Of a stretch of DNA of 64,000 nt, positions 1 to 64,000 are shown one piece after another. The stretch lies in assembly GCA_965228895.1 (NCBI GenBank), contig OZ245842.1:3072001-3136000 (forward strand), read 5' to 3'. Each line of letters opens with the position of its first letter. The first letter of the stretch is position 1. The stretch is from Alphaproteobacteria bacterium. Its GTDB lineage: Bacteria; Pseudomonadota; Alphaproteobacteria; SP197. The position numbers and the translations under genes are program-made. The notes under the pieces are model-generated. The model saw only the letters and a list, made by a program, of their open reading frames with translations, was not told the DNA's origin and made no database searches.

Positions 1-980
1 AGTTGGTTTGCCTCAGGACCGGTAACAGGCGCTTGCTCGATGTCCCTCGGCTGATCGTGGGTCTCATCCACCTTGTCGAGTTCATCAGAATCAAATCCTA
101 TCGCGTGATCTCGATAGCCCTGAATTGGCTCTGATCCGATTGGCTTGGGCGTTGTTACTTGAATGCTTTCCAAAATGGCCTGGCCCATCGTGTAGTGCTT
201 CTTCTTCTCCAGAAAAAACGTTTGATGTTGATATGGTTCAGCTAAGTTTCGCTCGACCTCTCCTTGAAACACCAAAACCCTAATCGTAGCGATGCAAACG
301 GCGTTTGGGCCTACCTCCTGGACGCGCTGCACGATGCCGTTGAAAGTTTCTTCCGGCACGTAAAACTCAAACCACAAGTCACCGGCTTGGCACTGATCGG
401 CCCAGCTCCATTTGAGAACATCGTCATCAACAAAGCCGACAACACCCACTCGGTGGCCATCAATTGCGTGGATGCTAATTGTACCTTTTCCCGACCGAGA
501 AAAACCTGTTGGGGGCTCCCCTCCATCCACAAGCAGGCTCAGCCCTCTATCGTCTTCCAGCGAGCATTTGCCGCGAATGAAGCGCACTCGGCCGCGATCA
601 GGAACGCGGAATCGCTTGTTGAATACATTAACGCGTTGCTCGCGCTCCTTGGCATCCTCCTCAGTTTCTTCTACACCCTCAAAGATCGGTCTCTCACTTA
701 TGAGATCAACAAACTTTTCCCGCTCGTCCTCCGATTTGTTCTCGTCCGCACCGGGTGGTTTTGAGCGGGTGAGGTCGGCCTTTAGATCAGAGCTAGATTC
801 ATTCTCCAAGACCTTAAAGGAATCTGCGATTTGGACGTCATACATACAAACGAATAGAAGTCGCCATTCGGCATACCAATCGAAAGGGCGCTTTCCTTCC
901 TCCCAGTATTCGATGAAATGAAAGTCGTTTTTCTTTTCGAGCCGCTTCCTAAAGTCTGACTTTTGAGTCTCAGCCGCCAT
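1..980 (-). CDS. hypothetical protein (>326 aa, runs off left edge), island cargo
   Basis: Manual translation: ATG at 980 preceded by GGAGG; frame MAAETQKSDFRKRLEKKNDFHFIEYWEEGK... has no stop down to base 1. Absent from ORF track because the stop lies outside the window. Lower GC than backbone. Confidence 0.8.
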   Translation of the reverse strand, partial: MAAETQKSDFRKRLEKKNDFHFIEYWEEGKRPFDWYAEWRLLFVCMYDVQIADSFKVLENESSSDLKADLTRSKPPGADENKSEDEREKFVDLISERPIFEGVEETEEDAKEREQRVNVFNKRFRVPDRGRVRFIRGKCSLEDDRGLSLLVDGGEPPTGFSRSGKGTISIHAIDGHRVGVVGFVDDDVLKWSWADQCQAGDLWFEFYVPEETFNGIVQRVQEVGPNAVCIATIRVLVFQGEVERNLAEPYQHQTFFLEKKKHYTMGQAILESIQVTTPKPIGSEPIQGYRDHAIGFDSDELDKVDETHDQPRDIEQAPVTGPEANQ

Positions 981-1091
981 CGCGAATCGCCTCCACGCGT
1001 AGTGCCTGGCCCTAGTTTAGAGTTCAAGCGGCTTGGCGAAAGCATCGATCTAACTGCAGGCCATCCGGAGCGCTCGACAGAGCCGGTCTTG

Positions 1092-1150
1092 GTGTCCGCC
1101 TTGGGTCATAAGCAGACTTCGATTGAGCTGAAGCATCATGTCTGCTCTTT
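1092..1150. repeat. palindromic element resembling the alphaproteobacterial repeat that translates as MSALGQKRT
   Basis: GTGTCCGCCTTGGGTCATAAGCAGACT followed by CATGTCTGCT; AGCAGAC/GTCTGCT inverted pair; translates VSALGHKQT. Confidence 0.45.
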
Positions 1151-1651
1151 GGTTGTTTCCCGACGTGTTCGCAGGATGAGTTTTTTGTCTTCGAACGACC
1201 GCCGCTCCGAGGTGTCGGCTTGGCGGGTGCGACCCTACTCCATGGATCGACTTTGTTAGTATGAGTTCGTGTCCTTGCCGGCGATTAACCGATAACGTCG
1301 ATCAGCAACCGAATCTGTTTTGTCGTGCGCGTCAGTTTCGATGACGAAGCACGGGGTCTGATATCTTGCCTCAGCACGTCAAGATGTCTGAAAGGAGTTC
1401 TGGGTCGAACTTTGACGCATGCCGAGTTCAAACCGTGTCACGACAGCCATACATGTTGCCGGATTTCTTTCCAGACGATACTAAATCTACTAATCGTCAG
1501 CGACTTTGCGTCAGTGACTTGACACGGTCGGCGGTACTGAACAACGTCATTGCGTGCTGGTGGGGCTAGGTCGGCCACCGAACGGCGCGACGCTCATCCC
1601 GCGCCTGCTCTGCCAGCTTTCGTTTGAATGAGCACATGATCGAGCAACAAC

Positions 1652-2320
1652 ATGACCATGATGACGGACCTGATCGTAGATTCGGGCGGCGCTCCGCATG
1701 TTCTATTGCTAGCTCTGGAGGAAGAGCGCTCAGCAATTGGCCGACCGGACATCTCCGCGCCCGGGGTGGCAATGACATATGGGTGGCTGCCTCGGGCGAC
1801 CGTGACAGCGTTCGACGGCGTCTTCATCGATGCCGGAACCGTCTTGTTCCTTGACCGCGAGCTCGAGGACAAAATCGCGCGCGTCGTGGCGGCGATAGCC
1901 GACGGCACCGATACGCCCGCCCTTCGCGCCCACTTGGTCGCGCTCGAGGCGCAGAAGGCCGAGCTGGCGAGCTCGGTCGGGCCCGACGAGCCGGACGCCG
2001 GCGACGTCGCCCTAATGCCCGACCTTGCCAAGCGCTACCGCGCCAAGGTCGCTATGCTCGAGCAGGCCTTGACCGAGGACCCACGCACGCGCGCCGGCGC
2101 GGCCGAGGAGATCCGCGAGCTCGTCGACTCCATAACGGCAATGCCACGCAACGAGCCCGCGCAATGGGATCTCAAGCTGACCGGCCGTCTCGAAGCGATT
2201 CTGGCGCTCGCTGCTGGAACGCTCGGCGAACGCCGGCACGGTACACAGCGCGAACATGATCGAAAAGGTGTGATAGCGAGTGCGTCCCCAGGGGGACTCG
2301 AACCCCCGTTTTCGGCGTGA
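1652..2320 (+). pseudogene. C-terminal remnant of a large serine recombinase
   Basis: Coiled-coil tail KIARVVAAIADG..ALRAHLVALEAQKAEL..PDLAKRYRAKV..L..AL..AAEEIRELVDSI..P..LKLTGRLEAILALA typical of tRNA-targeting alphaproteobacterial serine integrases; no N-terminal catalytic domain; frame ends inside the antisense tRNA. Confidence 0.7.
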
Positions 2321-2355
2321 GAGGCCGATGTCCTAGGCCACTAGACGATGGGGAC
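2283..2355 (-). tRNA. tRNA-Glu (anticodon CTC), CCA not encoded
   Basis: Reverse complement GTCCCCATCGTCTAGTGGCCTAGGACATCGGCCTCTCACGCCGAAAACGGGGGTTCGAGTCCCCCTGGGGACG; acceptor stem GTCCCCA/TGGGGAC, anticodon arm TCGGC-CTCTCAC-GCCGA, T-loop GTTCGA. Confidence 0.97.
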
Positions 2356-2581
2356 GCAAGACGCCATCGGGCGTGGAATACCTGACATAGTGGCTTCCCT
2401 TGATCCGGTCAACAGGTGCGTGACACGCGGCGTTGGGGTGCCGACACCTGGACGGCGTTGCGGTCGACGGGTTTACGCCCATCGCCTGAACGTGAGCGTT
2501 GGGCGCTTGTCCGATGTCTTCGGCCGTGCGACTATTTTTTCCTGTCATGGCAGGTGGTTGACTGGACTGGAAAGGGAGAGC

Positions 2582-3244
2582 ATGGGCGGTTTGATTGAGT
2601 TTTCGCGTCCCGATGGCGGCAGCACAAAGGGTTATCAGGCGCATGCCGGCGACGGCCGGCCTGGCGTCGTCGTGATTCAGGAATGGTGGGGTCTGAACGA
2701 CCAGATCTGCGGCGTCGCCGACCGCTTCGCACGCGCCGGCTATAACGCCATCGCGCCGGACCTTTATCAGGGCCGGGTCACCACCGTGCCGGACGAAGCC
2801 AACCATATGATGGAAGGCCTCGACTTTCCCGGGGCGACCAACGAAGACCTGCGCGGCGCGGTCCAGCACCTGAAGCAGACCAGCGGCAAGGTCGCGGTGA
2901 TGGGTTTTTGCATGGGCGGCGCGCTGACCATTGCCGCCGCGGTTCATGTGCCGGAGACCGATGCGGCCGTCTGCTTCTACGGCATTCCACCCGCGTCTTT
3001 CGCCGATCCCGCCACCATCAAGGTGCCGTTCCAGGGCCACTTCGCCAATATCGACGACTGGTGCACGCCAGCGGCGGTCGACGAGCTGGAGGCGTCGATG
3101 AAATCCGGTGGCGTCGACTATGAACTCTTTCGTTATGAGGCCCAGCATGCGTTTTTCAACGAGCGGGCCGAGGGCATCTACGACACCGCTTGCGCCAACC
3201 AGGCTTGGGAGCGTATGAGCGCGTTTCTTAGCGGACATCTGTGA
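2582..3244 (+). CDS. dienelactone hydrolase family protein
   Basis: VVVIQEWWGL, GFCMGG nucleophile, HAF; RBS AAGGGAGAG before ATG 2582. Confidence 0.93.
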   Translation: MGGLIEFSRPDGGSTKGYQAHAGDGRPGVVVIQEWWGLNDQICGVADRFARAGYNAIAPDLYQGRVTTVPDEANHMMEGLDFPGATNEDLRGAVQHLKQTSGKVAVMGFCMGGALTIAAAVHVPETDAAVCFYGIPPASFADPATIKVPFQGHFANIDDWCTPAAVDELEASMKSGGVDYELFRYEAQHAFFNERAEGIYDTACANQAWERMSAFLSGHL

Positions 3245-3268
3245 GTGGGCGGAACGGCTGACAACGAC

Positions 3269-4057
3269 ATGACCAATCTGAACGAGACACCGCGGCGTCG
3301 GCGGTCTTGCGCGCCGCTTGCCGTCTTGTGCGGCGCGGCCATGGTGCTGCTCGCCGCGTGTCAGTCACCCAAGACGTCGGCCCAGCTCAGTGACAGCGAC
3401 TATGTCGATAACTTCGAGACGATCGCGTTCTATCGCGAGTTCGACCCCGACAAACGCGCGCGCCGGCTGACGCGCTGGGAAGAGCCCTTGAACGTCGCCC
3501 TGGTCGGCGATGTTACCGATCGTTATCTCGAGTACACCCTGGTGCATCTGGACGAGATATCCGACATGAGCGGGTTGCCCATCAACATCGTCGGGCCTGA
3601 AAACAAGGCGAACGTGGTGGTAATTTTCTCGCCCGACCCCTTCAGACAAGCGGTCACGACCTATCGCGACGTTTACCGGCCCTTCTTTTCCAGCGAACGG
3701 CTGATGGAGAAGCTGACCGCCGAGATGGAGGACCAGGCGACGTGCTACGGCCGCATCGTCACCGCCGACGACCGGCCCAATGAGATCGTGGCGGCCGTCA
3801 TCTTGATCCCGACCGATCTCGGCCGCTTTATCGTGCGCGCCTGCATCATCGAGGAATTGACCCAGGCGATGGGCCTGTTCAACGATTCCGACGATGTCGA
3901 ACCGTCGATTTTCAACGACTCCAGCCCCAACATGGCGCTGACCGACCACGACCGCATCCTGTTCCGCCTGCTTTATGACCGGCGCCTGTCGCCCGGCATG
4001 TCATGGCCGGAGGCCGAGCCGATCGTGCGTCAGGCGGTGACGGAAATCCGCACCTAG
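3269..4057 (+). CDS. DUF2927 domain lipoprotein
   Basis: Lipobox LAAC; ACIIEELTQAMGLFNDS..PSIFND motif. Confidence 0.85.
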   Translation: MTNLNETPRRRRSCAPLAVLCGAAMVLLAACQSPKTSAQLSDSDYVDNFETIAFYREFDPDKRARRLTRWEEPLNVALVGDVTDRYLEYTLVHLDEISDMSGLPINIVGPENKANVVVIFSPDPFRQAVTTYRDVYRPFFSSERLMEKLTAEMEDQATCYGRIVTADDRPNEIVAAVILIPTDLGRFIVRACIIEELTQAMGLFNDSDDVEPSIFNDSSPNMALTDHDRILFRLLYDRRLSPGMSWPEAEPIVRQAVTEIRT

Positions 4058-4142
4058 TTCACAAACCCTCGGATTGTCGAGAGCTGCGCGGCGGCGGAAT
4101 CGTGCGGCCGCGTTCACGGGCATACCGATCAGCGGTTTTGTT

Positions 4143-4161
4143 ATTGCAAGTCATTCGCATT
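4143..4161. promoter_or_regulatory. putative Fur-family (alphaproteobacterial Fur/Mur-type) operator
   Basis: ATTGCAAGTCATTCGCATT, an imperfect 19-bp TGC-N9-GCA palindrome about 45 bp upstream of an iron-regulated imelysin gene. Confidence 0.6.
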
Positions 4162-4204
4162 TGCGTTTAAGACTCCCCGTCAACGACCACCTGTGGGGAC
4201 AACC

Positions 4205-5470
4205 ATGCGAAAGACCAGTCTTGCCGTCGCCGCGGCGGCTGCCCTGTGGACGGCGCCTGCCCTGGCCGATGTCGATACCAACGCCGTTCTGACGACCTAT
4301 GCCGATATCGCCGAAGCGACCTATGCCGACTCGCTGCTGCGCGCCGAACAGTTGCACAACGCCGTCGAGACGCTGGCCGCCTTGCCCGACGAGCGTCATC
4401 TGAACGAGGCCCGCGAGGCCTGGCGTCAGGCCCGCGTGCCCTATCAGCAGTCCGAGGCCTATCGTTTCGGCAACCCCCTGGTCGACGATTGGGAAGGCCG
4501 CGTCAACGCTTGGCCGCTGGATGAAGGTTTGATCGATTACGTCGAGACGATCAGCTACGGCGAAGAATCCGACGAGAACCCCTATTACACCGCCAACGTG
4601 GTCGCCAACGCACAGCTGCGCATCGGTGGCGTCGAGATCGACGCGACGACCATCGACATGGCGCTCTTGCAGGAACTGCACGAAATCGACGGCGTCGAAG
4701 CCAATGTCTCGACCGGTTATCACGCCATCGAGTTCATGCTGTGGGGCCAGGATCTCTACGGCACCGGCCCCGGCGCCGGCGATCGTCCGGCGACCGACTT
4801 CGATTCCGCCAACTGCACCGGCGGCAACTGCGACCGGCGCGCGGCCTACCTGCTGGCCGCGAGCGAGCTCTTAATCGAAGACCTCAAGGAGATGGTTGCG
4901 CAGTGGGGCGCCGATGGCGCCGCCCGCGCCGCGGTGATGGAAGGCGGCCCCGAACAGGGTCTTTCCATGATGCTGACCGGCTTGGGCAGCCTGAGCTATG
5001 GCGAGCTGGCCGGCGAGCGCATGAAGCTTGGCCTGATGCTGCACGATCCCGAAGAGGAGCATGACTGCTTTTCCGACAACACCCACTGGTCCCACTTCTA
5101 TGACCAGCAAGGCATGGTGAACGTCTATAACGGCCACTACACCCGCGTCGACGGCTCGGTCGTCTCCGGCCCGAGCCTGGCAGACCTGGTGAGCGCCACC
5201 GACCCGGAGGCCAACGCGGCCATGCAGGCGGCGCTGAGCGCGACCAACGCGGCGATGCTGGAAATGGTCAAGACGGCGGAAGCCGGCAAGGCCTATGACC
5301 AGATGCTGGCCGAAGGCGATGACGCCGGCAACATGCTGGTCGAGAACGTCGTGAGCGCGTTGAGCACGCAGACACGCGCGATCGAAAACGTGGTTGCGTC
5401 CTTGGATCTCGGTTCGATCGAGATCGAAGGCTCTGACAGCCTTGGCGATCCTGACGCCGTCTTCCAGTAA
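4205..5470 (+). CDS. imelysin family (peptidase M75) iron-regulated protein, IrpA-like
   Basis: Signal peptide; NAWPLDEGLIDYV, TGYHAIEF, EEEHDCFSDNT motifs. Confidence 0.93.
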   Translation: MRKTSLAVAAAAALWTAPALADVDTNAVLTTYADIAEATYADSLLRAEQLHNAVETLAALPDERHLNEAREAWRQARVPYQQSEAYRFGNPLVDDWEGRVNAWPLDEGLIDYVETISYGEESDENPYYTANVVANAQLRIGGVEIDATTIDMALLQELHEIDGVEANVSTGYHAIEFMLWGQDLYGTGPGAGDRPATDFDSANCTGGNCDRRAAYLLAASELLIEDLKEMVAQWGADGAARAAVMEGGPEQGLSMMLTGLGSLSYGELAGERMKLGLMLHDPEEEHDCFSDNTHWSHFYDQQGMVNVYNGHYTRVDGSVVSGPSLADLVSATDPEANAAMQAALSATNAAMLEMVKTAEAGKAYDQMLAEGDDAGNMLVENVVSALSTQTRAIENVVASLDLGSIEIEGSDSLGDPDAVFQ

Positions 5471-5487
5471 GGAGGCGGCGATCGACG

Positions 5488-5530
5488 AGGGCCGGACACA
5501 CTTATGCCCCTTTGCGTGTCCGGCCCTTTT
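5488..5530 (+). terminator. stem-loop with U-tract between imelysin and di-heme oxidoreductase
   Basis: AGGGCCGGACAC ... GTGTCCGGCCCT 12-bp stem followed by T run. Confidence 0.7.
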
Positions 5531-5546
5531 CGCCTAACGAAACACC

Positions 5547-7031
5547 ATGCGCGCCTTCATCCTTGTCACGCTTCTGGCTCTCGTCGGTCTCTATGCGGCG
5601 GCTATCGCCAGTACGCCGGGCGAGGAGAACGCCGCCATCGTCGCACCGACGACGGACTTCACGGCCGCCGAGCGCTACGAGACCAATCAGGGCGGCGCCG
5701 GTACGTTTCGCGGCACCATCAACGCCAACGTCTTTTCCCAGCCGTCGAGCAACATCACGTCCGAACAGCGCCTGTTGTTTTCGGTCGGCAACGGTTTCTT
5801 CAAGCGTGTCTGGGTGACCGCACCGGCATCGACCCGATCGGCGGACGGTCTGGGCCCGCTCTATAACGCGCGCGCCTGTCAGCGGTGCCACCTGAAAGAC
5901 GGCCGCGGTCATCCGCCGTCGGCCAACTGGCCTGAAGACAACGCGATCTCCATGTTCCTGCGCCTCAGCATTCCACCGCAAACCGACGAGCATATCGCGT
6001 TGCTGGAGAGCGGCCAGGCCAACGTGATCCCCGAGCCGACCTATGGCGGCCAACTGCAGGACTTCGCCATCGGCGGTCTGGCGGGTGAAGGGCGCATGGT
6101 CGTGACCTATGAGGAGTTCCCGGTCGAGTTGGCCGGCGGCGAAATCGTCATGCTGCGCGCGCCGACCTATGAGATCAGCGACCTCGGCTATGGCGCAATG
6201 CATCCCGACGTCATGATGTCGCCGCGCGTCGCACCGCAGATGATTGGCCTTGGTCTCCTGGAAGCCATCGACCCCGACGACATCCTGGCGCAGGCTGACC
6301 CAAACGACACCAACGGCGATGGCATTTCCGGGCGCCCCAACATGGTGTGGAGCAAGGAATTGGGCGACGTCACCCTGGGCCGGTTCGGCTGGAAAGCAGG
6401 CGAGCCCTTCTTGAACCAGCAGAACAGTCACGCCTTTACCGGCGATGTCGGCCTGTCGACACCGCTTTCGCCCTATGCCTGGGGCGATTGCACCGAGAGC
6501 CAGAGCGCGTGTCTTTCCGCACCCCATGGCAACGACGACGATGGGCACGAAGCGACCGCCGAGATGATGGAGCTGATGCTGTTCTATACCCGCAACCTCG
6601 CGGTGCCTGCGCGCCGCGATGTCGACGATCCCGCCGTCCTGGCTGGCAAGCAACTGTTCTACGAGACCGGCTGCGTCGCCTGCCACACGCCGAAATACGT
6701 CACCATGACGTTGGACGATCGCCCGGAGCTGTCGCACCAGTTGATCTGGCCCTATACGGACCTTCTGCTGCACGACATGGGCGAAGGTCTGGCCGACGGC
6801 AGGCCGGAAGGCCGCGCCTCCGGCAGTGAATGGCGGACGCCGCCGCTGTGGGGCATCGGCCTGACCGAGACGGTCAGCGGCCACACCTTCTTTCTGCACG
6901 ATGGGCGCGCCCGCAACCTGACCGAAGCGATCCTGTGGCATGGCGGCGAAGCACAGGAGGCGCGTGACAGTTTCGCCGCAATGGACCAGGAAGACCGCAC
7001 CGCCCTGCTGCGCTTCTTGGATTCGCTCTAG
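5547..7031 (+). CDS. di-heme oxidoreductase family protein (DHOR/DUF1111)
   Basis: Two CxxCH (CQRCH, CVACH), GLGPLYN, GRFGWKA, WRTPPLWGIG, LHDGRAR. Confidence 0.93.
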   Translation: MRAFILVTLLALVGLYAAAIASTPGEENAAIVAPTTDFTAAERYETNQGGAGTFRGTINANVFSQPSSNITSEQRLLFSVGNGFFKRVWVTAPASTRSADGLGPLYNARACQRCHLKDGRGHPPSANWPEDNAISMFLRLSIPPQTDEHIALLESGQANVIPEPTYGGQLQDFAIGGLAGEGRMVVTYEEFPVELAGGEIVMLRAPTYEISDLGYGAMHPDVMMSPRVAPQMIGLGLLEAIDPDDILAQADPNDTNGDGISGRPNMVWSKELGDVTLGRFGWKAGEPFLNQQNSHAFTGDVGLSTPLSPYAWGDCTESQSACLSAPHGNDDDGHEATAEMMELMLFYTRNLAVPARRDVDDPAVLAGKQLFYETGCVACHTPKYVTMTLDDRPELSHQLIWPYTDLLLHDMGEGLADGRPEGRASGSEWRTPPLWGIGLTETVSGHTFFLHDGRARNLTEAILWHGGEAQEARDSFAAMDQEDRTALLRFLDSL

Positions 7032-7189
7032 AGGCCATCATCGCCGGCGCGTTCGATCTGATCCTGCGACTCAATAGCCTCGAGGGCGACACGTCACGGC
7101 GACGCGGTTGACGGGGCTCGCGCGGTCCTGTCACCTTCCTGGGCGACATGCCCGTAGCGCTAGAGGGCGTATTCAGGGGGGCGTCACCC

Positions 7190-8752
7190 ATGCCGTTTGC
7201 CGGACCGGCCTTGCCGGGACCTGCTGATCTGACCGATCTGCTGGCGACCGCATTGGCAGACAAACCGGACGAGACCGCCCTGGCCTCGCCGACGAGGGTC
7301 TGGACGTGGCGAGAGCTGGAGCGCGAGATCGACACGCTCGCGGCGCATCTCGTCGCAATGGGGTTGCGTCGTGGCGACCGGGTCGCTTCGCTGATGCCCA
7401 ACCGCGGCGAACTTCTGCTGCACTACCTCGCCTGCCTCAGGGCCGGCCTGATCGTGACGCCGTTGAACTACCGCTATACGGCGCCCGAGATCGATTACGC
7501 CCTGGACATGAGCGGCGCCGCGATCCTGCTCACGCACGCCGACCGCGCCGACGATGTCCGGGCAAGCGCCCTGGCCGGTGAATTGCCGTTGGGCATCATC
7601 GCCTTTGGCGGCCCGCTGGAGGGCGCGGGACAATTGGAGGACTTGATCGCAGGCCGAAGGCCGTCTGTCGACCTCCCTGATCCCGATATCCACGCGCCCG
7701 CCCTCGTGTTCTTCACATCCGGCAGCACCGGCAAGCCAAAGGGCGTGACCCACAGCCTCGCGTCGTTCGGCTCGGTCGTCGCGGGTTGGTCTCGCGCCAT
7801 GGCGGTGACAGGTGAGGACGTGGTGTTTCCCGGCGGTTCGATCGCGCATGTCGGATCGCTGGTTACGGCCTTTGCCGCGTTTGCGGCGGGCTCCGGCGTG
7901 GTCGTTGCCCACAGCGTCGATGGCGATGAGATCCTGTCACTGCTGCGCGACAACCGGCCGAGCGTTCTTGTCAGCTTGCCGTCGGCGCTGATCGACCTGG
8001 AACGCGATCACGGCGCGACACGAGAGGATTTTGCTTCCCTGCGCCTTTGCATCAGCGGCGGCGACAAGTTTCCTGCCAGTGTCGAGAAGGAGTTCACCGA
8101 TCGCACGGGATTGGTCATCAATGAGACCTATGGCCTGACCGAAGCGACCGGCTGTCTGTTCAATCTCTCTCAACCGGTCGCCAAGGCCGGGTCTACAGGT
8201 ACGGTTACCCCCGGATTTACGCTCAGCATCCGCGACGACAGCGGTCAGGAGGTGCCAGCGGATGTCGACGGCAAACTCGGGGTCAGCGGCGCGCCGGTGA
8301 TGATCGGTTACTGGAACAATCCCCAAGCGACCGAGGCGGCGCTTGTCGACGGTTGGTTCGACACGGGCGACGTCATGCGTGTCGATGGCGACGGCTACTT
8401 CTGGTTTCGCGGCCGCAAGAAGCAGATCATTGTTCACGACGGTTCCAACATCGCGCCGCAGGACATCGAGGAAGTCGTCATGGGCCATCCGGCGGTAGAT
8501 CTCGCCGGCGTCGTCGGCGTCCATGACGAGGTGCACGGTGAGAACGTCTGGGCCTATGTGACATTGATTGACGGAGTCGATAGGCCCCGCAACCAGGACA
8601 TCATCCGCTTCGCAAGAGATAGGGTTGGCTACAAGGCGCCGGAGGTGATCCTTGTGCTGGATACCATGCCCGTTAACCCGGCCGGCAAGGTCGACCGGTT
8701 GGCTTTGAAGAAAATGGCCGCAGAGAGGGTGTCCGCGGAACATCTGCACTGA
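7190..8752 (+). CDS. AMP-binding enzyme (acyl-CoA synthetase-like)
   Basis: FTSGSTGKPKGV, YGLTE, DTGD, GKVDR adenylation motifs. Confidence 0.9.
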   Translation: MPFAGPALPGPADLTDLLATALADKPDETALASPTRVWTWRELEREIDTLAAHLVAMGLRRGDRVASLMPNRGELLLHYLACLRAGLIVTPLNYRYTAPEIDYALDMSGAAILLTHADRADDVRASALAGELPLGIIAFGGPLEGAGQLEDLIAGRRPSVDLPDPDIHAPALVFFTSGSTGKPKGVTHSLASFGSVVAGWSRAMAVTGEDVVFPGGSIAHVGSLVTAFAAFAAGSGVVVAHSVDGDEILSLLRDNRPSVLVSLPSALIDLERDHGATREDFASLRLCISGGDKFPASVEKEFTDRTGLVINETYGLTEATGCLFNLSQPVAKAGSTGTVTPGFTLSIRDDSGQEVPADVDGKLGVSGAPVMIGYWNNPQATEAALVDGWFDTGDVMRVDGDGYFWFRGRKKQIIVHDGSNIAPQDIEEVVMGHPAVDLAGVVGVHDEVHGENVWAYVTLIDGVDRPRNQDIIRFARDRVGYKAPEVILVLDTMPVNPAGKVDRLALKKMAAERVSAEHLH

Positions 8753-8894
8753 TGTCACGTACGCCGGGTCGGACTTGCCGTAACGCCAGCTACTGAAGAG
8801 ACCGACAGTCCAGAGCCTTGACTCGCTCGGGCTGACCATGCCTAGTCGAACAACGATCTATCGGGCGGAACGGATCACCTCGGGGGGCGATGTC

Positions 8895-10151
8895 ATGTCA
8901 GCGATGGCCAAGATTACACTGATGTTCGTCGTCTTCGTCGACCTGATCGGACAAGGATTGGTCTTTCCGATCATCAACACGCTGATCATGGACCCGTCTA
9001 CCGGTTTTTTACCGGAGGACACCTCCATGGGCATGCGCCACTTCGATTATGGGCTGGTCATCGGCATCTTCTTCCTGTCTTGGTTTCTGGGCGTCGTCTA
9101 CGTTGCCAAGGTCTCCGATTCGATCGGACGCAAGAACGCTTTGCTCATCTGCCTCGGCGGCGCGCTGACCGGCTACGCCGTAACGCTGGTCGCGCTCTAC
9201 GTGAGCAGTCTTTGGCTGTTGATCCTGGGGCGGGCGATTACCGGCTTCACGGCGGGCAACCAACCGATCGCCCAGGCCGCGATGATCGACGGCAGCACGG
9301 ACGATGCCGACCGCGACCGCAACATGGGTTTCATCGTCACCGGCATCAGCTTCGGTCTGGTCGGCGGCCCGATCATCGGCGGCCTGCTGTCCGATCCCGT
9401 CGTGTTGGGTAGCTGGGCAAGCCTCAAGCTGCCGTTCTACGCAGCATTCGCGATGGTGTTGCTCGCCATCGTGATGGTGATCGTCTTCTTCCGCGATATC
9501 CGCACCGAACGCCTTCCCTTCGTTTTCCGTCCGCTCGATATCTTCGACAGCTTGTGGCAGGTGACCCGGCATCCCATCGTCATGCGGATCATGCCGGTCT
9601 ATGCACTGTTCATGATCGCGAACGTCACCTTCTACATCTTCGTCGACAATTACCTGACCAGTGCGTTCGGCTATGGCGTTCTGGGCGGCAGCATCGCGAT
9701 GCTGGTGATCGGCGTCGCGCTCGCGACAAGCAGCACCTTCTTGGTCAAGCCGGTGCAGTCGCGCTTCGCGAAGCAGTACATCGTGGGCAGCGCTTCGGCG
9801 GTCATGGTGATCTGCTCGTTGGCGTTCGTGCTGATCCCCGTGGGGTGGCTGACCTATATTCCCATATTCCTCTTCTACTTCCTGTTCGGCGTTGCCTATC
9901 CGACCCTGCTCGGCATGTTCTCAGGCGCTGTGAGCAACGACGATCAGGGGTGGGTCATGGGTGTCACGACCGCCGTCTTTTGCCTCGCCGGCGGCGTTAT
10001 GTCGCTGATCGGTGGCGAATTGATGGGCTTCAACATCCGCTCGCCCTACTACATCGCCACCGCGGCGGCAGCCCTAGGTTTGCTGTTCCTGGTCACCACG
10101 TGGGGCGCGCCGGCGATACGAAAGCTGACGGCGCGGCCCACCGAACAGTGA
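8895..10151 (+). CDS. MFS transporter (TetA/DHA1-like)
   Basis: About 12 hydrophobic segments; SDSIGRK motif A; GRAITGF. Confidence 0.9.
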   Translation: MSAMAKITLMFVVFVDLIGQGLVFPIINTLIMDPSTGFLPEDTSMGMRHFDYGLVIGIFFLSWFLGVVYVAKVSDSIGRKNALLICLGGALTGYAVTLVALYVSSLWLLILGRAITGFTAGNQPIAQAAMIDGSTDDADRDRNMGFIVTGISFGLVGGPIIGGLLSDPVVLGSWASLKLPFYAAFAMVLLAIVMVIVFFRDIRTERLPFVFRPLDIFDSLWQVTRHPIVMRIMPVYALFMIANVTFYIFVDNYLTSAFGYGVLGGSIAMLVIGVALATSSTFLVKPVQSRFAKQYIVGSASAVMVICSLAFVLIPVGWLTYIPIFLFYFLFGVAYPTLLGMFSGAVSNDDQGWVMGVTTAVFCLAGGVMSLIGGELMGFNIRSPYYIATAAAALGLLFLVTTWGAPAIRKLTARPTEQ

Positions 10152-10203
10152 GAAACCGTCGGCTGAAGCTGCCGTTCTAGCGCGCTTTCCGATCAATTTG
10201 CAT

Positions 10204-10276
10204 CACCGGCCCGCTCCCCCACCCGGCCACCCATGGCAGTATCCTTGGGGCGGTCGGGTGGGGGAGAGGGTCGGTG
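10204..10276. repeat. long imperfect palindrome (REP-like element or bidirectional terminator) between convergent genes
   Basis: CACCGGCCCGCTCCCCCACCCGGCC ... GGTCGGGTGGGGGAGAGGGTCGGTG. Confidence 0.7.
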
Positions 10277-10302
10277 CCGATTCCGTTCGAACGGAAAATG
10301 CC

Positions 10303-10641
10303 CTAGCGCTCGACCTCGACGCGTCGAATGCGCCCGTCGGGGTGGAAGTAGACACGCTCAACGCCGCTGCTCGCTTGGCCGTCCATCGTGATGACGAAGT
10401 CGAAGGCGACGCCGTCTTCGCCGACGGCACGAAAGCTCTCCGGCTGCCAGTGAACATCCGGATTGGCGTCAAAGAAGGTTGTGTTCATCGCCAGGATCGC
10501 TGGGGCACCGTTGTGCTCGCCAACGCCCGATGACGAATAGGTCGCGTCATCGGCCAGCATGCCGGCGATCCGTTCGACGTCGTGATCGTTCGACGCGTCG
10601 ACATAAGCCTGGGTGCGCGCAATGAGGTCGGCAGGGCTCAC
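10303..10641 (-). CDS. NTF2/SnoaL-like protein
   Basis: YVDASNDHDVERIAGMLADDATY pattern; overlaps ltaE stop. Confidence 0.8.
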   Translation of the reverse strand: MSPADLIARTQAYVDASNDHDVERIAGMLADDATYSSSGVGEHNGAPAILAMNTTFFDANPDVHWQPESFRAVGEDGVAFDFVITMDGQASSGVERVYFHPDGRIRRVEVER

Positions 10642-11705
10642 GATGCGCCCTCGCGCGCCGCGGTGATCAGTTTGTCGACATCCTCCGCCTGCGTGTTGAA
10701 CGAACAGACGAAGCGTACCGAGCCGGTTCCGTCACCATTGTCCGACAGCGGATAGGTGCCGATGCCGGCGGCGACAATGGCGTCGAACGAAGCTTGCGGC
10801 AGACGGCAAAAGACCTCGTTGGCCTCGACAGGGCTGTCCAGTGAAACGCCCGAGATATCAGCCAAACCGGCCGCCAGGCGCGCCGCCTGGGTGTTGGCGT
10901 GCCCGGCCCAGGTCAGCCAGTTGTCGTTGCTGATATAGGCCTCCAACTGCGCGGAGAAGAACCGCATCTTGCTGTAGAGCTGACCGGCACGCTTGTGCAG
11001 CCGGGCAAGCCGGCCGGCGCGCTCCGGCGACGGGTTGAACAGCACAATGCCCTCGACCGCCATGCAGCCGTTCTTGGTCGCGCCGAACGACAAGAGCTCG
11101 ACGCCGGCGCGCCAGGTGAGATCACCAGGCGCGCAGCCAAGGGCGGCGACGGCGTTGGCGAAACGTGCGCCGTCCATGTGAAAGGTAAGCCCCTCCGCCT
11201 TGGCCAAGTCGCCGATCGCGCCGACCTGATCGACGCTATAGAGCGTGCCCGCCTCCGTCGCCTGGGTAATCGACACCGCGGATGCGAGCGGATGATGGAC
11301 GTCGTCGCGCGGATAACGGGTCGCCGCGGCGCGCAGGGTATCCGGCGAAACTCGGCCCTGATCGCCCGCCAGCAGGTGCAGCTTGGCGCCGCCGGTGTAA
11401 AACTCCGGACCGTTGGCCTCGTCGATCGTGATGTGGGCTTCTTCGTGACAGAAGATCTCGCCCCAGGGCGGCGTCACCGTAGCGAGCGCCAGACCGTTGG
11501 CGATCGAGCCGGTGCCGACCGGCATGACCCGGCACGTGGTTTCGAAAAGATCGGAGAAACGCGCGTCCAACCCTTCGGTCATCGCGTCCTCGCCATAACT
11601 CGCGACGCCACCGTTGTTGGCGGCTTCCAGGGCAGCCATGATCTCCGGCGCGATGCCGGTGACGTTGTCACTGCCGAAATGGGCCTTGGACGGGAGATTG
11701 CTCAT
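10638..11705 (-). CDS. ltaE: low-specificity L-threonine aldolase
   Basis: FGSDN, HMDGARFANA, SFGATKNG (PLP Lys). Confidence 0.9.
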   Translation of the reverse strand: MSNLPSKAHFGSDNVTGIAPEIMAALEAANNGGVASYGEDAMTEGLDARFSDLFETTCRVMPVGTGSIANGLALATVTPPWGEIFCHEEAHITIDEANGPEFYTGGAKLHLLAGDQGRVSPDTLRAAATRYPRDDVHHPLASAVSITQATEAGTLYSVDQVGAIGDLAKAEGLTFHMDGARFANAVAALGCAPGDLTWRAGVELLSFGATKNGCMAVEGIVLFNPSPERAGRLARLHKRAGQLYSKMRFFSAQLEAYISNDNWLTWAGHANTQAARLAAGLADISGVSLDSPVEANEVFCRLPQASFDAIVAAGIGTYPLSDNGDGTGSVRFVCSFNTQAEDVDKLITAAREGAS

Positions 11706-12031
11706 CAGGGATTCCGGGGCAAAAGTTCGAGGGTACCGAGCACCTCGCCGGTGCGCCGGTCTATGGTGATGATCTGCTGGCTGCCGTCGCCGAGGCGCGT
11801 CAGCAGGCTTATCGCATCCCCATCACCGGTCATGGTCATGACTTCCGCGCCCGCCGGCAGCGCGACCGCAACATCAACGTAGGTGCCGGCACCTTGGCTT
11901 GTCGTTTCGTTCTCGGCAATGCTGTCGCCGGCCTTGTCGATAACGACCATGACGATCAGGATTGTCAGGCCGACAATGCCGATCCCCAATCCAATGACGA
12001 CAGCCTTGATTGTGTTAAGACCAAGGTTCAT
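11705..12031 (-). CDS. DUF6476-like membrane-anchored protein
   Basis: N-terminal TM KAVVIGLGIGIVG, C-terminal IDRRTGEVLG; conserved position divergent from rluD. Confidence 0.65.
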   Translation of the reverse strand: MNLGLNTIKAVVIGLGIGIVGLTILIVMVVIDKAGDSIAENETTSQGAGTYVDVAVALPAGAEVMTMTGDGDAISLLTRLGDGSQQIITIDRRTGEVLGTLELLPRNP

Positions 12032-12079
12032 GCAGAACGTTCCCAACCATGACATGCCCTACCTGACGATGAACCGCCG

Positions 12080-13063
12080 ATGACCGAACGACGGACGCTT
12101 GAGCATATCGTCGCGGCCGACGAAGCGGGCGATAGGCTCGATCGCGTGCTGGCGCGCGCCCATAGCGATTTGTCACGTGCGCGCATCCAGTCGTTGATCG
12201 AGGGCGGCCGGCTGATCGCCGGCGGCGTGACGATAACGGACGCCAATTACCGGGTCAAACCGGCGGAGCGCCTGACATTGCGGATCCCGCCGGCGAGCCC
12301 CGCGCGACCCGAAGGCGAAGCGATTCCTCTCACGATAGCCTTTGAAGACGAGCATCTTCTGGTTGTGGACAAGCCCGCTGGCTTGGTCGTTCATCCGGCC
12401 GCCGGGAACCCCAAGGGCACCCTGGTCAACGCGCTGATTGCCCATTGCGGCGACAGCCTGTCGGGAATCGGCGGCGAAAAGCGCCCGGGCATCGTCCACC
12501 GGCTGGACAAGGATACCAGCGGGCTGATGGTTGTCGCCAAGACCGACCGGGCCCATATACACCTTTCTAACCAACTTTCCGCACGCACCCTATCCCGCGA
12601 ATACGCCGCCCTCGTCTGGGGCGTTCCCACGCCTCTGGAAGGCCGAATCGAGGGAAACATCGGGCGCAGCCGTAGGAACAGGAAGAAGATGGACGTGTTA
12701 CAGGAAGGCGGTAAGCCGGCCCTGACGCACTATCGCGTCGAGCGTGCCTATGGCCAGTTGGCCAGTCTGGTGACCTGCCGCCTGGCAACGGGGAGGACCC
12801 ACCAAATTCGTGTGCATATTGCCCATATCCGCCATCCCGTCCTGGGCGACCCCACCTATGGCGGACGCCACCAGAACCGCACAAACGCTGCACCTTTGGA
12901 CGTCCAGACGGTTCTGGCGGGGTTCAAACGGCAGGCGCTGCATGCCCGGCGTCTGGCCTTTCACCATCCCGCCACAAATGAGATGGTAGAGTTAGAAAGC
13001 CCGCTGCCAGCCGACATGGCAGCCCTCGAAAACGCCTTGGAGGGCGCGTTTCCGGTGACGTGA
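12080..13063 (+). CDS. rluD: RluA-family 23S rRNA pseudouridine synthase
   Basis: S4 domain, VDKPAGLVVHP, HRLDKDTSG, TGRTHQIRVH. Confidence 0.95.
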   Translation: MTERRTLEHIVAADEAGDRLDRVLARAHSDLSRARIQSLIEGGRLIAGGVTITDANYRVKPAERLTLRIPPASPARPEGEAIPLTIAFEDEHLLVVDKPAGLVVHPAAGNPKGTLVNALIAHCGDSLSGIGGEKRPGIVHRLDKDTSGLMVVAKTDRAHIHLSNQLSARTLSREYAALVWGVPTPLEGRIEGNIGRSRRNRKKMDVLQEGGKPALTHYRVERAYGQLASLVTCRLATGRTHQIRVHIAHIRHPVLGDPTYGGRHQNRTNAAPLDVQTVLAGFKRQALHARRLAFHHPATNEMVELESPLPADMAALENALEGAFPVT

Positions 13064-13179
13064 CATAAAGTTGACTCCTGTAGTCGGATATATTGAACTA
13101 AGCATGACGCCGCCGCGTAGGAATGGACGATGCCCCAGGCGTCGCGGGTGGCGGTGTCCTACAGCCCGAGGTTGAACAT

Positions 13180-14067
13180 ATGGCCCAGTTACGGCTGCCG
13201 GCGCTGACGCCGGAAAGCAGTTTGAGCAACTATCTGCGCGAGATCCGGAAGTTTCCGATGCTCGAGCAGCAGCAGGAATTCCAGCTCGCCAAGCGCTGGC
13301 GCGAAGATGGTGACGTCGACGCCGCCCACGAACTGGTGACGAGCCATCTGAGGCTGGTTGCCAAGATCGCCATGGGTTACCGCGGCTATGGCCTGCCCCT
13401 GGCCGAGCTGATCTCCGAAGGCAATGTCGGCCTGATGCAGGCCGTCAAGCGCTTCGATCCCGATAAGGGCTTCCGCCTGGCGACCTATGCCATGTGGTGG
13501 ATCCGCGCGGCGATCCAGGAATACATCCTGCACTCGTGGTCGCTGGTGAAGATGGGCACGACGGCAGCCCAGAAGAAACTGTTCTTCAATCTGCGCAAGC
13601 TGAAAGGCCAGTTGCAGGCGATCGACGACGGCGACCTGCCGCCGGAAACGGTGACGGAGATCGCGACGCGCCTGGACGTGCCGGAACAAGACGTCGTCTC
13701 CATGAACCGGCGCCTGTCGAGCCCCGACCATTCGCTGAACGCGCCGCTGCAACAGGACGGCGACGGCGAATGGCAGGACTGGCTAGTCGACGAAAGCGAC
13801 AACCAGGAAGAGACGCTCGGCGACCGCGAGGAGTTGGAGTCGCGCCGCGCGCTCTTGGCCACCGCCATGGAGGCCTTGAACGAGCGCGAGCGCTATATTC
13901 TGGTCGAGCGCCGTCTGTCGGAAGAGCCGAAGACCCTGGAAGAGCTTTCCCAGGAGTACGGCATCAGCCGCGAGCGGGTGCGCCAGATCGAGGTGCGCGC
14001 GTTCGAAAAGCTGCAAAAGGCGGTGAAGAACGCGGCAGCCGAGCGCCGGCCGGTGCCCGCCGCCTGA
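13180..14067 (+). CDS. rpoH: RNA polymerase sigma-32 factor
   Basis: RpoH box QKKLFFNLRK, SHLRLV, RERVRQIE. Confidence 0.97.
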   Translation: MAQLRLPALTPESSLSNYLREIRKFPMLEQQQEFQLAKRWREDGDVDAAHELVTSHLRLVAKIAMGYRGYGLPLAELISEGNVGLMQAVKRFDPDKGFRLATYAMWWIRAAIQEYILHSWSLVKMGTTAAQKKLFFNLRKLKGQLQAIDDGDLPPETVTEIATRLDVPEQDVVSMNRRLSSPDHSLNAPLQQDGDGEWQDWLVDESDNQEETLGDREELESRRALLATAMEALNERERYILVERRLSEEPKTLEELSQEYGISRERVRQIEVRAFEKLQKAVKNAAAERRPVPAA

Positions 14068-14091
14068 GCGCTCTGTTCGAACAAGGAAATG

Positions 14092-14126
14092 CGGTCGGCC
14101 CGCGCCAGCTTGGTGCGGGCCGATCG
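14092..14126. terminator. hairpin between convergent rpoH and cytochrome b561
   Basis: CGGTCGGCCCGCGCCA-GCT-TGGTGCGGGCCGATCG. Confidence 0.65.
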
Positions 14127-14130
14127 TCTT

Positions 14131-14676
14131 CTAGGATGTCCGACCGACCATGCGCTTGAGTGTCGCGTCTTTGTCGATGACATGGTGTTTTAGCGCCGCC
14201 AGCACATGGACGACGATGAGGATGATCAGGATATCGGCGAGCCACTCGTGGATCTCGCCCGCGATGTCGTTGACCGATTTGCTTTCAGGCAGCGCCGGCA
14301 GGCTGAAAATACCGAAGAACGACACCGGGTGACCGCCTGTCGATGACAAGATGTAGCCGGAAATCGGCATGCCGAGAATGGCCAGCAACAAGGCCAAGTG
14401 AACAGCCTTGGCGGCGAGTTCCTGCCAGCGTGGTATGGTGGCGACATCATCAGGGAAGCGCCAGACGACACGCCACAAGAAACGCCAAAGGCCGTAGACC
14501 AGCACAAAGACGCCAATCGATTTGTGCAAATTGATCCACCAGGTGAGCTCTGGACCGCGCGGCAGATCATCCATGTAAAGACCGATCGCCAACATCGCGA
14601 TGATCGCGACCGCTATCACCCAGTGATTGACGATCGATACGCTGCCAAAGCGTTTTCCGACGTCTTTCATGGCCAC
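14131..14676 (-). CDS. cytochrome b561
   Basis: HW, HKSIG, H, HE, HV.AALKHH..DKD.TL.RM. Confidence 0.92.
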   Translation of the reverse strand: MAMKDVGKRFGSVSIVNHWVIAVAIIAMLAIGLYMDDLPRGPELTWWINLHKSIGVFVLVYGLWRFLWRVVWRFPDDVATIPRWQELAAKAVHLALLLAILGMPISGYILSSTGGHPVSFFGIFSLPALPESKSVNDIAGEIHEWLADILIILIVVHVLAALKHHVIDKDATLKRMVGRTS

Positions 14677-14742
14677 GGCAAATACCCCCCGGACGCTACA
14701 ATGGTCTTTAGAAACTAAGAAAAGCGCTCGGGGCCTGACCAG

Positions 14743-15360
14743 CTAAAACGAGACGACCATGCCCAACGACACGAAGTTCGAGGCATCGTCCACGCCGTTG
14801 ATCGTGCCAAAAATTCCGGAACGGTGCTGCAAACGACCAAGCAACGCGTAGTTCGGATAGTCGGGCAAGGCCAGCGTCAGTTCCAGGTTGAGCTGATTAA
14901 GGGTCTTCTGGCGGATGCCTGTCTTCTGGAACTCGAGCTGGGACTGACGGGTTGTGATGCTGGGACCGAGACCGACCGCCATCGTCGTGACGACGAAATG
15001 ATCCCACGGGAAATCGTGCACACGGCCATTCAGGGCGATGCCGAACTCGCCATACCGCTGCGAGCCGTAGTGCTGGCCATACATCGCCTCCAGCTCAAAC
15101 CAAAGATGATTGCCGAAACCGCCAATCCGACGCCGCAGCGCCGCGGCCAGGACGCGCTCTGAATTGCCATCGACATTGAAGAGTTGGCCAACAATGTCGC
15201 TGAAGCTGTCATTGGTGCCCTCGCCGCCAAACACCGCAACGGACCACTTGGGATCTTCGGCGTGACGCCAATCCCACAGATCGGCGCCGAGGCTGCTACC
15301 AGGCGCGGACATCCCGATCATGGCCGCAAGCACCGTAACGCGCAGACATGAACACACCAT
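14743..15360 (-). CDS. outer-membrane beta-barrel protein (PagL/acyloxyacyl hydrolase-like)
   Basis: Signal peptide, amphipathic strands, RLQHRSG..G..N motif, C-terminal Phe. Confidence 0.6.
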   Translation of the reverse strand: MVCSCLRVTVLAAMIGMSAPGSSLGADLWDWRHAEDPKWSVAVFGGEGTNDSFSDIVGQLFNVDGNSERVLAAALRRRIGGFGNHLWFELEAMYGQHYGSQRYGEFGIALNGRVHDFPWDHFVVTTMAVGLGPSITTRQSQLEFQKTGIRQKTLNQLNLELTLALPDYPNYALLGRLQHRSGIFGTINGVDDASNFVSLGMVVSF

Positions 15361-15463
15361 AAGGCGACTCCGCCAATGGATGACGCAGTCAGACCTACAC
15401 CGAAACGCGAGCGAAAAACAACGTCCTACGCGCGACGATAGATGTTAAGCAGGTGGCTCCGGC

Positions 15464-15751
15464 TCAGGGAGCCTCCGGACATGTGACGTTGAGGCAAGCC
15501 TCGCTGGCCGCCCGTTCTTCCTCAGGAAGCTGGCAGCAGATACCGTCTTCGCCGTCCTCGACCTCGATCTCCTCGACGATCTTTTCTTCCTTGAACTCGA
15601 TGACGACCTGATTGGTCGTTCGATCGACCGTTGACGGCGACACGCCGAACAGGCTCTGGGTCTCATCGGCGAATTGTGCATGGGCCAGGCTGGGCACCGC
15701 AAAGGCGAAAGCCGATATCAGCAACACTTGCCGTAACTTACGGAAACTCAT
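15464..15751 (-). CDS. small secreted acidic Cys-containing hypothetical protein
   Basis: Signal peptide ending AHA; CC..C..C at C-terminus; GGAG RBS. Confidence 0.65.
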   Translation of the reverse strand: MSFRKLRQVLLISAFAFAVPSLAHAQFADETQSLFGVSPSTVDRTTNQVVIEFKEEKIVEEIEVEDGEDGICCQLPEEERAASEACLNVTCPEAP

Positions 15752-15862
15752 GGCAAAACTCCGGCGCCCGACATGTTGGTCATGTCCTCTATATGGGTAT
15801 TATAGACACTAATGGCGACCACGCCGAAACGCGATCCGTTAACGTGTGCGTGCGGTCACACC

Positions 15863-16510
15863 TCAAGCGGCAGGCCCGGCAAACAACAGCAAATTTCCGT
15901 CAGGATCGACCACAACAAAGCCGCGGGCGCCCCAGGGCTCCTGTCTCAATGTCTGATGAAACGTGACCCCGGCTTGCTGATAGTCCAGGTAGAGCCGCTT
16001 GATCTGCGCCGCCGTCTCCACGGTCACCGTCGCCGACAACAAAGTCTCGCGCTGCCTGATATCGCCCATGAAGACCGGCTCTTTCACAAGCCGCAGGTTG
16101 AGCAGCGCAGCGTCGCGCCCGACTTGGCCGTAGAACGGCGGATCGCCATGGAGAAACGCGACCGAGAAGCCGAGTTTGTCGGTGTAAAATTCACACGCCG
16201 CCGCCATGTCGGAAACATAGAGCTGCGCCTCGATTGCACTGAGTACGGGATGCGAAACTGTCTTCGTGTCACGTTCTTTCATGTCTGACATTCCTGCCTT
16301 TAGCGCCTGCCAGGACTCGAAACCGCACTTATGCGCGACAAGCTCCTGCGCGTCGGCAAGCCTGAACGGTGCCTCGAGCACCTGCTTGTCACTCATGTGT
16401 CCGAAACGCGGTAGAGCAATCCTGATCTCTGCGGCGACGGGATAATAACGCTCGCGGTGCCAGCGCAGGACTTGTTTGGCTTGTTTACGAAGGTTCTCGA
16501 GATTCGGCAT
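15863..16510 (-). CDS. VOC/glyoxalase protein with N-terminal helical extension
   Basis: FYTDKLGF, PWGARGFVVVDPDGNLL; N-terminal PNLENLRKQAK..LADAQ..VA...GFESW. Confidence 0.85.
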   Translation of the reverse strand: MPNLENLRKQAKQVLRWHRERYYPVAAEIRIALPRFGHMSDKQVLEAPFRLADAQELVAHKCGFESWQALKAGMSDMKERDTKTVSHPVLSAIEAQLYVSDMAAACEFYTDKLGFSVAFLHGDPPFYGQVGRDAALLNLRLVKEPVFMGDIRQRETLLSATVTVETAAQIKRLYLDYQQAGVTFHQTLRQEPWGARGFVVVDPDGNLLLFAGPAA

Positions 16511-16640
16511 GGGCGCGTGATGTATTGATGACACGTAGGCGGGCATAGCCCCTTCAGCCAAAAGCCGACGCGCCCTACGAGAGCGCACCGAGATTGGCCG
16601 CGACACCCATAGCTTGTCAATCGCGCCTGGCGATTTTTGG

Positions 16641-17819
16641 TCAGCCGATCGTCCAGAAATCGCGCGGCGCGCGGGTCGTCAGCAGCTCAGCGCCGTCTTT
16701 GGTGATCACGGCGTTTTCCTCGTGCACGATCATCTTGCCTGGCGCGTACTCCATGCCCGGCTCGATGGTCAACACCATGCCGGCCTCGATGACCGTTGTG
16801 TCACCCGGCATGTTGGACGGCGGCTCAGTCAACTGCATGCCGAGGCCATGGCCCATGCGCCCGACATTGTTCCCGATCGACCCGGCGTCCTCCAAGAGCT
16901 CGCCCATCACGCGCCAGACATCTTCGACGGTAGCGCCCGGGCGCGCGGCGGCGAGGCCGGCCTCGGTCGCATCCCATACCGCGGCATTGGCGCGGCGCGC
17001 GGCATCGCTGACATTGCCAACCGCGTAGTTGCGGTCGAAGTCGCAGAAATAGCCGTCGTAGAACGAGCCGGTATCGATGAACAGGATATCGCCCTCTTCC
17101 ATGACCCGGTCGTTGGGGCCGCAAACGATCTGATCGACGCCGCCGGGACCGGCGATGCCCGGCATGAAGGGCACGGAATCGGCGCCGCGCGCCAGAACAT
17201 CCATGGTCAGCCTGCGGCATGCTTCGCGTGGCGTATCGCCGACATGCACGTAGGATGGCAGCTCTTCGTAAGCATCGCTCGCGATCTGGCAAATGAAACG
17301 GATGTGCTCGATCTCTGCCGGGGTTTTGACGCCGCGGATGCGCCAGATCGCCGGCGATCCGTTCATGATCTCGAGGCCCGGCAACGCGTCGCGCAGATCG
17401 TCGAGCTGGGCGACCGGCATCCTGAGCGCCATCTCGCGCCCCAGTTCCGCGCCGACGCGACCGAATGTACGCGGCAGTTGCGCGAGCGCTTCGGCCAGCA
17501 GCGACGTGCCGTCGTCGTCGGGCTGAGGGGCCGGCCAGGAGCGCACATCGTCGAGCCAGGTCGCTATCATTTCCGCCGCACCGATTTCCGGGACCACGGC
17601 AACCGGCTTGCCTTCGGCGGGCACGACAACGAACCACGGCCGGGTCGGACTTTCCCAGAATTGGCTGGCAAAACCGGTGACGTAGCGGATGTTGGGCGGC
17701 GTCGTCAGGAGCAACGCATCGAGCTCATACTCGCGCATAATGGCTTGTGCCCGCGCCGTGCGCTGCTCGAACTCAGCGGGCGTAAACCCGCGTGGCGGTG
17801 GCGTGCGTTGTTGCCCCAT
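16641..17819 (-). CDS. M24 family (Xaa-Pro) metallopeptidase
   Basis: Creatinase_N-like domain; D-D-H-E-E ligands (IDTG..GYFCD, GHGLG, IEPG, HEE). Confidence 0.88.
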   Translation of the reverse strand: MGQQRTPPPRGFTPAEFEQRTARAQAIMREYELDALLLTTPPNIRYVTGFASQFWESPTRPWFVVVPAEGKPVAVVPEIGAAEMIATWLDDVRSWPAPQPDDDGTSLLAEALAQLPRTFGRVGAELGREMALRMPVAQLDDLRDALPGLEIMNGSPAIWRIRGVKTPAEIEHIRFICQIASDAYEELPSYVHVGDTPREACRRLTMDVLARGADSVPFMPGIAGPGGVDQIVCGPNDRVMEEGDILFIDTGSFYDGYFCDFDRNYAVGNVSDAARRANAAVWDATEAGLAAARPGATVEDVWRVMGELLEDAGSIGNNVGRMGHGLGMQLTEPPSNMPGDTTVIEAGMVLTIEPGMEYAPGKMIVHEENAVITKDGAELLTTRAPRDFWTIG

Positions 17820-17845
17820 GCTGCCCCCTACTCCCAAGTAAACCC

Positions 17846-19138
17846 TCAGTCGGCAAACGGATCGGTCACCAGGATCGTATCCTCGCGCTCCGGGCTGGTC
17901 GACAGCAGCGCCACCGGTGCCTCGATCAGTTCCTCGATGCGGCGCACATACTTGATGCAGGTCGCCGGCAGGTCGGCCCAGCTGCGCGCACCCTGGGTGC
18001 TCTCGTCCCAGCCTTCCAGGTTCTCATAGATCGGCTCGACGCCCGCCTGGATCTGCTGCGCGGCCGGCAGGTGATCCAGGATGACGCCGTTATAGCGATA
18101 CCCCACGCAGACCTTGAGCGGCATGATGCCGTCCAAGACGTCCAGCTTGGTCAACGCGATACCGTTGATGCCACCGATCTTGATTGCCTGGCGCACCATG
18201 ACCGCGTCGAACCAGCCACAGCGGCGCGGTCGCCCGGTCACGGTACCGAACTCATGCCCGCGCTCGCCCAGCTTCTTGCCGGTCTCGTTGTCCTGCTCGG
18301 TCGGGAACGGGCCCGCGCCGACGCGTGTGGTGTAGGCCTTGGTGATACCGAGAACGTACTCCACCGCGCCCGGGCCAATGCCGGAACCAACCGCCGCCTG
18401 ACCGCCAACCGTGTTCGACGATGTGACAAAGGGATAGGTACCGTGATCGACATCCAGGAAGTGCGCTTGCGCACCCTCAAACAAAATCCGACGCCCGCGC
18501 CGTCTGAGGTCGGCAAGCCGACGCCACACCGGTTCGGCGTGGGCCATCAGGCGCGGCGCGACCTCCTTCAACGACTGCAGCAACGCGTCGCGATCGACCG
18601 GCGGCATCTCCATGCCCTTGCGCAAGGCGTCATGGTGCTGCAACAGCATGTCCAGCTTGTGGGCCAGCGTTGCTTCGTCGCCGAGGTCGCAGACCCGGAT
18701 CGCGCGCCGCGCGACCTTGTCCTCGTAAGCCGGGCCGATACCGCGTCCGGTGGTGCCGATCTTGTCCTTACCGCGCAGCTTTTCGCGCGCCTGATCGAGC
18801 TCTGTGTGAAGCGGCAGGATAAGCGTCGCGTTTTCGGCGACCAGCAGGTTGTCAGGTCCAACGATAAGCCCCTGCTGTTCGACCCGCTCGATCTCTTCGA
18901 ACAGCGCCCAGGGATCGATGACGACCCCATTGCCGATAATCGAGAGTTTGTCCTGGCGCACGACGCCGGAGGGCAGCAGCGACAGCTTGAAGGTCTGGTT
19001 GTCGATCTGCAGGGTATGGCCGGCGTTATGGCCGCCCTGAAAGCGCACGACGACGTCGGCGCGTTCCGATAACCAGTCGACAATCTTTCCCTTGCCCTCG
19101 TCGCCCCATTGGACGCCGACGACCGCCACGTTCGCCAT
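17846..19138 (-). CDS. purA: adenylosuccinate synthetase
   Basis: [24 protein letters not shown]. Confidence 0.98.
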
Positions 19139-19272
19139 GTCAGAAGCCTCTTAAATCGTGCGGGCGCGGGACTATACACCCTCCCGCGCGCGAAAAAAGA
19201 CCTGCCTGGGGACCAGTCTAAGAAGTCCTGCAAACCCGCAGAATACGGCGGTTCCAGCGATCGGAGACAAGC

Positions 19273-20667
19273 CTATTCGTGCACGGTCTGGAGTTCCTTT
19301 TCGTCAATCACCAAAACAACGAGCAGACCCAGCACGGCCGAACCCAGCCCAATCCAATAGGCATCGCTCAGGGCGCTGGAAAACACGCTTGTCAGGTTGG
19401 CCGTGCCGACGCCGGCCGTCTCGGAGAACATGATCGCCGTGGCCCCGGCGATGCCAACGGCGGCCAGCATCAAATGCACCATGAACGACAGACCGCCGGC
19501 GAGGCCAGCCCGGGACGCCCGCACCGCACTGACCGCCGCGGTTCCGGCTGTCCCCACACACAGGATGGCGCCGGCGGCGATGACGATCATGGCCGGGAGA
19601 AGCGCGTAGTACCCCCATGACGGGTCCAGGAAAAAGACCGGCCAGGCCGACCCGATGGCGGAGAGCGCGTAGCCGGTCAGCAACAGCCGCTTGGGCCCAA
19701 TCGGCTCATAGAGTCTGCCGGCCAGGATCGAACCGACGGCCAGGATGATCATCATCGGCATCATGCCGAACGACGAGTCCAGTACCGACCAACCCAACGT
19801 CTTCTGCATGTACTGGGGGAAATAGAGAAAGGCGATAAAGACAGGCGGAATGACAAGACCATTGGCCCACAAGGCGGCCATGAACTCGCGGTTTTTCATC
19901 AGGCCGACCGGCATCATCGGATCCTTGACCTTCGCCTCGACAAACGGGAACACGATGAACATCAGCACGCTCAGAGCGATCAGGCCGAGGAGTTCGGGCG
20001 ACGACCAACCCCAATCGGCGCCAACGTCGAGCGCATAGAGCAGCGCAAGGACGCCTATGCCTAAGACGGCCATACCGGCAATATCGACCTGTTCCTCGAC
20101 TTTCTCCGGCGCGTCCTTCTTCAGGAATCGCGAGACCATCAGCACAGCGATGACGGCCAGGGCGGCATTGATGATAAAGAAGATGCGCCAGTCGCCGAGC
20201 GAGGTGACGACACCGCCGATGAGCGGTCCCACCACGTTGCCGGACGTGACGCCGGCCATCAGCAAGCCGATGCTCAGGCCGCGCTTGTCCTCAGCGACGC
20301 TGAGTGCGGCGAGGGCAAAGATACTGGGCCAAAGCAAGGACGCGCCAGCGCCCTGAAAGGCGCGCGCGACAATCAGCGACGTCGACGACGGAGCAAGCGC
20401 GCAAGCCGCGGAAGCAAGGAAGAAAAGGACCAACCCCAACTGCATCAGGCGGCGGCGGCCGTACAAATCGCCAAGCCTTCCGGCCGCGACCATCAACACC
20501 GCGAACGTCAGCGCGTACACGTTCATCACCCACTGCGTGGTCGTGATGTCGGTGTCGAACTCCTTCTCGATCGCCGTCACCAAAAGTGCCGCACCGATGA
20601 AATCGGTACCGATCATGAAGGCGACGACCATCAGCGTCGCGATGATGAACCTGCTCTGCTTGTCCAC
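19273..20667 (-). CDS. DHA2 (EmrB/QacA-like) MFS transporter
   Basis: QWVMNVY, GRLGDLYGRRR, WRIFFIIN; about 14 TM; start codon uncertain (GTG 20667 chosen). Confidence 0.88.
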   Translation of the reverse strand: MDKQSRFIIATLMVVAFMIGTDFIGAALLVTAIEKEFDTDITTTQWVMNVYALTFAVLMVAAGRLGDLYGRRRLMQLGLVLFFLASAACALAPSSTSLIVARAFQGAGASLLWPSIFALAALSVAEDKRGLSIGLLMAGVTSGNVVGPLIGGVVTSLGDWRIFFIINAALAVIAVLMVSRFLKKDAPEKVEEQVDIAGMAVLGIGVLALLYALDVGADWGWSSPELLGLIALSVLMFIVFPFVEAKVKDPMMPVGLMKNREFMAALWANGLVIPPVFIAFLYFPQYMQKTLGWSVLDSSFGMMPMMIILAVGSILAGRLYEPIGPKRLLLTGYALSAIGSAWPVFFLDPSWGYYALLPAMIVIAAGAILCVGTAGTAAVSAVRASRAGLAGGLSFMVHLMLAAVGIAGATAIMFSETAGVGTANLTSVFSSALSDAYWIGLGSAVLGLLVVLVIDEKELQTVHE

Positions 20668-20759
20668 GAGCCCCCCAGCGGCTGACCGCGCAACATGCGC
20701 CGTCAGCATATGGTGCCTGAGCAGCCGCACAGGTCAAATCGGTTGTGCAGCCTGGCGGT

Positions 20760-22337
20760 CTAAAACCTTAGCGATACCGCCTGCTGGATGCCCTCGTGGC
20801 CGCGCAGTTTCGCCAGGACAGGCTGCGGGATCTGCTGGTCGACGCTGATTAGCGCGATGGCGTCACCGCCTTCTTCCGCGCGTCCCAGGTTGAAGGTCGC
20901 GATGTTGAGACCGGCGTCTCCCAGGGTCTGACCCAGGAAACCAATGATACCGGGCACATCGCGGTTGGTGACGTAGAGCATGTGCGGCGTCACCTCGGCC
21001 TCGATACTGATGCCCTTGACACGCACCAGTCGGGGATGGCCGTTGGCGAACAGCGTACCGGCGACGTCGCGTTCACGGTTCTCCGTCGTGACCGACACGC
21101 GCATCAGGGTCTGATAGTCGCCCGGCCGGTCATGGCGCACCTCCGCCACGTCGATGTCGCGGTCTTGGGCAACCACCGGCGCGTTCACCATGTTGACGGA
21201 TTCGACGATCGGCTCCAGCAGACCGGCAAGCACGATGGCGGTCAGCGGCCGCGTGTTGAGTGTCGCGACATGGCCTTCGTATTCGATGGTTACCGCGCGC
21301 AGACCGCTTCGCGTCAACTGGCCGGCGAAGCTGCCAAGCTGGCGGGCGAGCAGCATGTAGGGCTCAAGAAGCGGTGCCTCCTCCGGTGTGATCGACGGCA
21401 TGTTGAGGGCGTTGGAGACCGCACCATGGATCAGGTAATCGCCCATCTGCTCGGCGATCTGACGCGCGACCTTTTCCTGCGCCTCCGCCGTCGAGGCGCC
21501 CAGATGCGGCGTTGTCACCACGTTCTCGAGCTCGAGCAGCGGACTGCCCTCAGGCGGCTCGGTTGCGAAAACATCGAGTGCCGCGCCGGCGACATGGCCG
21601 GACTGCAGGGCGTCATAAAGCGCATCTTCGTTGACGATGCCGCCGCGCGCGCAATTGACAACACGCACGCCATAGCGCGCCATGGTCAGCTCCGTTTCGC
21701 CGATCAGATTGCGTGTCGCATCGTTCAGTGGCGCGTGGACGGAGATAACATCGGCGCGCGACATCAGATCGTCCAACGCCACGCGCTCGATGCCGAGTTC
21801 GCGGGCGCGTTCGGGCGCGAGAAAGGGATCGTAAGCGATGACGCGCATACGCAATCCCTGCGCCCGGCTGGCGACGATCGAGCCGATGTTGCCGCAGCCG
21901 ACCAGGCCCAGCACCTTGCCGGCCAATTCGACGCCGACAAACTTGGACTTTTCCCACTTGCCCTGCCGCATGGAGCGGTCGGCGGCGGGAATCTGGCGGG
22001 CCAGCGCCATCATCATGGCGATCGCGTGTTCGGCCGTCGTGATGGCGTTGCCGAACGGCGTGTTCATGACGACGACGCCGCGCTGGGTCGCCGCCGCGAC
22101 ATCGATGTTGTCGACGCCGATACCGGCACGGCCGATGACCTTCAGGCTCTCCGCCGCGGCGATCACTTCGGCGGTCGCCTTCGTAGCAGACCGTACGGCA
22201 AGGCCCTCATAGGCCGGGATGCGCGCGATCAGGTCTTCGGGCGAAAGGCCGGTTTCGATGTCAACCTCGACGCCGCGCTCGCGCAGGATGTCGGCGGCAT
22301 CGTCGCTCAGCTTGTCGGCAATCAGGACTTTCGGCAT
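20760..22337 (-). CDS. serA: D-3-phosphoglycerate dehydrogenase
   Basis: GRAGIGVDNID, GCGNIG, PHLGAST, C-terminal ACT domain. Confidence 0.97.
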   Translation of the reverse strand: MPKVLIADKLSDDAADILRERGVEVDIETGLSPEDLIARIPAYEGLAVRSATKATAEVIAAAESLKVIGRAGIGVDNIDVAAATQRGVVVMNTPFGNAITTAEHAIAMMMALARQIPAADRSMRQGKWEKSKFVGVELAGKVLGLVGCGNIGSIVASRAQGLRMRVIAYDPFLAPERARELGIERVALDDLMSRADVISVHAPLNDATRNLIGETELTMARYGVRVVNCARGGIVNEDALYDALQSGHVAGAALDVFATEPPEGSPLLELENVVTTPHLGASTAEAQEKVARQIAEQMGDYLIHGAVSNALNMPSITPEEAPLLEPYMLLARQLGSFAGQLTRSGLRAVTIEYEGHVATLNTRPLTAIVLAGLLEPIVESVNMVNAPVVAQDRDIDVAEVRHDRPGDYQTLMRVSVTTENRERDVAGTLFANGHPRLVRVKGISIEAEVTPHMLYVTNRDVPGIIGFLGQTLGDAGLNIATFNLGRAEEGGDAIALISVDQQIPQPVLAKLRGHEGIQQAVSLRF

Positions 22338-22340
22338 CGC

Positions 22341-23468
22341 TCAAGCCTCCGCCAGCACGCAATCATGAGCCCAATCCAGCCACGGTGTCAGCGCTTCCAT
22401 GTCGGAGGTCTCGACCGTGGCGCCGCCCCAGATCCGCAAGCCCGGCGGCGCGGCGCGATGGGTGTTGATGTCATAGGCGATGCCTTCGTCCTCCAACAGT
22501 GACGCGATGGCCTTGGGCTCGGCCGGCGTGTCGACGAGTTTGAGGCAGATGGACGACGTTGACCGTGTCTGCGGGTCGCGCGCCAGAAAGTCGATCCACG
22601 GTGTCTTCTCGACCCACGGCGCGAGCGCGTCAAAGTTGGCTTGACTGCGCGCAAGCAACGCCTTGAGGCCACCGACCTCTTCGGCCCACATCAGGCCGTC
22701 GATCGCATCTTCGACCGCCAGCATGGACGGTGTGTTGATGGTCTCGCCAGCGAAGATGCCCTCGATCAGCTTGCCCTTTTTGGTCAGGCGAAAGATTTTC
22801 GGCAGCGGCCGGGGCGAGCTCGCTTCCAGGCGCGCGACGGCGCGCGGGCTCAAGACCAGCATGCCGTGACCGCCCTCGCCGCCCAGAACCTTCTGCCAGG
22901 ACCACGTGACGACATCCAGCCGGTCCCACGGCAGCGCCATGGCGAAAACCGCCGACGTCGCGTCACAGATGGCGAGGCCCTCGCGGTCGGGCGCGATCCA
23001 GTCGCCGTCGGGTACGCGCACGCCGGACGTCGTGCCGTTCCAGGTAAAGACGACATCGCGCGACCAGTCGACTTGAGACAGATCCGGCAGCTCGCCATAG
23101 GGCGCGTCCAAGACACGCAAATCTTCAATGCCCAACTCGTCGCGGGCGTCGGTCACCCATTGCTGGCCGAAGTTCTCCCAGGACAGCATATCGACGCCGC
23201 GGCTGCCGACGAGCGACCACAGCGCCAGCTCGATAGCGCCGGTGTCCGATGCCGGCACGATGGCGAGACGATAGTCATCCGGCAGCTCCAAGACCCGCCG
23301 GCTGCGCTCGATGACCTCGGCCAGCTTCGCCTTGCCGCCTTTGGCCCGGTGCGATCGACCGACATAGGCATCCTCAAGAGCCGATAACGACCAGCCCAGA
23401 CGCTTGGCACAAGGTCCGGACGAAAAGAACGGCCGTGCGGGACGCACGTCGGGTCGTGGCGCTGTCAT
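22341..23468 (-). CDS. serC: phosphoserine aminotransferase (Methanosarcina/alphaproteobacterial type)
   Basis: [33 protein letters not shown]. Confidence 0.95.
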
Positions 23469-23577
23469 CTTGATGTTCCTTAGAACCGTCGCTGGCGGGC
23501 GGCGGGCGGAGACTAGGAAATACAACCTGTCCCGTCAATCGGTACAGAATTGGTCTAGCGACTTTTTTCTTATGCGC

Positions 23578-24819
23578 TCACCGCGGATCAAGTTTGGCCA
23601 TGACGTCGCGGCTCCACAACAGCGTGATTAGAGCAATGGCAACGATGCCCGCGGCGATCGCGACGACGAAGATGAGGTGTATGTTGACCGCCATCAGGCT
23701 GCCGCCGACCACCGAGATGGTGCCGGTGCCCAGCGTGAAGAGCGCGATCGACACACCCATGACCCAGCCCTGCTCGCTGGCGCCGACCGATGTGGAGAAC
23801 AGGGTCAGCATGGTCGCGTAATTGATCGCGAAGGCGGCGAACAGCGGGATGATCAGGACATAGGCGAGCCAGGGGGAGTCGTTGAACAACAGCCCAACCT
23901 CCGCCAGGATCATGACGACCAAGGCGCCGATCACGACGGTTTTTCTGCCGTATCGCGCACTGATCGGCCCCATCAGGAAGGCGCCCGCCAGACCCAGGCT
24001 GGCGCCCAGGATCACCATGGCGATGCTGTTTTCGAGCGTGCCGAAGTTGAAGAGGTCGAAGAAGTAGCTGTCCATGAAGACATAGACCGCGTTCAGGCAA
24101 AGCTGCGAGAAGAAGAAGACGAGCCCGACCTTGACGACCAACGGACGCGAACACGCCTGCCACAGGATCAGGAACGCATCGATAGGGTTGAAGCGCAGCG
24201 GCTGGCGCTCGACATCGGTGTCGCGGAAGAAGAAGAGAATCAGAATGGCATTCGCCAGCACCAGAACGGCGGCGACATAGAATGGTAGTTTCAACGATGC
24301 GATGTCGCCGATAAGCGAACTGTCGGAGAGCACACCACCCAGGATCGGGCCGATCACCAGGCCAATGCTGAGCGCCATGATGACGAGGCCCATGTACCGC
24401 GTTTTTTCCTCTTCACTGCGGCTCATGTCGACGAGCGCCGCCTGCGCGATCGGCTGGTTGCCGGCGGTGAAACCCGAAATGGCGCGGCCAATCACCAGCA
24501 ACAGGAAGCTGTTGGCATAAAGCGCGACGATGGTCAGCGCATAACCACCGAACCCACCGGCCAGGCAAATCAAGATGCCGTTCTTGCGGCCGATCGAATC
24601 CGACAGTTTCGAGATATAGGCAGCGCCCAGGAACCAGGCGAAATAGAAGACGCCGATCGCAATGCCGAAGTCCAGCTCACGCGCGGCGTGCGACGTTCCG
24701 GCCGGCAAAATGCTCTGATCGGGGCTCAAGATCAGCGTCGTAACCAAGGGAAGCACGAGGCCCTGGCCCATCGTGTCGAGCACAACCACCAACAGCAACG
24801 CAAACTGTGCGATTTTCAT
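23578..24819 (-). CDS. MFS transporter, paralog of 8895-10151
   Basis: SDSIGRKN, GFTAGNQPIAQAA, QGWVMGV. Confidence 0.9.
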   Translation of the reverse strand: MKIAQFALLLVVVLDTMGQGLVLPLVTTLILSPDQSILPAGTSHAARELDFGIAIGVFYFAWFLGAAYISKLSDSIGRKNGILICLAGGFGGYALTIVALYANSFLLLVIGRAISGFTAGNQPIAQAALVDMSRSEEEKTRYMGLVIMALSIGLVIGPILGGVLSDSSLIGDIASLKLPFYVAAVLVLANAILILFFFRDTDVERQPLRFNPIDAFLILWQACSRPLVVKVGLVFFFSQLCLNAVYVFMDSYFFDLFNFGTLENSIAMVILGASLGLAGAFLMGPISARYGRKTVVIGALVVMILAEVGLLFNDSPWLAYVLIIPLFAAFAINYATMLTLFSTSVGASEQGWVMGVSIALFTLGTGTISVVGGSLMAVNIHLIFVVAIAAGIVAIALITLLWSRDVMAKLDPR

Positions 24820-25052
24820 CGGAGCCCCCTCCCCGCGACCTTTGTACGGCCGCCACGTCGACGATGGTGCATGAATAGCCGAGCCGAGGCAAACCGGCAC
24901 AAGAAGCACACGGCCGACGACACGACGCCGCGTTTCATTCGGCCGGCGGTCCCGGGCTCCGACGTCGAGCGGCGAGACTTGCCGGAGCATCGTCGACACC
25001 GATAGTCTGAAACCAATCAATCGGCGCGTGTTCCTTCACATCAAGGACAGTC

Positions 25053-27317
25053 ATGCTGGGTCGGCAGTTTCAGCGTCTATTTCACATTCTGCTTCTCGCC
25101 CGCGACACTTGGATCACGGCCGCGATCATTGCCGTAGCGATGATCATGATTCCTCAGGGCCGGCAAATTCTGGCCAAGGTAGCCGTCGAGTCATTCGACC
25201 TGGGCAGCTTTGTCGGTACGACGTTCTGGAGTCTCGCGGCCTACTACTTCACGCGGATGCGGTACCGGCACGTTTTGGAAGAGCGTTACCGCGATGCGAT
25301 ATCGCCAGGACAGGCGCAGACCATGGCGGTCATTGCCGGCCTGCTCCCGATCGCGATCACCATGATCGGCATTCATGCCGTGCTGCCCACCGGCTCGACG
25401 GGGCTGAGCGAGATTACCGTTCCCCTACTTTCCTTGATCGCCTCCGTTGTTATCGTGGCGCTGTCGCGCGCCATCGCGACACAGGGCGCGGCTCGCTTCA
25501 CCAGCGAACGTTTCGCCAAGCTGTCAACGCCCGTGCTGTTTGCGCTGTTCCTTCTGCCCGGGCTGATCCTGTTCGTTCTGGGGTTCTTTGCGCCGGTGCC
25601 CACCGCGCATCTGCTCCACACCTATACCCTGATCACGCTGTGGGCTGGCGGCGCGGTCGCCCTTCTGGGTTGCCTTCAAATTCTGTCGGGGCGCGTCGGC
25701 TTGCCGCTGACCGGGATCTTGATTGCTGCCGCCCTGGTTTTCAGCGCGGTCATGCCGAGTTGGCACCAAGGTCATGAGCTCCGTGTCATCGACTCATCTT
25801 TGGCCCCTGACCAGCGCGTCACGCTGCGCGATGCTCTTGCCGCGTGGCAGGAAGGGCAATCAGGTGACGGACCCGTCACGCTGACCTTGGTCGCCGCCCC
25901 GGGCGGCGGCATCGTATCGGCGGTATGGACGAGCGTGTCGCTCAGCAAGCTGCATGAGCTTCATGGCAACGACTTTGCGCGCAGCCTGTTTGCCATCAGT
26001 TCGGTCTCCGGCGGTTCGCTGGGTGCGGCGCTTTTTGCCGAATCCTCAAGGCCAGACCTGAATGGATGTCTGTTTTCGCCGTCCGGCCAACTCGATGCGA
26101 ACGGCTTACCCTTAAGCAAGATGCAGCAGGCCGTTACCGAGTTCTCCGGTATCGATCACACCGCCGCTGTCGCACTGCGGTTGTTGTATATGAACGATAC
26201 ACTGTCGCCCTATGTCGGCATCGGCCCCTATACAGACCGCTCCGAAGTCATGGAAACATCGTGGGAGATGGCCTGGCATAAGGCGGTTGCGGCCCAAGAC
26301 TGCCTGTCAGCCGAGATCCCAGCCCTTGCGGAATCATTCCTGGATCGCTGGTACGATGTCGGCGACAAAGGAACGATGGTGTTGACGCGGCCGTGGGCAA
26401 ACGTCCCATTCCTGTTGTTCAACGGCACCTCGATGGCAAGCGGCCGACGCCTGGTGACGAGCCCCTTCGTCTTTCCTCTTCAACCCGACCTCGCCGAAGT
26501 CGACCAGTCGGACGAAGGCGCCGGCGATGCCGACTCTCTGGCACTCGATCTCATGAGGCTCTCCGCCAACGACCACCGCTTGAGCACGGCGATCAACAGC
26601 TCGGCGCGGTTTCCTTGGTTAGAACCTGCAGGACGTTTGCCGGTCGCGGAAAATCTCGACGAGCGCTACACCTATGACTTGATTGTTGACGGCGGCTACT
26701 ATGATCCGTCGGGTGCGACAACCCTTGACGACTTGGCGGCCGACATCATCGATGCGTGCCGCGCATCGCCTTGCCGCCCGCTGCGCCTGCTGGTCATCCA
26801 GATCAACAGCCATCCTGCCTCCGCACCCGCGACTTATGCGCCCATCGTTCCGCCGCGCAACGATCCGCCCCATTTATGGCACGAGCTGCTGACGCCGTTT
26901 TATGCCGGTTTCGTCACCCATCTCTCCCGCGGCGACGAGGCGGCACAGCAACTGCGCGGCGACACGGAAATGCTGCCTTTGTTGCGGGATTCGCCGGTCA
27001 CAGAGAGCCTGTTTGTCGAACTGCCGGTCACCACTCATAGCGCGCCGGAAGCCTGGGTTCTGAGCAGCGAAACGATCGACGCAATGATGCGCGATGCCAA
27101 CCTGAGCATGCATTGCGCTGCGACGCCGGAAGACGACATCTGTCAAACCGAGTTGGCGACCATCGCCGAGGCATCGAACCTGATCGGCCCTGTGCCCGGT
27201 CATGTCCAGGATCTGCGCCGCAAAGTCCTGCACGATGCTATTCGGTGCATCGGTGTCTTTCTAGCCAGCGACGATCAGCCGGATTGCCCGATCACAAAGA
27301 GCCCGACTGACGGCTGA
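25053..27317 (+). CDS. multi-pass membrane protein with patatin-like phospholipase domain
   Basis: About 7 N-terminal TM; PGGG, SVSGGS nucleophile elbow, SARFP, VDGGY. Confidence 0.8.
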   Translation: MLGRQFQRLFHILLLARDTWITAAIIAVAMIMIPQGRQILAKVAVESFDLGSFVGTTFWSLAAYYFTRMRYRHVLEERYRDAISPGQAQTMAVIAGLLPIAITMIGIHAVLPTGSTGLSEITVPLLSLIASVVIVALSRAIATQGAARFTSERFAKLSTPVLFALFLLPGLILFVLGFFAPVPTAHLLHTYTLITLWAGGAVALLGCLQILSGRVGLPLTGILIAAALVFSAVMPSWHQGHELRVIDSSLAPDQRVTLRDALAAWQEGQSGDGPVTLTLVAAPGGGIVSAVWTSVSLSKLHELHGNDFARSLFAISSVSGGSLGAALFAESSRPDLNGCLFSPSGQLDANGLPLSKMQQAVTEFSGIDHTAAVALRLLYMNDTLSPYVGIGPYTDRSEVMETSWEMAWHKAVAAQDCLSAEIPALAESFLDRWYDVGDKGTMVLTRPWANVPFLLFNGTSMASGRRLVTSPFVFPLQPDLAEVDQSDEGAGDADSLALDLMRLSANDHRLSTAINSSARFPWLEPAGRLPVAENLDERYTYDLIVDGGYYDPSGATTLDDLAADIIDACRASPCRPLRLLVIQINSHPASAPATYAPIVPPRNDPPHLWHELLTPFYAGFVTHLSRGDEAAQQLRGDTEMLPLLRDSPVTESLFVELPVTTHSAPEAWVLSSETIDAMMRDANLSMHCAATPEDDICQTELATIAEASNLIGPVPGHVQDLRRKVLHDAIRCIGVFLASDDQPDCPITKSPTDG

Positions 27318-27329
27318 ACGTCGACGGCG

Positions 27330-28139
27330 CTAGAGCCGATCGGGGATGTAGGCGATGGCGTCCATGTATTTCGCCGCGCGCCCCGCGACCTCGACGCGCT
27401 CGCCCTTCAGCGTGCAGAAGAGTTCACCGACACGTTCGGAGATCTGGAAGCCGTGGACGCTTGAGACGTCCAGCCGCTGGGCCCAATAGGGCGTCAGCAT
27501 GCAATGGGCGGAACCGGTGACCGGGTCTTCGGGGATGCCATGGACGGGCGCGAAGTAGCGCGACACGAAGTCGCCCTCGCCGTCCCGGGGCGCGGTGCAG
27601 ATGAGACCGCAATCGGCCGGATCGAGCGCCGTCTTCAAGGCTGCCATGTCGGGCGCGAGCGCCGCGACATCGGCCTCGCTCTCAAAGACGAAGAGATAGT
27701 TCTGGCCGGCAAACGCTTCAGTGGGCTCGGCACCGACCGCCGCAACGATGTCGGCCGGTGCCTCACGCGGGCGCAGCTCATGGGTCGGCAGGTCGAGAAC
27801 GAAGAGATCGCGATCACGGGTGACGTGAAGACGCCCGCTGCGCGTGTCGAACGACACCATGTCGAGGTCGGGGTTCAGGTCGTTCATGATGATGAAGGCC
27901 GAGGCCAAGGTTGCGTGACCGCATAGCGGCACCTCGACCGTCGGGGTGAACCATCTGAGCTCGAAGACGCCCTCACCATCGCCCTGACGAAAGAACGCGG
28001 TCTCGGCCAGATTGTTCTCGGCGGCGACCGCCTGCATGAGGTCGTCGGTCAGCCACTCTTCCAACGGCACGACGCCGGCGGGGTTGCCGTGAAACACGGA
28101 ACTGGTGAAGGCATCGACTTGGTAAAGCGGAAGGCGCAA
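27330..28139 (-). CDS. PhzF family isomerase
   Basis: QVDAF..GNPA, ETAF, RWFTP..EV.LCGHATLA, EDPVTGSAH. Confidence 0.93.
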   Translation of the reverse strand: MRLPLYQVDAFTSSVFHGNPAGVVPLEEWLTDDLMQAVAAENNLAETAFFRQGDGEGVFELRWFTPTVEVPLCGHATLASAFIIMNDLNPDLDMVSFDTRSGRLHVTRDRDLFVLDLPTHELRPREAPADIVAAVGAEPTEAFAGQNYLFVFESEADVAALAPDMAALKTALDPADCGLICTAPRDGEGDFVSRYFAPVHGIPEDPVTGSAHCMLTPYWAQRLDVSSVHGFQISERVGELFCTLKGERVEVAGRAAKYMDAIAYIPDRL

Positions 28140-28198
28140 CGTCTAATCCTTTCAAGGGTGAGCCGCTCACGCGGCCATAGCGCCAGTCCGCGTCAACA

Positions 28199-29071
28199 TC
28201 AAGCGGCCGTGGCGATACTCTCGTCACCGTAACGCGCCTGCTCCCACCCGATAATCGCCTGTTTGCGCGGCACGCCCCAGGCGTAGCTGTGGAACGGTCC
28301 GGTCTTGCGGATGACGCGGTGACATGGCACGACGAAGGCGATCGGGTTCTTGGCGACGGCGCCGGCCGCCGCACGGGCCGCGGTCGGCTCGCCAATGCGG
28401 CGCGCGATGTCTTCGTAGCTGATAACGGTGCCGGGTGGCACGCGCAGCAGCGCCTCCCACACGCGGATCTGGAAATTCGTGCCGCGCAGGTGGAGTTTGA
28501 GCGGTTCATCGCCATCGCCGTTTTCACACGCACCGAAGATACGGGTGGCAAAAGGCGCCGTCGCGGCGACATCCTCGATCAGCGTCGCGTTGGGCCAGCG
28601 CCGGGCCAGATGATCTTGCGTCCAATCGTCGCCGTCATCATCGGCCGGCCCAAAACTGAGCCAGCACAGACCGCGCGCCGTGATACCGATCAAGCAATCG
28701 CCGAACGGCGAGTCGTGAACGCCCCAGCGGATCTCCAGATCGGCACCCTTGCGGCGCACTTCGCCGGGCGTCACTGCCTCTGTCGCGACGAACAGATCGT
28801 GCAGACGCGACGGCCCGGAGAGACCGGCCTCGTACGCCGTGTCAAGCACCGGCATGGAACGTTCCAAAAGACCGCGCGCATAGTCGACGGTCAGGAACTG
28901 CAGGAAACGTTTGGGGCTAACACCAGCCCAGCGCTGGAACACGCGCTGGAAGTGGTACGGGCTCAGGCCGGCAACCTCGGCCAATTCGTTCAATCCCGGT
29001 TGCTCCTGGAAATGGTCGTCCAGGTAGCGGATCGCCGATTCGATGCGGGCGTAATCCTGTGACTGTTCCAT
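28199..29071 (-). CDS. AraC-HTH / methylated-DNA-protein-cysteine methyltransferase (Ada-like)
   Basis: LSPYHFQRVF HTH; GTNFQ, PCHRV active site. Confidence 0.92.
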   Translation of the reverse strand: MEQSQDYARIESAIRYLDDHFQEQPGLNELAEVAGLSPYHFQRVFQRWAGVSPKRFLQFLTVDYARGLLERSMPVLDTAYEAGLSGPSRLHDLFVATEAVTPGEVRRKGADLEIRWGVHDSPFGDCLIGITARGLCWLSFGPADDDGDDWTQDHLARRWPNATLIEDVAATAPFATRIFGACENGDGDEPLKLHLRGTNFQIRVWEALLRVPPGTVISYEDIARRIGEPTAARAAAGAVAKNPIAFVVPCHRVIRKTGPFHSYAWGVPRKQAIIGWEQARYGDESIATAA

Positions 29072-29162
29072 GGGGACAATGGCTCCTTGGGCCCGATGAT
29101 GCTGTACCCTAGATTTAGTCAGGCACAGCACCACCTACGACCCGGTTCTTGCGATATCCCGC

Positions 29163-29396
29163 CTATTCCTTCCAGAACGGCTTGGATCCCTCGCGCAGCG
29201 CATCATAGCGCGAGATGCCCATGTCCTTCAGCAGGCGTTCGTCCATGGTCATCAGGAAGTGACGCTGCCTGGCGCGCGCCTGCCAGCTGTACATGGTATC
29301 GGGAAGGCGGGTAATGGCGGTGAGAAGACGCACGGTCGTACCGGCCATGGCCGAAAGACCGTGGTGAAGCGGGGTGGGTGTCAGCGTCGTTTTCAT
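29163..29396 (-). CDS. DUF1127 small protein
   Basis: W..RARQR..L..MDERLLKDMGISR......KPFW. Confidence 0.9.
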   Translation of the reverse strand: MKTTLTPTPLHHGLSAMAGTTVRLLTAITRLPDTMYSWQARARQRHFLMTMDERLLKDMGISRYDALREGSKPFWKE

Positions 29397-29510
29397 CGCC
29401 CTTCTCCTTCGTCAGGGACGACCCGGTCACCATGACCGGGTCTGATTAAAGGGTGGGAAGGCAAGCCCCGCATACCCACCCGATTGTTGCGATCCCTTCG
29501 TTCGCAAAAT

Positions 29511-29598
29511 TGTATCGATTTAATCGGATCTTCTTGACCTCAACGAGACATTTGCTAACATTGTCTGCATCAGCGATAGGATCAATCGAAACATTGTC
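29511..29598. promoter_or_regulatory. putative MocR/GntR operator repeats
   Basis: AACATTGTC direct repeat at 29557 and 29590; TGTATCGATT/AATCGAAACA inverted pair. Confidence 0.55.
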
Positions 29599-29601
29599 AC
29601 C

Positions 29602-31014
29602 ATGACAAAATCTTCCTGGCAGCCCGACCTCACCGTCTTCAAAGGCCCGCGCTATCTGGCTTTGGCCAGCGCCGTCGAGAGCGACATCACCGCCGGGCGG
29701 CTGAAACCGGGCGAGCGCCTGCCGACCCACCGCGACCTCGCGTGGCATCTGGGCGTGACCGTCGGAACTGTCAGCCGGGGTTATGCCGAGGCGCTGCGCC
29801 GAGGGCTGCTGACCGGCGAGGTCGGACGGGGCACCTTCGTGCGCGGCGACGTGGTGCCCAGCTTCAATTCGGTCACGCTGAACCCGCTGCCGATCCGCGG
29901 CGGCAACGAAGCCGGACTGATCAACATGGGCGCGAACGTGCCGCCGATCACCGAGCAGACAAAAATGTTTCGCGACATGCTGCGCGAGCTTGCCGACGAT
30001 GAAGAGCTCGACAGACAACTGATCTATCCGCCCTATGTCGGGACCGGACCGGCGCGGCTGGCGGCGGCGCAGTGGCTCAGCGACACGGCGTTCCCCGTAT
30101 CGCCGGAAGAAATCTTTATCACCAGCGGCTGTCAGCACGCCTTGATGGTGGCGTTTCATTTGATGGCGCGGCCAGGCGACACGGTTCTGGTCGAACGCCT
30201 CACCTATCCGGGCCTGAAATCTCTAGCGCACATGATGCAGGTGCGCCTGGTCGGCGTCGACATGGATGACGACGGCATCATGCCGGATGCGTTGGATGCC
30301 GCGTGCCGCGGTCACGCACCGAAGCTGCTGTGCATCGTGCCGACCATGCAAAACCCGCGCAACATCGTGATGTCCGACGAACGTCGGCGCGCGATCGCCG
30401 CCGTCGCCGACCGCCACGATGTGCCGATCCTGGAAGACGGCATCTACAATTTCCTTGAAGAACACAAGCCGGTGCCGATCCAGACCTATACGACCGTGCC
30501 AGGATTCTTTGTCACAAGTTTCTCGAAGAACGTCGCGGCGGCGCTTCGCACCGGCCTGCTGATCGCCGATAGCAGCCACAAGGAAACGATCATCCGTCTG
30601 ATGGGCGCGAGTTGCCTGCACGCTCCCAACCTGATGGTCGACGCGTGCCGCCGCTGGATCGAGAGCGGTCAAATCGCACACTCCGAAGCCGCGGTGCGCA
30701 AAGACATCGCCGAGCGCCAGACAATCGCGCGCGAGCACCTCTCCGACCTGGAGATGGAGACCCATCCCAACGGCTATCACGTCTGGGCCTACCTGCCGGA
30801 ACCCTGGCGACCGCTGGAGTTCACCCGCGCAGCCGAAGAACGCGGCGTCGCCATCGCACCGGCCGAGACCTTCACCATCGGGCGCGAACCCGCCCCCTTC
30901 GCCGTGCGCCTGTCGCTGACAGCACCACGCGATCACGACGAACTGCGCCATGGGCTCGGCGTCGTGCGCAGCCTGCTCGATGCCGGCCACGCCCGTGCGG
31001 TCGCGGTGGTTTAG
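29602..31014 (+). CDS. MocR/GabR family regulator (GntR wHTH + PLP aminotransferase domain)
   Basis: LKPGERLPTHRDLA, GRGTFV, SFSK. Confidence 0.93.
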   Translation: MTKSSWQPDLTVFKGPRYLALASAVESDITAGRLKPGERLPTHRDLAWHLGVTVGTVSRGYAEALRRGLLTGEVGRGTFVRGDVVPSFNSVTLNPLPIRGGNEAGLINMGANVPPITEQTKMFRDMLRELADDEELDRQLIYPPYVGTGPARLAAAQWLSDTAFPVSPEEIFITSGCQHALMVAFHLMARPGDTVLVERLTYPGLKSLAHMMQVRLVGVDMDDDGIMPDALDAACRGHAPKLLCIVPTMQNPRNIVMSDERRRAIAAVADRHDVPILEDGIYNFLEEHKPVPIQTYTTVPGFFVTSFSKNVAAALRTGLLIADSSHKETIIRLMGASCLHAPNLMVDACRRWIESGQIAHSEAAVRKDIAERQTIAREHLSDLEMETHPNGYHVWAYLPEPWRPLEFTRAAEERGVAIAPAETFTIGREPAPFAVRLSLTAPRDHDELRHGLGVVRSLLDAGHARAVAVV

Positions 31015-31045
31015 CGCCGCGTCACCTGGTCCCGCGTTTGGCCAA

Positions 31046-32029
31046 TCAAGGATTTGACAGGGCGTACGCCTTTCCAGCCATGAACTCGCAGAGCAATGTC
31101 GCAAGCATGTTTCCGGTGTTCTTGGTGTGGTCGATCAACGGCGCGTACTCCGTGACGTCCATGGCACCCGCACCCGCCATCCCCAGACGACGAATGAAGC
31201 GCATCACTTCAAAAGGTTGAAATCCGCCCGGGCCCGGATACTGGGTCGCCGGCGCGAAAGTGTGATCCATGGCATCGATGTCGAACGTCACATAAAAGGC
31301 CGACGTGTTACGGGTGGCGATCTCGATGGCCTCTTCGATGCACGCCTCCAGGCCCCGCTCGTAAAACTCTTCCATCGTATAGAAACTGATGCCCATGTTC
31401 CGGCCTTCACGGATTTCCCGTCCGGAGTTGGCAAAGCCGCGAAGTCCAAAAAAGGCGACGTTTTCCGGTCGGACATGCCCACCTTCAACCAGGCGCCTCA
31501 GCGGACACCCGCAGTAGTGAATGTCGCCCTTGTAGGACTGCATGAAGTCGGGGTGTCCATCGAACCAGACGACGCCGACATTCTTGTCATGGTGTTCGGA
31601 GAACGCGCGAAGTGTCGCCTCGGTTATGCTGTGGCTGCCGCCCGCTATGACGGGAATGCCGCGATCACCGAGTATCCGCGCTACGGCGGCTTCGGTTCTC
31701 TCAAACGTCACGTCGTAGCTCATGTACTCGACCTCGACATCGCCGACATCGACAAACCCGTTGGTCTCCGTGAAATCGAGATCGAGATCGATGCTGTACG
31801 GTCGCAGTTTTGACAGCGCGGCGCGCAGCCCGTCCGGCCCGCCCTTGCCACCGACATCGTTGATCAAGAGGCCTTCGAACGGCACGCCGAAAAAGCAGAA
31901 TGTATCCGGCTCGATTGTACCCTCGGTTCTCACCAAACCGCCAAGTTTGGCAAAGGCGGGATCAACCACGCTCTGCACCGACCATCCCGGTCGCTTCATC
32001 ATGTGCGGTATGCCAAAGCTCATCGACAT
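31046..32029 (-). CDS. arginase/agmatinase (ureohydrolase) family protein
   Basis: GVPF, GGSHS, DGHPD, TFDIDAMD, PGG, TE. Confidence 0.88.
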   Translation of the reverse strand: MSMSFGIPHMMKRPGWSVQSVVDPAFAKLGGLVRTEGTIEPDTFCFFGVPFEGLLINDVGGKGGPDGLRAALSKLRPYSIDLDLDFTETNGFVDVGDVEVEYMSYDVTFERTEAAVARILGDRGIPVIAGGSHSITEATLRAFSEHHDKNVGVVWFDGHPDFMQSYKGDIHYCGCPLRRLVEGGHVRPENVAFFGLRGFANSGREIREGRNMGISFYTMEEFYERGLEACIEEAIEIATRNTSAFYVTFDIDAMDHTFAPATQYPGPGGFQPFEVMRFIRRLGMAGAGAMDVTEYAPLIDHTKNTGNMLATLLCEFMAGKAYALSNP

Positions 32030-32185
32030 TTCTCCCACTCCTGTAATCGCAGGGCCGGCTCTGAACGAGCTTGACGATTGTCATGAGGCCCTTCCGGCCG
32101 CCCCCGGCTGACGGTGACATCCGTCAAACCGGCCGGTAGTTTGGCTGATCGATAGGCCGGCACGATAGAAGCCCGGCTCAAACTC

Positions 32186-33145
32186 ATGTTTGGCAGAGGT
32201 CAAACAGTGTCTCGACGACCAACTCCGGCAAACCGGTATCTGAGCGCAGTTCAGGATGTCGACCTGCGTCATCTGCGCGTTTTCATGGCTGTCGTGGAAC
32301 ACGGTGGGTTTTCAGCCGCTGAGTCCGCTCTCAACATCGGCCGTTCAACTATCAGCCTGCAAATGACCGAACTTGAGCAGCGCCTGGGCATGAAGCTGTG
32401 CCATCGCCGCGGCTCGTTTCGGTTGACCCAGCACGGCGAGATCGTTCACCGCGCAGCGATCGACCTGTACGGCGCCCTCGAACAATTCCAAGACCAGATC
32501 CATGCAGCGCACGACGTCTTGTCGGGCGAGCTCAAGATCGGTTACGTCGATCAATTGATCTCACACCCTGAGTTTCGCCTGCGCGAAGCACTGCAAAACT
32601 TCAACCAGATCGCTCCCAGAGTTCGCGTCACCCTGCGAGTCACGAGCACGGACGAAATTGAACGCGGCGTCCTAGCGGGAGAGATCGATTTCGGCATTGT
32701 GCCCGACTACCGGCGCCTGCCCGGTTTGACGTATCGGTCCTACGTTGAGGAAGTGCAAAAACTGTACTGTGCGTCGGGACATCCCCTGTTCAGCCGCCCG
32801 GATACATCGATCGATCTGCCCCAGATAGCCGGGGCGAACCACGCCATCTCAGGCTATATGGACCCCGCAAGACTGTATGGAGACGACCTTCGTGTCGAAC
32901 CCGGCGCTATCGCGTATGGCGCCGAGGCGTTAGCCCAACTGATTCTTACCGGACGCTATGTCGGCATGTTGCCGGTTCATCATGCAGAGCAATGGACGAG
33001 AAACGGGGCGATGCGGCCGTTGTTATCCGACCGGTTTACCATCCGCCGTCAATTCAGCGTCATCCGAAGAAAGAACAACGAAGGAGAGCACGTCGTCGAT
33101 CAGTTTCTGATTGAGCTGATCGGCACCGACCAAGCTGGAATCTAG
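32186..33145 (+). CDS. LysR family transcriptional regulator
   Basis: LRVFMAVVEHGGFSAA HTH; divergent from ureohydrolase; alternative GTG start at 32207. Confidence 0.92.
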   Translation: MFGRGQTVSRRPTPANRYLSAVQDVDLRHLRVFMAVVEHGGFSAAESALNIGRSTISLQMTELEQRLGMKLCHRRGSFRLTQHGEIVHRAAIDLYGALEQFQDQIHAAHDVLSGELKIGYVDQLISHPEFRLREALQNFNQIAPRVRVTLRVTSTDEIERGVLAGEIDFGIVPDYRRLPGLTYRSYVEEVQKLYCASGHPLFSRPDTSIDLPQIAGANHAISGYMDPARLYGDDLRVEPGAIAYGAEALAQLILTGRYVGMLPVHHAEQWTRNGAMRPLLSDRFTIRRQFSVIRRKNNEGEHVVDQFLIELIGTDQAGI

Positions 33146-33167
33146 CCCTGTCGAGGTGGTTTAGACC

Positions 33168-34286
33168 TCAGTCGTCAACTGACGGCGGCACCAGGACGAA
33201 GTTGCCGACGAAGTCCTTCTTCATGAATTCCTTCTGCGCTTCGGCGATCTGATCCAGGGGAAAGGTCCTGGCAACCAGGGGTCTGATCTCGCCCGCTTCG
33301 ATGTAGCGAATGAGATTGGGAAACACCGGCTCGTCCCACGCGGTGCAGCCGATCAAGGTGATGTCTTTCAGGTACATGTCGCGCATGTCAAGCGAGACGA
33401 CAGGCCCGGCGATAGCGCCCGACGACACATAACGCCCGCCCCGCTTCAGAACCTTCAGCATCTGTGGGAAGCCCGGCCCGGCGACATTATCGACAACGAC
33501 GTCGACGCTGTCGGCACCGAGCAGTGCGACAAGATCGTCATCGCGGTCGACCACGCCATCGGCGCCGATGGCGCTGACCTGATCGAGCTTTGACCGGCTG
33601 GCTATTGCCGTGACGCGGGCGCCTCGCCGTTTGGCAAGCTGAACCGTGGCGGATCCGACACCGCCGGAGGCACCGGCAACGAGAACATGGTCGCCGTTTC
33701 CAACGCTAGCGCGATGCAGCATGTTTTCCGACGTCGCATAGGCGCACGGGATTGTCGCCAGTTCTTCGTCGGTCCAGTCGCAGTGGACGGCAAAGATCTC
33801 TGTGGCCGGTACCTTCACGTACTGCGCGAACGCACCGTCGAAGTCCGACGCCATCCAGACGTTGTCCATGGTGTCGTAGCCGTTCGGCCGCATACACGCG
33901 CGCACCAGGACACGTTGGCCGATGATGCCGTCGTCAACACCCGAACCGACCTCAACCACCCGGCCGCAGCAGTCGGTGCCCTGGATGAACGGAAACGGCG
34001 TCGCCTCGTTCCAGCCGCCATCGGCCTTCTGATCGGCTTCCTGACTCTGCACATCCGCCGTCGAGTCCGTGCTGTCGGTCACCGACGAGGAATACCAGCC
34101 CAGGCGCGTGTTGATTTCGGTGTTGTTGACGCCGGCCGCCAGGACCTGCAGCAGAACCTCGCCGGGCCCCGGTTGGGGAACAGGGACCTCGCGGTAGTCG
34201 AGCATGTCGTAGTCGCCGTTGCCGGTGGTCACGACCGCCATCATGGTTCGGTCGCACCCGGCGATGTCGAAACGGTCTGCGTTCAT
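33168..34286 (-). CDS. MDR (alcohol dehydrogenase/quinone reductase) family oxidoreductase
   Basis: GroES-like domain, GASGGVG. Confidence 0.88.
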   Translation of the reverse strand: MNADRFDIAGCDRTMMAVVTTGNGDYDMLDYREVPVPQPGPGEVLLQVLAAGVNNTEINTRLGWYSSSVTDSTDSTADVQSQEADQKADGGWNEATPFPFIQGTDCCGRVVEVGSGVDDGIIGQRVLVRACMRPNGYDTMDNVWMASDFDGAFAQYVKVPATEIFAVHCDWTDEELATIPCAYATSENMLHRASVGNGDHVLVAGASGGVGSATVQLAKRRGARVTAIASRSKLDQVSAIGADGVVDRDDDLVALLGADSVDVVVDNVAGPGFPQMLKVLKRGGRYVSSGAIAGPVVSLDMRDMYLKDITLIGCTAWDEPVFPNLIRYIEAGEIRPLVARTFPLDQIAEAQKEFMKKDFVGNFVLVPPSVDD

Positions 34287-34365
34287 TCTACCCGTCCGTG
34301 GTCATGGATCCCGGCTCGCACGGCGCCTGGCCGGGATGCGGCGATAAGATATGGTGTCGTGATCC

Positions 34366-35712
34366 CTACGCCGCGCCGGCGATGACCTCGGCGAGGTGAT
34401 CGACGACTTCGCCAACGACGGCCTTGTCGTCGTGTTCGGCCATGATTCTGATCAGGGGTTCGGTGCCAGACTTGCGCACCAGCAGGCGGCCCTCGCCCGC
34501 CAGGCGCGCCTCGACATCGCTGATCGCAGCCTGGACACCGGCGTCGTCGAGCGGCTGGCTACCGGCGAAGCGGACATTTTTTAGGATCTGGGGCACGGGC
34601 TCGAACTGATGGCCCAGTTCGCTCATCGATTGGCCGGTTGCCGCGCGCACGGCGAGCACCTGAAGTGCCGCGATCAAACCGTCGCCCGTGGTCGCGTGGT
34701 CGGCCAAAACAATGTGCCCCGACTGTTCGCCACCCATGTTGTAGCCGTGCTTGCGCATATGCTCGACCACATAGCGATCGCCGACCTGGGTGCGAACCAG
34801 TTCAAGCCCCTTGGCCTGCATGTGGCGTTCCAGGCCCAGGTTCGACATGACGGTCGCGACCACGCCACCGCCCTTGAGCTCGCCGGCATCGGCCAGCCGG
34901 CCGGCGATAAGCGCCATGATCTGGTCGCCATCAATCACCTTGCCGGTTTCGTCCGCGATGATCAGGCGGTCGGCGTCACCGTCGAGCGCGATACCAAGGT
35001 CGGCGCCATGGGTCACGACCGCCTGGCACATGGCTTCGGGCGATGTCGAACCGCAGTTTTTGTTGATGTTGTAGCCGTTGGGATCGACACCGACCGGCAC
35101 GACCTCGGCACCCAGTTCCCACAACGCTTCCGGCGCGACGCGGTAGGCCGCGCCGTTGGCGGCGTCGATGACGACCTTTTGGCCGTGCAGGGTGAGGTCG
35201 CGCGGGAACGTGTTCTTGCAGTACTCGGTGTAGCGGCCGCCAAGCGCATCATCCAAACGCCAGGCGCGGCCCAGCCGTTCGGGCGCGGCAAGGTTGTCGG
35301 CGACACCGTTTTCCATGCGCGCTTCGATGTCGGCCTCGGTCTCGTCGCTCAGCTTGAAGCCGTCCGGACCAAACAGCTTGATGCCGTTGTCCTGAAACAG
35401 ATTGTGCGAGGCCGAGATCATGACGCCCAAATCGGCGCGCAGCGACTTTGTCAGCATGGCGACCGCCGGCGTCGGCATCGGCCCGAGCAGAACGACTTCC
35501 ATGCCGACTGCGAGAAAACCGGATGCCAGTGCGTTTTCCAGCATGTAGCAGGACCGGCGCGTATCCTTGCCCAGGACGACGCGATGCACGCCGCCGTCGC
35601 GGGTGAACTGCAGCCCCGCCGCCATGCCGACCTGCAGCGCTGTCGCCGCCGTCATCGGCTCGACATTGGCCTGACCGCGGATACCGTCGGTGCCAAAGAG
35701 CTTTCGTGTCAT
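34366..35712 (-). CDS. glmM: phosphoglucosamine mutase
   Basis: [27 protein letters not shown]. Confidence 0.97.
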
Positions 35713-36838
35713 CCGGTTTCACCCCTGCCCTCGACCGCCTGCCAGACCCGTACCGCCTGCACGGTCTGAGGCACGTCGTGGACCCGTAGTATTTGCACGC
35801 CGGCGCGCAGCCCGGCAAGGGCGAGCGCGAGACTGCCGGCCAGCCGCTCCTTGGGTGCTGCTTTCCCGGCGGTGCGTTCGATCAGACTCTTGCGCGAGGC
35901 TCCCAGCAGGATCGGGCAGCCGAGGCCGTGAAACAGCGGGAGATCGCGCATCAGCGTCAGATTGTGATCGAGTGTTTTGCCGAAGCCGATGCCGGGATCG
36001 ACACAAATGTTGCTGCGCGCGATGCCGCGCTCCAGGCAGGCCGCGATCCTGGCCTCCAGATAGTCATAGACGTCCAGGCTGACGTGATCATAGGCGGGGG
36101 CGGCCTGCATGGTGCGCGGGTCGCCCTGGGCATGCATCAAGACAACGGGCACACCGCGCTGGGCGACCAGCTCGATCGCGGCGGGATCATAGGTCAGCGC
36201 GCTGACGTCGTTGACGATGGCCGCGCCGGCGTCAAGCGCGGCGGCCATGACGTCGGCCTTGCGGCTGTCGATGGAAAGCAGGACGCCGTCGGACGCCAAC
36301 GCCGCGACAACCGGCTCGACGCGGCGGATTTCATCGGCCGTCGACACCGGTTCGGAGCCCGGCCGGGTCGATTCGCCGCCAATGTCGAGGATCTCGGCCC
36401 CCGCGTCGGCCTGCGCCCTGCCCTGGGCCGCCGCGTCATCGGGGGCCAGAGCGTCGCCGCCGTCTGAGAAGCTGTCAGGCGTTACGTTGATGATGCCCAT
36501 GATGTGCGGCTGGTCGAGCGTCAGACCGGCGAACGGTTCCGGCTGTTTGATCGACCGGCCGAGCTGGCGAAACATGGCGGCGGCGTGGGCGTCGTCGAGT
36601 TTTGCACGCCAATGACCAACGGCGTCGATGGTGTCGACAGCCTGCTCGACACGGTCGGCGTATCGGATCAGCACCTCGGCGCGGCTCGCCGGTGGTCCGG
36701 AACCGGCCAGCCGGTACTCGCCGGGAAGCACCGAGCCATCACTGGCCGGCGCTTCCGGCAGCGCTTTAACGTAGATTTTGGCGTCGGCTGGCAGCGCCTG
36801 GGGCAGCGCGTCGAGCGCCACCACAGGCAGACGCGTGG

Positions 36839-36842
<4 letters not shown>
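35709..36842 (-). CDS. folP: dihydropteroate synthase
   Basis: [40 protein letters not shown]. Confidence 0.95.
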
Positions 36843-38776
<1,934 letters not shown>

Positions 38777-38889
38777 CCGGGCCTCGTAAGCTAGCTGTGG
38801 CGCGGCTTTCTGGCCTGCCGATCAGCGTTATTCTATCACGGCGTCGACCTGACGCCATGGTTCAATACGCGCGCACTACCGGCTGCGGA

Positions 38890-40182
38890 TTACGCCATAA
38901 GTGACGAAAACCCGGCCGGTGCCAAGGGATGTTGCGGTGCAAACGTGGCCTTAAAACGACCGGACCCAACACCCCCGCGCATCCATTGAAGGTAGGGTAC
39001 CGCTGCCAAGCCTTCAAGGTCCGAGAACGCAGGCAGAACAACCGCGCTTTCCCTGGACAGTCCCTGTATGACACCAGCGTCGACGAGTTGCCGATAGCCT
39101 GCGACCCCGAGCGGCGCCACGGAAACCCCGTCGGCCACCGTCGAAACCAGGCAGCGGCCGTCCCATTGCTGAGTCTTTCCAGGGGTCAGCAGGCGGGGCT
39201 CTGGCAGACCCCGATTCTCACGGCAAATCAAAACTTTAGCGCCTTTGCGTCGCCACAGGCACCGGCCAAGGGTGCCGGTTGAGAACGTGTCCTCCTGGTC
39301 GAGCCGAGCGCAGAAATCCAACAGGCTGTGATGGCGCGGCCCAAAGATGTGTCCACCGACCGCCATGGCGGTGCGCGCCACCACGGCCTGGCGCCGCGTG
39401 TCATCAAAACTTCGCCATACGCTGAGATCGAGGACGGCATCGCCAGCGGGCGACAGGGCCACCGCCGCCGCCAAATCGGCGGCCCTTTGACTCTCCTCGG
39501 CCTGGCGCTGTCGCTGGTGATTGGCGATCACGTCAGCGTCGGGCAAGGGCGCACGCGAGCGGCGTAGCCGCCCTCTGGCGAACGCGGGGTCTAGATTGCT
39601 GGGATCCTCGACCCATTGAAGCCCCCGCGCCTTCGCTGTCGCCAGCAACCGGACCTTGGGGATACCCAAAACCGGCCGCAGGACGCGAAGATCATGCCAC
39701 TCAAGAAGCGCGCTCATGCCGGCAAGCCCGGGTGACGCGCTGTCGCGTTGGATGCGCATGGCGACGGTCTCGCCCTGGTCGTCAGCATGATGGGCGACCA
39801 GGAGATGCAAAATGCCGGCCTTCCGGCACGCCTCCGTCAAAAGGCCGTAGCGCGCATGCCGCGCCGCAATCTGGATACCGCTGGTGGGTTTGTCGCCGGT
39901 CCACACCAGGATCTCGCTTTTCAGGCCCAGCGCGCGGCAGCGGCGGGCGACGGTCGCCGCCTCGTCGGCGGACTCCGTGCGAAGGCCATGGTCGACGATA
40001 AGGGCGTGAACGCTACCGCGATGCCAATCGGCCCATGCACCGGCCAGCGCGGCCAGCGCCATGCTGTCGCCGCCCCCGGAGACGGCCACGGCGATCACGG
40101 GCCGCGCCTCGAACGGCGCGAACCGCGTCATCAGGCCATCAAACGCGTCGTCGGTGAGTGGCGCGGCAGCTTCTAGCTGCAC
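38890..40182 (-). CDS. tilS: tRNA(Ile)-lysidine synthetase
   Basis: AVSGGGDS, VDHGLR, AHHADDQ.ET, EDPSN. Confidence 0.95.
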   Translation of the reverse strand: MQLEAAAPLTDDAFDGLMTRFAPFEARPVIAVAVSGGGDSMALAALAGAWADWHRGSVHALIVDHGLRTESADEAATVARRCRALGLKSEILVWTGDKPTSGIQIAARHARYGLLTEACRKAGILHLLVAHHADDQGETVAMRIQRDSASPGLAGMSALLEWHDLRVLRPVLGIPKVRLLATAKARGLQWVEDPSNLDPAFARGRLRRSRAPLPDADVIANHQRQRQAEESQRAADLAAAVALSPAGDAVLDLSVWRSFDDTRRQAVVARTAMAVGGHIFGPRHHSLLDFCARLDQEDTFSTGTLGRCLWRRKGAKVLICRENRGLPEPRLLTPGKTQQWDGRCLVSTVADGVSVAPLGVAGYRQLVDAGVIQGLSRESAVVLPAFSDLEGLAAVPYLQWMRGGVGSGRFKATFAPQHPLAPAGFSSLMA

Positions 40183-41117
40183 CCGGCTCCCGCAGCTTCC
40201 TGGGCGGCCTTGTCGCGCATGTTCTGCGGCGCATCCGGGAACTTGCGGCCAAGCTCAGCGAACGTGGCGCAGGCTTCCGCCGTCTTGCCCAGGCGGCTCA
40301 ACGTCACACCCAGTTTCAGCAGGTTGTCCGGCGCTTTCGTGCTTTCGGGAAACTGCTGATAACCTTTCAGGAAGTTGATCGCCGCCTGCTGGAAATTGTT
40401 GCGGACATAAAAGGTCTCGCCCAGCCAGTAATAGGCATTGCCGGACAGATCACCGTTCGGATGCATGGTGAGGAATTCCTGGAACGCCGCTTCCGCCGCG
40501 TCATAGTCGGCCTGGCGGAGCAGCGAAAACGCGTAGTTGTATTGGTCCATCTCGCTGCCTGGCGGCAAGGTTGCACCGACCGAGGCGGTCTCCGTCGTGA
40601 CGACGGCACCGTCGTCGATCACCGTCGTGGTCTCGCTGACAACATCGGCCGCGTTACCGGTCGCGCCGCTCGTCGTGGCAACACCGCCGGTCGCCGCGCC
40701 GGCACCACCGCCTTCGAGCGCGGCAAGGCGCAGATCGACATCGGCGATCAATTGTTCTATCCGCTGCCCCTGTTGGCGCTGCTGGAACTGGAGTTCCTCG
40801 ATCTGGCCAGTCAGCGTGCGCAACCTCTCCTCCATCTGCATCAAGCGAACCTGCGCGCTGGCGCCTTCCTGTCCGGTCAAACCGGTGGTCGTGTCGATCG
40901 GCTGGACCGTGATGCCGGATGCCTCGAGCGCTTCGGCCGATATGCCGCCGCCTTCGCCGGAATAGACGAACCGCTGCAGGTCGGCCATGTCCGCGCGCAA
41001 GGCGTTGAGCTCCTGCTGCATGGTCTGGAGGTCGTAGATTTGGGCCTGGGATGCGGGTGCAGCCAGCATCAGGCCACACGCGCCGATCAAGGCAAGAAAG
41101 CGAATTCGGGTCGTCAT
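40173..41117 (-). CDS. cpoB: Tol-Pal system protein YbgF/CpoB
   Basis: Signal peptide, coiled coil, TPR (AYYWLGE, KAPDNLLKLG). Confidence 0.93.
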   Translation of the reverse strand: MTTRIRFLALIGACGLMLAAPASQAQIYDLQTMQQELNALRADMADLQRFVYSGEGGGISAEALEASGITVQPIDTTTGLTGQEGASAQVRLMQMEERLRTLTGQIEELQFQQRQQGQRIEQLIADVDLRLAALEGGGAGAATGGVATTSGATGNAADVVSETTTVIDDGAVVTTETASVGATLPPGSEMDQYNYAFSLLRQADYDAAEAAFQEFLTMHPNGDLSGNAYYWLGETFYVRNNFQQAAINFLKGYQQFPESTKAPDNLLKLGVTLSRLGKTAEACATFAELGRKFPDAPQNMRDKAAQEAAGAGCS

Positions 41118-41337
41118 GGGGCTCCCCGGCTGCTGTTTGAGCGGGTCACAACGTGATGGAACCGCTGTGGCGGTTTCATCGGGTCTTGCGAAGCCGCTCG
41201 ACATCAAGGTTTCAAAGCACACTCGCCCACATCGATGGCGTCGCATAGCGAGGCCAACGTCACGGGTTTCGCTCCAAAGGGGCCTTTAAGCGCCAAGCGC
41301 GGCAAAAATGCGGCATCGTGGCCACGCCTAAATGCGG

Positions 41338-41385
41338 CAAGGCCGCACGCTCGCCCGGTCGAAACCGGGGAAACGCACGGCCTTG
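41338..41385 (-). terminator. stem-loop downstream of pal
   Basis: CAAGGCCG...CCGGT-CGAA-ACCGG...CGGCCTTG. Confidence 0.55.
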
Positions 41386-41412
41386 TCACGAGAACTGCGT
41401 CGAAAAGCTTGC

Positions 41413-41910
41413 TCAGTTTACCTTCAGGTCGTCACGCCGGTTCTGGGCCCAAGCGGCTTCGGTGTGACCTTCGACCTTGGGGCGTTCCTTGCCGTAACTG
41501 ATGGTCGAGATACGGCTGGGATCGATGCCCAGAGCAATCAGGTAGTTCTTGGCAGCCTGCGCGCGGCGTTCGCCGAGCGCCAGGTTGTATTCGCGGGTGC
41601 CCCGCTCGTCAGCGTTACCTTCGATGGTCACGGAGACCTGCGGATAGGCCTGCATCCACTCGGCCCAGCGCTGGATCGTGCGCTCGGCATCAGCGGTGAT
41701 GACGGAGCTGTCGAAATCGAAGTAGACCGAACCGCCCAATTCCAGATCCACGAACTCCTGGCTCAACGGATCAATGGCTTCAACCATGACCACATCTTCT
41801 TCGATCATGACTTCACCCTGGCCGGACGCATCGTCGGCGGTCTCCGGCGTCGATTCGCACGCGGCGACGAGCAGCAAGGCAGCAAACAAACTCAGAATTT
41901 TAACGCGCAT
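41413..41910 (-). CDS. pal: peptidoglycan-associated lipoprotein
   Basis: Lipobox VAAC; DERGTREYNLALGERRA. Confidence 0.96.
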   Translation of the reverse strand: MRVKILSLFAALLLVAACESTPETADDASGQGEVMIEEDVVMVEAIDPLSQEFVDLELGGSVYFDFDSSVITADAERTIQRWAEWMQAYPQVSVTIEGNADERGTREYNLALGERRAQAAKNYLIALGIDPSRISTISYGKERPKVEGHTEAAWAQNRRDDLKVN

Positions 41911-42068
41911 GCGAGAAATCCCCTCTCTCTGGTGACTTAGACAAGTATTCGACGCGCTCTGAATAGACCAGGAAGGCTAAAAAAGCCCCCTTCATGGAGT
42001 TTCAGACAATCTCCGCCCATCCATTTCCAGGAAAAGCAAAAATCTAGCGCGACTATAAATTCGCTCCC

Positions 42069-43403
42069 CTATGGAATCAAGGGCGACCAGGCCGGATCAG
42101 AGCCGTCCAGCGGCGTCTCAACCAGGCGGTCGTTGCGGCCGGTCAGATCGATCGAAAACAACTGCACTTTGTTCTGATCGCCGACCGGCGTATCGCGGAA
42201 ATACATGAGCACACGACCGTTGGGGGCCCATGTCGGCCCCTCAACCAGGAAGCCATTGGCGATCAAACGTTCCCCGGATCCATCGGGGCGCATGACACCG
42301 ATGTTGAACTGTCCTCTGTGGCTCTTGGTAAACGCGATCAAGTCGCCACGCGGCGACCATACCGGTGTCGAATAACGCCCTTGCTCGAACGAAATCCGCT
42401 GCACGTTCGAACCGTCGGCGTTCATCACGTAGATTTGTGGCGTGCCGCCACGATCGGAGTTGAAGGTGACGAACTGGCCATCGGGCGAAAATGACGGCGA
42501 CGTATCGATCGCCGAGTCATTGGTCAGCCGTTGGAGCTGTCGCGTCGGCAGGTCCATGACGTAGATGTCGGAATTGCCGTCAATCGCCAACGACATGATC
42601 ACCTTGCGCCCATCGGGCGAGAACCTTGGCGCAAACGTCATGCCCGGGAAGTCGCCCAACACTTCGCGCCGGCCGGTGTCAATATCCAGGATGTAAACGC
42701 GCGGCGTGTTGTTGACATAGGACATGTACGTGATTTCCTGCGCCGTCGGCGAGAACCGCGGGGTCAACACCAGATAACTGCCATCGGTGATGAAACGGTG
42801 GTTGGCGCCATCCTGATCCATGATGGCAAGTTGCTTCATGCGGTTGCTCGCGGTGCCGCTCTCGGCGATGTAGACCACACGCGTATCGAAGTAGCCGCTT
42901 TCGCCAGTCAGCCGCTGATAGATGGCATCGGCAATCTTGTGCGCGATGCGCCGCCAGATCTGCGTGTTGCCGCGATAGACAAAACCATCAAGCTGCTGCT
43001 CCGCAAAGGTATCCCACAGCCGGAAGCTGACGGCGATACGGCCGTCGGCCTCGCGATCGACCCGGCCGGCGACAAGCGCCTGGGCATTGATGGTGCGCCA
43101 ATCACCGAAGCGCGGCGCGACATCGATGTCGGCGGAGCTTTGGATAAACGCCTGCGCACTGATCGGATCGAACAGGCCCGAGCGCTCCAGATCGGCCGCG
43201 ATGACCCGGGCGATGTCTTGACCAAGCACCGCGTCCTCGCCTTGACCGACAAAATCGGTGACGGCAATCGGCAGCGGATCGGCGACGCCTTCGTTGATAT
43301 CGATGACCAGCTGCGCGCGAGCCGGCGTGGCCAGGGCAACCAAGAGGACGACCACGGCAAGCAGTGCCGAGGGGACCAGTCGAAAGTCAGATTTGCATGT
43401 CAT
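42069..43403 (-). CDS. tolB: Tol-Pal beta-propeller protein
   Basis: [18 protein letters not shown]40 repeats, DPAWSP. Confidence 0.96.
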
Positions 43404-44407
43404 TACAGCACCTTGCTCGGGTCAAACTTCAGTTCCATGAAGCGCCATTCGTCATAGGCGTCGGGCGGCAGCCCCTCCAGCGGCCGGTCCTTAAAATGCA
43501 GAACGGCACGAAGCGCACTCTCCGCTGCAGCACGATAGAACTGCCCACCGGCTGCGGCGTCTGACGTGCTGTTGACGACCTCGGCCGTCAGCACCCGGCC
43601 GTCAGGCGCCAGGCGTATCTGAATGGTGACGCGCAGTGTTTCGGCGTCGCGCGCGCCGGCTGGGATAAGCCATTGGCGTTCGATCTGCCGGCGGATCGCG
43701 TCAATCACCGTCGCCGTCACCTGACTTGACTGGTTGGGCGCGATGTTCGTGTTGTCGAGGGACGCCAGCATGTCATCGAAATTCACCGGCGGCGTTTCTT
43801 CGACGACAGGCTGCGGCTCTTCGTCCTCCAGCGACTTATCGATCAACAGGCTTTCCATCACGTTCTCAAAACTCTGTTCCGGTTCCGGCTCCGGCTCGAC
43901 CTCGGGCGGCGGCGTCGGTTTGTCGGTCGGCGTCGGCGCCACGGCAACCTGCGGCTCCGGCACCTCTTCGGGCTCCGGCTCCGGCGCCGGCTCGGGCTCG
44001 ACCACCTCGGGCTCCGGTTCCGGTAGCGGCTCCGGTTCCGGTGCGACCTCTGGCAGCGGTTCCGGTTCCGGCAGCGGCTCCGGCTCGGGCAAGGCGGCCA
44101 GCTCCGGCAGCGCCTCCGGCTCGGGCAATTCGATCGGTTCCGGCTCCGGCAACGGCTCGGGCGGCGTTTCCTCGACCGCCGCGGCAACCGGTTCGGGCTG
44201 CGGCGGTACCGGTTCGGGTTCCTCCGGCTCGACCACCGGCTCGGGCGGCGGCGCGGCGCTTTCCTCGGCGATGGTAATGATCTCCACATGTACCGCCGCT
44301 TCAGCCAAGCGGTTGTCGTCCCACCAATGGGGCAAGCCAAGCACCGCCATCATAATAACGATGACGTGAAGCCCGGCCGACATCACCATGCCGAGACGCG
44401 GTATCAT
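43403..44407 (-). CDS. tolA: TolA / cell envelope integrity protein
   Basis: TM SAGLH, Pro/Glu-rich linker, C-terminal [12 protein letters not shown]. Confidence 0.88.
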
Positions 44408-44408
44408 G

Positions 44409-44864
44409 TTACGGCTCGCCCACCGTCGGCAGCCGCGTGATCAAGGCCACGTTGTTGAAGCCTGCCTGGTTCAAGGCGCCCATCACCGCCATCACGTTTC
44501 CGTATTCGATCGTTTCGTCACCTCGCACGAAGATCCTGACATCCGGATTGTTCTGGCTAATTGCGACAAGACGAGGGCCAAGCTCTTCGAGCGCCAGTTC
44601 CGTGTCCTGCAGGAAGATACGCCCCTCGGCATCGACCGAGACGGCGAGCGGTTCGTCGCTGCCCTGCACCTCCGGCACGTCGGCTTCCGGCAGATCGACC
44701 TCGACACCGACAGTCAAAAGCGGTGCGGCGATCATGAAGACGATGAGCAGCACCAACATGACGTCGACAAACGGCGTCACGTTGATCTCGCTCATCGGTG
44801 GGCGCCGGCGGCGCGCCCGGGCGCTGCGTTCACGCCCGCCAGCGTGGGTGAACTGGACCGCCAT
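44409..44864 (-). CDS. tolR: TolR
   Basis: [21 protein letters not shown]. Confidence 0.95.
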
Positions 44865-45601
44865 CAGCCGCCCTTCTCGTCAAGCTGGCGCGACAAGAGC
44901 GAGTGGAATTCGGCGGCGAAGTTCTCAAGCCGGCTGGCATAACGGTCGAGGTCGGCGGAGAGTTTGTTATAGGCGACCACCGCCGGGATCGCCGCCAGCA
45001 GACCGAGCGCGGTGGCGAACAGCGCCTCGGCGATACCCGGCGCGACGACCGCCAGCGACGTGTTCTTGCTGATCGCAATCGCGGTGAACGCGTTCATGAT
45101 ACCCCAGACGGTGCCAAACAGACCGACGAACGGCGCCGTCGATCCGACGGTCGCCAGGAAACCCATGTAGCGCTCCAGCCGATCCATCTCACGGTCGACG
45201 GTCACGTTCATCGCCTGGTTGATGCGCTGTTGCAGGCCGGCCCGCAACCGGTCGTCGGCGAGCACGTGTTGTTTCTGGATACCGCGTTTTAGTTCCTGCA
45301 TGGCGGCGGCGAAGACCGAGGCCAGCGGATGGCCGGGACGCCGTCCGACGCGGTCATAGAGATCCTCCAACGAGCCGCCGGACCAGAAGGACTCCTCGAA
45401 CGTTTCGGCCTGGCTGCTGAGCCGCCGGATGCGGACGATCTTGTCGAAGATGATCGCCCAACACCAAAACGACGAGAACAGCAGGATCAGCATCACCGCC
45501 TTGACGATCAGGTCGGCGCGCCAGAACAGGCCGAGGATCGACATGTCGACGTCGCCGACCGATCCGGCCAGTGCCGCAGCTTCGAGGTCTTCGGTTTCCA
45601 T
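44864..45601 (-). CDS. tolQ: TolQ
   Basis: PFVGLFGTVWGIM, VAPGIAEAL. Confidence 0.96.
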   Translation of the reverse strand: METEDLEAAALAGSVGDVDMSILGLFWRADLIVKAVMLILLFSSFWCWAIIFDKIVRIRRLSSQAETFEESFWSGGSLEDLYDRVGRRPGHPLASVFAAAMQELKRGIQKQHVLADDRLRAGLQQRINQAMNVTVDREMDRLERYMGFLATVGSTAPFVGLFGTVWGIMNAFTAIAISKNTSLAVVAPGIAEALFATALGLLAAIPAVVAYNKLSADLDRYASRLENFAAEFHSLLSRQLDEKGG

Positions 45602-45640
45602 CAAGTCTTTCCCTGGATTGAGAACGTCATATTGAGAGCG

Positions 45641-46057
45641 TCAGAGGTTGGCGCCGGGCGTGAGAACCTGGCGCAGATGATCGGGCATACGGTGGGGCCG
45701 TCCGTCGGAACCGACGAAGGCGATCTTGAGTTTCATGCGCACAATCGCTTCACCGTCGCGCAGCACGTCCTGTTCCAGGCTCGCGCTGGCGCCGCCGGTT
45801 TTCAGGATGCGGGTTTCGACCTCCAGGAGGTCATCGAGCAGCGCGGGCTTGCGGTAATCGATCTCGCACCGCGAAACCGTGAAACCCGCGCCATAGGCGT
45901 CGCGCAAACTCGTGTGGTCGTAGCCGAGGTCGCGCATCCACTCCGTGCGGCCACGCTCCGCGAAACGCAGATAGGCGCTGTGATAGACAATGCCGCCGGC
46001 GTCGGTGTCTTCGTAATAGACCCGCACCGGGAACCGATGTGACGGCGTCTCAGCCAT
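45641..46057 (-). CDS. ybgC: Tol-Pal-associated acyl-CoA thioesterase
   Basis: [15 protein letters not shown]. Confidence 0.93.
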
Positions 46058-47132
46058 CGCCTCCGTCTGCGCCCCCCTGGCCATTGCCTGAACCGCCCGG
46101 CTGATCGCCGGCGAAGATATCGAGCTGATCACGCAACGCGCGCGGCATGGTGAGGCCCAGGTGGTCAAAACTCGCTTGGGTCAAAAGCCGGCCGCGCGGT
46201 GTGCGTTGCAGGAATCCCTGCTGAATCAGAAACGGTTCGATCACGTCTTCCAAAGCATCCCGATGTTCGGAAAGCGCGGCCGCCACGGTCTCGACCCCCA
46301 CCGGCCCACCGCCATAGTTCTCCGCAATACAGGCCAAATAACGGCGATCCATGGCATCCAGACCACATTTGTCCACATCGAGGCGCTGCAGCGCCGCGTC
46401 GGCGGCGGCCTGGTCGATGGTGTCGTGGCCACCGACGGCGGCGAAATCGCGCACCCGGCGCAACAGGCGCACGGCAACGCGCGGGGTGCCGCGGGCACGC
46501 GTCGCAATCTCGCGCGCGCCGTCATCGGTCAACATCACACCCAAGACCCGCGCACCGCGCGCCACCACGGTCGTCATATCGTCGGCGCCATAGAAGTTGA
46601 GCCTGAGCGGAATGCCGAAGCGTTCGCGAAGCGGCGTCGTCAGCAGGCCCGAGCGGGTTGTCGCGCCGACAAGGGTGAACCGCGGTAGATCAATGCGTAC
46701 CGAACGCGCCGCTGGTCCCTCGCCGATGATGAGATCGAGCTGATAATCCTCCATCGCGGGATAGAGAACTTCCTCGACCGCCGGGTTGAGGCGGTGGATC
46801 TCGTCAATGAAGAGCACGTCACGCTCTTCCAGATTGGTCAACAGCGCGGCCAGATCGCCGGCGCGCGCGACCACCGGGCCTGATGTCGCGCGAAAACCGA
46901 CACCCATCTCACGCGCGACGATCTGCGCCAGTGTCGTTTTGCCGAGCCCTGGCGGCCCATGCAGCAGGACATGATCGAGCGCCTCGCGCCGACTGGCGGC
47001 GGCTTTCACGAAGACACGCAGGTTGTCGCAGACGTCACGCTGACCGATGAAATCGTCAAGCGTCAGGGGACGCAGTGAGCCGTCGAGATCGTCCTCGGCC
47101 GGGTCGCCGTCGATGACGCGGGCGTCGCTCAC
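46050..47132 (-). CDS. ruvB: Holliday junction helicase RuvB
   Basis: [19 protein letters not shown]. Confidence 0.97.
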
Positions 47133-47734
47133 CGGGCCAGTTCCTTCAGGCCATCGCGGATCAGGGTTTCGACGGCGGCCTTGTCACCCAGCGTCTTGCG
47201 GGCGGCTACGACGGCGCCATAGGCCTCGGACCGGCCATAGCCCAGGTTGACCAGGGCCGAGACCGCATCAGCGTCTGGCCCGATCTCGCCGGCCGGCGCC
47301 GGCGCCAGCGCCGCGCCCGGCCCCATGCCGATGTCGCCGACTTTGTCTTTCAGTTCGGCGACGACCCGCTGGGCGAGTTTCGGCCCGACGCCCTGGGCGC
47401 GTGCCACCGCGGTCTTGTCCTGGGCCAGGATCGCTTGGGTCAGTTCGTCGGCGGTGAGCGCGCTCAAAATCGCCAGCGCGACCCGGGCGCCGACGCCCTG
47501 AACATTCAACAGCATGCGGAACCAATCGCGTTCGCCGGTATCGGCAAAGCCATAAAGCTGCATCCGGTCATCGCGGATGAACGTCTCGACATAGGCGCTT
47601 GTCGGTTCGCCGACCGTCCCCAGAGCGCGCAAGGTCGAGGCCGAACAGGCGAGCTGGTAGCCGATGCCGCCGACATCGATCAGCGCCCAGTCGTCGCCCA
47701 TGCTGTCGATAACACCCGTCAGTTTCGCGATCAC
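47129..47734 (-). CDS. ruvA: Holliday junction branch migration protein RuvA
   Basis: MIAKLTG, VGGIGY, HhH motifs, ALVNLGY. Confidence 0.96.
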
Positions 47735-48252
47735 GCGGTGGCCTCCTGATGGCGGCCGACCGCGTTGGACGTCGCCGCGTGATGGGCATGGCAGATGGCG
47801 ACGGCGAGCGCGTCGGCGGCATCCTCGCTGGCGATCGCTGCGCCGGGCAGCAGGACCGAGATCATCATGCCGACCTGGCCCTTGTCGGCCTTACCGGTGC
47901 CGACGACCGACTTCTTGACCAACCGGGTCGCGTATTCGTGGACCGCCAGACCGGCAAGCGCCGGCGCCAAAAGCGCCGCGCCACGGGCCAGGCCCAGCTT
48001 CAGCGTGGTGTCCGGGTTCTTGTTGACGAAGGTCTCCTCGACCGCGGCTTCGCGCGGCCCATGATCGGCAAGCACCACGTTCAGACCCTCGAAGATAAAC
48101 CGCAGGCGGTCGGCCATGGTGCCGCCGCGTGGCGGATCGATGGTGCCGTTGGCGACGTGGCTGAGCCGATTGCCATCGACGTCGATGACGCCCCAGCCGG
48201 TGTGGAGAAGACCTGGATCGATGCCCAGGAGGCGCATCGATCCCGGGCTCAC
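47731..48252 (-). CDS. ruvC: crossover junction endodeoxyribonuclease RuvC
   Basis: [17 protein letters not shown]. Confidence 0.96.
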
Positions 48253-48998
48253 GCGACCAGGCGCTCCATAACGTCATCCGCGATTTCAAAGTTCGCGGAG
48301 ACGGACTGAACGTCGTCGTTGTCTTCCAGCGTGTCGATCAGCTTCAGCAGGGTGCCGGCCTTGTCCTCGTCGACCTCGATGGTGTTCTGCGGACGCCAGA
48401 TCAGGCCGGCCTCCTGCGGTTCGCCGAACTGGTCGACCAGGGCGTCGCTGACCTGGCCGAAGTCGCCGGTGTCGCAGATGATCTCGTGGGTCTCGTCGTC
48501 GGAGACGACATCGGTGGCGCCGGCTTCCAGCGCGGCCTCGAACATGGTGTCAGCATCGGCGACGCCGGCGTCGAAAACGACATGGCCGATGCGGTCGAAC
48601 ATGAAGGCAACGCTGTTGGTCTCGCCCAAGGATCCGCTGAACTTGTTAAAGGCGGCGCGGACCTCGGGCGCCGTGCGATTCCGGTTATCGGTCAGCGCCT
48701 CGACAATCAGCGCGACGCCGCCCGGACCGTAGCCCTCGTAGCGGATTTCCTCGTAGTTGGCGTTGTCGTCGCCGCCGGCCGCGCGTTTGATCGCGCGCTC
48801 GATGGCGTCCTTGCCCATGTTGACGGCGCGCGCGGCGGCAATCGCCGAGCGCAGGCGCGGGTTATGTTCGGGGTCGGGCATGCCGGTTTTGGCGGCAACC
48901 GCGATCTCTCGCCCGACCTTGGTGAACTGTTTCGCCCGCTTGGCGTCCTGCGCGCCTTTGCGGTGCTGGATGTTTTTCCATTTGGAATGGCCGGCCAT
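48249..48998 (-). CDS. yebC: YebC/PmpR family protein
   Basis: [25 protein letters not shown]. Confidence 0.96.
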
Positions 48999-49141
48999 GG
49001 CGTCCTCAAACCCTCTCGTAGCTTCACCAGATATCGCGGCCCGCTGCAAAGCACAATACCACATCGTGGTATGACAGGGGCAGAAATGCGCCGATTCCGG
49101 CTATTCTGTCCCGGTTTGCTGGGGATATCGCATCCCGGTCG

Positions 49142-50044
49142 TCACCCGATCGTCGACCCGGTCTTCAGATAGTCGACAAACAGGCGGAACACCGTGAGCC
49201 GCGTGCTCTCCCTGGGGAAATATAGGAAGAAGCCCGGCCGCTCAACGGCGTGTTCGTCGAGCACGCTCTCCAGGGCGCCAGACGCCAACTCGTCGATGAT
49301 GTTGCCCTCAAACAACCAGCACAGCCCCAGGCCCTGTTTGGCCGCCTCGATCTGCGCCGTCGTCGAGTCCACGATCAGGTTGCCGGAGACGTCGACCGCA
49401 TAGATGCCGTCCGGGCCCTGAAACTGCCATGCGGCGAACTGTTTCGAGCCGATATAGCGGTAGCGGATGCAATTGTGCTGCAGCAGATCGCGCGGCTCCC
49501 GTGGCCGGCCGTGCCGGTCCAGATAGGCGGGCGAGGCGAAATAGATCTCCTTTTGCGGTGGGGTCAGGCGCACGGCGACCATGGTGTCGTGGACCAGATG
49601 GCCCATGCGCACGCCGGCATGGAAACCCTCGCTGACGATGTCGACGAAGCCTTCGTTGAACGAGAACTCCAGCTCGACATCGGGATAGGCCTCGCGAAAC
49701 GCCGCCAGACGCTTGACCAGGGACAACTGGAAGGCGGCGAAGGCCACGGTCACGCGGATTGTGCCTTTGGTCGCCTTGCCGATGCCCCGCGCCTCCTCCA
49801 GCGCTTCGCCGATCTCCGCCATGGCCGGCTGGGCGCGGCGCAGCAACTGGCGCCCGGCATCGGTCAGCTTCACCGAACGGGTGGTGCGGGCAAAAACGCT
49901 GACACCAATCTGCTCCTCCAGCGCCTTCAGTTGCAGGCTGACCGCCGGCGGCTGGACGCCAAGCGCCGCCGCGGCGGCGCGTAGCGAGCCGTGCTCGGCA
50001 ACCGCCAGAAAGGTCTCCAGGCCGCGGATTGGCGTCTCAGCCAT
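49142..50044 (-). CDS. LysR family transcriptional regulator (CrgA-like)
   Basis: HTH, RTTRSV.LT, HNCIRYR. Confidence 0.93.
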   Translation of the reverse strand: MAETPIRGLETFLAVAEHGSLRAAAAALGVQPPAVSLQLKALEEQIGVSVFARTTRSVKLTDAGRQLLRRAQPAMAEIGEALEEARGIGKATKGTIRVTVAFAAFQLSLVKRLAAFREAYPDVELEFSFNEGFVDIVSEGFHAGVRMGHLVHDTMVAVRLTPPQKEIYFASPAYLDRHGRPREPRDLLQHNCIRYRYIGSKQFAAWQFQGPDGIYAVDVSGNLIVDSTTAQIEAAKQGLGLCWLFEGNIIDELASGALESVLDEHAVERPGFFLYFPRESTRLTVFRLFVDYLKTGSTIG

Positions 50045-50148
50045 TATTTAGATCTGCTTATCTGTAAAGTAAGATTATAAAGTCTACACGAATTAATCAG
50101 TCTGATCTATCTGGTTTCCAGAGACCACGAACGAGGGGGCCAACGACG

Positions 50149-50598
50149 ATGACGACACGACACAAGGGCGCCTGTCAGTGCGGCGCGGTGACCTATGAGG
50201 CCCAGGGCGATCCCATCATGGTCTTTGCCTGCCACTGCACGATCTGCCAGCGCCAGTCAGGCGCGGCGTTCGGCATGGCGGTGGTGTTCGACGGCGCTGA
50301 TTTCACGCTATCAGGCAAGGCGCCCGCCCATTTCGTCCGGCCCGGCCATGGCCGCGACTTCCGCTGTTACTTCTGCCCGGATTGCGGCACCCGGCTCTAT
50401 CACCAGTGGTTCACGGCCGAGGGCGACTATCCCTTCTTGAGCGTCAAGCCCGGCACGCTCGACGACACCGGCTGGGTCAAACCGGGCTGCCATGTCTGGA
50501 CCCGCCACGCGCAGCCCTGGATGCGCTTCGGCGCGGACGAGGTGGTGTTCGACGAACAGCCCGACCTCGACGCCATGCCGAAGTTCGCTGCGCCATGA
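50149..50598 (+). CDS. GFA family protein
   Basis: GACQCG, CHCTICQ, FCPDCG. Confidence 0.9.
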   Translation: MTTRHKGACQCGAVTYEAQGDPIMVFACHCTICQRQSGAAFGMAVVFDGADFTLSGKAPAHFVRPGHGRDFRCYFCPDCGTRLYHQWFTAEGDYPFLSVKPGTLDDTGWVKPGCHVWTRHAQPWMRFGADEVVFDEQPDLDAMPKFAAP

Positions 50599-51542
50599 GC
50601 GTCGTGCATGCCGCGCGCCCGGACCGGGTCGCGCTCGGCTTCACCATCATGACGGCGACGGCGCTGGGGCTCGCCTTCTCCGATGCCATGGTCAAACTGT
50701 TGAGCACCGACTTTTCGGTCTGGCAGGTCTTCACCGCGCGCGCATTCGTCGCGGTCCCCCTGCTTGCGGCATTGCTGATGTGGGGCGGCGGCTGGCAGGC
50801 ACTTGTGCCGCGGGCACCCGGTTGGGTGATCCTGCGCTGCCTGTGCCTGATGGCGATGTGGCTCGCTTTCTATACGGCCCTGCCCCTGCTCAACCTGGCG
50901 GTCGCGGCGGCCGGCTACTACACCGGCCCGCTCTTCATCACGCTGTTGTCGGCGCTTCTGATCGGCGAGGCGGTCGGCGCGAAACGCTGGGCCGCGATCG
51001 CGATCGGTTTCGCCGGCGTGCTCGTGATCCTGCGGCCCGGCACCGACGCGTTCAGCGTGGTCGCGCTGTTGCCGGTGCTGGCCGCCGTCTTTTACGCGCT
51101 CGCCGCCGTCATCACGCGCGCCAAATGCACCGAAGAGAACCCGCTTGCCCTGGCCTTCGCCCTCAATGTCGCGTTCCTGGTGTTCGGTCTGGTCGGCTCG
51201 ACCGCTGTCATCTTGATGGAGCCGGGCAATGTCGAAGCGACCGCCTACCGTTTCATGCTGGCCGACTGGTCGCCAATGGGCTTCAAAGAATGGGTCATCA
51301 TGGCGTTTCTGGCGGTGCTGATCGTCGGCGTCACCACCGGCACGGCCAAGGCCTATCAAAGCGCCCCCGGCGCCATCATCGCCGCATTCGACTACACCTA
51401 TCTGGTGTTCGCCACACTGTTCAGCCTGGTGATCTTCGCGGCACCGCTGGATCTCTTGACCGTCACCGGCATGGTGCTGATCACCGGCGCCGGCATGCTC
51501 GCCATCGCGCCCGAACGCCTCCTGCGCCGCGTCAGGTCTTGA
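50595..51542 (+). CDS. DMT/EamA family transporter
   Basis: 10 TM, GFAGVLVILRPG; ATGA overlap with GFA gene. Confidence 0.9.
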   Translation: MSVVHAARPDRVALGFTIMTATALGLAFSDAMVKLLSTDFSVWQVFTARAFVAVPLLAALLMWGGGWQALVPRAPGWVILRCLCLMAMWLAFYTALPLLNLAVAAAGYYTGPLFITLLSALLIGEAVGAKRWAAIAIGFAGVLVILRPGTDAFSVVALLPVLAAVFYALAAVITRAKCTEENPLALAFALNVAFLVFGLVGSTAVILMEPGNVEATAYRFMLADWSPMGFKEWVIMAFLAVLIVGVTTGTAKAYQSAPGAIIAAFDYTYLVFATLFSLVIFAAPLDLLTVTGMVLITGAGMLAIAPERLLRRVRS

Positions 51543-51714
51543 AAACGGAGTCCGCCGAGGCACGCGCCGACTGTTTGCTGGCGATCATCGCCTGCGCGCG
51601 TTTGATCTCGGCTTCGAGCTCGACGACATAGTCGCCCAGCGCCTCAATCGACATGCCCTCCAGCTCCTTCGTTGTTGGCTTGGGCCGGAGCGGTTCAAGA
51701 TCGTCAGTGTCCAT
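51532..51714 (-). CDS. DUF1192 protein
   Basis: L..MSIE.L...V..LEAEI.R......K...R..A..VFK. Confidence 0.85.
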   Translation of the reverse strand: MDTDDLEPLRPKPTTKELEGMSIEALGDYVVELEAEIKRAQAMIASKQSARASADSVFKT

Positions 51715-51774
51715 CAATGAAGGCTCCGTTGTTGTTAGCGGCACACCGCCAGCGCGCTCGACTGGGCCATGACG

Positions 51775-52218
51775 TTACTCAGCCAGGTTGACGCCGTTCT
51801 GGTTGAGCACCTGCACGATCTTGGGAACGTCCAACGGCCCCGGCGGGATCTCCCGATCGACCGCGGTGAACATTTGGGACGCAAGACTACCCTGGCCGGT
51901 GATCTCCAGCATTTCTCCGCCACCGGGCCCATAGGTGAAACCATGGACGGTTCCAGCCGGCAGATGCACCAGCGTCCCGGCGGTCGCCACTCTGGCCTCG
52001 CCACCGACAGTGAACGCGACGCTGCCCTTGGTGACAAAAAAGGCCTCGTCCCAGTCATGGCTGTGTGGCGGTGGGCCCGTGCCTTCGTCACCGCGTTGAA
52101 ACGTAATCTCGTAGCCGCCCGTCGCGGCCTTCGACGCGAGCACGGTCACTTCGGTTCCGACGACGTTCAACGCCCGATCGTAGTCTTCAGGCGCGACGAC
52201 CAGTGGTTCTTTTTTCAT
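51775..52218 (-). CDS. cupin domain protein
   Basis: GPPPHSHDWDEAF, PAGTVHGF. Confidence 0.88.
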   Translation of the reverse strand: MKKEPLVVAPEDYDRALNVVGTEVTVLASKAATGGYEITFQRGDEGTGPPPHSHDWDEAFFVTKGSVAFTVGGEARVATAGTLVHLPAGTVHGFTYGPGGGEMLEITGQGSLASQMFTAVDREIPPGPLDVPKIVQVLNQNGVNLAE

Positions 52219-52367
52219 GGTTGACGGGTCTCCCTGTTGAAACCGGCGGATCATCGCGCTGCGCCCGTGAACGATAGGATGCCGACGCCCTCCACGAATA
52301 TCCGGCTGTGTAGTATAGGAAGCCTAGACCTCGCCGCCAACGCACGCGAACAGACAAGGAGACCACC

Positions 52368-53369
52368 ATGGCCGCCACCATCCCGAGCCAGATGACCGTG
52401 ATCGAATATGACGGCGCCGGCGGGCCGGAGGTCATCAAGACGGCGACGCGGGATGTGCCGGCGCCGGATGTCGGCGAGGTGCTGGTCAAGGTGCATGCCG
52501 CCGGCGTCAACCGGCCGGACGTGCTGCAGCGCCTCGGCGGTTACCCCCCGCCGCCCGGCGCCAGCGATGTTCCGGGCCTGGAGGTCGCCGGCGAGGTCGT
52601 GGCGCTGGGACCGGACGCCGACCGCTGGAAGCTCGGCGATCAGGTGATGGCGCTCGTGACCGGCGGCGGCTACGCCGAATACTGCGCCGTGCCGCAGCCC
52701 CAGGCACTTGCCATCCCCGCAAGCCTCTCGATGGCCGAGGCGGCGGGCGTGCCGGAGACCTTCTTCACCGTCTGGACCAACGTTTTCCAGCGCGGCCGGC
52801 TCCAGGCCGGCGAACGCTTCCTGGTGCATGGCGGGGCAAGCGGCATCGGCACCACGGCGATCCAGCTTGCCGAAGCCCGCGGCGCCCGCGTCTTCGCCAC
52901 CGCCGGCGACGACGCACGTTGCCGGGCGTGTGAAGAGCTTGGCGCCGAGCGTGCCATCAACTACCGCGACGAAGACTTCGTCGAGATCCTGAACGAGGTC
53001 ACCGGCGGCCAGGGCATCGACGTCATCCTGGACATGGTCGGCGGCGACTATATCGCCAAGAACCTGAAGCTCCTGGCGATCGAAGGCCGCATCGTCTTCA
53101 TCGCCTTCCTGGGTGGCTCGAAGGCCGAGATCAACTTTCTGCCCTTGATGATGAAACGCGGCACCATCACCGGCTCGACCCTGCGCGCCCAAAGCGTCGA
53201 GGCCAAGGGCCAGATCGCCGATGAGTTGGCGCGCGAGGTCCTGCCGCTCTTGGAAACCGGCCGCGTCAAACCGATCGTCCACGCCACCTACCCGCTGGCC
53301 GACGCCGCCGACGCCCACCGCGCCATCGACGAGGCCCACGTCGGCAAGATCGTGCTGACGATGGGTTAG
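52368..53369 (+). CDS. NAD(P)H-quinone oxidoreductase (PIG3 family)
   Basis: AGVNRPD.LQR.G.YPPPPGAS, HGGASGIG, GSTLR. Confidence 0.93.
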   Translation: MAATIPSQMTVIEYDGAGGPEVIKTATRDVPAPDVGEVLVKVHAAGVNRPDVLQRLGGYPPPPGASDVPGLEVAGEVVALGPDADRWKLGDQVMALVTGGGYAEYCAVPQPQALAIPASLSMAEAAGVPETFFTVWTNVFQRGRLQAGERFLVHGGASGIGTTAIQLAEARGARVFATAGDDARCRACEELGAERAINYRDEDFVEILNEVTGGQGIDVILDMVGGDYIAKNLKLLAIEGRIVFIAFLGGSKAEINFLPLMMKRGTITGSTLRAQSVEAKGQIADELAREVLPLLETGRVKPIVHATYPLADAADAHRAIDEAHVGKIVLTMG

Positions 53370-53435
53370 CGACCAGCGGGGCGAAATCGACACCGGTGCG
53401 CGGAGACGTGGCGCCAGGGCCTGATTGATGCGGGC

Positions 53436-53487
53436 TTGACACGATTAGGACACTTGTCCTAAATCTCCATTAGGACAAATGACCTAG
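53436..53487 (+). promoter_or_regulatory. promoter with two tandem TetR operators
   Basis: TTGACA at 53436; perfect palindrome TTAGGACA-CT-TGTCCTAA (53445-53462) and degenerate copy TTAGGACAAATGACCTAG (53470-53487). Confidence 0.75.
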
Positions 53488-53541
53488 GACTCGGTGAGCG
53501 GCCATGCCCCTAAGCTGGCAGCGCATCGAGAAGAACGGACG

Positions 53542-54156
53542 ATGGACCAGTCATCAACGCGCGAACGCATTGTGGGTGAGGCCGATCAGCTCTTTTATGA
53601 GCAGGGTTTCGACCACACATCCTTCGCCGACATCGCCGACGCCGTCAGTATCTCGCGCGGCAACTTTTATCATCACTTCAAGACCAAGGACGACATCCTG
53701 GGAGCCGTCATCAAGAAGCGGCTGGCCAAGACCGAAGAGATGCTGCGGGGCTGGGAAGCCGACGGCGCCACGCCTGAGGCGCGTATTCATAGCTTCATCG
53801 ACATCCTGCTGGTCAACGAGACGGCGATCATGAAGTTCGGCTGCCCGGTCGGCACGCTCTGCGGCGAACTGGCGAAGCTGAACCATGATGCGCGAGGTGA
53901 CGCCGGCGCTGTCTTCACGCTCTTCCGAGACTGGCTGCGCCGGCAGTTCGTTCTTGCCGGCCATGAAGCCGAGGCGGACACCTGGGCCATGCATCTTCTG
54001 GCGCGTAGTCAAGGCGTCGCGACGATGGCCAACGCCTTCCACGACGATGATTTCGTGCAGGCGGAGGTCAATCTGATGAAAGCATGGCTGCGTTCGGTCT
54101 TGACCGGTGCGCCGTCATCCGATGCAGCCCGTGATCATTCTTCATCAAACAAATAG
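53542..54156 (+). CDS. TetR/AcrR family transcriptional regulator
   Basis: FYEQGF..TS..DIA....SRGNFYHHFKTK, GCPVG. Confidence 0.93.
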   Translation: MDQSSTRERIVGEADQLFYEQGFDHTSFADIADAVSISRGNFYHHFKTKDDILGAVIKKRLAKTEEMLRGWEADGATPEARIHSFIDILLVNETAIMKFGCPVGTLCGELAKLNHDARGDAGAVFTLFRDWLRRQFVLAGHEAEADTWAMHLLARSQGVATMANAFHDDDFVQAEVNLMKAWLRSVLTGAPSSDAARDHSSSNK

Positions 54157-54169
54157 GAGGACACCTGTC

Positions 54170-54457
54170 ATGTTCGTGGTTTGCCTGCGGTTTTCAGAGA
54201 ACAAGGCATCGGCCCCGGCGCTGATGGACGGCCACAGAGCCTGGATCGAAAAGGGTGTCGCCGACGGCGTGTTTCTTCTGGTTGGAAGCCTGCAGCCGAG
54301 CGCCGGTGGCGCGATCATCGCCCACGGCCTCAGCCGTGACGAAATCGAGAGCCGGGTCGCCGACGATCCGTTCGTCGCGGAGAAGGTTGTCGAAGCGGAA
54401 GTCCTTGAGGTCACACCCAACCGCGCCGATTCCCGCCTCGACTTCCTGATGGGCTGA
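54170..54457 (+). CDS. YciI family protein
   Basis: H..W, GG, DPF; RBS AGGAGG. Confidence 0.85.
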   Translation: MFVVCLRFSENKASAPALMDGHRAWIEKGVADGVFLLVGSLQPSAGGAIIAHGLSRDEIESRVADDPFVAEKVVEAEVLEVTPNRADSRLDFLMG

Positions 54458-54569
54458 CGCCGTTTTCCCAGTAGACAGTCCCGACAATCGCAACAAGACA
54501 TTGACGCGGTGCGGCGGCGGTGCCACCGCTTCCCGTCACAGGTTTGGTGAGAGTTTCGCCTCTCTGCCG

Positions 54570-55058
54570 CTAAGGCAGGGCGAGCCTCTCAAGCCCCGTC
54601 TTATCCAGGCTCATCAACGTCGCGACCGCGTCGTCGCGCGCCGCGCCCAGGCGGTCGTAGAAGCGGTAGGCTTCGGCGTTCTCTACCCAGACTTCCCAGA
54701 AGACGGCCTGGCAGCCGAGATCGAGGGCGTGGCGGGCGACGCCGGCCATCAGCGCCTGGCCGATGCCTCTACCCTTGGTGTCCGGCCCGACCGAGAGATC
54801 GGCGAGGTAGAGTTTGCGCCGGCCGTCGTGAAGCTGGAGCGCGCGGGTCAGGACAGCGACACCGGCGACGTGTTTGTCCATCGTCGCAACCAGCATGTCG
54901 CACCAACGGCTCGGGCCGAAAGCGAGCGGGGCGAGCGTCTCGGGTGTCCAATCCGGCGGCTCGTCATCGACGTGTCGCGCCAAGTGAGCACCGAGCGCGA
55001 TGATGGTGGGCAGGTCGGCGCGGCGGGCGCGGCGAACGTTGGGCTGTGACTTGGTCAT
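54570..55058 (-). CDS. GNAT family N-acetyltransferase
   Basis: DLSV....KGRGIG, NAEA.RFY..LG. Confidence 0.87.
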   Translation of the reverse strand: MTKSQPNVRRARRADLPTIIALGAHLARHVDDEPPDWTPETLAPLAFGPSRWCDMLVATMDKHVAGVAVLTRALQLHDGRRKLYLADLSVGPDTKGRGIGQALMAGVARHALDLGCQAVFWEVWVENAEAYRFYDRLGAARDDAVATLMSLDKTGLERLALP

Positions 55059-55525
55059 GAGGCGCCCTCTCCTGCCAGATCCTTCGCCATATAGACGCGG
55101 GGGAAGCCGCGTTCGGTGCGGCGGTCGGTCTCGACATAGCCGCGCCGGGTGTAGATCTCGATGTTCTCGGTCATCATCTCGTGGGTGTAGAGGTCGAGGC
55201 GGTCGTGGCCGCGCCGGGCGGCCTCGGCCTCGGCGAAGTCCATCAGGCGGCGGCCGAGGCCCGAGCCCTGAGCTTCGGGCGCGACGGCGATGTTGTCGAA
55301 CAGGATCGTGCCGTCCGGCTTTTCGATCAGGACGACCACGCCGCTGATCGTCTGGCCATCGCGCGCGACATGGACGATGTGATCGGCGATGACGGCCGCA
55401 TAATCGTCCAGCATGGGCCCCGGTTTCGTGCCGATCCGCGCGATGTAGGGGGTATAGGCGGCATTGACCACCGCCGTGATGGCGGCGGCGTCCTCGGGTC
55501 TTGCTGGTGAAAGGGTCCACGTCAT
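55055..55525 (-). CDS. GNAT family N-acetyltransferase
   Basis: NIAVAPEAQGSGLG, LYTHE.MTEN..IY. Confidence 0.9.
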   Translation of the reverse strand: MTWTLSPARPEDAAAITAVVNAAYTPYIARIGTKPGPMLDDYAAVIADHIVHVARDGQTISGVVVLIEKPDGTILFDNIAVAPEAQGSGLGRRLMDFAEAEAARRGHDRLDLYTHEMMTENIEIYTRRGYVETDRRTERGFPRVYMAKDLAGEGAS

Positions 55526-55683
55526 GGCCCTAAGCCTATGCCGGAAGCGTGAAACGGGCCATGGCCGCCATGGTTGTCACCGGCCCGCCCGTCGACTAAG
55601 TAACAGGGAGCATTCAGAGACTGCCGCGTTGGGGCTTGGCCCCTGGGTCCAGCCCACGGCGGCCGCCTCATTAAGGAGATATC

Positions 55684-56292
55684 ATGGTTCAACTGCTGAT
55701 GCCCCAGGCGACTGCCGTCTGGCTGGTCGACAACACCACCCTTTCCTTTGGGCAAATCGCCGATTTCTGCGGCATGCATCCCTTGGAAATCCAGGCGATC
55801 GCCGACGGCGAGGTCGCCGTCAATATCGTCGGCCAGGACCCGGTGACCGGCGGGCAGTTGACGCCCGAAGAGGTCGCACGCTGCGAAAAGGACCCGGACG
55901 CCCGGCTCGAGATGCGCCTGCGCGAGGATCTGCCGCAACCCAAGCAGACCAAGAGCCGCTATACGCCGGTCTCCAAGCGCCAGGACAAGCCCGACGCGAT
56001 CGAGTTCCTGGTGCGCCGGTTCCCGCAGTTATCCGATGCCCAGATCATGCGCCTGGTCGGCACCACCAAGCAGACCATCAACGCGGTGCGCGAGCACACC
56101 CACAAGAACAGCGCCAACATCGTGCCCAAGGACCCGGTGCTGCTGGGCCTTTGCAGCCGCGACAAGCTGAACACGGAAATCGACAAGGCGAACGCCAAGG
56201 TCAAGGCCAAGGAATCGGCCATGGAAAAGGCGCGCGCCGAACTGGCCGCCCGCGACGAGGCGGAGATCCAGGCGGGCGACGTCTCGTCCTAG
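55684..56292 (+). CDS. trcR: DUF1013 cell-cycle transcription regulator TrcR
   Basis: LMP.ATAVWLVDNT.L.F.QIADFCG, RYTPVSKRQDKPDAI, DPV.LGLC. Confidence 0.92.
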   Translation: MVQLLMPQATAVWLVDNTTLSFGQIADFCGMHPLEIQAIADGEVAVNIVGQDPVTGGQLTPEEVARCEKDPDARLEMRLREDLPQPKQTKSRYTPVSKRQDKPDAIEFLVRRFPQLSDAQIMRLVGTTKQTINAVREHTHKNSANIVPKDPVLLGLCSRDKLNTEIDKANAKVKAKESAMEKARAELAARDEAEIQAGDVSS

Positions 56293-56304
56293 GATAGCCG
56301 TTCG

Positions 56305-57414
56305 ATGGTTGGCCGCGTTAACGACGGCCAGCCCCCTGCCACCGACGGCATGGGCGGCAAGGGCTATTACGACGACCATTCCAGCGCCCAGAAGGACGGC
56401 ATCCGCAGTCAGGAGGCACGTCTGCGCGGTGCCGTGCGCGCGCTCGACCTGAATGGTCAGGAACTGCGCGTCATCGACTACGGCTGCGGGCCCGGCCGCA
56501 ATTCCATGACCGCGTTTCATACGGTCCTGGCCGAAGTGCGGCAGCGCCGGCCCGACATTCATGTTGTCGCCATGCACAACGATCAGATCGGCAACGATTG
56601 GAACGATCTGTTCGCCAACGTGCGCGGACCCGACGGTTATCTGGACGACATCGAGACCATTCGTGTCGAGGCGGCGGTCGGCAGTTTCTTTGGTCCCGTG
56701 GCAAGCCCAGGCGTGATCGACTTCGGTATGTCGTTTGCCGCCGCCCATTGGCTCGATAGCGCGGTCCGGATGCCCGCGCCCGGCAGCCTCTTTTTCTGCG
56801 ATCTGCCGGAACCGGTCAGAAGTGACATCGCGGCAATGGCCGGGCGCAACTGGTCGGTGTTCCTGAAACAGCGTGCCCGCGAACTCAAACCCGGCGGCAT
56901 GCTGGTGATCGACATGCTGTCGGCGGTCGAGGACGCGAGCGACCCGAGCGGCGTCGCGGCCGCCGGCGCCGGTCTCTATCGCGCCATGGGAGAGATCGCC
57001 AACGGCCTTGCCGCGGAAGGCCGCATCGATCGCGGCGCCCTCGATAACTTCATCTTCCCGGTCTACTTCCGTCTGACCGGTGAGATACGCGCGCCGCTTG
57101 TCGATGACGCCGAACTGAAGAACGCCTTCGAGGTCATCGAACTGAGCAACGACCTTCTACCGATGCCGACCGAGGAAGCGCTCAAGCAGACAGGCGACGC
57201 GGCGACCTATGCCAAGGCCTATGCCGGTTTTGCCCGCGCGTTCGCCGAAGCGACGTTGAATGCCGGCCTGTTCACGCTATCGACAGCGAACGAGACCGAG
57301 GCCAAGGCCCTGGCCGATACGTTTTTCCAACGCCTTGAAACCCTGTTCGCGACCGAACCCGACAAACACCGCTTCGACCACCGTGTCGCCACGTTGGTGT
57401 TGAGACGTCTGTGA
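56305..57414 (+). CDS. SABATH-family (Methyltransf_7) SAM-dependent carboxyl methyltransferase, copy 1
   Basis: MGG.GYY..HS..Q, DYGCGPGRNS, NDQ..NDWNDLF, GSFF, SF...HWL, RARELKPGG, FPVYFR. Confidence 0.88.
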   Translation: MVGRVNDGQPPATDGMGGKGYYDDHSSAQKDGIRSQEARLRGAVRALDLNGQELRVIDYGCGPGRNSMTAFHTVLAEVRQRRPDIHVVAMHNDQIGNDWNDLFANVRGPDGYLDDIETIRVEAAVGSFFGPVASPGVIDFGMSFAAAHWLDSAVRMPAPGSLFFCDLPEPVRSDIAAMAGRNWSVFLKQRARELKPGGMLVIDMLSAVEDASDPSGVAAAGAGLYRAMGEIANGLAAEGRIDRGALDNFIFPVYFRLTGEIRAPLVDDAELKNAFEVIELSNDLLPMPTEEALKQTGDAATYAKAYAGFARAFAEATLNAGLFTLSTANETEAKALADTFFQRLETLFATEPDKHRFDHRVATLVLRRL

Positions 57415-58526
57415 CGTCGGGAAGCGGCATAGGCGATCGCGATGCCTCGGCCACCGAAGGTATGGGCGGCGACGGTTACTACGACAACCATTCGCAGGTT
57501 CAAAGAGGCACGGTCATCGGACAAGCCGAGCGATTGCGCAACGCCGTGCGCCAACTCGAGCTGACGGCGGGTGGACTGCGTATCGTTGATTACGGCTGCG
57601 GTCCCGGCCGCAACTCCATGGCTGCGTTCGATACGGTGTTAAACGAAGTCGGGAAACATCGGCCCGACGTACCGGTCGTCGCCGTGCACAACGATCAGGC
57701 CGGCAATGACTGGAACGACCTGTTCGCCAACATCCGAGGGCCCGATGGGTATCTGCGCGATCACCCCTCCGTCCGCGTCGAGGCGTCCGTCGGTAGTTTC
57801 TATGAACCCGTTGCTAGCGCCGGCCAGGTTGATCTCGGTATGTCGTTCATGGCCGTTCACTGGCTCAACGGCACCGTCCGCATGTCGTCGCCCGGCACAC
57901 TGTTCTTCTGCGATGTCGAAGGACCAGCGCGAAAGGAACTTGCCGAGCGCGCCGAGCGCGACTGGGCAGCGTTCTTTACCGCGCGGGCCAGCGAGATAAG
58001 GTCCGGCGGCTGGCTGGTCATCGAGAGCCTGTCGTCAGTACCGGATCCCGACGACCCCAGCGGCTTGCTGGCGGCGGGTCGATGGAACTATCGCGCCTGC
58101 TACCGGATCGCCAAAGCGATGGCTGAGGAAGGTCTGATCCAAAACGATCTGCTCGATCATTTCGTCTTCCCCGTCTACTTCCGTGAAGAGCACGAGGTGT
58201 GCGCGCCGTTCGAGCGCGATGGTGATCTTAGAGACGTTTTCGAGATCGTCGAGGTTGTCAATGAGCTCTACGCGACGCCGTTCGAAGAAACCTTCAAACA
58301 GGACGGCGATGCCGCGGCGTATGCATCGGCCTATGTCGGATACGTCCGCGCTTACTCAGAGTCCACGCTGCGCAGCAGCCTATTCGGGGGATTGGCAAAC
58401 AGCGTAGACGAGGTCAACGCGTTGACAGAGACGTTCTACGATCGCCTGGAACAACTGTATCGAGACGAACCGGGCCGCCACCCATCGGAAACCCAGTCGA
58501 TGACCCTGGTGCTGCGGCGGCGATGA
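57411..58526 (+). CDS. SABATH-family methyltransferase, copy 2
   Basis: Same motifs; GTGA start/stop overlap with copy 1. Confidence 0.88.
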   Translation: MTSGSGIGDRDASATEGMGGDGYYDNHSQVQRGTVIGQAERLRNAVRQLELTAGGLRIVDYGCGPGRNSMAAFDTVLNEVGKHRPDVPVVAVHNDQAGNDWNDLFANIRGPDGYLRDHPSVRVEASVGSFYEPVASAGQVDLGMSFMAVHWLNGTVRMSSPGTLFFCDVEGPARKELAERAERDWAAFFTARASEIRSGGWLVIESLSSVPDPDDPSGLLAAGRWNYRACYRIAKAMAEEGLIQNDLLDHFVFPVYFREEHEVCAPFERDGDLRDVFEIVEVVNELYATPFEETFKQDGDAAAYASAYVGYVRAYSESTLRSSLFGGLANSVDEVNALTETFYDRLEQLYRDEPGRHPSETQSMTLVLRRR

Positions 58527-59638
58527 CCACAGCCGCCGACGACAAACCGCCACGCACACAGGCCACCGACGGGATGGGCGGTCAGGGCTTTTACGACGGC
58601 CACTCGCGCGAGCAGGCCAAGGTGATCAGGGGTGAAGCCGATCGCCTGCACCACGTGGCGGCGCAGCTTGATGCGTCGGGCCCGGAACTGCGCATCGTCG
58701 ACTATGGTTGCGGGCCCGGCCGCAATTCGATGAAGGCGTTTCACACAGTGCTCGACACGGTGCGGCGGAACAAAACCGACTTGCCCATCGTCGCGGTCCA
58801 CAACGATCAGGTCAGCAACGACTGGAACGATCTTTTCGCCAACGTCAGGGGACCGGGCGGTTATCTGCGCGGCGATCCCTACGTTCGTGTCGAAGCCTCG
58901 ATCGGCAGCTTCTACGACAGTGTCGCAAGCGATGGCACCGTCGACCTCGGCATGTCGTTTGTTGCGGCCCACTGGCTTAGCAACGTTGTCCGCCTGTCCA
59001 CACCGGGAACGCTGTTCTTCGCCGATCTGACCGGGCAGGCGCGCCAAGAGATGGCCGCTCATGCCGACAAGGACTGGACATCATTCCTGCGTCATCGCGC
59101 GCAGGAGATCAAACCGGGCGGCTGGCTCGTTGTGCACGTGTTTTCGTCGGTGCCGGACACTGATGATCCCAGCGGCTTGCGGGCCGCGGGCCGCCATCTG
59201 TTCCGTGCGTTCTGGCGGATCGCCGATGGCATGGCCGGCGACGGTATGATCGACCGGGACCTGCTCGACAGGTTCGTCTTCCCCGTTTACTTCCGCGAAG
59301 AAGATGAGGTGCGCGCACCGCTTGAACGCGAGCAGGACCTTTGCCAAGCGTTCGACATTGTCGAACTCAGCAGCGAACTCATCCCTTCTCCCGCCCTGGA
59401 AGAGCTTGATCGAACCGGCGACGTCAGCGCTTATGCGGTTTCCTATGCCCAACACTGCCGGGCCTTTACGGAGTCGGCGTTCAGCAATGGCTTGTTTGCG
59501 GTGACGGCGTCGAGCCCGGCCGAAGCCGATCGTCTGGTCGATGACTTCTATGGTCGGCTCGAAACCCTGTTTCACGACGAACCCCGCGCGCATGACTCCG
59601 AACTCCAATCGATGACACTGGTGCTGAGGCGGCGGTAG
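58523..59638 (+). CDS. SABATH-family methyltransferase, copy 3
   Basis: Same motifs; ATGA overlap with copy 2. Confidence 0.88.
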   Translation: MTTAADDKPPRTQATDGMGGQGFYDGHSREQAKVIRGEADRLHHVAAQLDASGPELRIVDYGCGPGRNSMKAFHTVLDTVRRNKTDLPIVAVHNDQVSNDWNDLFANVRGPGGYLRGDPYVRVEASIGSFYDSVASDGTVDLGMSFVAAHWLSNVVRLSTPGTLFFADLTGQARQEMAAHADKDWTSFLRHRAQEIKPGGWLVVHVFSSVPDTDDPSGLRAAGRHLFRAFWRIADGMAGDGMIDRDLLDRFVFPVYFREEDEVRAPLEREQDLCQAFDIVELSSELIPSPALEELDRTGDVSAYAVSYAQHCRAFTESAFSNGLFAVTASSPAEADRLVDDFYGRLETLFHDEPRAHDSELQSMTLVLRRR

Positions 59639-59670
59639 TCTAGAACCGGCAAAAGGGAGCGCAGACATCC

Positions 59671-60777
59671 ATGGCAACCGGCACCGACAATGGCAGCAAA
59701 GCGACCGACGGCATGGGCGGCGAAGGCTATTACGACAGCCATTCGGCGATCCAGGCGGGCGCCGTCGAACAACAGGCGGCACGACTGCGCCGCGCCGTCG
59801 CGGCGCTGAATCTCGACGGGCCGGAACTCACCATCATTGATTACGGTTGCGGTCCCGGCCGCAATTCGATGGCGGCGTTTCGCGCGGTGCTCGACGAGGT
59901 TCGCCAGCGCCGGGCCGACCTGCCCATCGTCGCCGTGCACACCGATCAGATCAGCAACGATTGGAACGACCTGGTCGCGAACATCCAGGGGCCTGGCGGT
60001 TATCTGAACGATGTCGAGGGTGTGCGCGTCGTTGTTTCGGCCGGCAGCTTTTTCGACACCGTCGCCAGCGATCATTCGATCGACCTCGGCATGTCGTTCA
60101 TGGCCTCACACTGGCTCGACGGTCCCATCAGCCTGCCCTCACCCGGCACGCTCTTCTTCGCCGACATGACGGGCACGGCACGCGAGGAGGTCGCGGCCAT
60201 CGCCGACGAGCACTGGACGCGCTTCATGCACCACCGTGCGCGCGAGGTCAAACCGGGCGGCTGGCTTGTCTTCGAAGCGATGTCGGCGATCAAAGACCCC
60301 ACCGACCGGAGCGGCCTCGCCGCCGGCGGCCACCGTCTTTACCGCGCCTTCTGGCAAATCGCCGACGGCATGGCGCAGGAGGGGCTGGTCGAGCGCGCCC
60401 ATCTCGACGCCTTTGTCTTCCCGATCTATTTCCGCGAGCTCCATGAGATCCGTGCGCCGCTGGAACGCGAAGCCGACCTGAAGGCCGCGTTCGAGATCGT
60501 CGAATTGGAAAGCGAGCTGATCCCCAACCCCTATGTGGAGGCGTGGCGCCGCGACGGTGACGATACGGCTTATGCCAAAGCCTATGCCGCATTCGCGCGC
60601 GGCTTTTCGGAGTCCGCCTTCCGCAACGGGCTGTTCAACCTGTCGGCCAATTCCGACAACAGCGCCGATGCCCTGACCGAGACGTTCTACACGCGCCTTG
60701 AAGACGTGTTCCGCGCCGAACCCGGCGACCACATCTTCGACAACCACTCGATGACGCTGGTGCTAAGGCGGCGTTAA
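59671..60777 (+). CDS. SABATH-family methyltransferase, copy 4
   Basis: Same motifs; RBS AAGGGAG. Confidence 0.88.
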   Translation: MATGTDNGSKATDGMGGEGYYDSHSAIQAGAVEQQAARLRRAVAALNLDGPELTIIDYGCGPGRNSMAAFRAVLDEVRQRRADLPIVAVHTDQISNDWNDLVANIQGPGGYLNDVEGVRVVVSAGSFFDTVASDHSIDLGMSFMASHWLDGPISLPSPGTLFFADMTGTAREEVAAIADEHWTRFMHHRAREVKPGGWLVFEAMSAIKDPTDRSGLAAGGHRLYRAFWQIADGMAQEGLVERAHLDAFVFPIYFRELHEIRAPLEREADLKAAFEIVELESELIPNPYVEAWRRDGDDTAYAKAYAAFARGFSESAFRNGLFNLSANSDNSADALTETFYTRLEDVFRAEPGDHIFDNHSMTLVLRRR

Positions 60778-61628
60778 ACGTACGCCATATCGTACGCGTC
60801 CTGCCGCCTGACCACGTGACCGATCGACGGCAGCGGGAAGTGGATGGTCATGACCTTCGTGTCGGTCTCACAGTGTGTATCGAGAAAACGCCGGCGCGTC
60901 GCGCGTGATTGTTCGATGTCGTAGTCGAAATGCGGACTCCAGTCGGGTTGGGCGAGCTGCAGGGGGCTGTGAATGAGGTCGCCGGTGACGACGCCGTGGG
61001 CCGATCCCGATTTCAGGTGGACGGCGACGTGGCCCGCCGTGTGGCCCAGCGTCGGTTCGAGCCACACCTCGTCGTCCAGCGCGTAGTCGGTGTCGACCAG
61101 CACGGCCTGCTTGGCGTCGAGCACCGGCTGCACGTTTTCGGCGAAGACGGCCGTGCCCTCGTCAGCGGCGGCGGCGACTTCGTCACGTGCCAGGATGTAT
61201 TTGGCGTTGGGAAATGTCGGCACCCAACGCCCGTCGACGAGACGCGTGTTCCAGCCTGAGTGGTCGAGATGCAGGTGCGTACAGAAGACGAAGTCGATCT
61301 CTTCGGGCGCAACACCGGTCGCCACGAGATTGCGCAGCCAGGTCTCGTCGCGCCGGTCCTGCCATGCAGGAATGCCGTCATAGGACTTGCGGCAGCCAAC
61401 GCAGGTGTCGATCAGGATGGTGTGGTGGCGCGTGCGCACCAGATAAGACTGGACGGTCAGCAGCATCTCGCCGGTCTTGGGATCGAGCGCGTCGGGTTCC
61501 AGCCAGGACCGGTAGGGTTCGACCGCGTCGGGCGTCGCCTCGTGAAAGAAGTCCGGCAGCACGAACGGCGCCTTCTCCATTTCGATGACGCGATCGATGG
61601 CGATCTCGCCCAAATTCAGCGTTGTCAA
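60774..61628 (-). CDS. MBL-fold metallo-hydrolase
   Basis: THLHLDHSGWN, GHTAGH, GDLIH, HFP; TTG start with GGGGAGGGG. Confidence 0.9.
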   Translation of the reverse strand: MTTLNLGEIAIDRVIEMEKAPFVLPDFFHEATPDAVEPYRSWLEPDALDPKTGEMLLTVQSYLVRTRHHTILIDTCVGCRKSYDGIPAWQDRRDETWLRNLVATGVAPEEIDFVFCTHLHLDHSGWNTRLVDGRWVPTFPNAKYILARDEVAAAADEGTAVFAENVQPVLDAKQAVLVDTDYALDDEVWLEPTLGHTAGHVAVHLKSGSAHGVVTGDLIHSPLQLAQPDWSPHFDYDIEQSRATRRRFLDTHCETDTKVMTIHFPLPSIGHVVRRQDAYDMAYV

Positions 61629-61677
61629 AGGCCCCTCCCCTGACGCGTTGTCGAAGCGATGATGCTGTCGTCGTCGC

Positions 61678-62262
61678 TCAGTCGGCCTCACCGCCCTCTG
61701 CGGTTTCCGGTAGCATGTGTCGTTTGATGAGCCCGATCTGGCACATGCCGAACGCCATGGTCAGTAAGACGATGCCGAAGGTCTTGAACCCGACCCAGAT
61801 ATCGGTCGACTGGGTGCGCCACACCACCTCGTTAATACCGGCCATGACCAGAAAGAAGATCGCGAAGCGCATCGAAAGCTTGCGCCAGCCGTCATCGTCC
61901 AATTGCAGCGCCGCGCCCATCAGCGGTTTCAGCAACGACTTGCCCATCAGCAGGCCGCCGAACAGCACGGCAGCAAACAGCGCCTGGATAATTGTCGGCT
62001 TGAGTTTGATGAAGGTCTCGTCGTTCAGCCACAAGGTCAGTCCGCCGAAGATGCCGACGATGATTGCGGTGACCAGCGGCAGCATCGGGATGTGGCGCGC
62101 GATAGCGTAGGAAAGCGCCAGGGCGATGCCGGTCGCGGTCATCAAGGCGGCGGTCGCCACCATCAGATCGCCGAGCACATAGGCAACGACAAAGACGACC
62201 AGCGGGCCGTATTCGGTGACCGGCTTCAGCCAGGCCGGTTGTTTTGGTTTTTCTTGCGTCAT
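61678..62262 (-). CDS. ispZ: intracellular septation protein A (YciB)
   Basis: FGGLTLWLND..FIK.KPTI, NE.VWR, WV.FK.FG. Confidence 0.93.
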   Translation of the reverse strand: MTQEKPKQPAWLKPVTEYGPLVVFVVAYVLGDLMVATAALMTATGIALALSYAIARHIPMLPLVTAIIVGIFGGLTLWLNDETFIKLKPTIIQALFAAVLFGGLLMGKSLLKPLMGAALQLDDDGWRKLSMRFAIFFLVMAGINEVVWRTQSTDIWVGFKTFGIVLLTMAFGMCQIGLIKRHMLPETAEGGEAD

Positions 62263-62318
62263 GGTCCGCACAATATTGGAGACTGGGGCGTCGCGGGCAA
62301 GGATTGATCAGCCCACGA

Positions 62319-63245
62319 TTACGTCACCCGAAGGTTGGGCATGATCTCCTGGCACCACAGCGACAGGTGGTCGGCGACGAAGAAGCCCGGTGATCCGCCG
62401 TGTTCGTCTGGCCTGGTGGCCGCCCACCAGACGATGTCGCATGTCTTGCCGTCGAGCGGCAGAACGGCCACCTGTCCGCCGCGCCGCAGGGTTTCAGCGT
62501 CACGCGCGCCGACCAGGCTAATACCCAGGCCCGCCGCGACATAAGCCAGCACGCCGTCGGCCGATGCCGCCTTCAGCACCTGCGCCGGGGCAACGTCGGC
62601 GTCCGACAACAACGCCTGATGGGCAATGCTGCGCTCGAAGACCGGGGCGGCACTGACATAGGTTTCGCCTGCGATCATATCCGCATCGAATGCCTGTTGC
62701 GCCGCCAGCGCGTGATCGGCAGGCACGATGGCGACCAGGGTGTCGCGAAAGAGTTCGAAGTTCTGCCGGCCCGCGGGTTTTGCCGCGCCGTGACCGATGA
62801 CGACATCGGCTGTACCGCGCGCCAGCGCCTCGGCTGGTGTGTGCAGCGCGGCAGGCACCAGGTCGATCGTGATCTCACCGTTACGTTCGGCCAAGAACCT
62901 GACGAAGGACGGCAGCCAGGACGGGCACAGGCGATCGGCAACGCCGACCCTGACGACATAATGGATGCCGCCGGCGAAACGGTGGACGTCGTGCTCGGCG
63001 CGCGCCAGTTCGTCCAGCACGCGCCGCGCCGACGGCAGCAGGCGTTCGGCGGACGGCGTCATGCGCAGGCGCTTACCCCGCCCCTTGACGAACAACGGCG
63101 CCCCCAGCCTGCGCTCAGCCTCGCGCAGGCGGTAGGTCAGCGCCGGTTGGGTGACGCCAAGATCCTGGGCCGCGTTGTTCAGGCTGCCGCTGTCGGCAAC
63201 CGCGACGAGCAGCTCCAGATGGGGCACATCGAGCGCAGTGGGCAT
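62319..63245 (-). CDS. LysR family transcriptional regulator
   Basis: GSL..AA..LGVTQPALT HTH. Confidence 0.92.
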   Translation of the reverse strand: MPTALDVPHLELLVAVADSGSLNNAAQDLGVTQPALTYRLREAERRLGAPLFVKGRGKRLRMTPSAERLLPSARRVLDELARAEHDVHRFAGGIHYVVRVGVADRLCPSWLPSFVRFLAERNGEITIDLVPAALHTPAEALARGTADVVIGHGAAKPAGRQNFELFRDTLVAIVPADHALAAQQAFDADMIAGETYVSAAPVFERSIAHQALLSDADVAPAQVLKAASADGVLAYVAAGLGISLVGARDAETLRRGGQVAVLPLDGKTCDIVWWAATRPDEHGGSPGFFVADHLSLWCQEIMPNLRVT

Positions 63246-63255
63246 ACCCCACGTT

Positions 63256-63270
63256 ATCAGGAATACTGAT
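63256..63270. promoter_or_regulatory. LysR recognition box (T-N11-A)
   Basis: ATCAG-GAATA-CTGAT perfect inverted repeat in an AT-rich divergent promoter. Confidence 0.7.
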
Positions 63271-63357
63271 TATTTCTTATTAAATTTCGATTAGAAACAG
63301 CGAGGCTGCCGGCCCTAGCTTTCGTTCCAACGGCGGAACCGAAAGCTGGAAGTCATC

Positions 63358-63822
63358 ATGACGGCTACCCTTACCATTGACCAAGCGAGCGCCGAAGACG
63401 CCGCCGTTGTCGCCGATTTTGTCACCCGACTGCTGGCCGAGCTCTTCGACAGCGTGCGCGACGCCGCCGAGATGGAAGCGACCGCGCGCAATCTCTTGGC
63501 GCGCCCGGACCTGTTCACGGCGCTCATCGCGCGGCGCGACGACCGGCCGGTCGGGGTTTTGACTCTGGCGACCTGCGTTTCAGTCTATGCCGGCGGACAG
63601 TTCGGCGAAATTGCCGAGTTGTGCGTCAACCCAGACGAACGCTCAGTCGGGATCGGGGAAGCGCTGATCGCGGCCGCTGCCGCGTATGGGCGTCAACAGG
63701 GATGGTCGCGCCTGGAAGTCGGCGCGCCGCCGGCTGATCGATGGGCGCGCACCGTGGCGTTCTATGAGCGCCACGGCTTTACCGAAATCGGCCCGCGCCT
63801 GGGTCTGACGCTCAACACCTGA
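63358..63822 (+). CDS. GNAT family N-acetyltransferase
   Basis: ELCVNP..RS.GIG, FYERHGF. Confidence 0.88.
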   Translation: MTATLTIDQASAEDAAVVADFVTRLLAELFDSVRDAAEMEATARNLLARPDLFTALIARRDDRPVGVLTLATCVSVYAGGQFGEIAELCVNPDERSVGIGEALIAAAAAYGRQQGWSRLEVGAPPADRWARTVAFYERHGFTEIGPRLGLTLNT

Positions 63823-63825
63823 GCG

Positions 63826-64000
63826 ATGACGTCGCAAAGCCAGACGCCGGCGACGGACGCCCATCATCTGCGCGGCATCGGCTGGATCGTCGTCTCGACC
63901 CTGTGTTTCGCCACCGAAGACAGCATCGCCAAGTGGCTGGGCAGCGAGATCGACCCGATCCAGGTTCTGTTTGTCTACGGCCTCGTGTTGTTGGCCTGGG
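63826..64000 (+). CDS. DMT family transporter (partial, runs off right edge)
   Basis: MTSQSQTPATDAHHLRGIGWIVVSTLCFATEDSIAKWLG..IDPIQVLF; not in ORF track. Confidence 0.75.
   Translation, partial: MTSQSQTPATDAHHLRGIGWIVVSTLCFATEDSIAKWLGSEIDPIQVLFVYGLVLLAW

Follow-up and report, generated by a model that had tools for sequence, protein, structure and literature searches.

Methylation of the carboxyl group of a small acid changes how volatile the acid is, what charge it carries and how it crosses membranes, and hormones and scent are controlled in this way in plants. Among bacteria, the nearest characterised relative of the enzymes described here is the fatty acid O-methyltransferase FAMT of the SABATH family (5f2k, 5f2n and 5f2o), which we take to be the Mycobacterium marinum enzyme; it prefers medium-chain and 3-hydroxy fatty acids and was reportedly described in the papers of Nawabi (2011) and of Petronikolou and Nair (2015). 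To our knowledge, bacterial SABATH enzymes beyond this one mycobacterial enzyme are almost untested. The SABATH N-methyltransferases illustrate that the fold can also switch the acceptor atom. According to the accessible text of PMC10193983, at least one bacterial SABATH member (FAMT) has been characterised both biochemically and structurally. SABATH genes lying side by side are described in plants, e.g. in soybean (PMC12019346). The plant tandem clusters are recent duplicates and are transcribed separately, whereas the locus of our study combines four old subfamilies in one predicted translationally coupled operon. The OPCMT-like enzymes of Mycobacteria resemble it in bacterial small-molecule carboxyl methylation (putative for our locus) and in having several paralogues per genome, but in PMC10193983 they are given as monomeric enzymes of another family, with less than 12% identity to SABATH and a Thr/Tyr substrate-holding pair. 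They are analogues only of the enzymes presented here.

Four SABATH genes (MT1-MT4) have been found at 56305-60777 of the window, by which the whole analysed stretch of 64,000 nucleotides from a marine-type alphaproteobacterium is meant (Table 1). The ORF list agrees with the preliminary description in showing four adjacent, intact paralogues of 368-371 aa in the same orientation, and the overlaps reported there between the first three genes were read directly: the GTG start of MT2 overlaps the MT1 stop by 4 nt (ctGTGAcg) and the ATG of MT3 overlaps the MT2 stop by 4 nt (cgATGAcc). MT3 and MT4 are separated by a spacer of 32 nt, with a GGGAG ribosome-binding site 11 nt before the MT4 ATG. In view of these overlaps and this spacer, the four genes are probably co-expressed. 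The upstream trcR gene ends in a TAG stop followed by 12 nt and the ATG of MT1 (56290-56307 read); this gap is about the same (12-13 nt) in the related genome G002 and is 196 nt in G001. This core gene, present as one copy in all 15 of the relatives searched, is possibly a co-transcribed upstream neighbour and does not belong functionally to the array. Scanning of 55000-62500 gave no sigma-70 promoter-like sites (1.2 expected) and 11 terminator-like matches (6.2 expected), all of which lie inside genes and were left unused, and no RNA family of Rfam was matched in 54500-63500, comprising the array and its flanks.

Table 1. Features of the array and its flanks, with positions given in the window.
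Feature	Position	Strand	Length	Description	Pfam match
trcR	55684..56292	+		Transcriptional cell-cycle regulator	TrcR PF06242, 190.9 bits
MT1	56305..57414	+	369 aa	SABATH-family SAM-dependent methyltransferase, subfamily A	PF03492, 95.4 bits
MT2	57411..58526	+	371 aa	SABATH-family methyltransferase, subfamily B, GTG start	PF03492, 100 bits
MT3	58523..59638	+	371 aa	SABATH-family methyltransferase, subfamily C, ATG start	PF03492, 110.5 bits
MT4	59671..60777	+	368 aa	SABATH-family methyltransferase, subfamily D	PF03492, 90.2 bits
MBL	60774..61691	-		MBL-fold hydrolase, lactonase/esterase-like	PF00753, 66.8 bits

All four proteins matched the SABATH profile (Methyltransf_7) at 90-110 bits, far above its gathering cut-off of 29.8 bits, and no other Pfam family exceeded its own cut-off; out of 335 profile positions, 13-335 were aligned in MT1, 14-333 in MT2 and in MT3, and 14-300 in MT4. 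The motif-by-motif likeness to plant SABATH enzymes, as proposed earlier, is real in the profile and PDB alignments. Alignment of the four copies shows MGGxGxYDxHSxxQ, DYGCGPGRNSM, (N/T)DQxxNDWNDL, GSF(F/Y), MSFxAxHWL and RAxExxxGGxLV; FPVYFR, which had been quoted for all copies, is exact in three and reads FPIYFR in MT4, while the other quoted motifs were recovered. The SAM-binding features (Asp of D-x-G-C-x-x-G, the Asp pair of N-D-x-x-x-N-D-F/W-N and Ser-Phe of G-S-F-Y) are present in every copy. The residues D58, D93, D98, S127 and F128, among which are presumably the SAM-contacting ones of the SAMT structure, are invariant in MT1-MT4, fall on the corresponding motifs of FAMT, GjGAMT and CkTcS in the alignment, and are kept in 145, 146, 146, 145 and 146 of the 146 rows of the wider clade, respectively. 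Moreover, Gln29, His148 and Trp149 are invariant in MT1-MT4 and are aligned to Gln35, His157 and Trp158 of GjGAMT (PDB chain numbering offset by 5 in the alignment), which the available text of PMC13205638 presents as a strictly conserved network gripping the substrate's carboxyl group. In the 146 wider-clade rows, this triad has Q in 145, H in 142 (the remaining 4 having the FAMT-like Q) and W in 146. A fifth SABATH copy, with an altered acceptor site, is also present in the same genome.

The PDB search matched 11 sequences, every one of them SABATH, and at sequence level the alignment takes in both domains of the family, the Rossmann core and the alpha-helical cap. The best match was FAMT (5f2k, E 3.4e-25, aligned over 22-328), which is likewise a bacterial PF03492 protein of 368 aa, sharing its SAM motifs, its PVxxR motif and the carboxylate-site residues Gln and Trp with MT1-MT4. 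On the other hand, its identity to MT1-MT4 is ~30% over the aligned part, it has Gln-Trp where MT1-MT4 have His-Trp as in plants (Gln-Trp occurs in 4 of 146 clade members), it lacks the D..DPSG loop which is invariant in MT1-MT4, and it is described as a single gene rather than an array. The plant enzymes (SAMT 1m6e, GjGAMT 8wwq, LAMT 6c8r and IAMT 3b5i) share the Pfam family, the motif order and the Gln/His/Trp triad, but their E values are only 1e-13 to 1e-16 and MT1-MT4 fall in a separate bacterial clade. The label 'plant-type' given earlier is misleading, as the nearest solved relative is bacterial (E 3e-25, plant enzymes giving 3e-16 at best). Bacterial members had also been called sporadic and barely studied; they are indeed rare, with 11 of 400 and 4 of 400 further genomes sampled carrying one copy each, but the family is not unstudied in bacteria, since the closest solved relative is the already characterised mycobacterial FAMT.

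MT1-MT4 share 52-60% protein identity and 60-74% DNA likeness, which makes them old copies rather than a repeat of recent date; the repeat periods are 1112, 1112 and 1139 nt, and third-position GC is 0.72-0.82 across the four. A contig from run X1, which may be the source, covers 55600-60900 with 0 differences, and a contig of 19,185 nt from run X2, of another study and organism label, covers all of this region, 227 differences and 2 gaps apart, and carries the same four genes at ~96% identity. Orthologues of MT1, MT2 and MT4 from three genomes have dN/dS of 0.14-0.20 and are under purifying selection, an estimate which covers these three genes, for which DNA orthologues were available. The idea that the region is an assembly artefact, or consists of redundant copies in decay, found no support and deserves practically no credence: it is refuted by the recurrence on the independent contig, by the intact frames with the above dN/dS, and by the DNA divergence among the copies, which the preliminary description had already held against an artefact.

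The four copies were not found to be monophyletic, and a single clade was rejected by the AU test (p 2e-51). The array is therefore not the in situ expansion that had been suggested for checking, and every copy falls into an older subfamily of its own. MT1 lies within a 55-row clade alongside the single-copy genes L015-L018 of other genomes, and MT4 within a 47-row clade alongside the single-copy genes L019-L030; the MT2 clade comprises G001_b, G002_b, P0044, P0004 and P0006, and MT3 groups only with P0002 (91%) and P0003 (79%). In the genomes searched, arrays were almost confined to this genus, where three genomes (G000, G001 and G002) carry the array as an inherited block, and elsewhere the family occurred as single copies without conserved neighbours. 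The sister genomes G001 and G002 have three copies, and tblastn with MT3 found in them only the three other types. In metagenomes at least 34 loci were obtained, of which at least 22 have a family match, all single copy among the matches listed. No recurring partner was seen beside lone homologues in the 11 loci annotated from the close clade and the 11 from the clade at 40% identity, where GST and PntAB each appeared twice; a keto-acid TRAP transporter was also not seen there, the only related find being one DctM gene ~4 kb upstream at L026. The sets P0085/P0102/P0105/P0110, P0003/P0046/P0079 and P0002/P0089 may be co-located, as judged from equal-size contigs only. A fusion search for longer homologues gave only one EukProt protein, and both P0143 and P0180 comprise several domains and have Pfam scores of a plant-like kind.

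MT1-MT4 would, in our view, form a co-expressed panel of cytoplasmic carboxyl O-methyltransferases with different acid specificities, a reading to which we assign a probability of about 0.6. Each enzyme would use a class I Rossmann domain for SAM binding and grip the carboxylate of the free acid with the Gln/His/Trp triad, and methyl transfer by proximity and desolvation would yield the methyl ester and SAH. One transcript would serve all four, with MT1-MT2-MT3 translationally coupled, and the enzymes would work in parallel on different acids, which is most likely because the four old subfamilies differ at acceptor-pocket positions. Out of 369 positions, 39 are fixed inside each orthologue group and different between groups; positions 145 and 225 are among them and map, by sequence alignment only, to the substrate residues Tyr154 and Gln239 of GjGAMT, and this share of paralogue-specific pocket positions (2 of 5 mappable) is statistically indistinct from the background of 39/369. 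We infer carboxylate O-methylation, one distinct substrate per copy and co-transcription from sequence. As a first guess, the substrates may be fatty acids (aliphatic or hydroxy) or small acids of another kind, because the nearest characterised enzyme is FAMT; for fatty acids the guess is weak owing to the low identity to that enzyme. The CMAS-SABATH fusion P0154 may hint at lipid substrates, weakly, since it is confined to two Gloeobacter species. Biosynthetic, transporter or precursor-pathway genes were not found beside the array, and the neighbouring genes give no substrate clue.

A sequential pathway, as in caffeine synthesis, would have several carboxyls or sites of one molecule methylated in turn. 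The tight translational coupling and the block inheritance within the genus are in its favour, but it is unlikely, as members of subfamilies A and D stand by themselves at 39 of 41 genome loci and at all 22 family-matching metagenome loci among the matches listed, MT3 is missing from two sister arrays which keep the other three copies, biosynthetic genes are absent nearby, and MT1-MT4 are not recent duplicates of one enzyme. The occurrence of A and D members alone implies that each enzyme is functional on its own, and the same lone genes speak against a heteromeric enzyme, in which the paralogues would pair and the array would encode subunits rather than independent enzymes. SABATH enzymes are dimers, those of plants being homodimers in the accessible text of PMC10193983, the stop/start overlaps favour equal synthesis, and in the metagenome protein P0001 an MT2-like part (78% over residues 1-344) runs into an MT3-like part (80%). 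However, every catalytic motif is present in all four copies, and P0001 could be the result of one frameshift, given that upstream of the MT3 start its frame stays open over 86 codons; pairing of this kind is considered improbable. It is similarly doubtful that MT1-MT4 are N-methyltransferases making betaine-type osmolytes (trigonelline or homarine, for example) out of pyridine or amino acids, although CkTcS, XMT and DXMT are among the SABATH PDB matches and the relatives of the organism are marine MAGs. Loss of the carboxylate-binding Gln, the mark of caffeine/theacrine synthase-type N-methyltransferases, is absent from all four copies, CkTcS having Thr at the column of Gln29; the array has no adjoining transporter or precursor-pathway genes, and the literature search, which included homarine, gave no bacterial precedent.

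The MBL-fold gene downstream raises the question of a write-and-erase module, in which MT1-MT4 and an MBL-fold esterase or lactonase would together determine the degree to which acid signals or toxins are methylated. This gene is convergent with MT4, with overlapping stop codons (TTAA), and the best PDB matches of its product are the organophosphorus hydrolases 4le6/4o98 (E 1e-19) and the AHL lactonase 4zo2, the solved relatives being lactonases and esterases, while the NCBIfam lactonase models score far under their cut-offs (64.7 vs 360). Most relatives have one MBL copy of ~54% identity, and G000, G001 and G002 have that copy plus the array-adjoining one (86% alike among the three), so that, in the 25 genomes searched, the extra paralogue occurs only in the three with the array. 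It is a genus-specific paralogue whose link to the array is only possible. Against such a module, the convergent gene is not co-transcribed with the array, a 404-aa foreign ORF separates the two in G001, and the hydrolases encoded close to lone homologues are of unrelated families and may be there by chance; we regard such a module as very unlikely. An extended form, in which the array and the MBL enzyme would interconvert exogenous acids (algal or host auxin-, salicylate- or jasmonate-like or fatty-acid signals) and membrane-permeant or volatile methyl esters, tuning cross-talk with a eukaryotic partner and with the paralogues possibly as heterodimers, is likewise a long shot.

Our study reflects that MT1-MT4, most probably a panel of parallel carboxyl O-methyltransferases, are new members of the known SABATH family and not a new kind of system. 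The array itself is undescribed, as had been supposed, in so far as the literature search found no paper on such a bacterial SABATH array. Four diverged and probably co-expressed members, together with the fifth copy, in one cultivable-size genome provide a compact set for the study of which compounds bacterial SABATH enzymes methylate and of how their specificity evolves, and the array is a possible source of esterifying biocatalysts.

The four methyltransferase genes of the array (MT1-MT4; see the table) were found to match the Pfam profile Methyltransf_7 (PF03492, SABATH) nearly end to end at 90.2-110.5 bits against a cut-off of 29.8 bits, which confirms the family membership proposed in the preliminary description. 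The motifs quoted there are all present in the alignment of the four proteins, with the qualification that FPVYFR occurs in three copies only and reads FPIYFR in MT4. No NCBIfam model matched MT1-MT4. In the PDB, a profile of the four copies retrieved 11 distinct sequences, every one of them SABATH; the top match was FAMT, the mycobacterial fatty acid O-methyltransferase (5f2k/5f2n/5f2o; E 3.4e-25, span 22-328), followed by plant N- and O-methyltransferases (E 3e-16 to 4e-6). The ESM Atlas neighbours of the array proteins were all PF03492 clusters, bacterial for the most part, and a profile of 79 relatives run against 1.84 billion entries returned 2813 representative clusters at E <= 0.001, of which 1546 reached <= 1e-10 and 330 reached <= 1e-30. 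By each sequence feature examined, MT1-MT4 are true SABATH members.

Coordinates of the array, its flanking genes and the related loci
Feature	Location	Strand	Remarks
trcR	window 55684-56292	+	core gene directly 5' of MT1
MT1-MT4 array	window 56305-60777	+	four open frames
MT1	window 56305-57414	+	369 codons; PF03492 95.4 bits
MT2	window 57411-58526	+	371 codons; PF03492 100 bits
MT3	window 58523-59638	+	371 codons; PF03492 110.5 bits
MT4	window 59671-60777	+	368 codons; PF03492 90.2 bits
MBL gene	window 60774-61691	-	MBL-fold hydrolase, convergent
MT5	L062:6848-7996 (G000:C1, ~2.3 Mb from window)		lone SABATH-family gene; PF03492 121.8 bits
Gene group of a Rhodospirillales MAG	L030:5812-11365		two SABATH genes, then a Methyltransf_2 O-methyltransferase
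Locus of the lone member of one soil MAG	L042:6367-9592		member directly 3' of pntB
404-aa ORF of a sister genome (G001)	L056:3933-5147		predicted membrane segments

The start codon of MT2 (GTG) lies inside the end of MT1 (ctGTGAcg) and that of MT3 (ATG) inside the end of MT2 (cgATGAcc), while MT4 follows after a spacer of 32 nt with GGGAG placed 11 nt 5' of its ATG. Pairwise protein identity among the four is 52-60% and the DNA likeness merely 60-74%, with copy periods of 1112, 1112 and 1139 nt. Third-position GC is 0.72-0.82 in each gene, and the GC of the array region (~0.63) is the same as that of the remaining window; dips are seen at window 1-2000 (0.547) and 14001-16000 (0.584) against the usual 0.60-0.67. 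An assembly artefact, which had been raised as an unlikely possibility, is ruled out by two contigs. One, from a run that is possibly the source of the window DNA, matched 55600-60900 with 0 differences, and the other, a contig of 19,185 nt from another study under another organism label, spanned this interval from end to end, differing at 227 positions and showing 2 gaps.

Profile alignments to PDB entries placed Gln29, His148 and Trp149 (MT1 numbering) at chain residues 30, 152 and 153 of the plant SABATH enzyme GjGAMT (8wwq), which with a chain offset of 5 correspond to Gln35, His157 and Trp158. Passages of one report describe these three as a strictly conserved hydrogen-bond network by which the substrate carboxyl group is held (PMC13205638), and the same role is given for the SABATH Gln and Trp in passages of another (PMC10193983). 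The triad is invariant across MT1-MT4 and nearly so across the wider clade (146 rows: Q in 145, H in 142, W in 146), the remaining 4 rows at the His148 column having Q, as in FAMT. The SAM-motif residues D58, D93, D98, S127 and F128 are likewise conserved in the four copies and in the wider clade. From the retained triad and SAM-motif residues, MT1-MT4 are read, on sequence grounds, as active carboxyl O-methyltransferases. MT5, which shares 25-31% identity with the array copies, has kept the Gln, but has Ala-Phe at their His-Trp and GSM at their GSF, and the same changes are found in the orthologues of both sister genomes of the genus (G001 and G002); with its acceptor site thus altered, the enzyme may not act on carboxylates. 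The gene adjoins a malic enzyme gene and is oriented divergently to an MFS transporter gene.

The proposal that the four copies arose by expansion in place, which monophyly was expected to support, did not hold. In a FastTree phylogeny of 151 rows (leaving out proteins outside 340-420 aa, matches covering <300 profile positions and duplicates of rows already present) as well as in an IQ-TREE phylogeny (quick method) of 57 chosen rows, MT1-MT4 fell into four separate, well-supported groups. MT1 is grouped with genes that stand alone in other genomes (L015-L018) and MT4 with a different set of such genes (L019-L030); the small MT2 group holds G001_b, G002_b, P0044, P0004 and P0006, and MT3 is joined by P0002 and P0003 only. 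The best tree with the 19 array-borne sequences as a single clade was rejected by the AU test (log-likelihood 241 lower, p 2e-51), for which the orthologue set was picked after the first tree had been seen, the hypothesis itself coming from the earlier reader. Four old subfamilies are therefore combined in the array, which represents either an old tandem set that has been reduced to a single gene in most lineages, or genes that were brought together.

The window's genome holds five family members, namely the array and MT5. Among 40 relatives, 2 genomes of the same genus carry three members in tandem plus a lone copy, 2 of another genus carry one, and 36 have none. In an even sample across the class the family was found in 11 of 400 other genomes, and in a second, partly overlapping sample in 4 of 400, as a single copy each time. 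Named-genome loci with flanks of up to 8 kb showed one copy in 39 of 41, including two (L052 and L054) in which the sole gene is split across two frames; L030 has two copies of different subfamilies, and L014 has three but is not an independent case, because identical proteins are among the rows counted before. On the 5' side of the L030 genes lie an asparaginase and two SnoaL-like genes, and the group is possibly a small methylation cluster. In the soil MAG locus (L042), the ORF following the family member opens with a second copy of the 52 C-terminal PntB residues. The arrangement resembles an insertion with a duplicated pntB 3' end, suggesting that family genes move as single-gene cassettes. 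The metagenome scan gave at least 22 loci with a family match, all single copy among the loci listed. Several metagenome proteins come from contigs of equal size (a set of four, 7148 nt; a set of three, 7421 nt; a pair, 1.64 Mb), a possible sign of more arrays.

The order ruvCAB, yebC, quinone-oxidoreductase-like gene, GNAT gene and trcR is conserved within the organism's family, and the array is flanked by housekeeping genes in the window. In three relatives (G005, G003 and G007) trcR is followed by unrelated genes for a TPP enzyme or an old-yellow-enzyme-like reductase; in the window's genome and both sisters it is followed by the array, the MBL gene, yciB/ispA, a LysR gene and a GNAT gene. 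Both sister arrays have orthologues of MT1, MT2 and MT4 and lack MT3, with a 4-nt overlap between the MT2 and MT4 orthologues in G002. As trcR and MT1 are separated by 12-13 nt in the window's genome and G002 and by 196 nt in G001, co-transcription of the two is possible without being a constant feature. At 60774-60777 the palindrome TTAA is shared by the stop codons of MT4 (TAA) and the MBL gene, and the corresponding gene ends in G002 overlap by 14 nt; in G001 the last methyltransferase gene and the MBL gene are set apart by the inserted 404-aa ORF, where the GC is lower (0.56). No recurrent partner gene was found near the lone homologues in the neighbourhoods compared.

Taken together, we consider that the array probably (about 0.6) encodes a co-expressed panel of carboxyl O-methyltransferases differing in acid specificity. 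Nei-Gojobori dN/dS over the three genomes, covering the MT1, MT2 and MT4 orthologues, was 0.18-0.20, 0.16-0.20 and 0.14-0.16, respectively, against 0.04-0.10 in trcR and 0.08-0.17 in the MBL gene. At 39 of 369 positions the residue is fixed inside each orthologue group and differs between groups. The aligned region includes five GjGAMT substrate-contact residues (Tyr154, Pro222, Gln239, Met267 and Phe269), two of which coincide with such positions (145 and 225); this is no more than suggestive of differing pockets. The candidate substrates to consider first are fatty or hydroxy acids, given FAMT and, with less weight, a Gloeobacter protein in which a CMAS (cyclopropane fatty acid synthase-like) domain is joined to a SABATH domain (P0154: Gll1939 of G. 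violaceus and the G. morelensis orthologue), a fusion present in these two proteins only among those listed.

Sequential methylation along one pathway is unlikely, being weakened by the existence of lone homologues and the loss of MT3 in the sister genomes. Less probable again is N-methylation yielding betaines, since the four copies keep Gln29 whereas the SABATH N-methyltransferase CkTcS has Thr at that column. Heteromers of the paralogues are given the same low expectation as N-methylation: a hint is offered by P0001, a read-through protein of 631 aa from a 9684-nt metagenome contig, in which residues 1-344 are MT2-like (78% identity) and run on into an MT3-like part (residues 373-625, 80%); this could be a natural fusion, or a single frameshift could account for it. 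The MBL gene beside the array is a paralogue additional to the single copy (~54% identity) present in most relatives, and the three array genomes carry both; the solved structures related to its product are those of lactonases and of hydrolases acting on organophosphates or esters. A pairing in which the hydrolase erases what the methyltransferases write would draw on this co-occurrence and on little else, and is the least probable of these alternatives.

Tandem SABATH clusters occur in plant genomes, for example in soybean (PMC12019346), and at least one bacterial member, FAMT, is already characterized. No comparable bacterial SABATH array was found in the literature searched, most subscription journals being outside its reach. 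What is new for the family is a predicted translationally coupled bacterial operon that unites four old subfamilies, in a clade without a characterized member.
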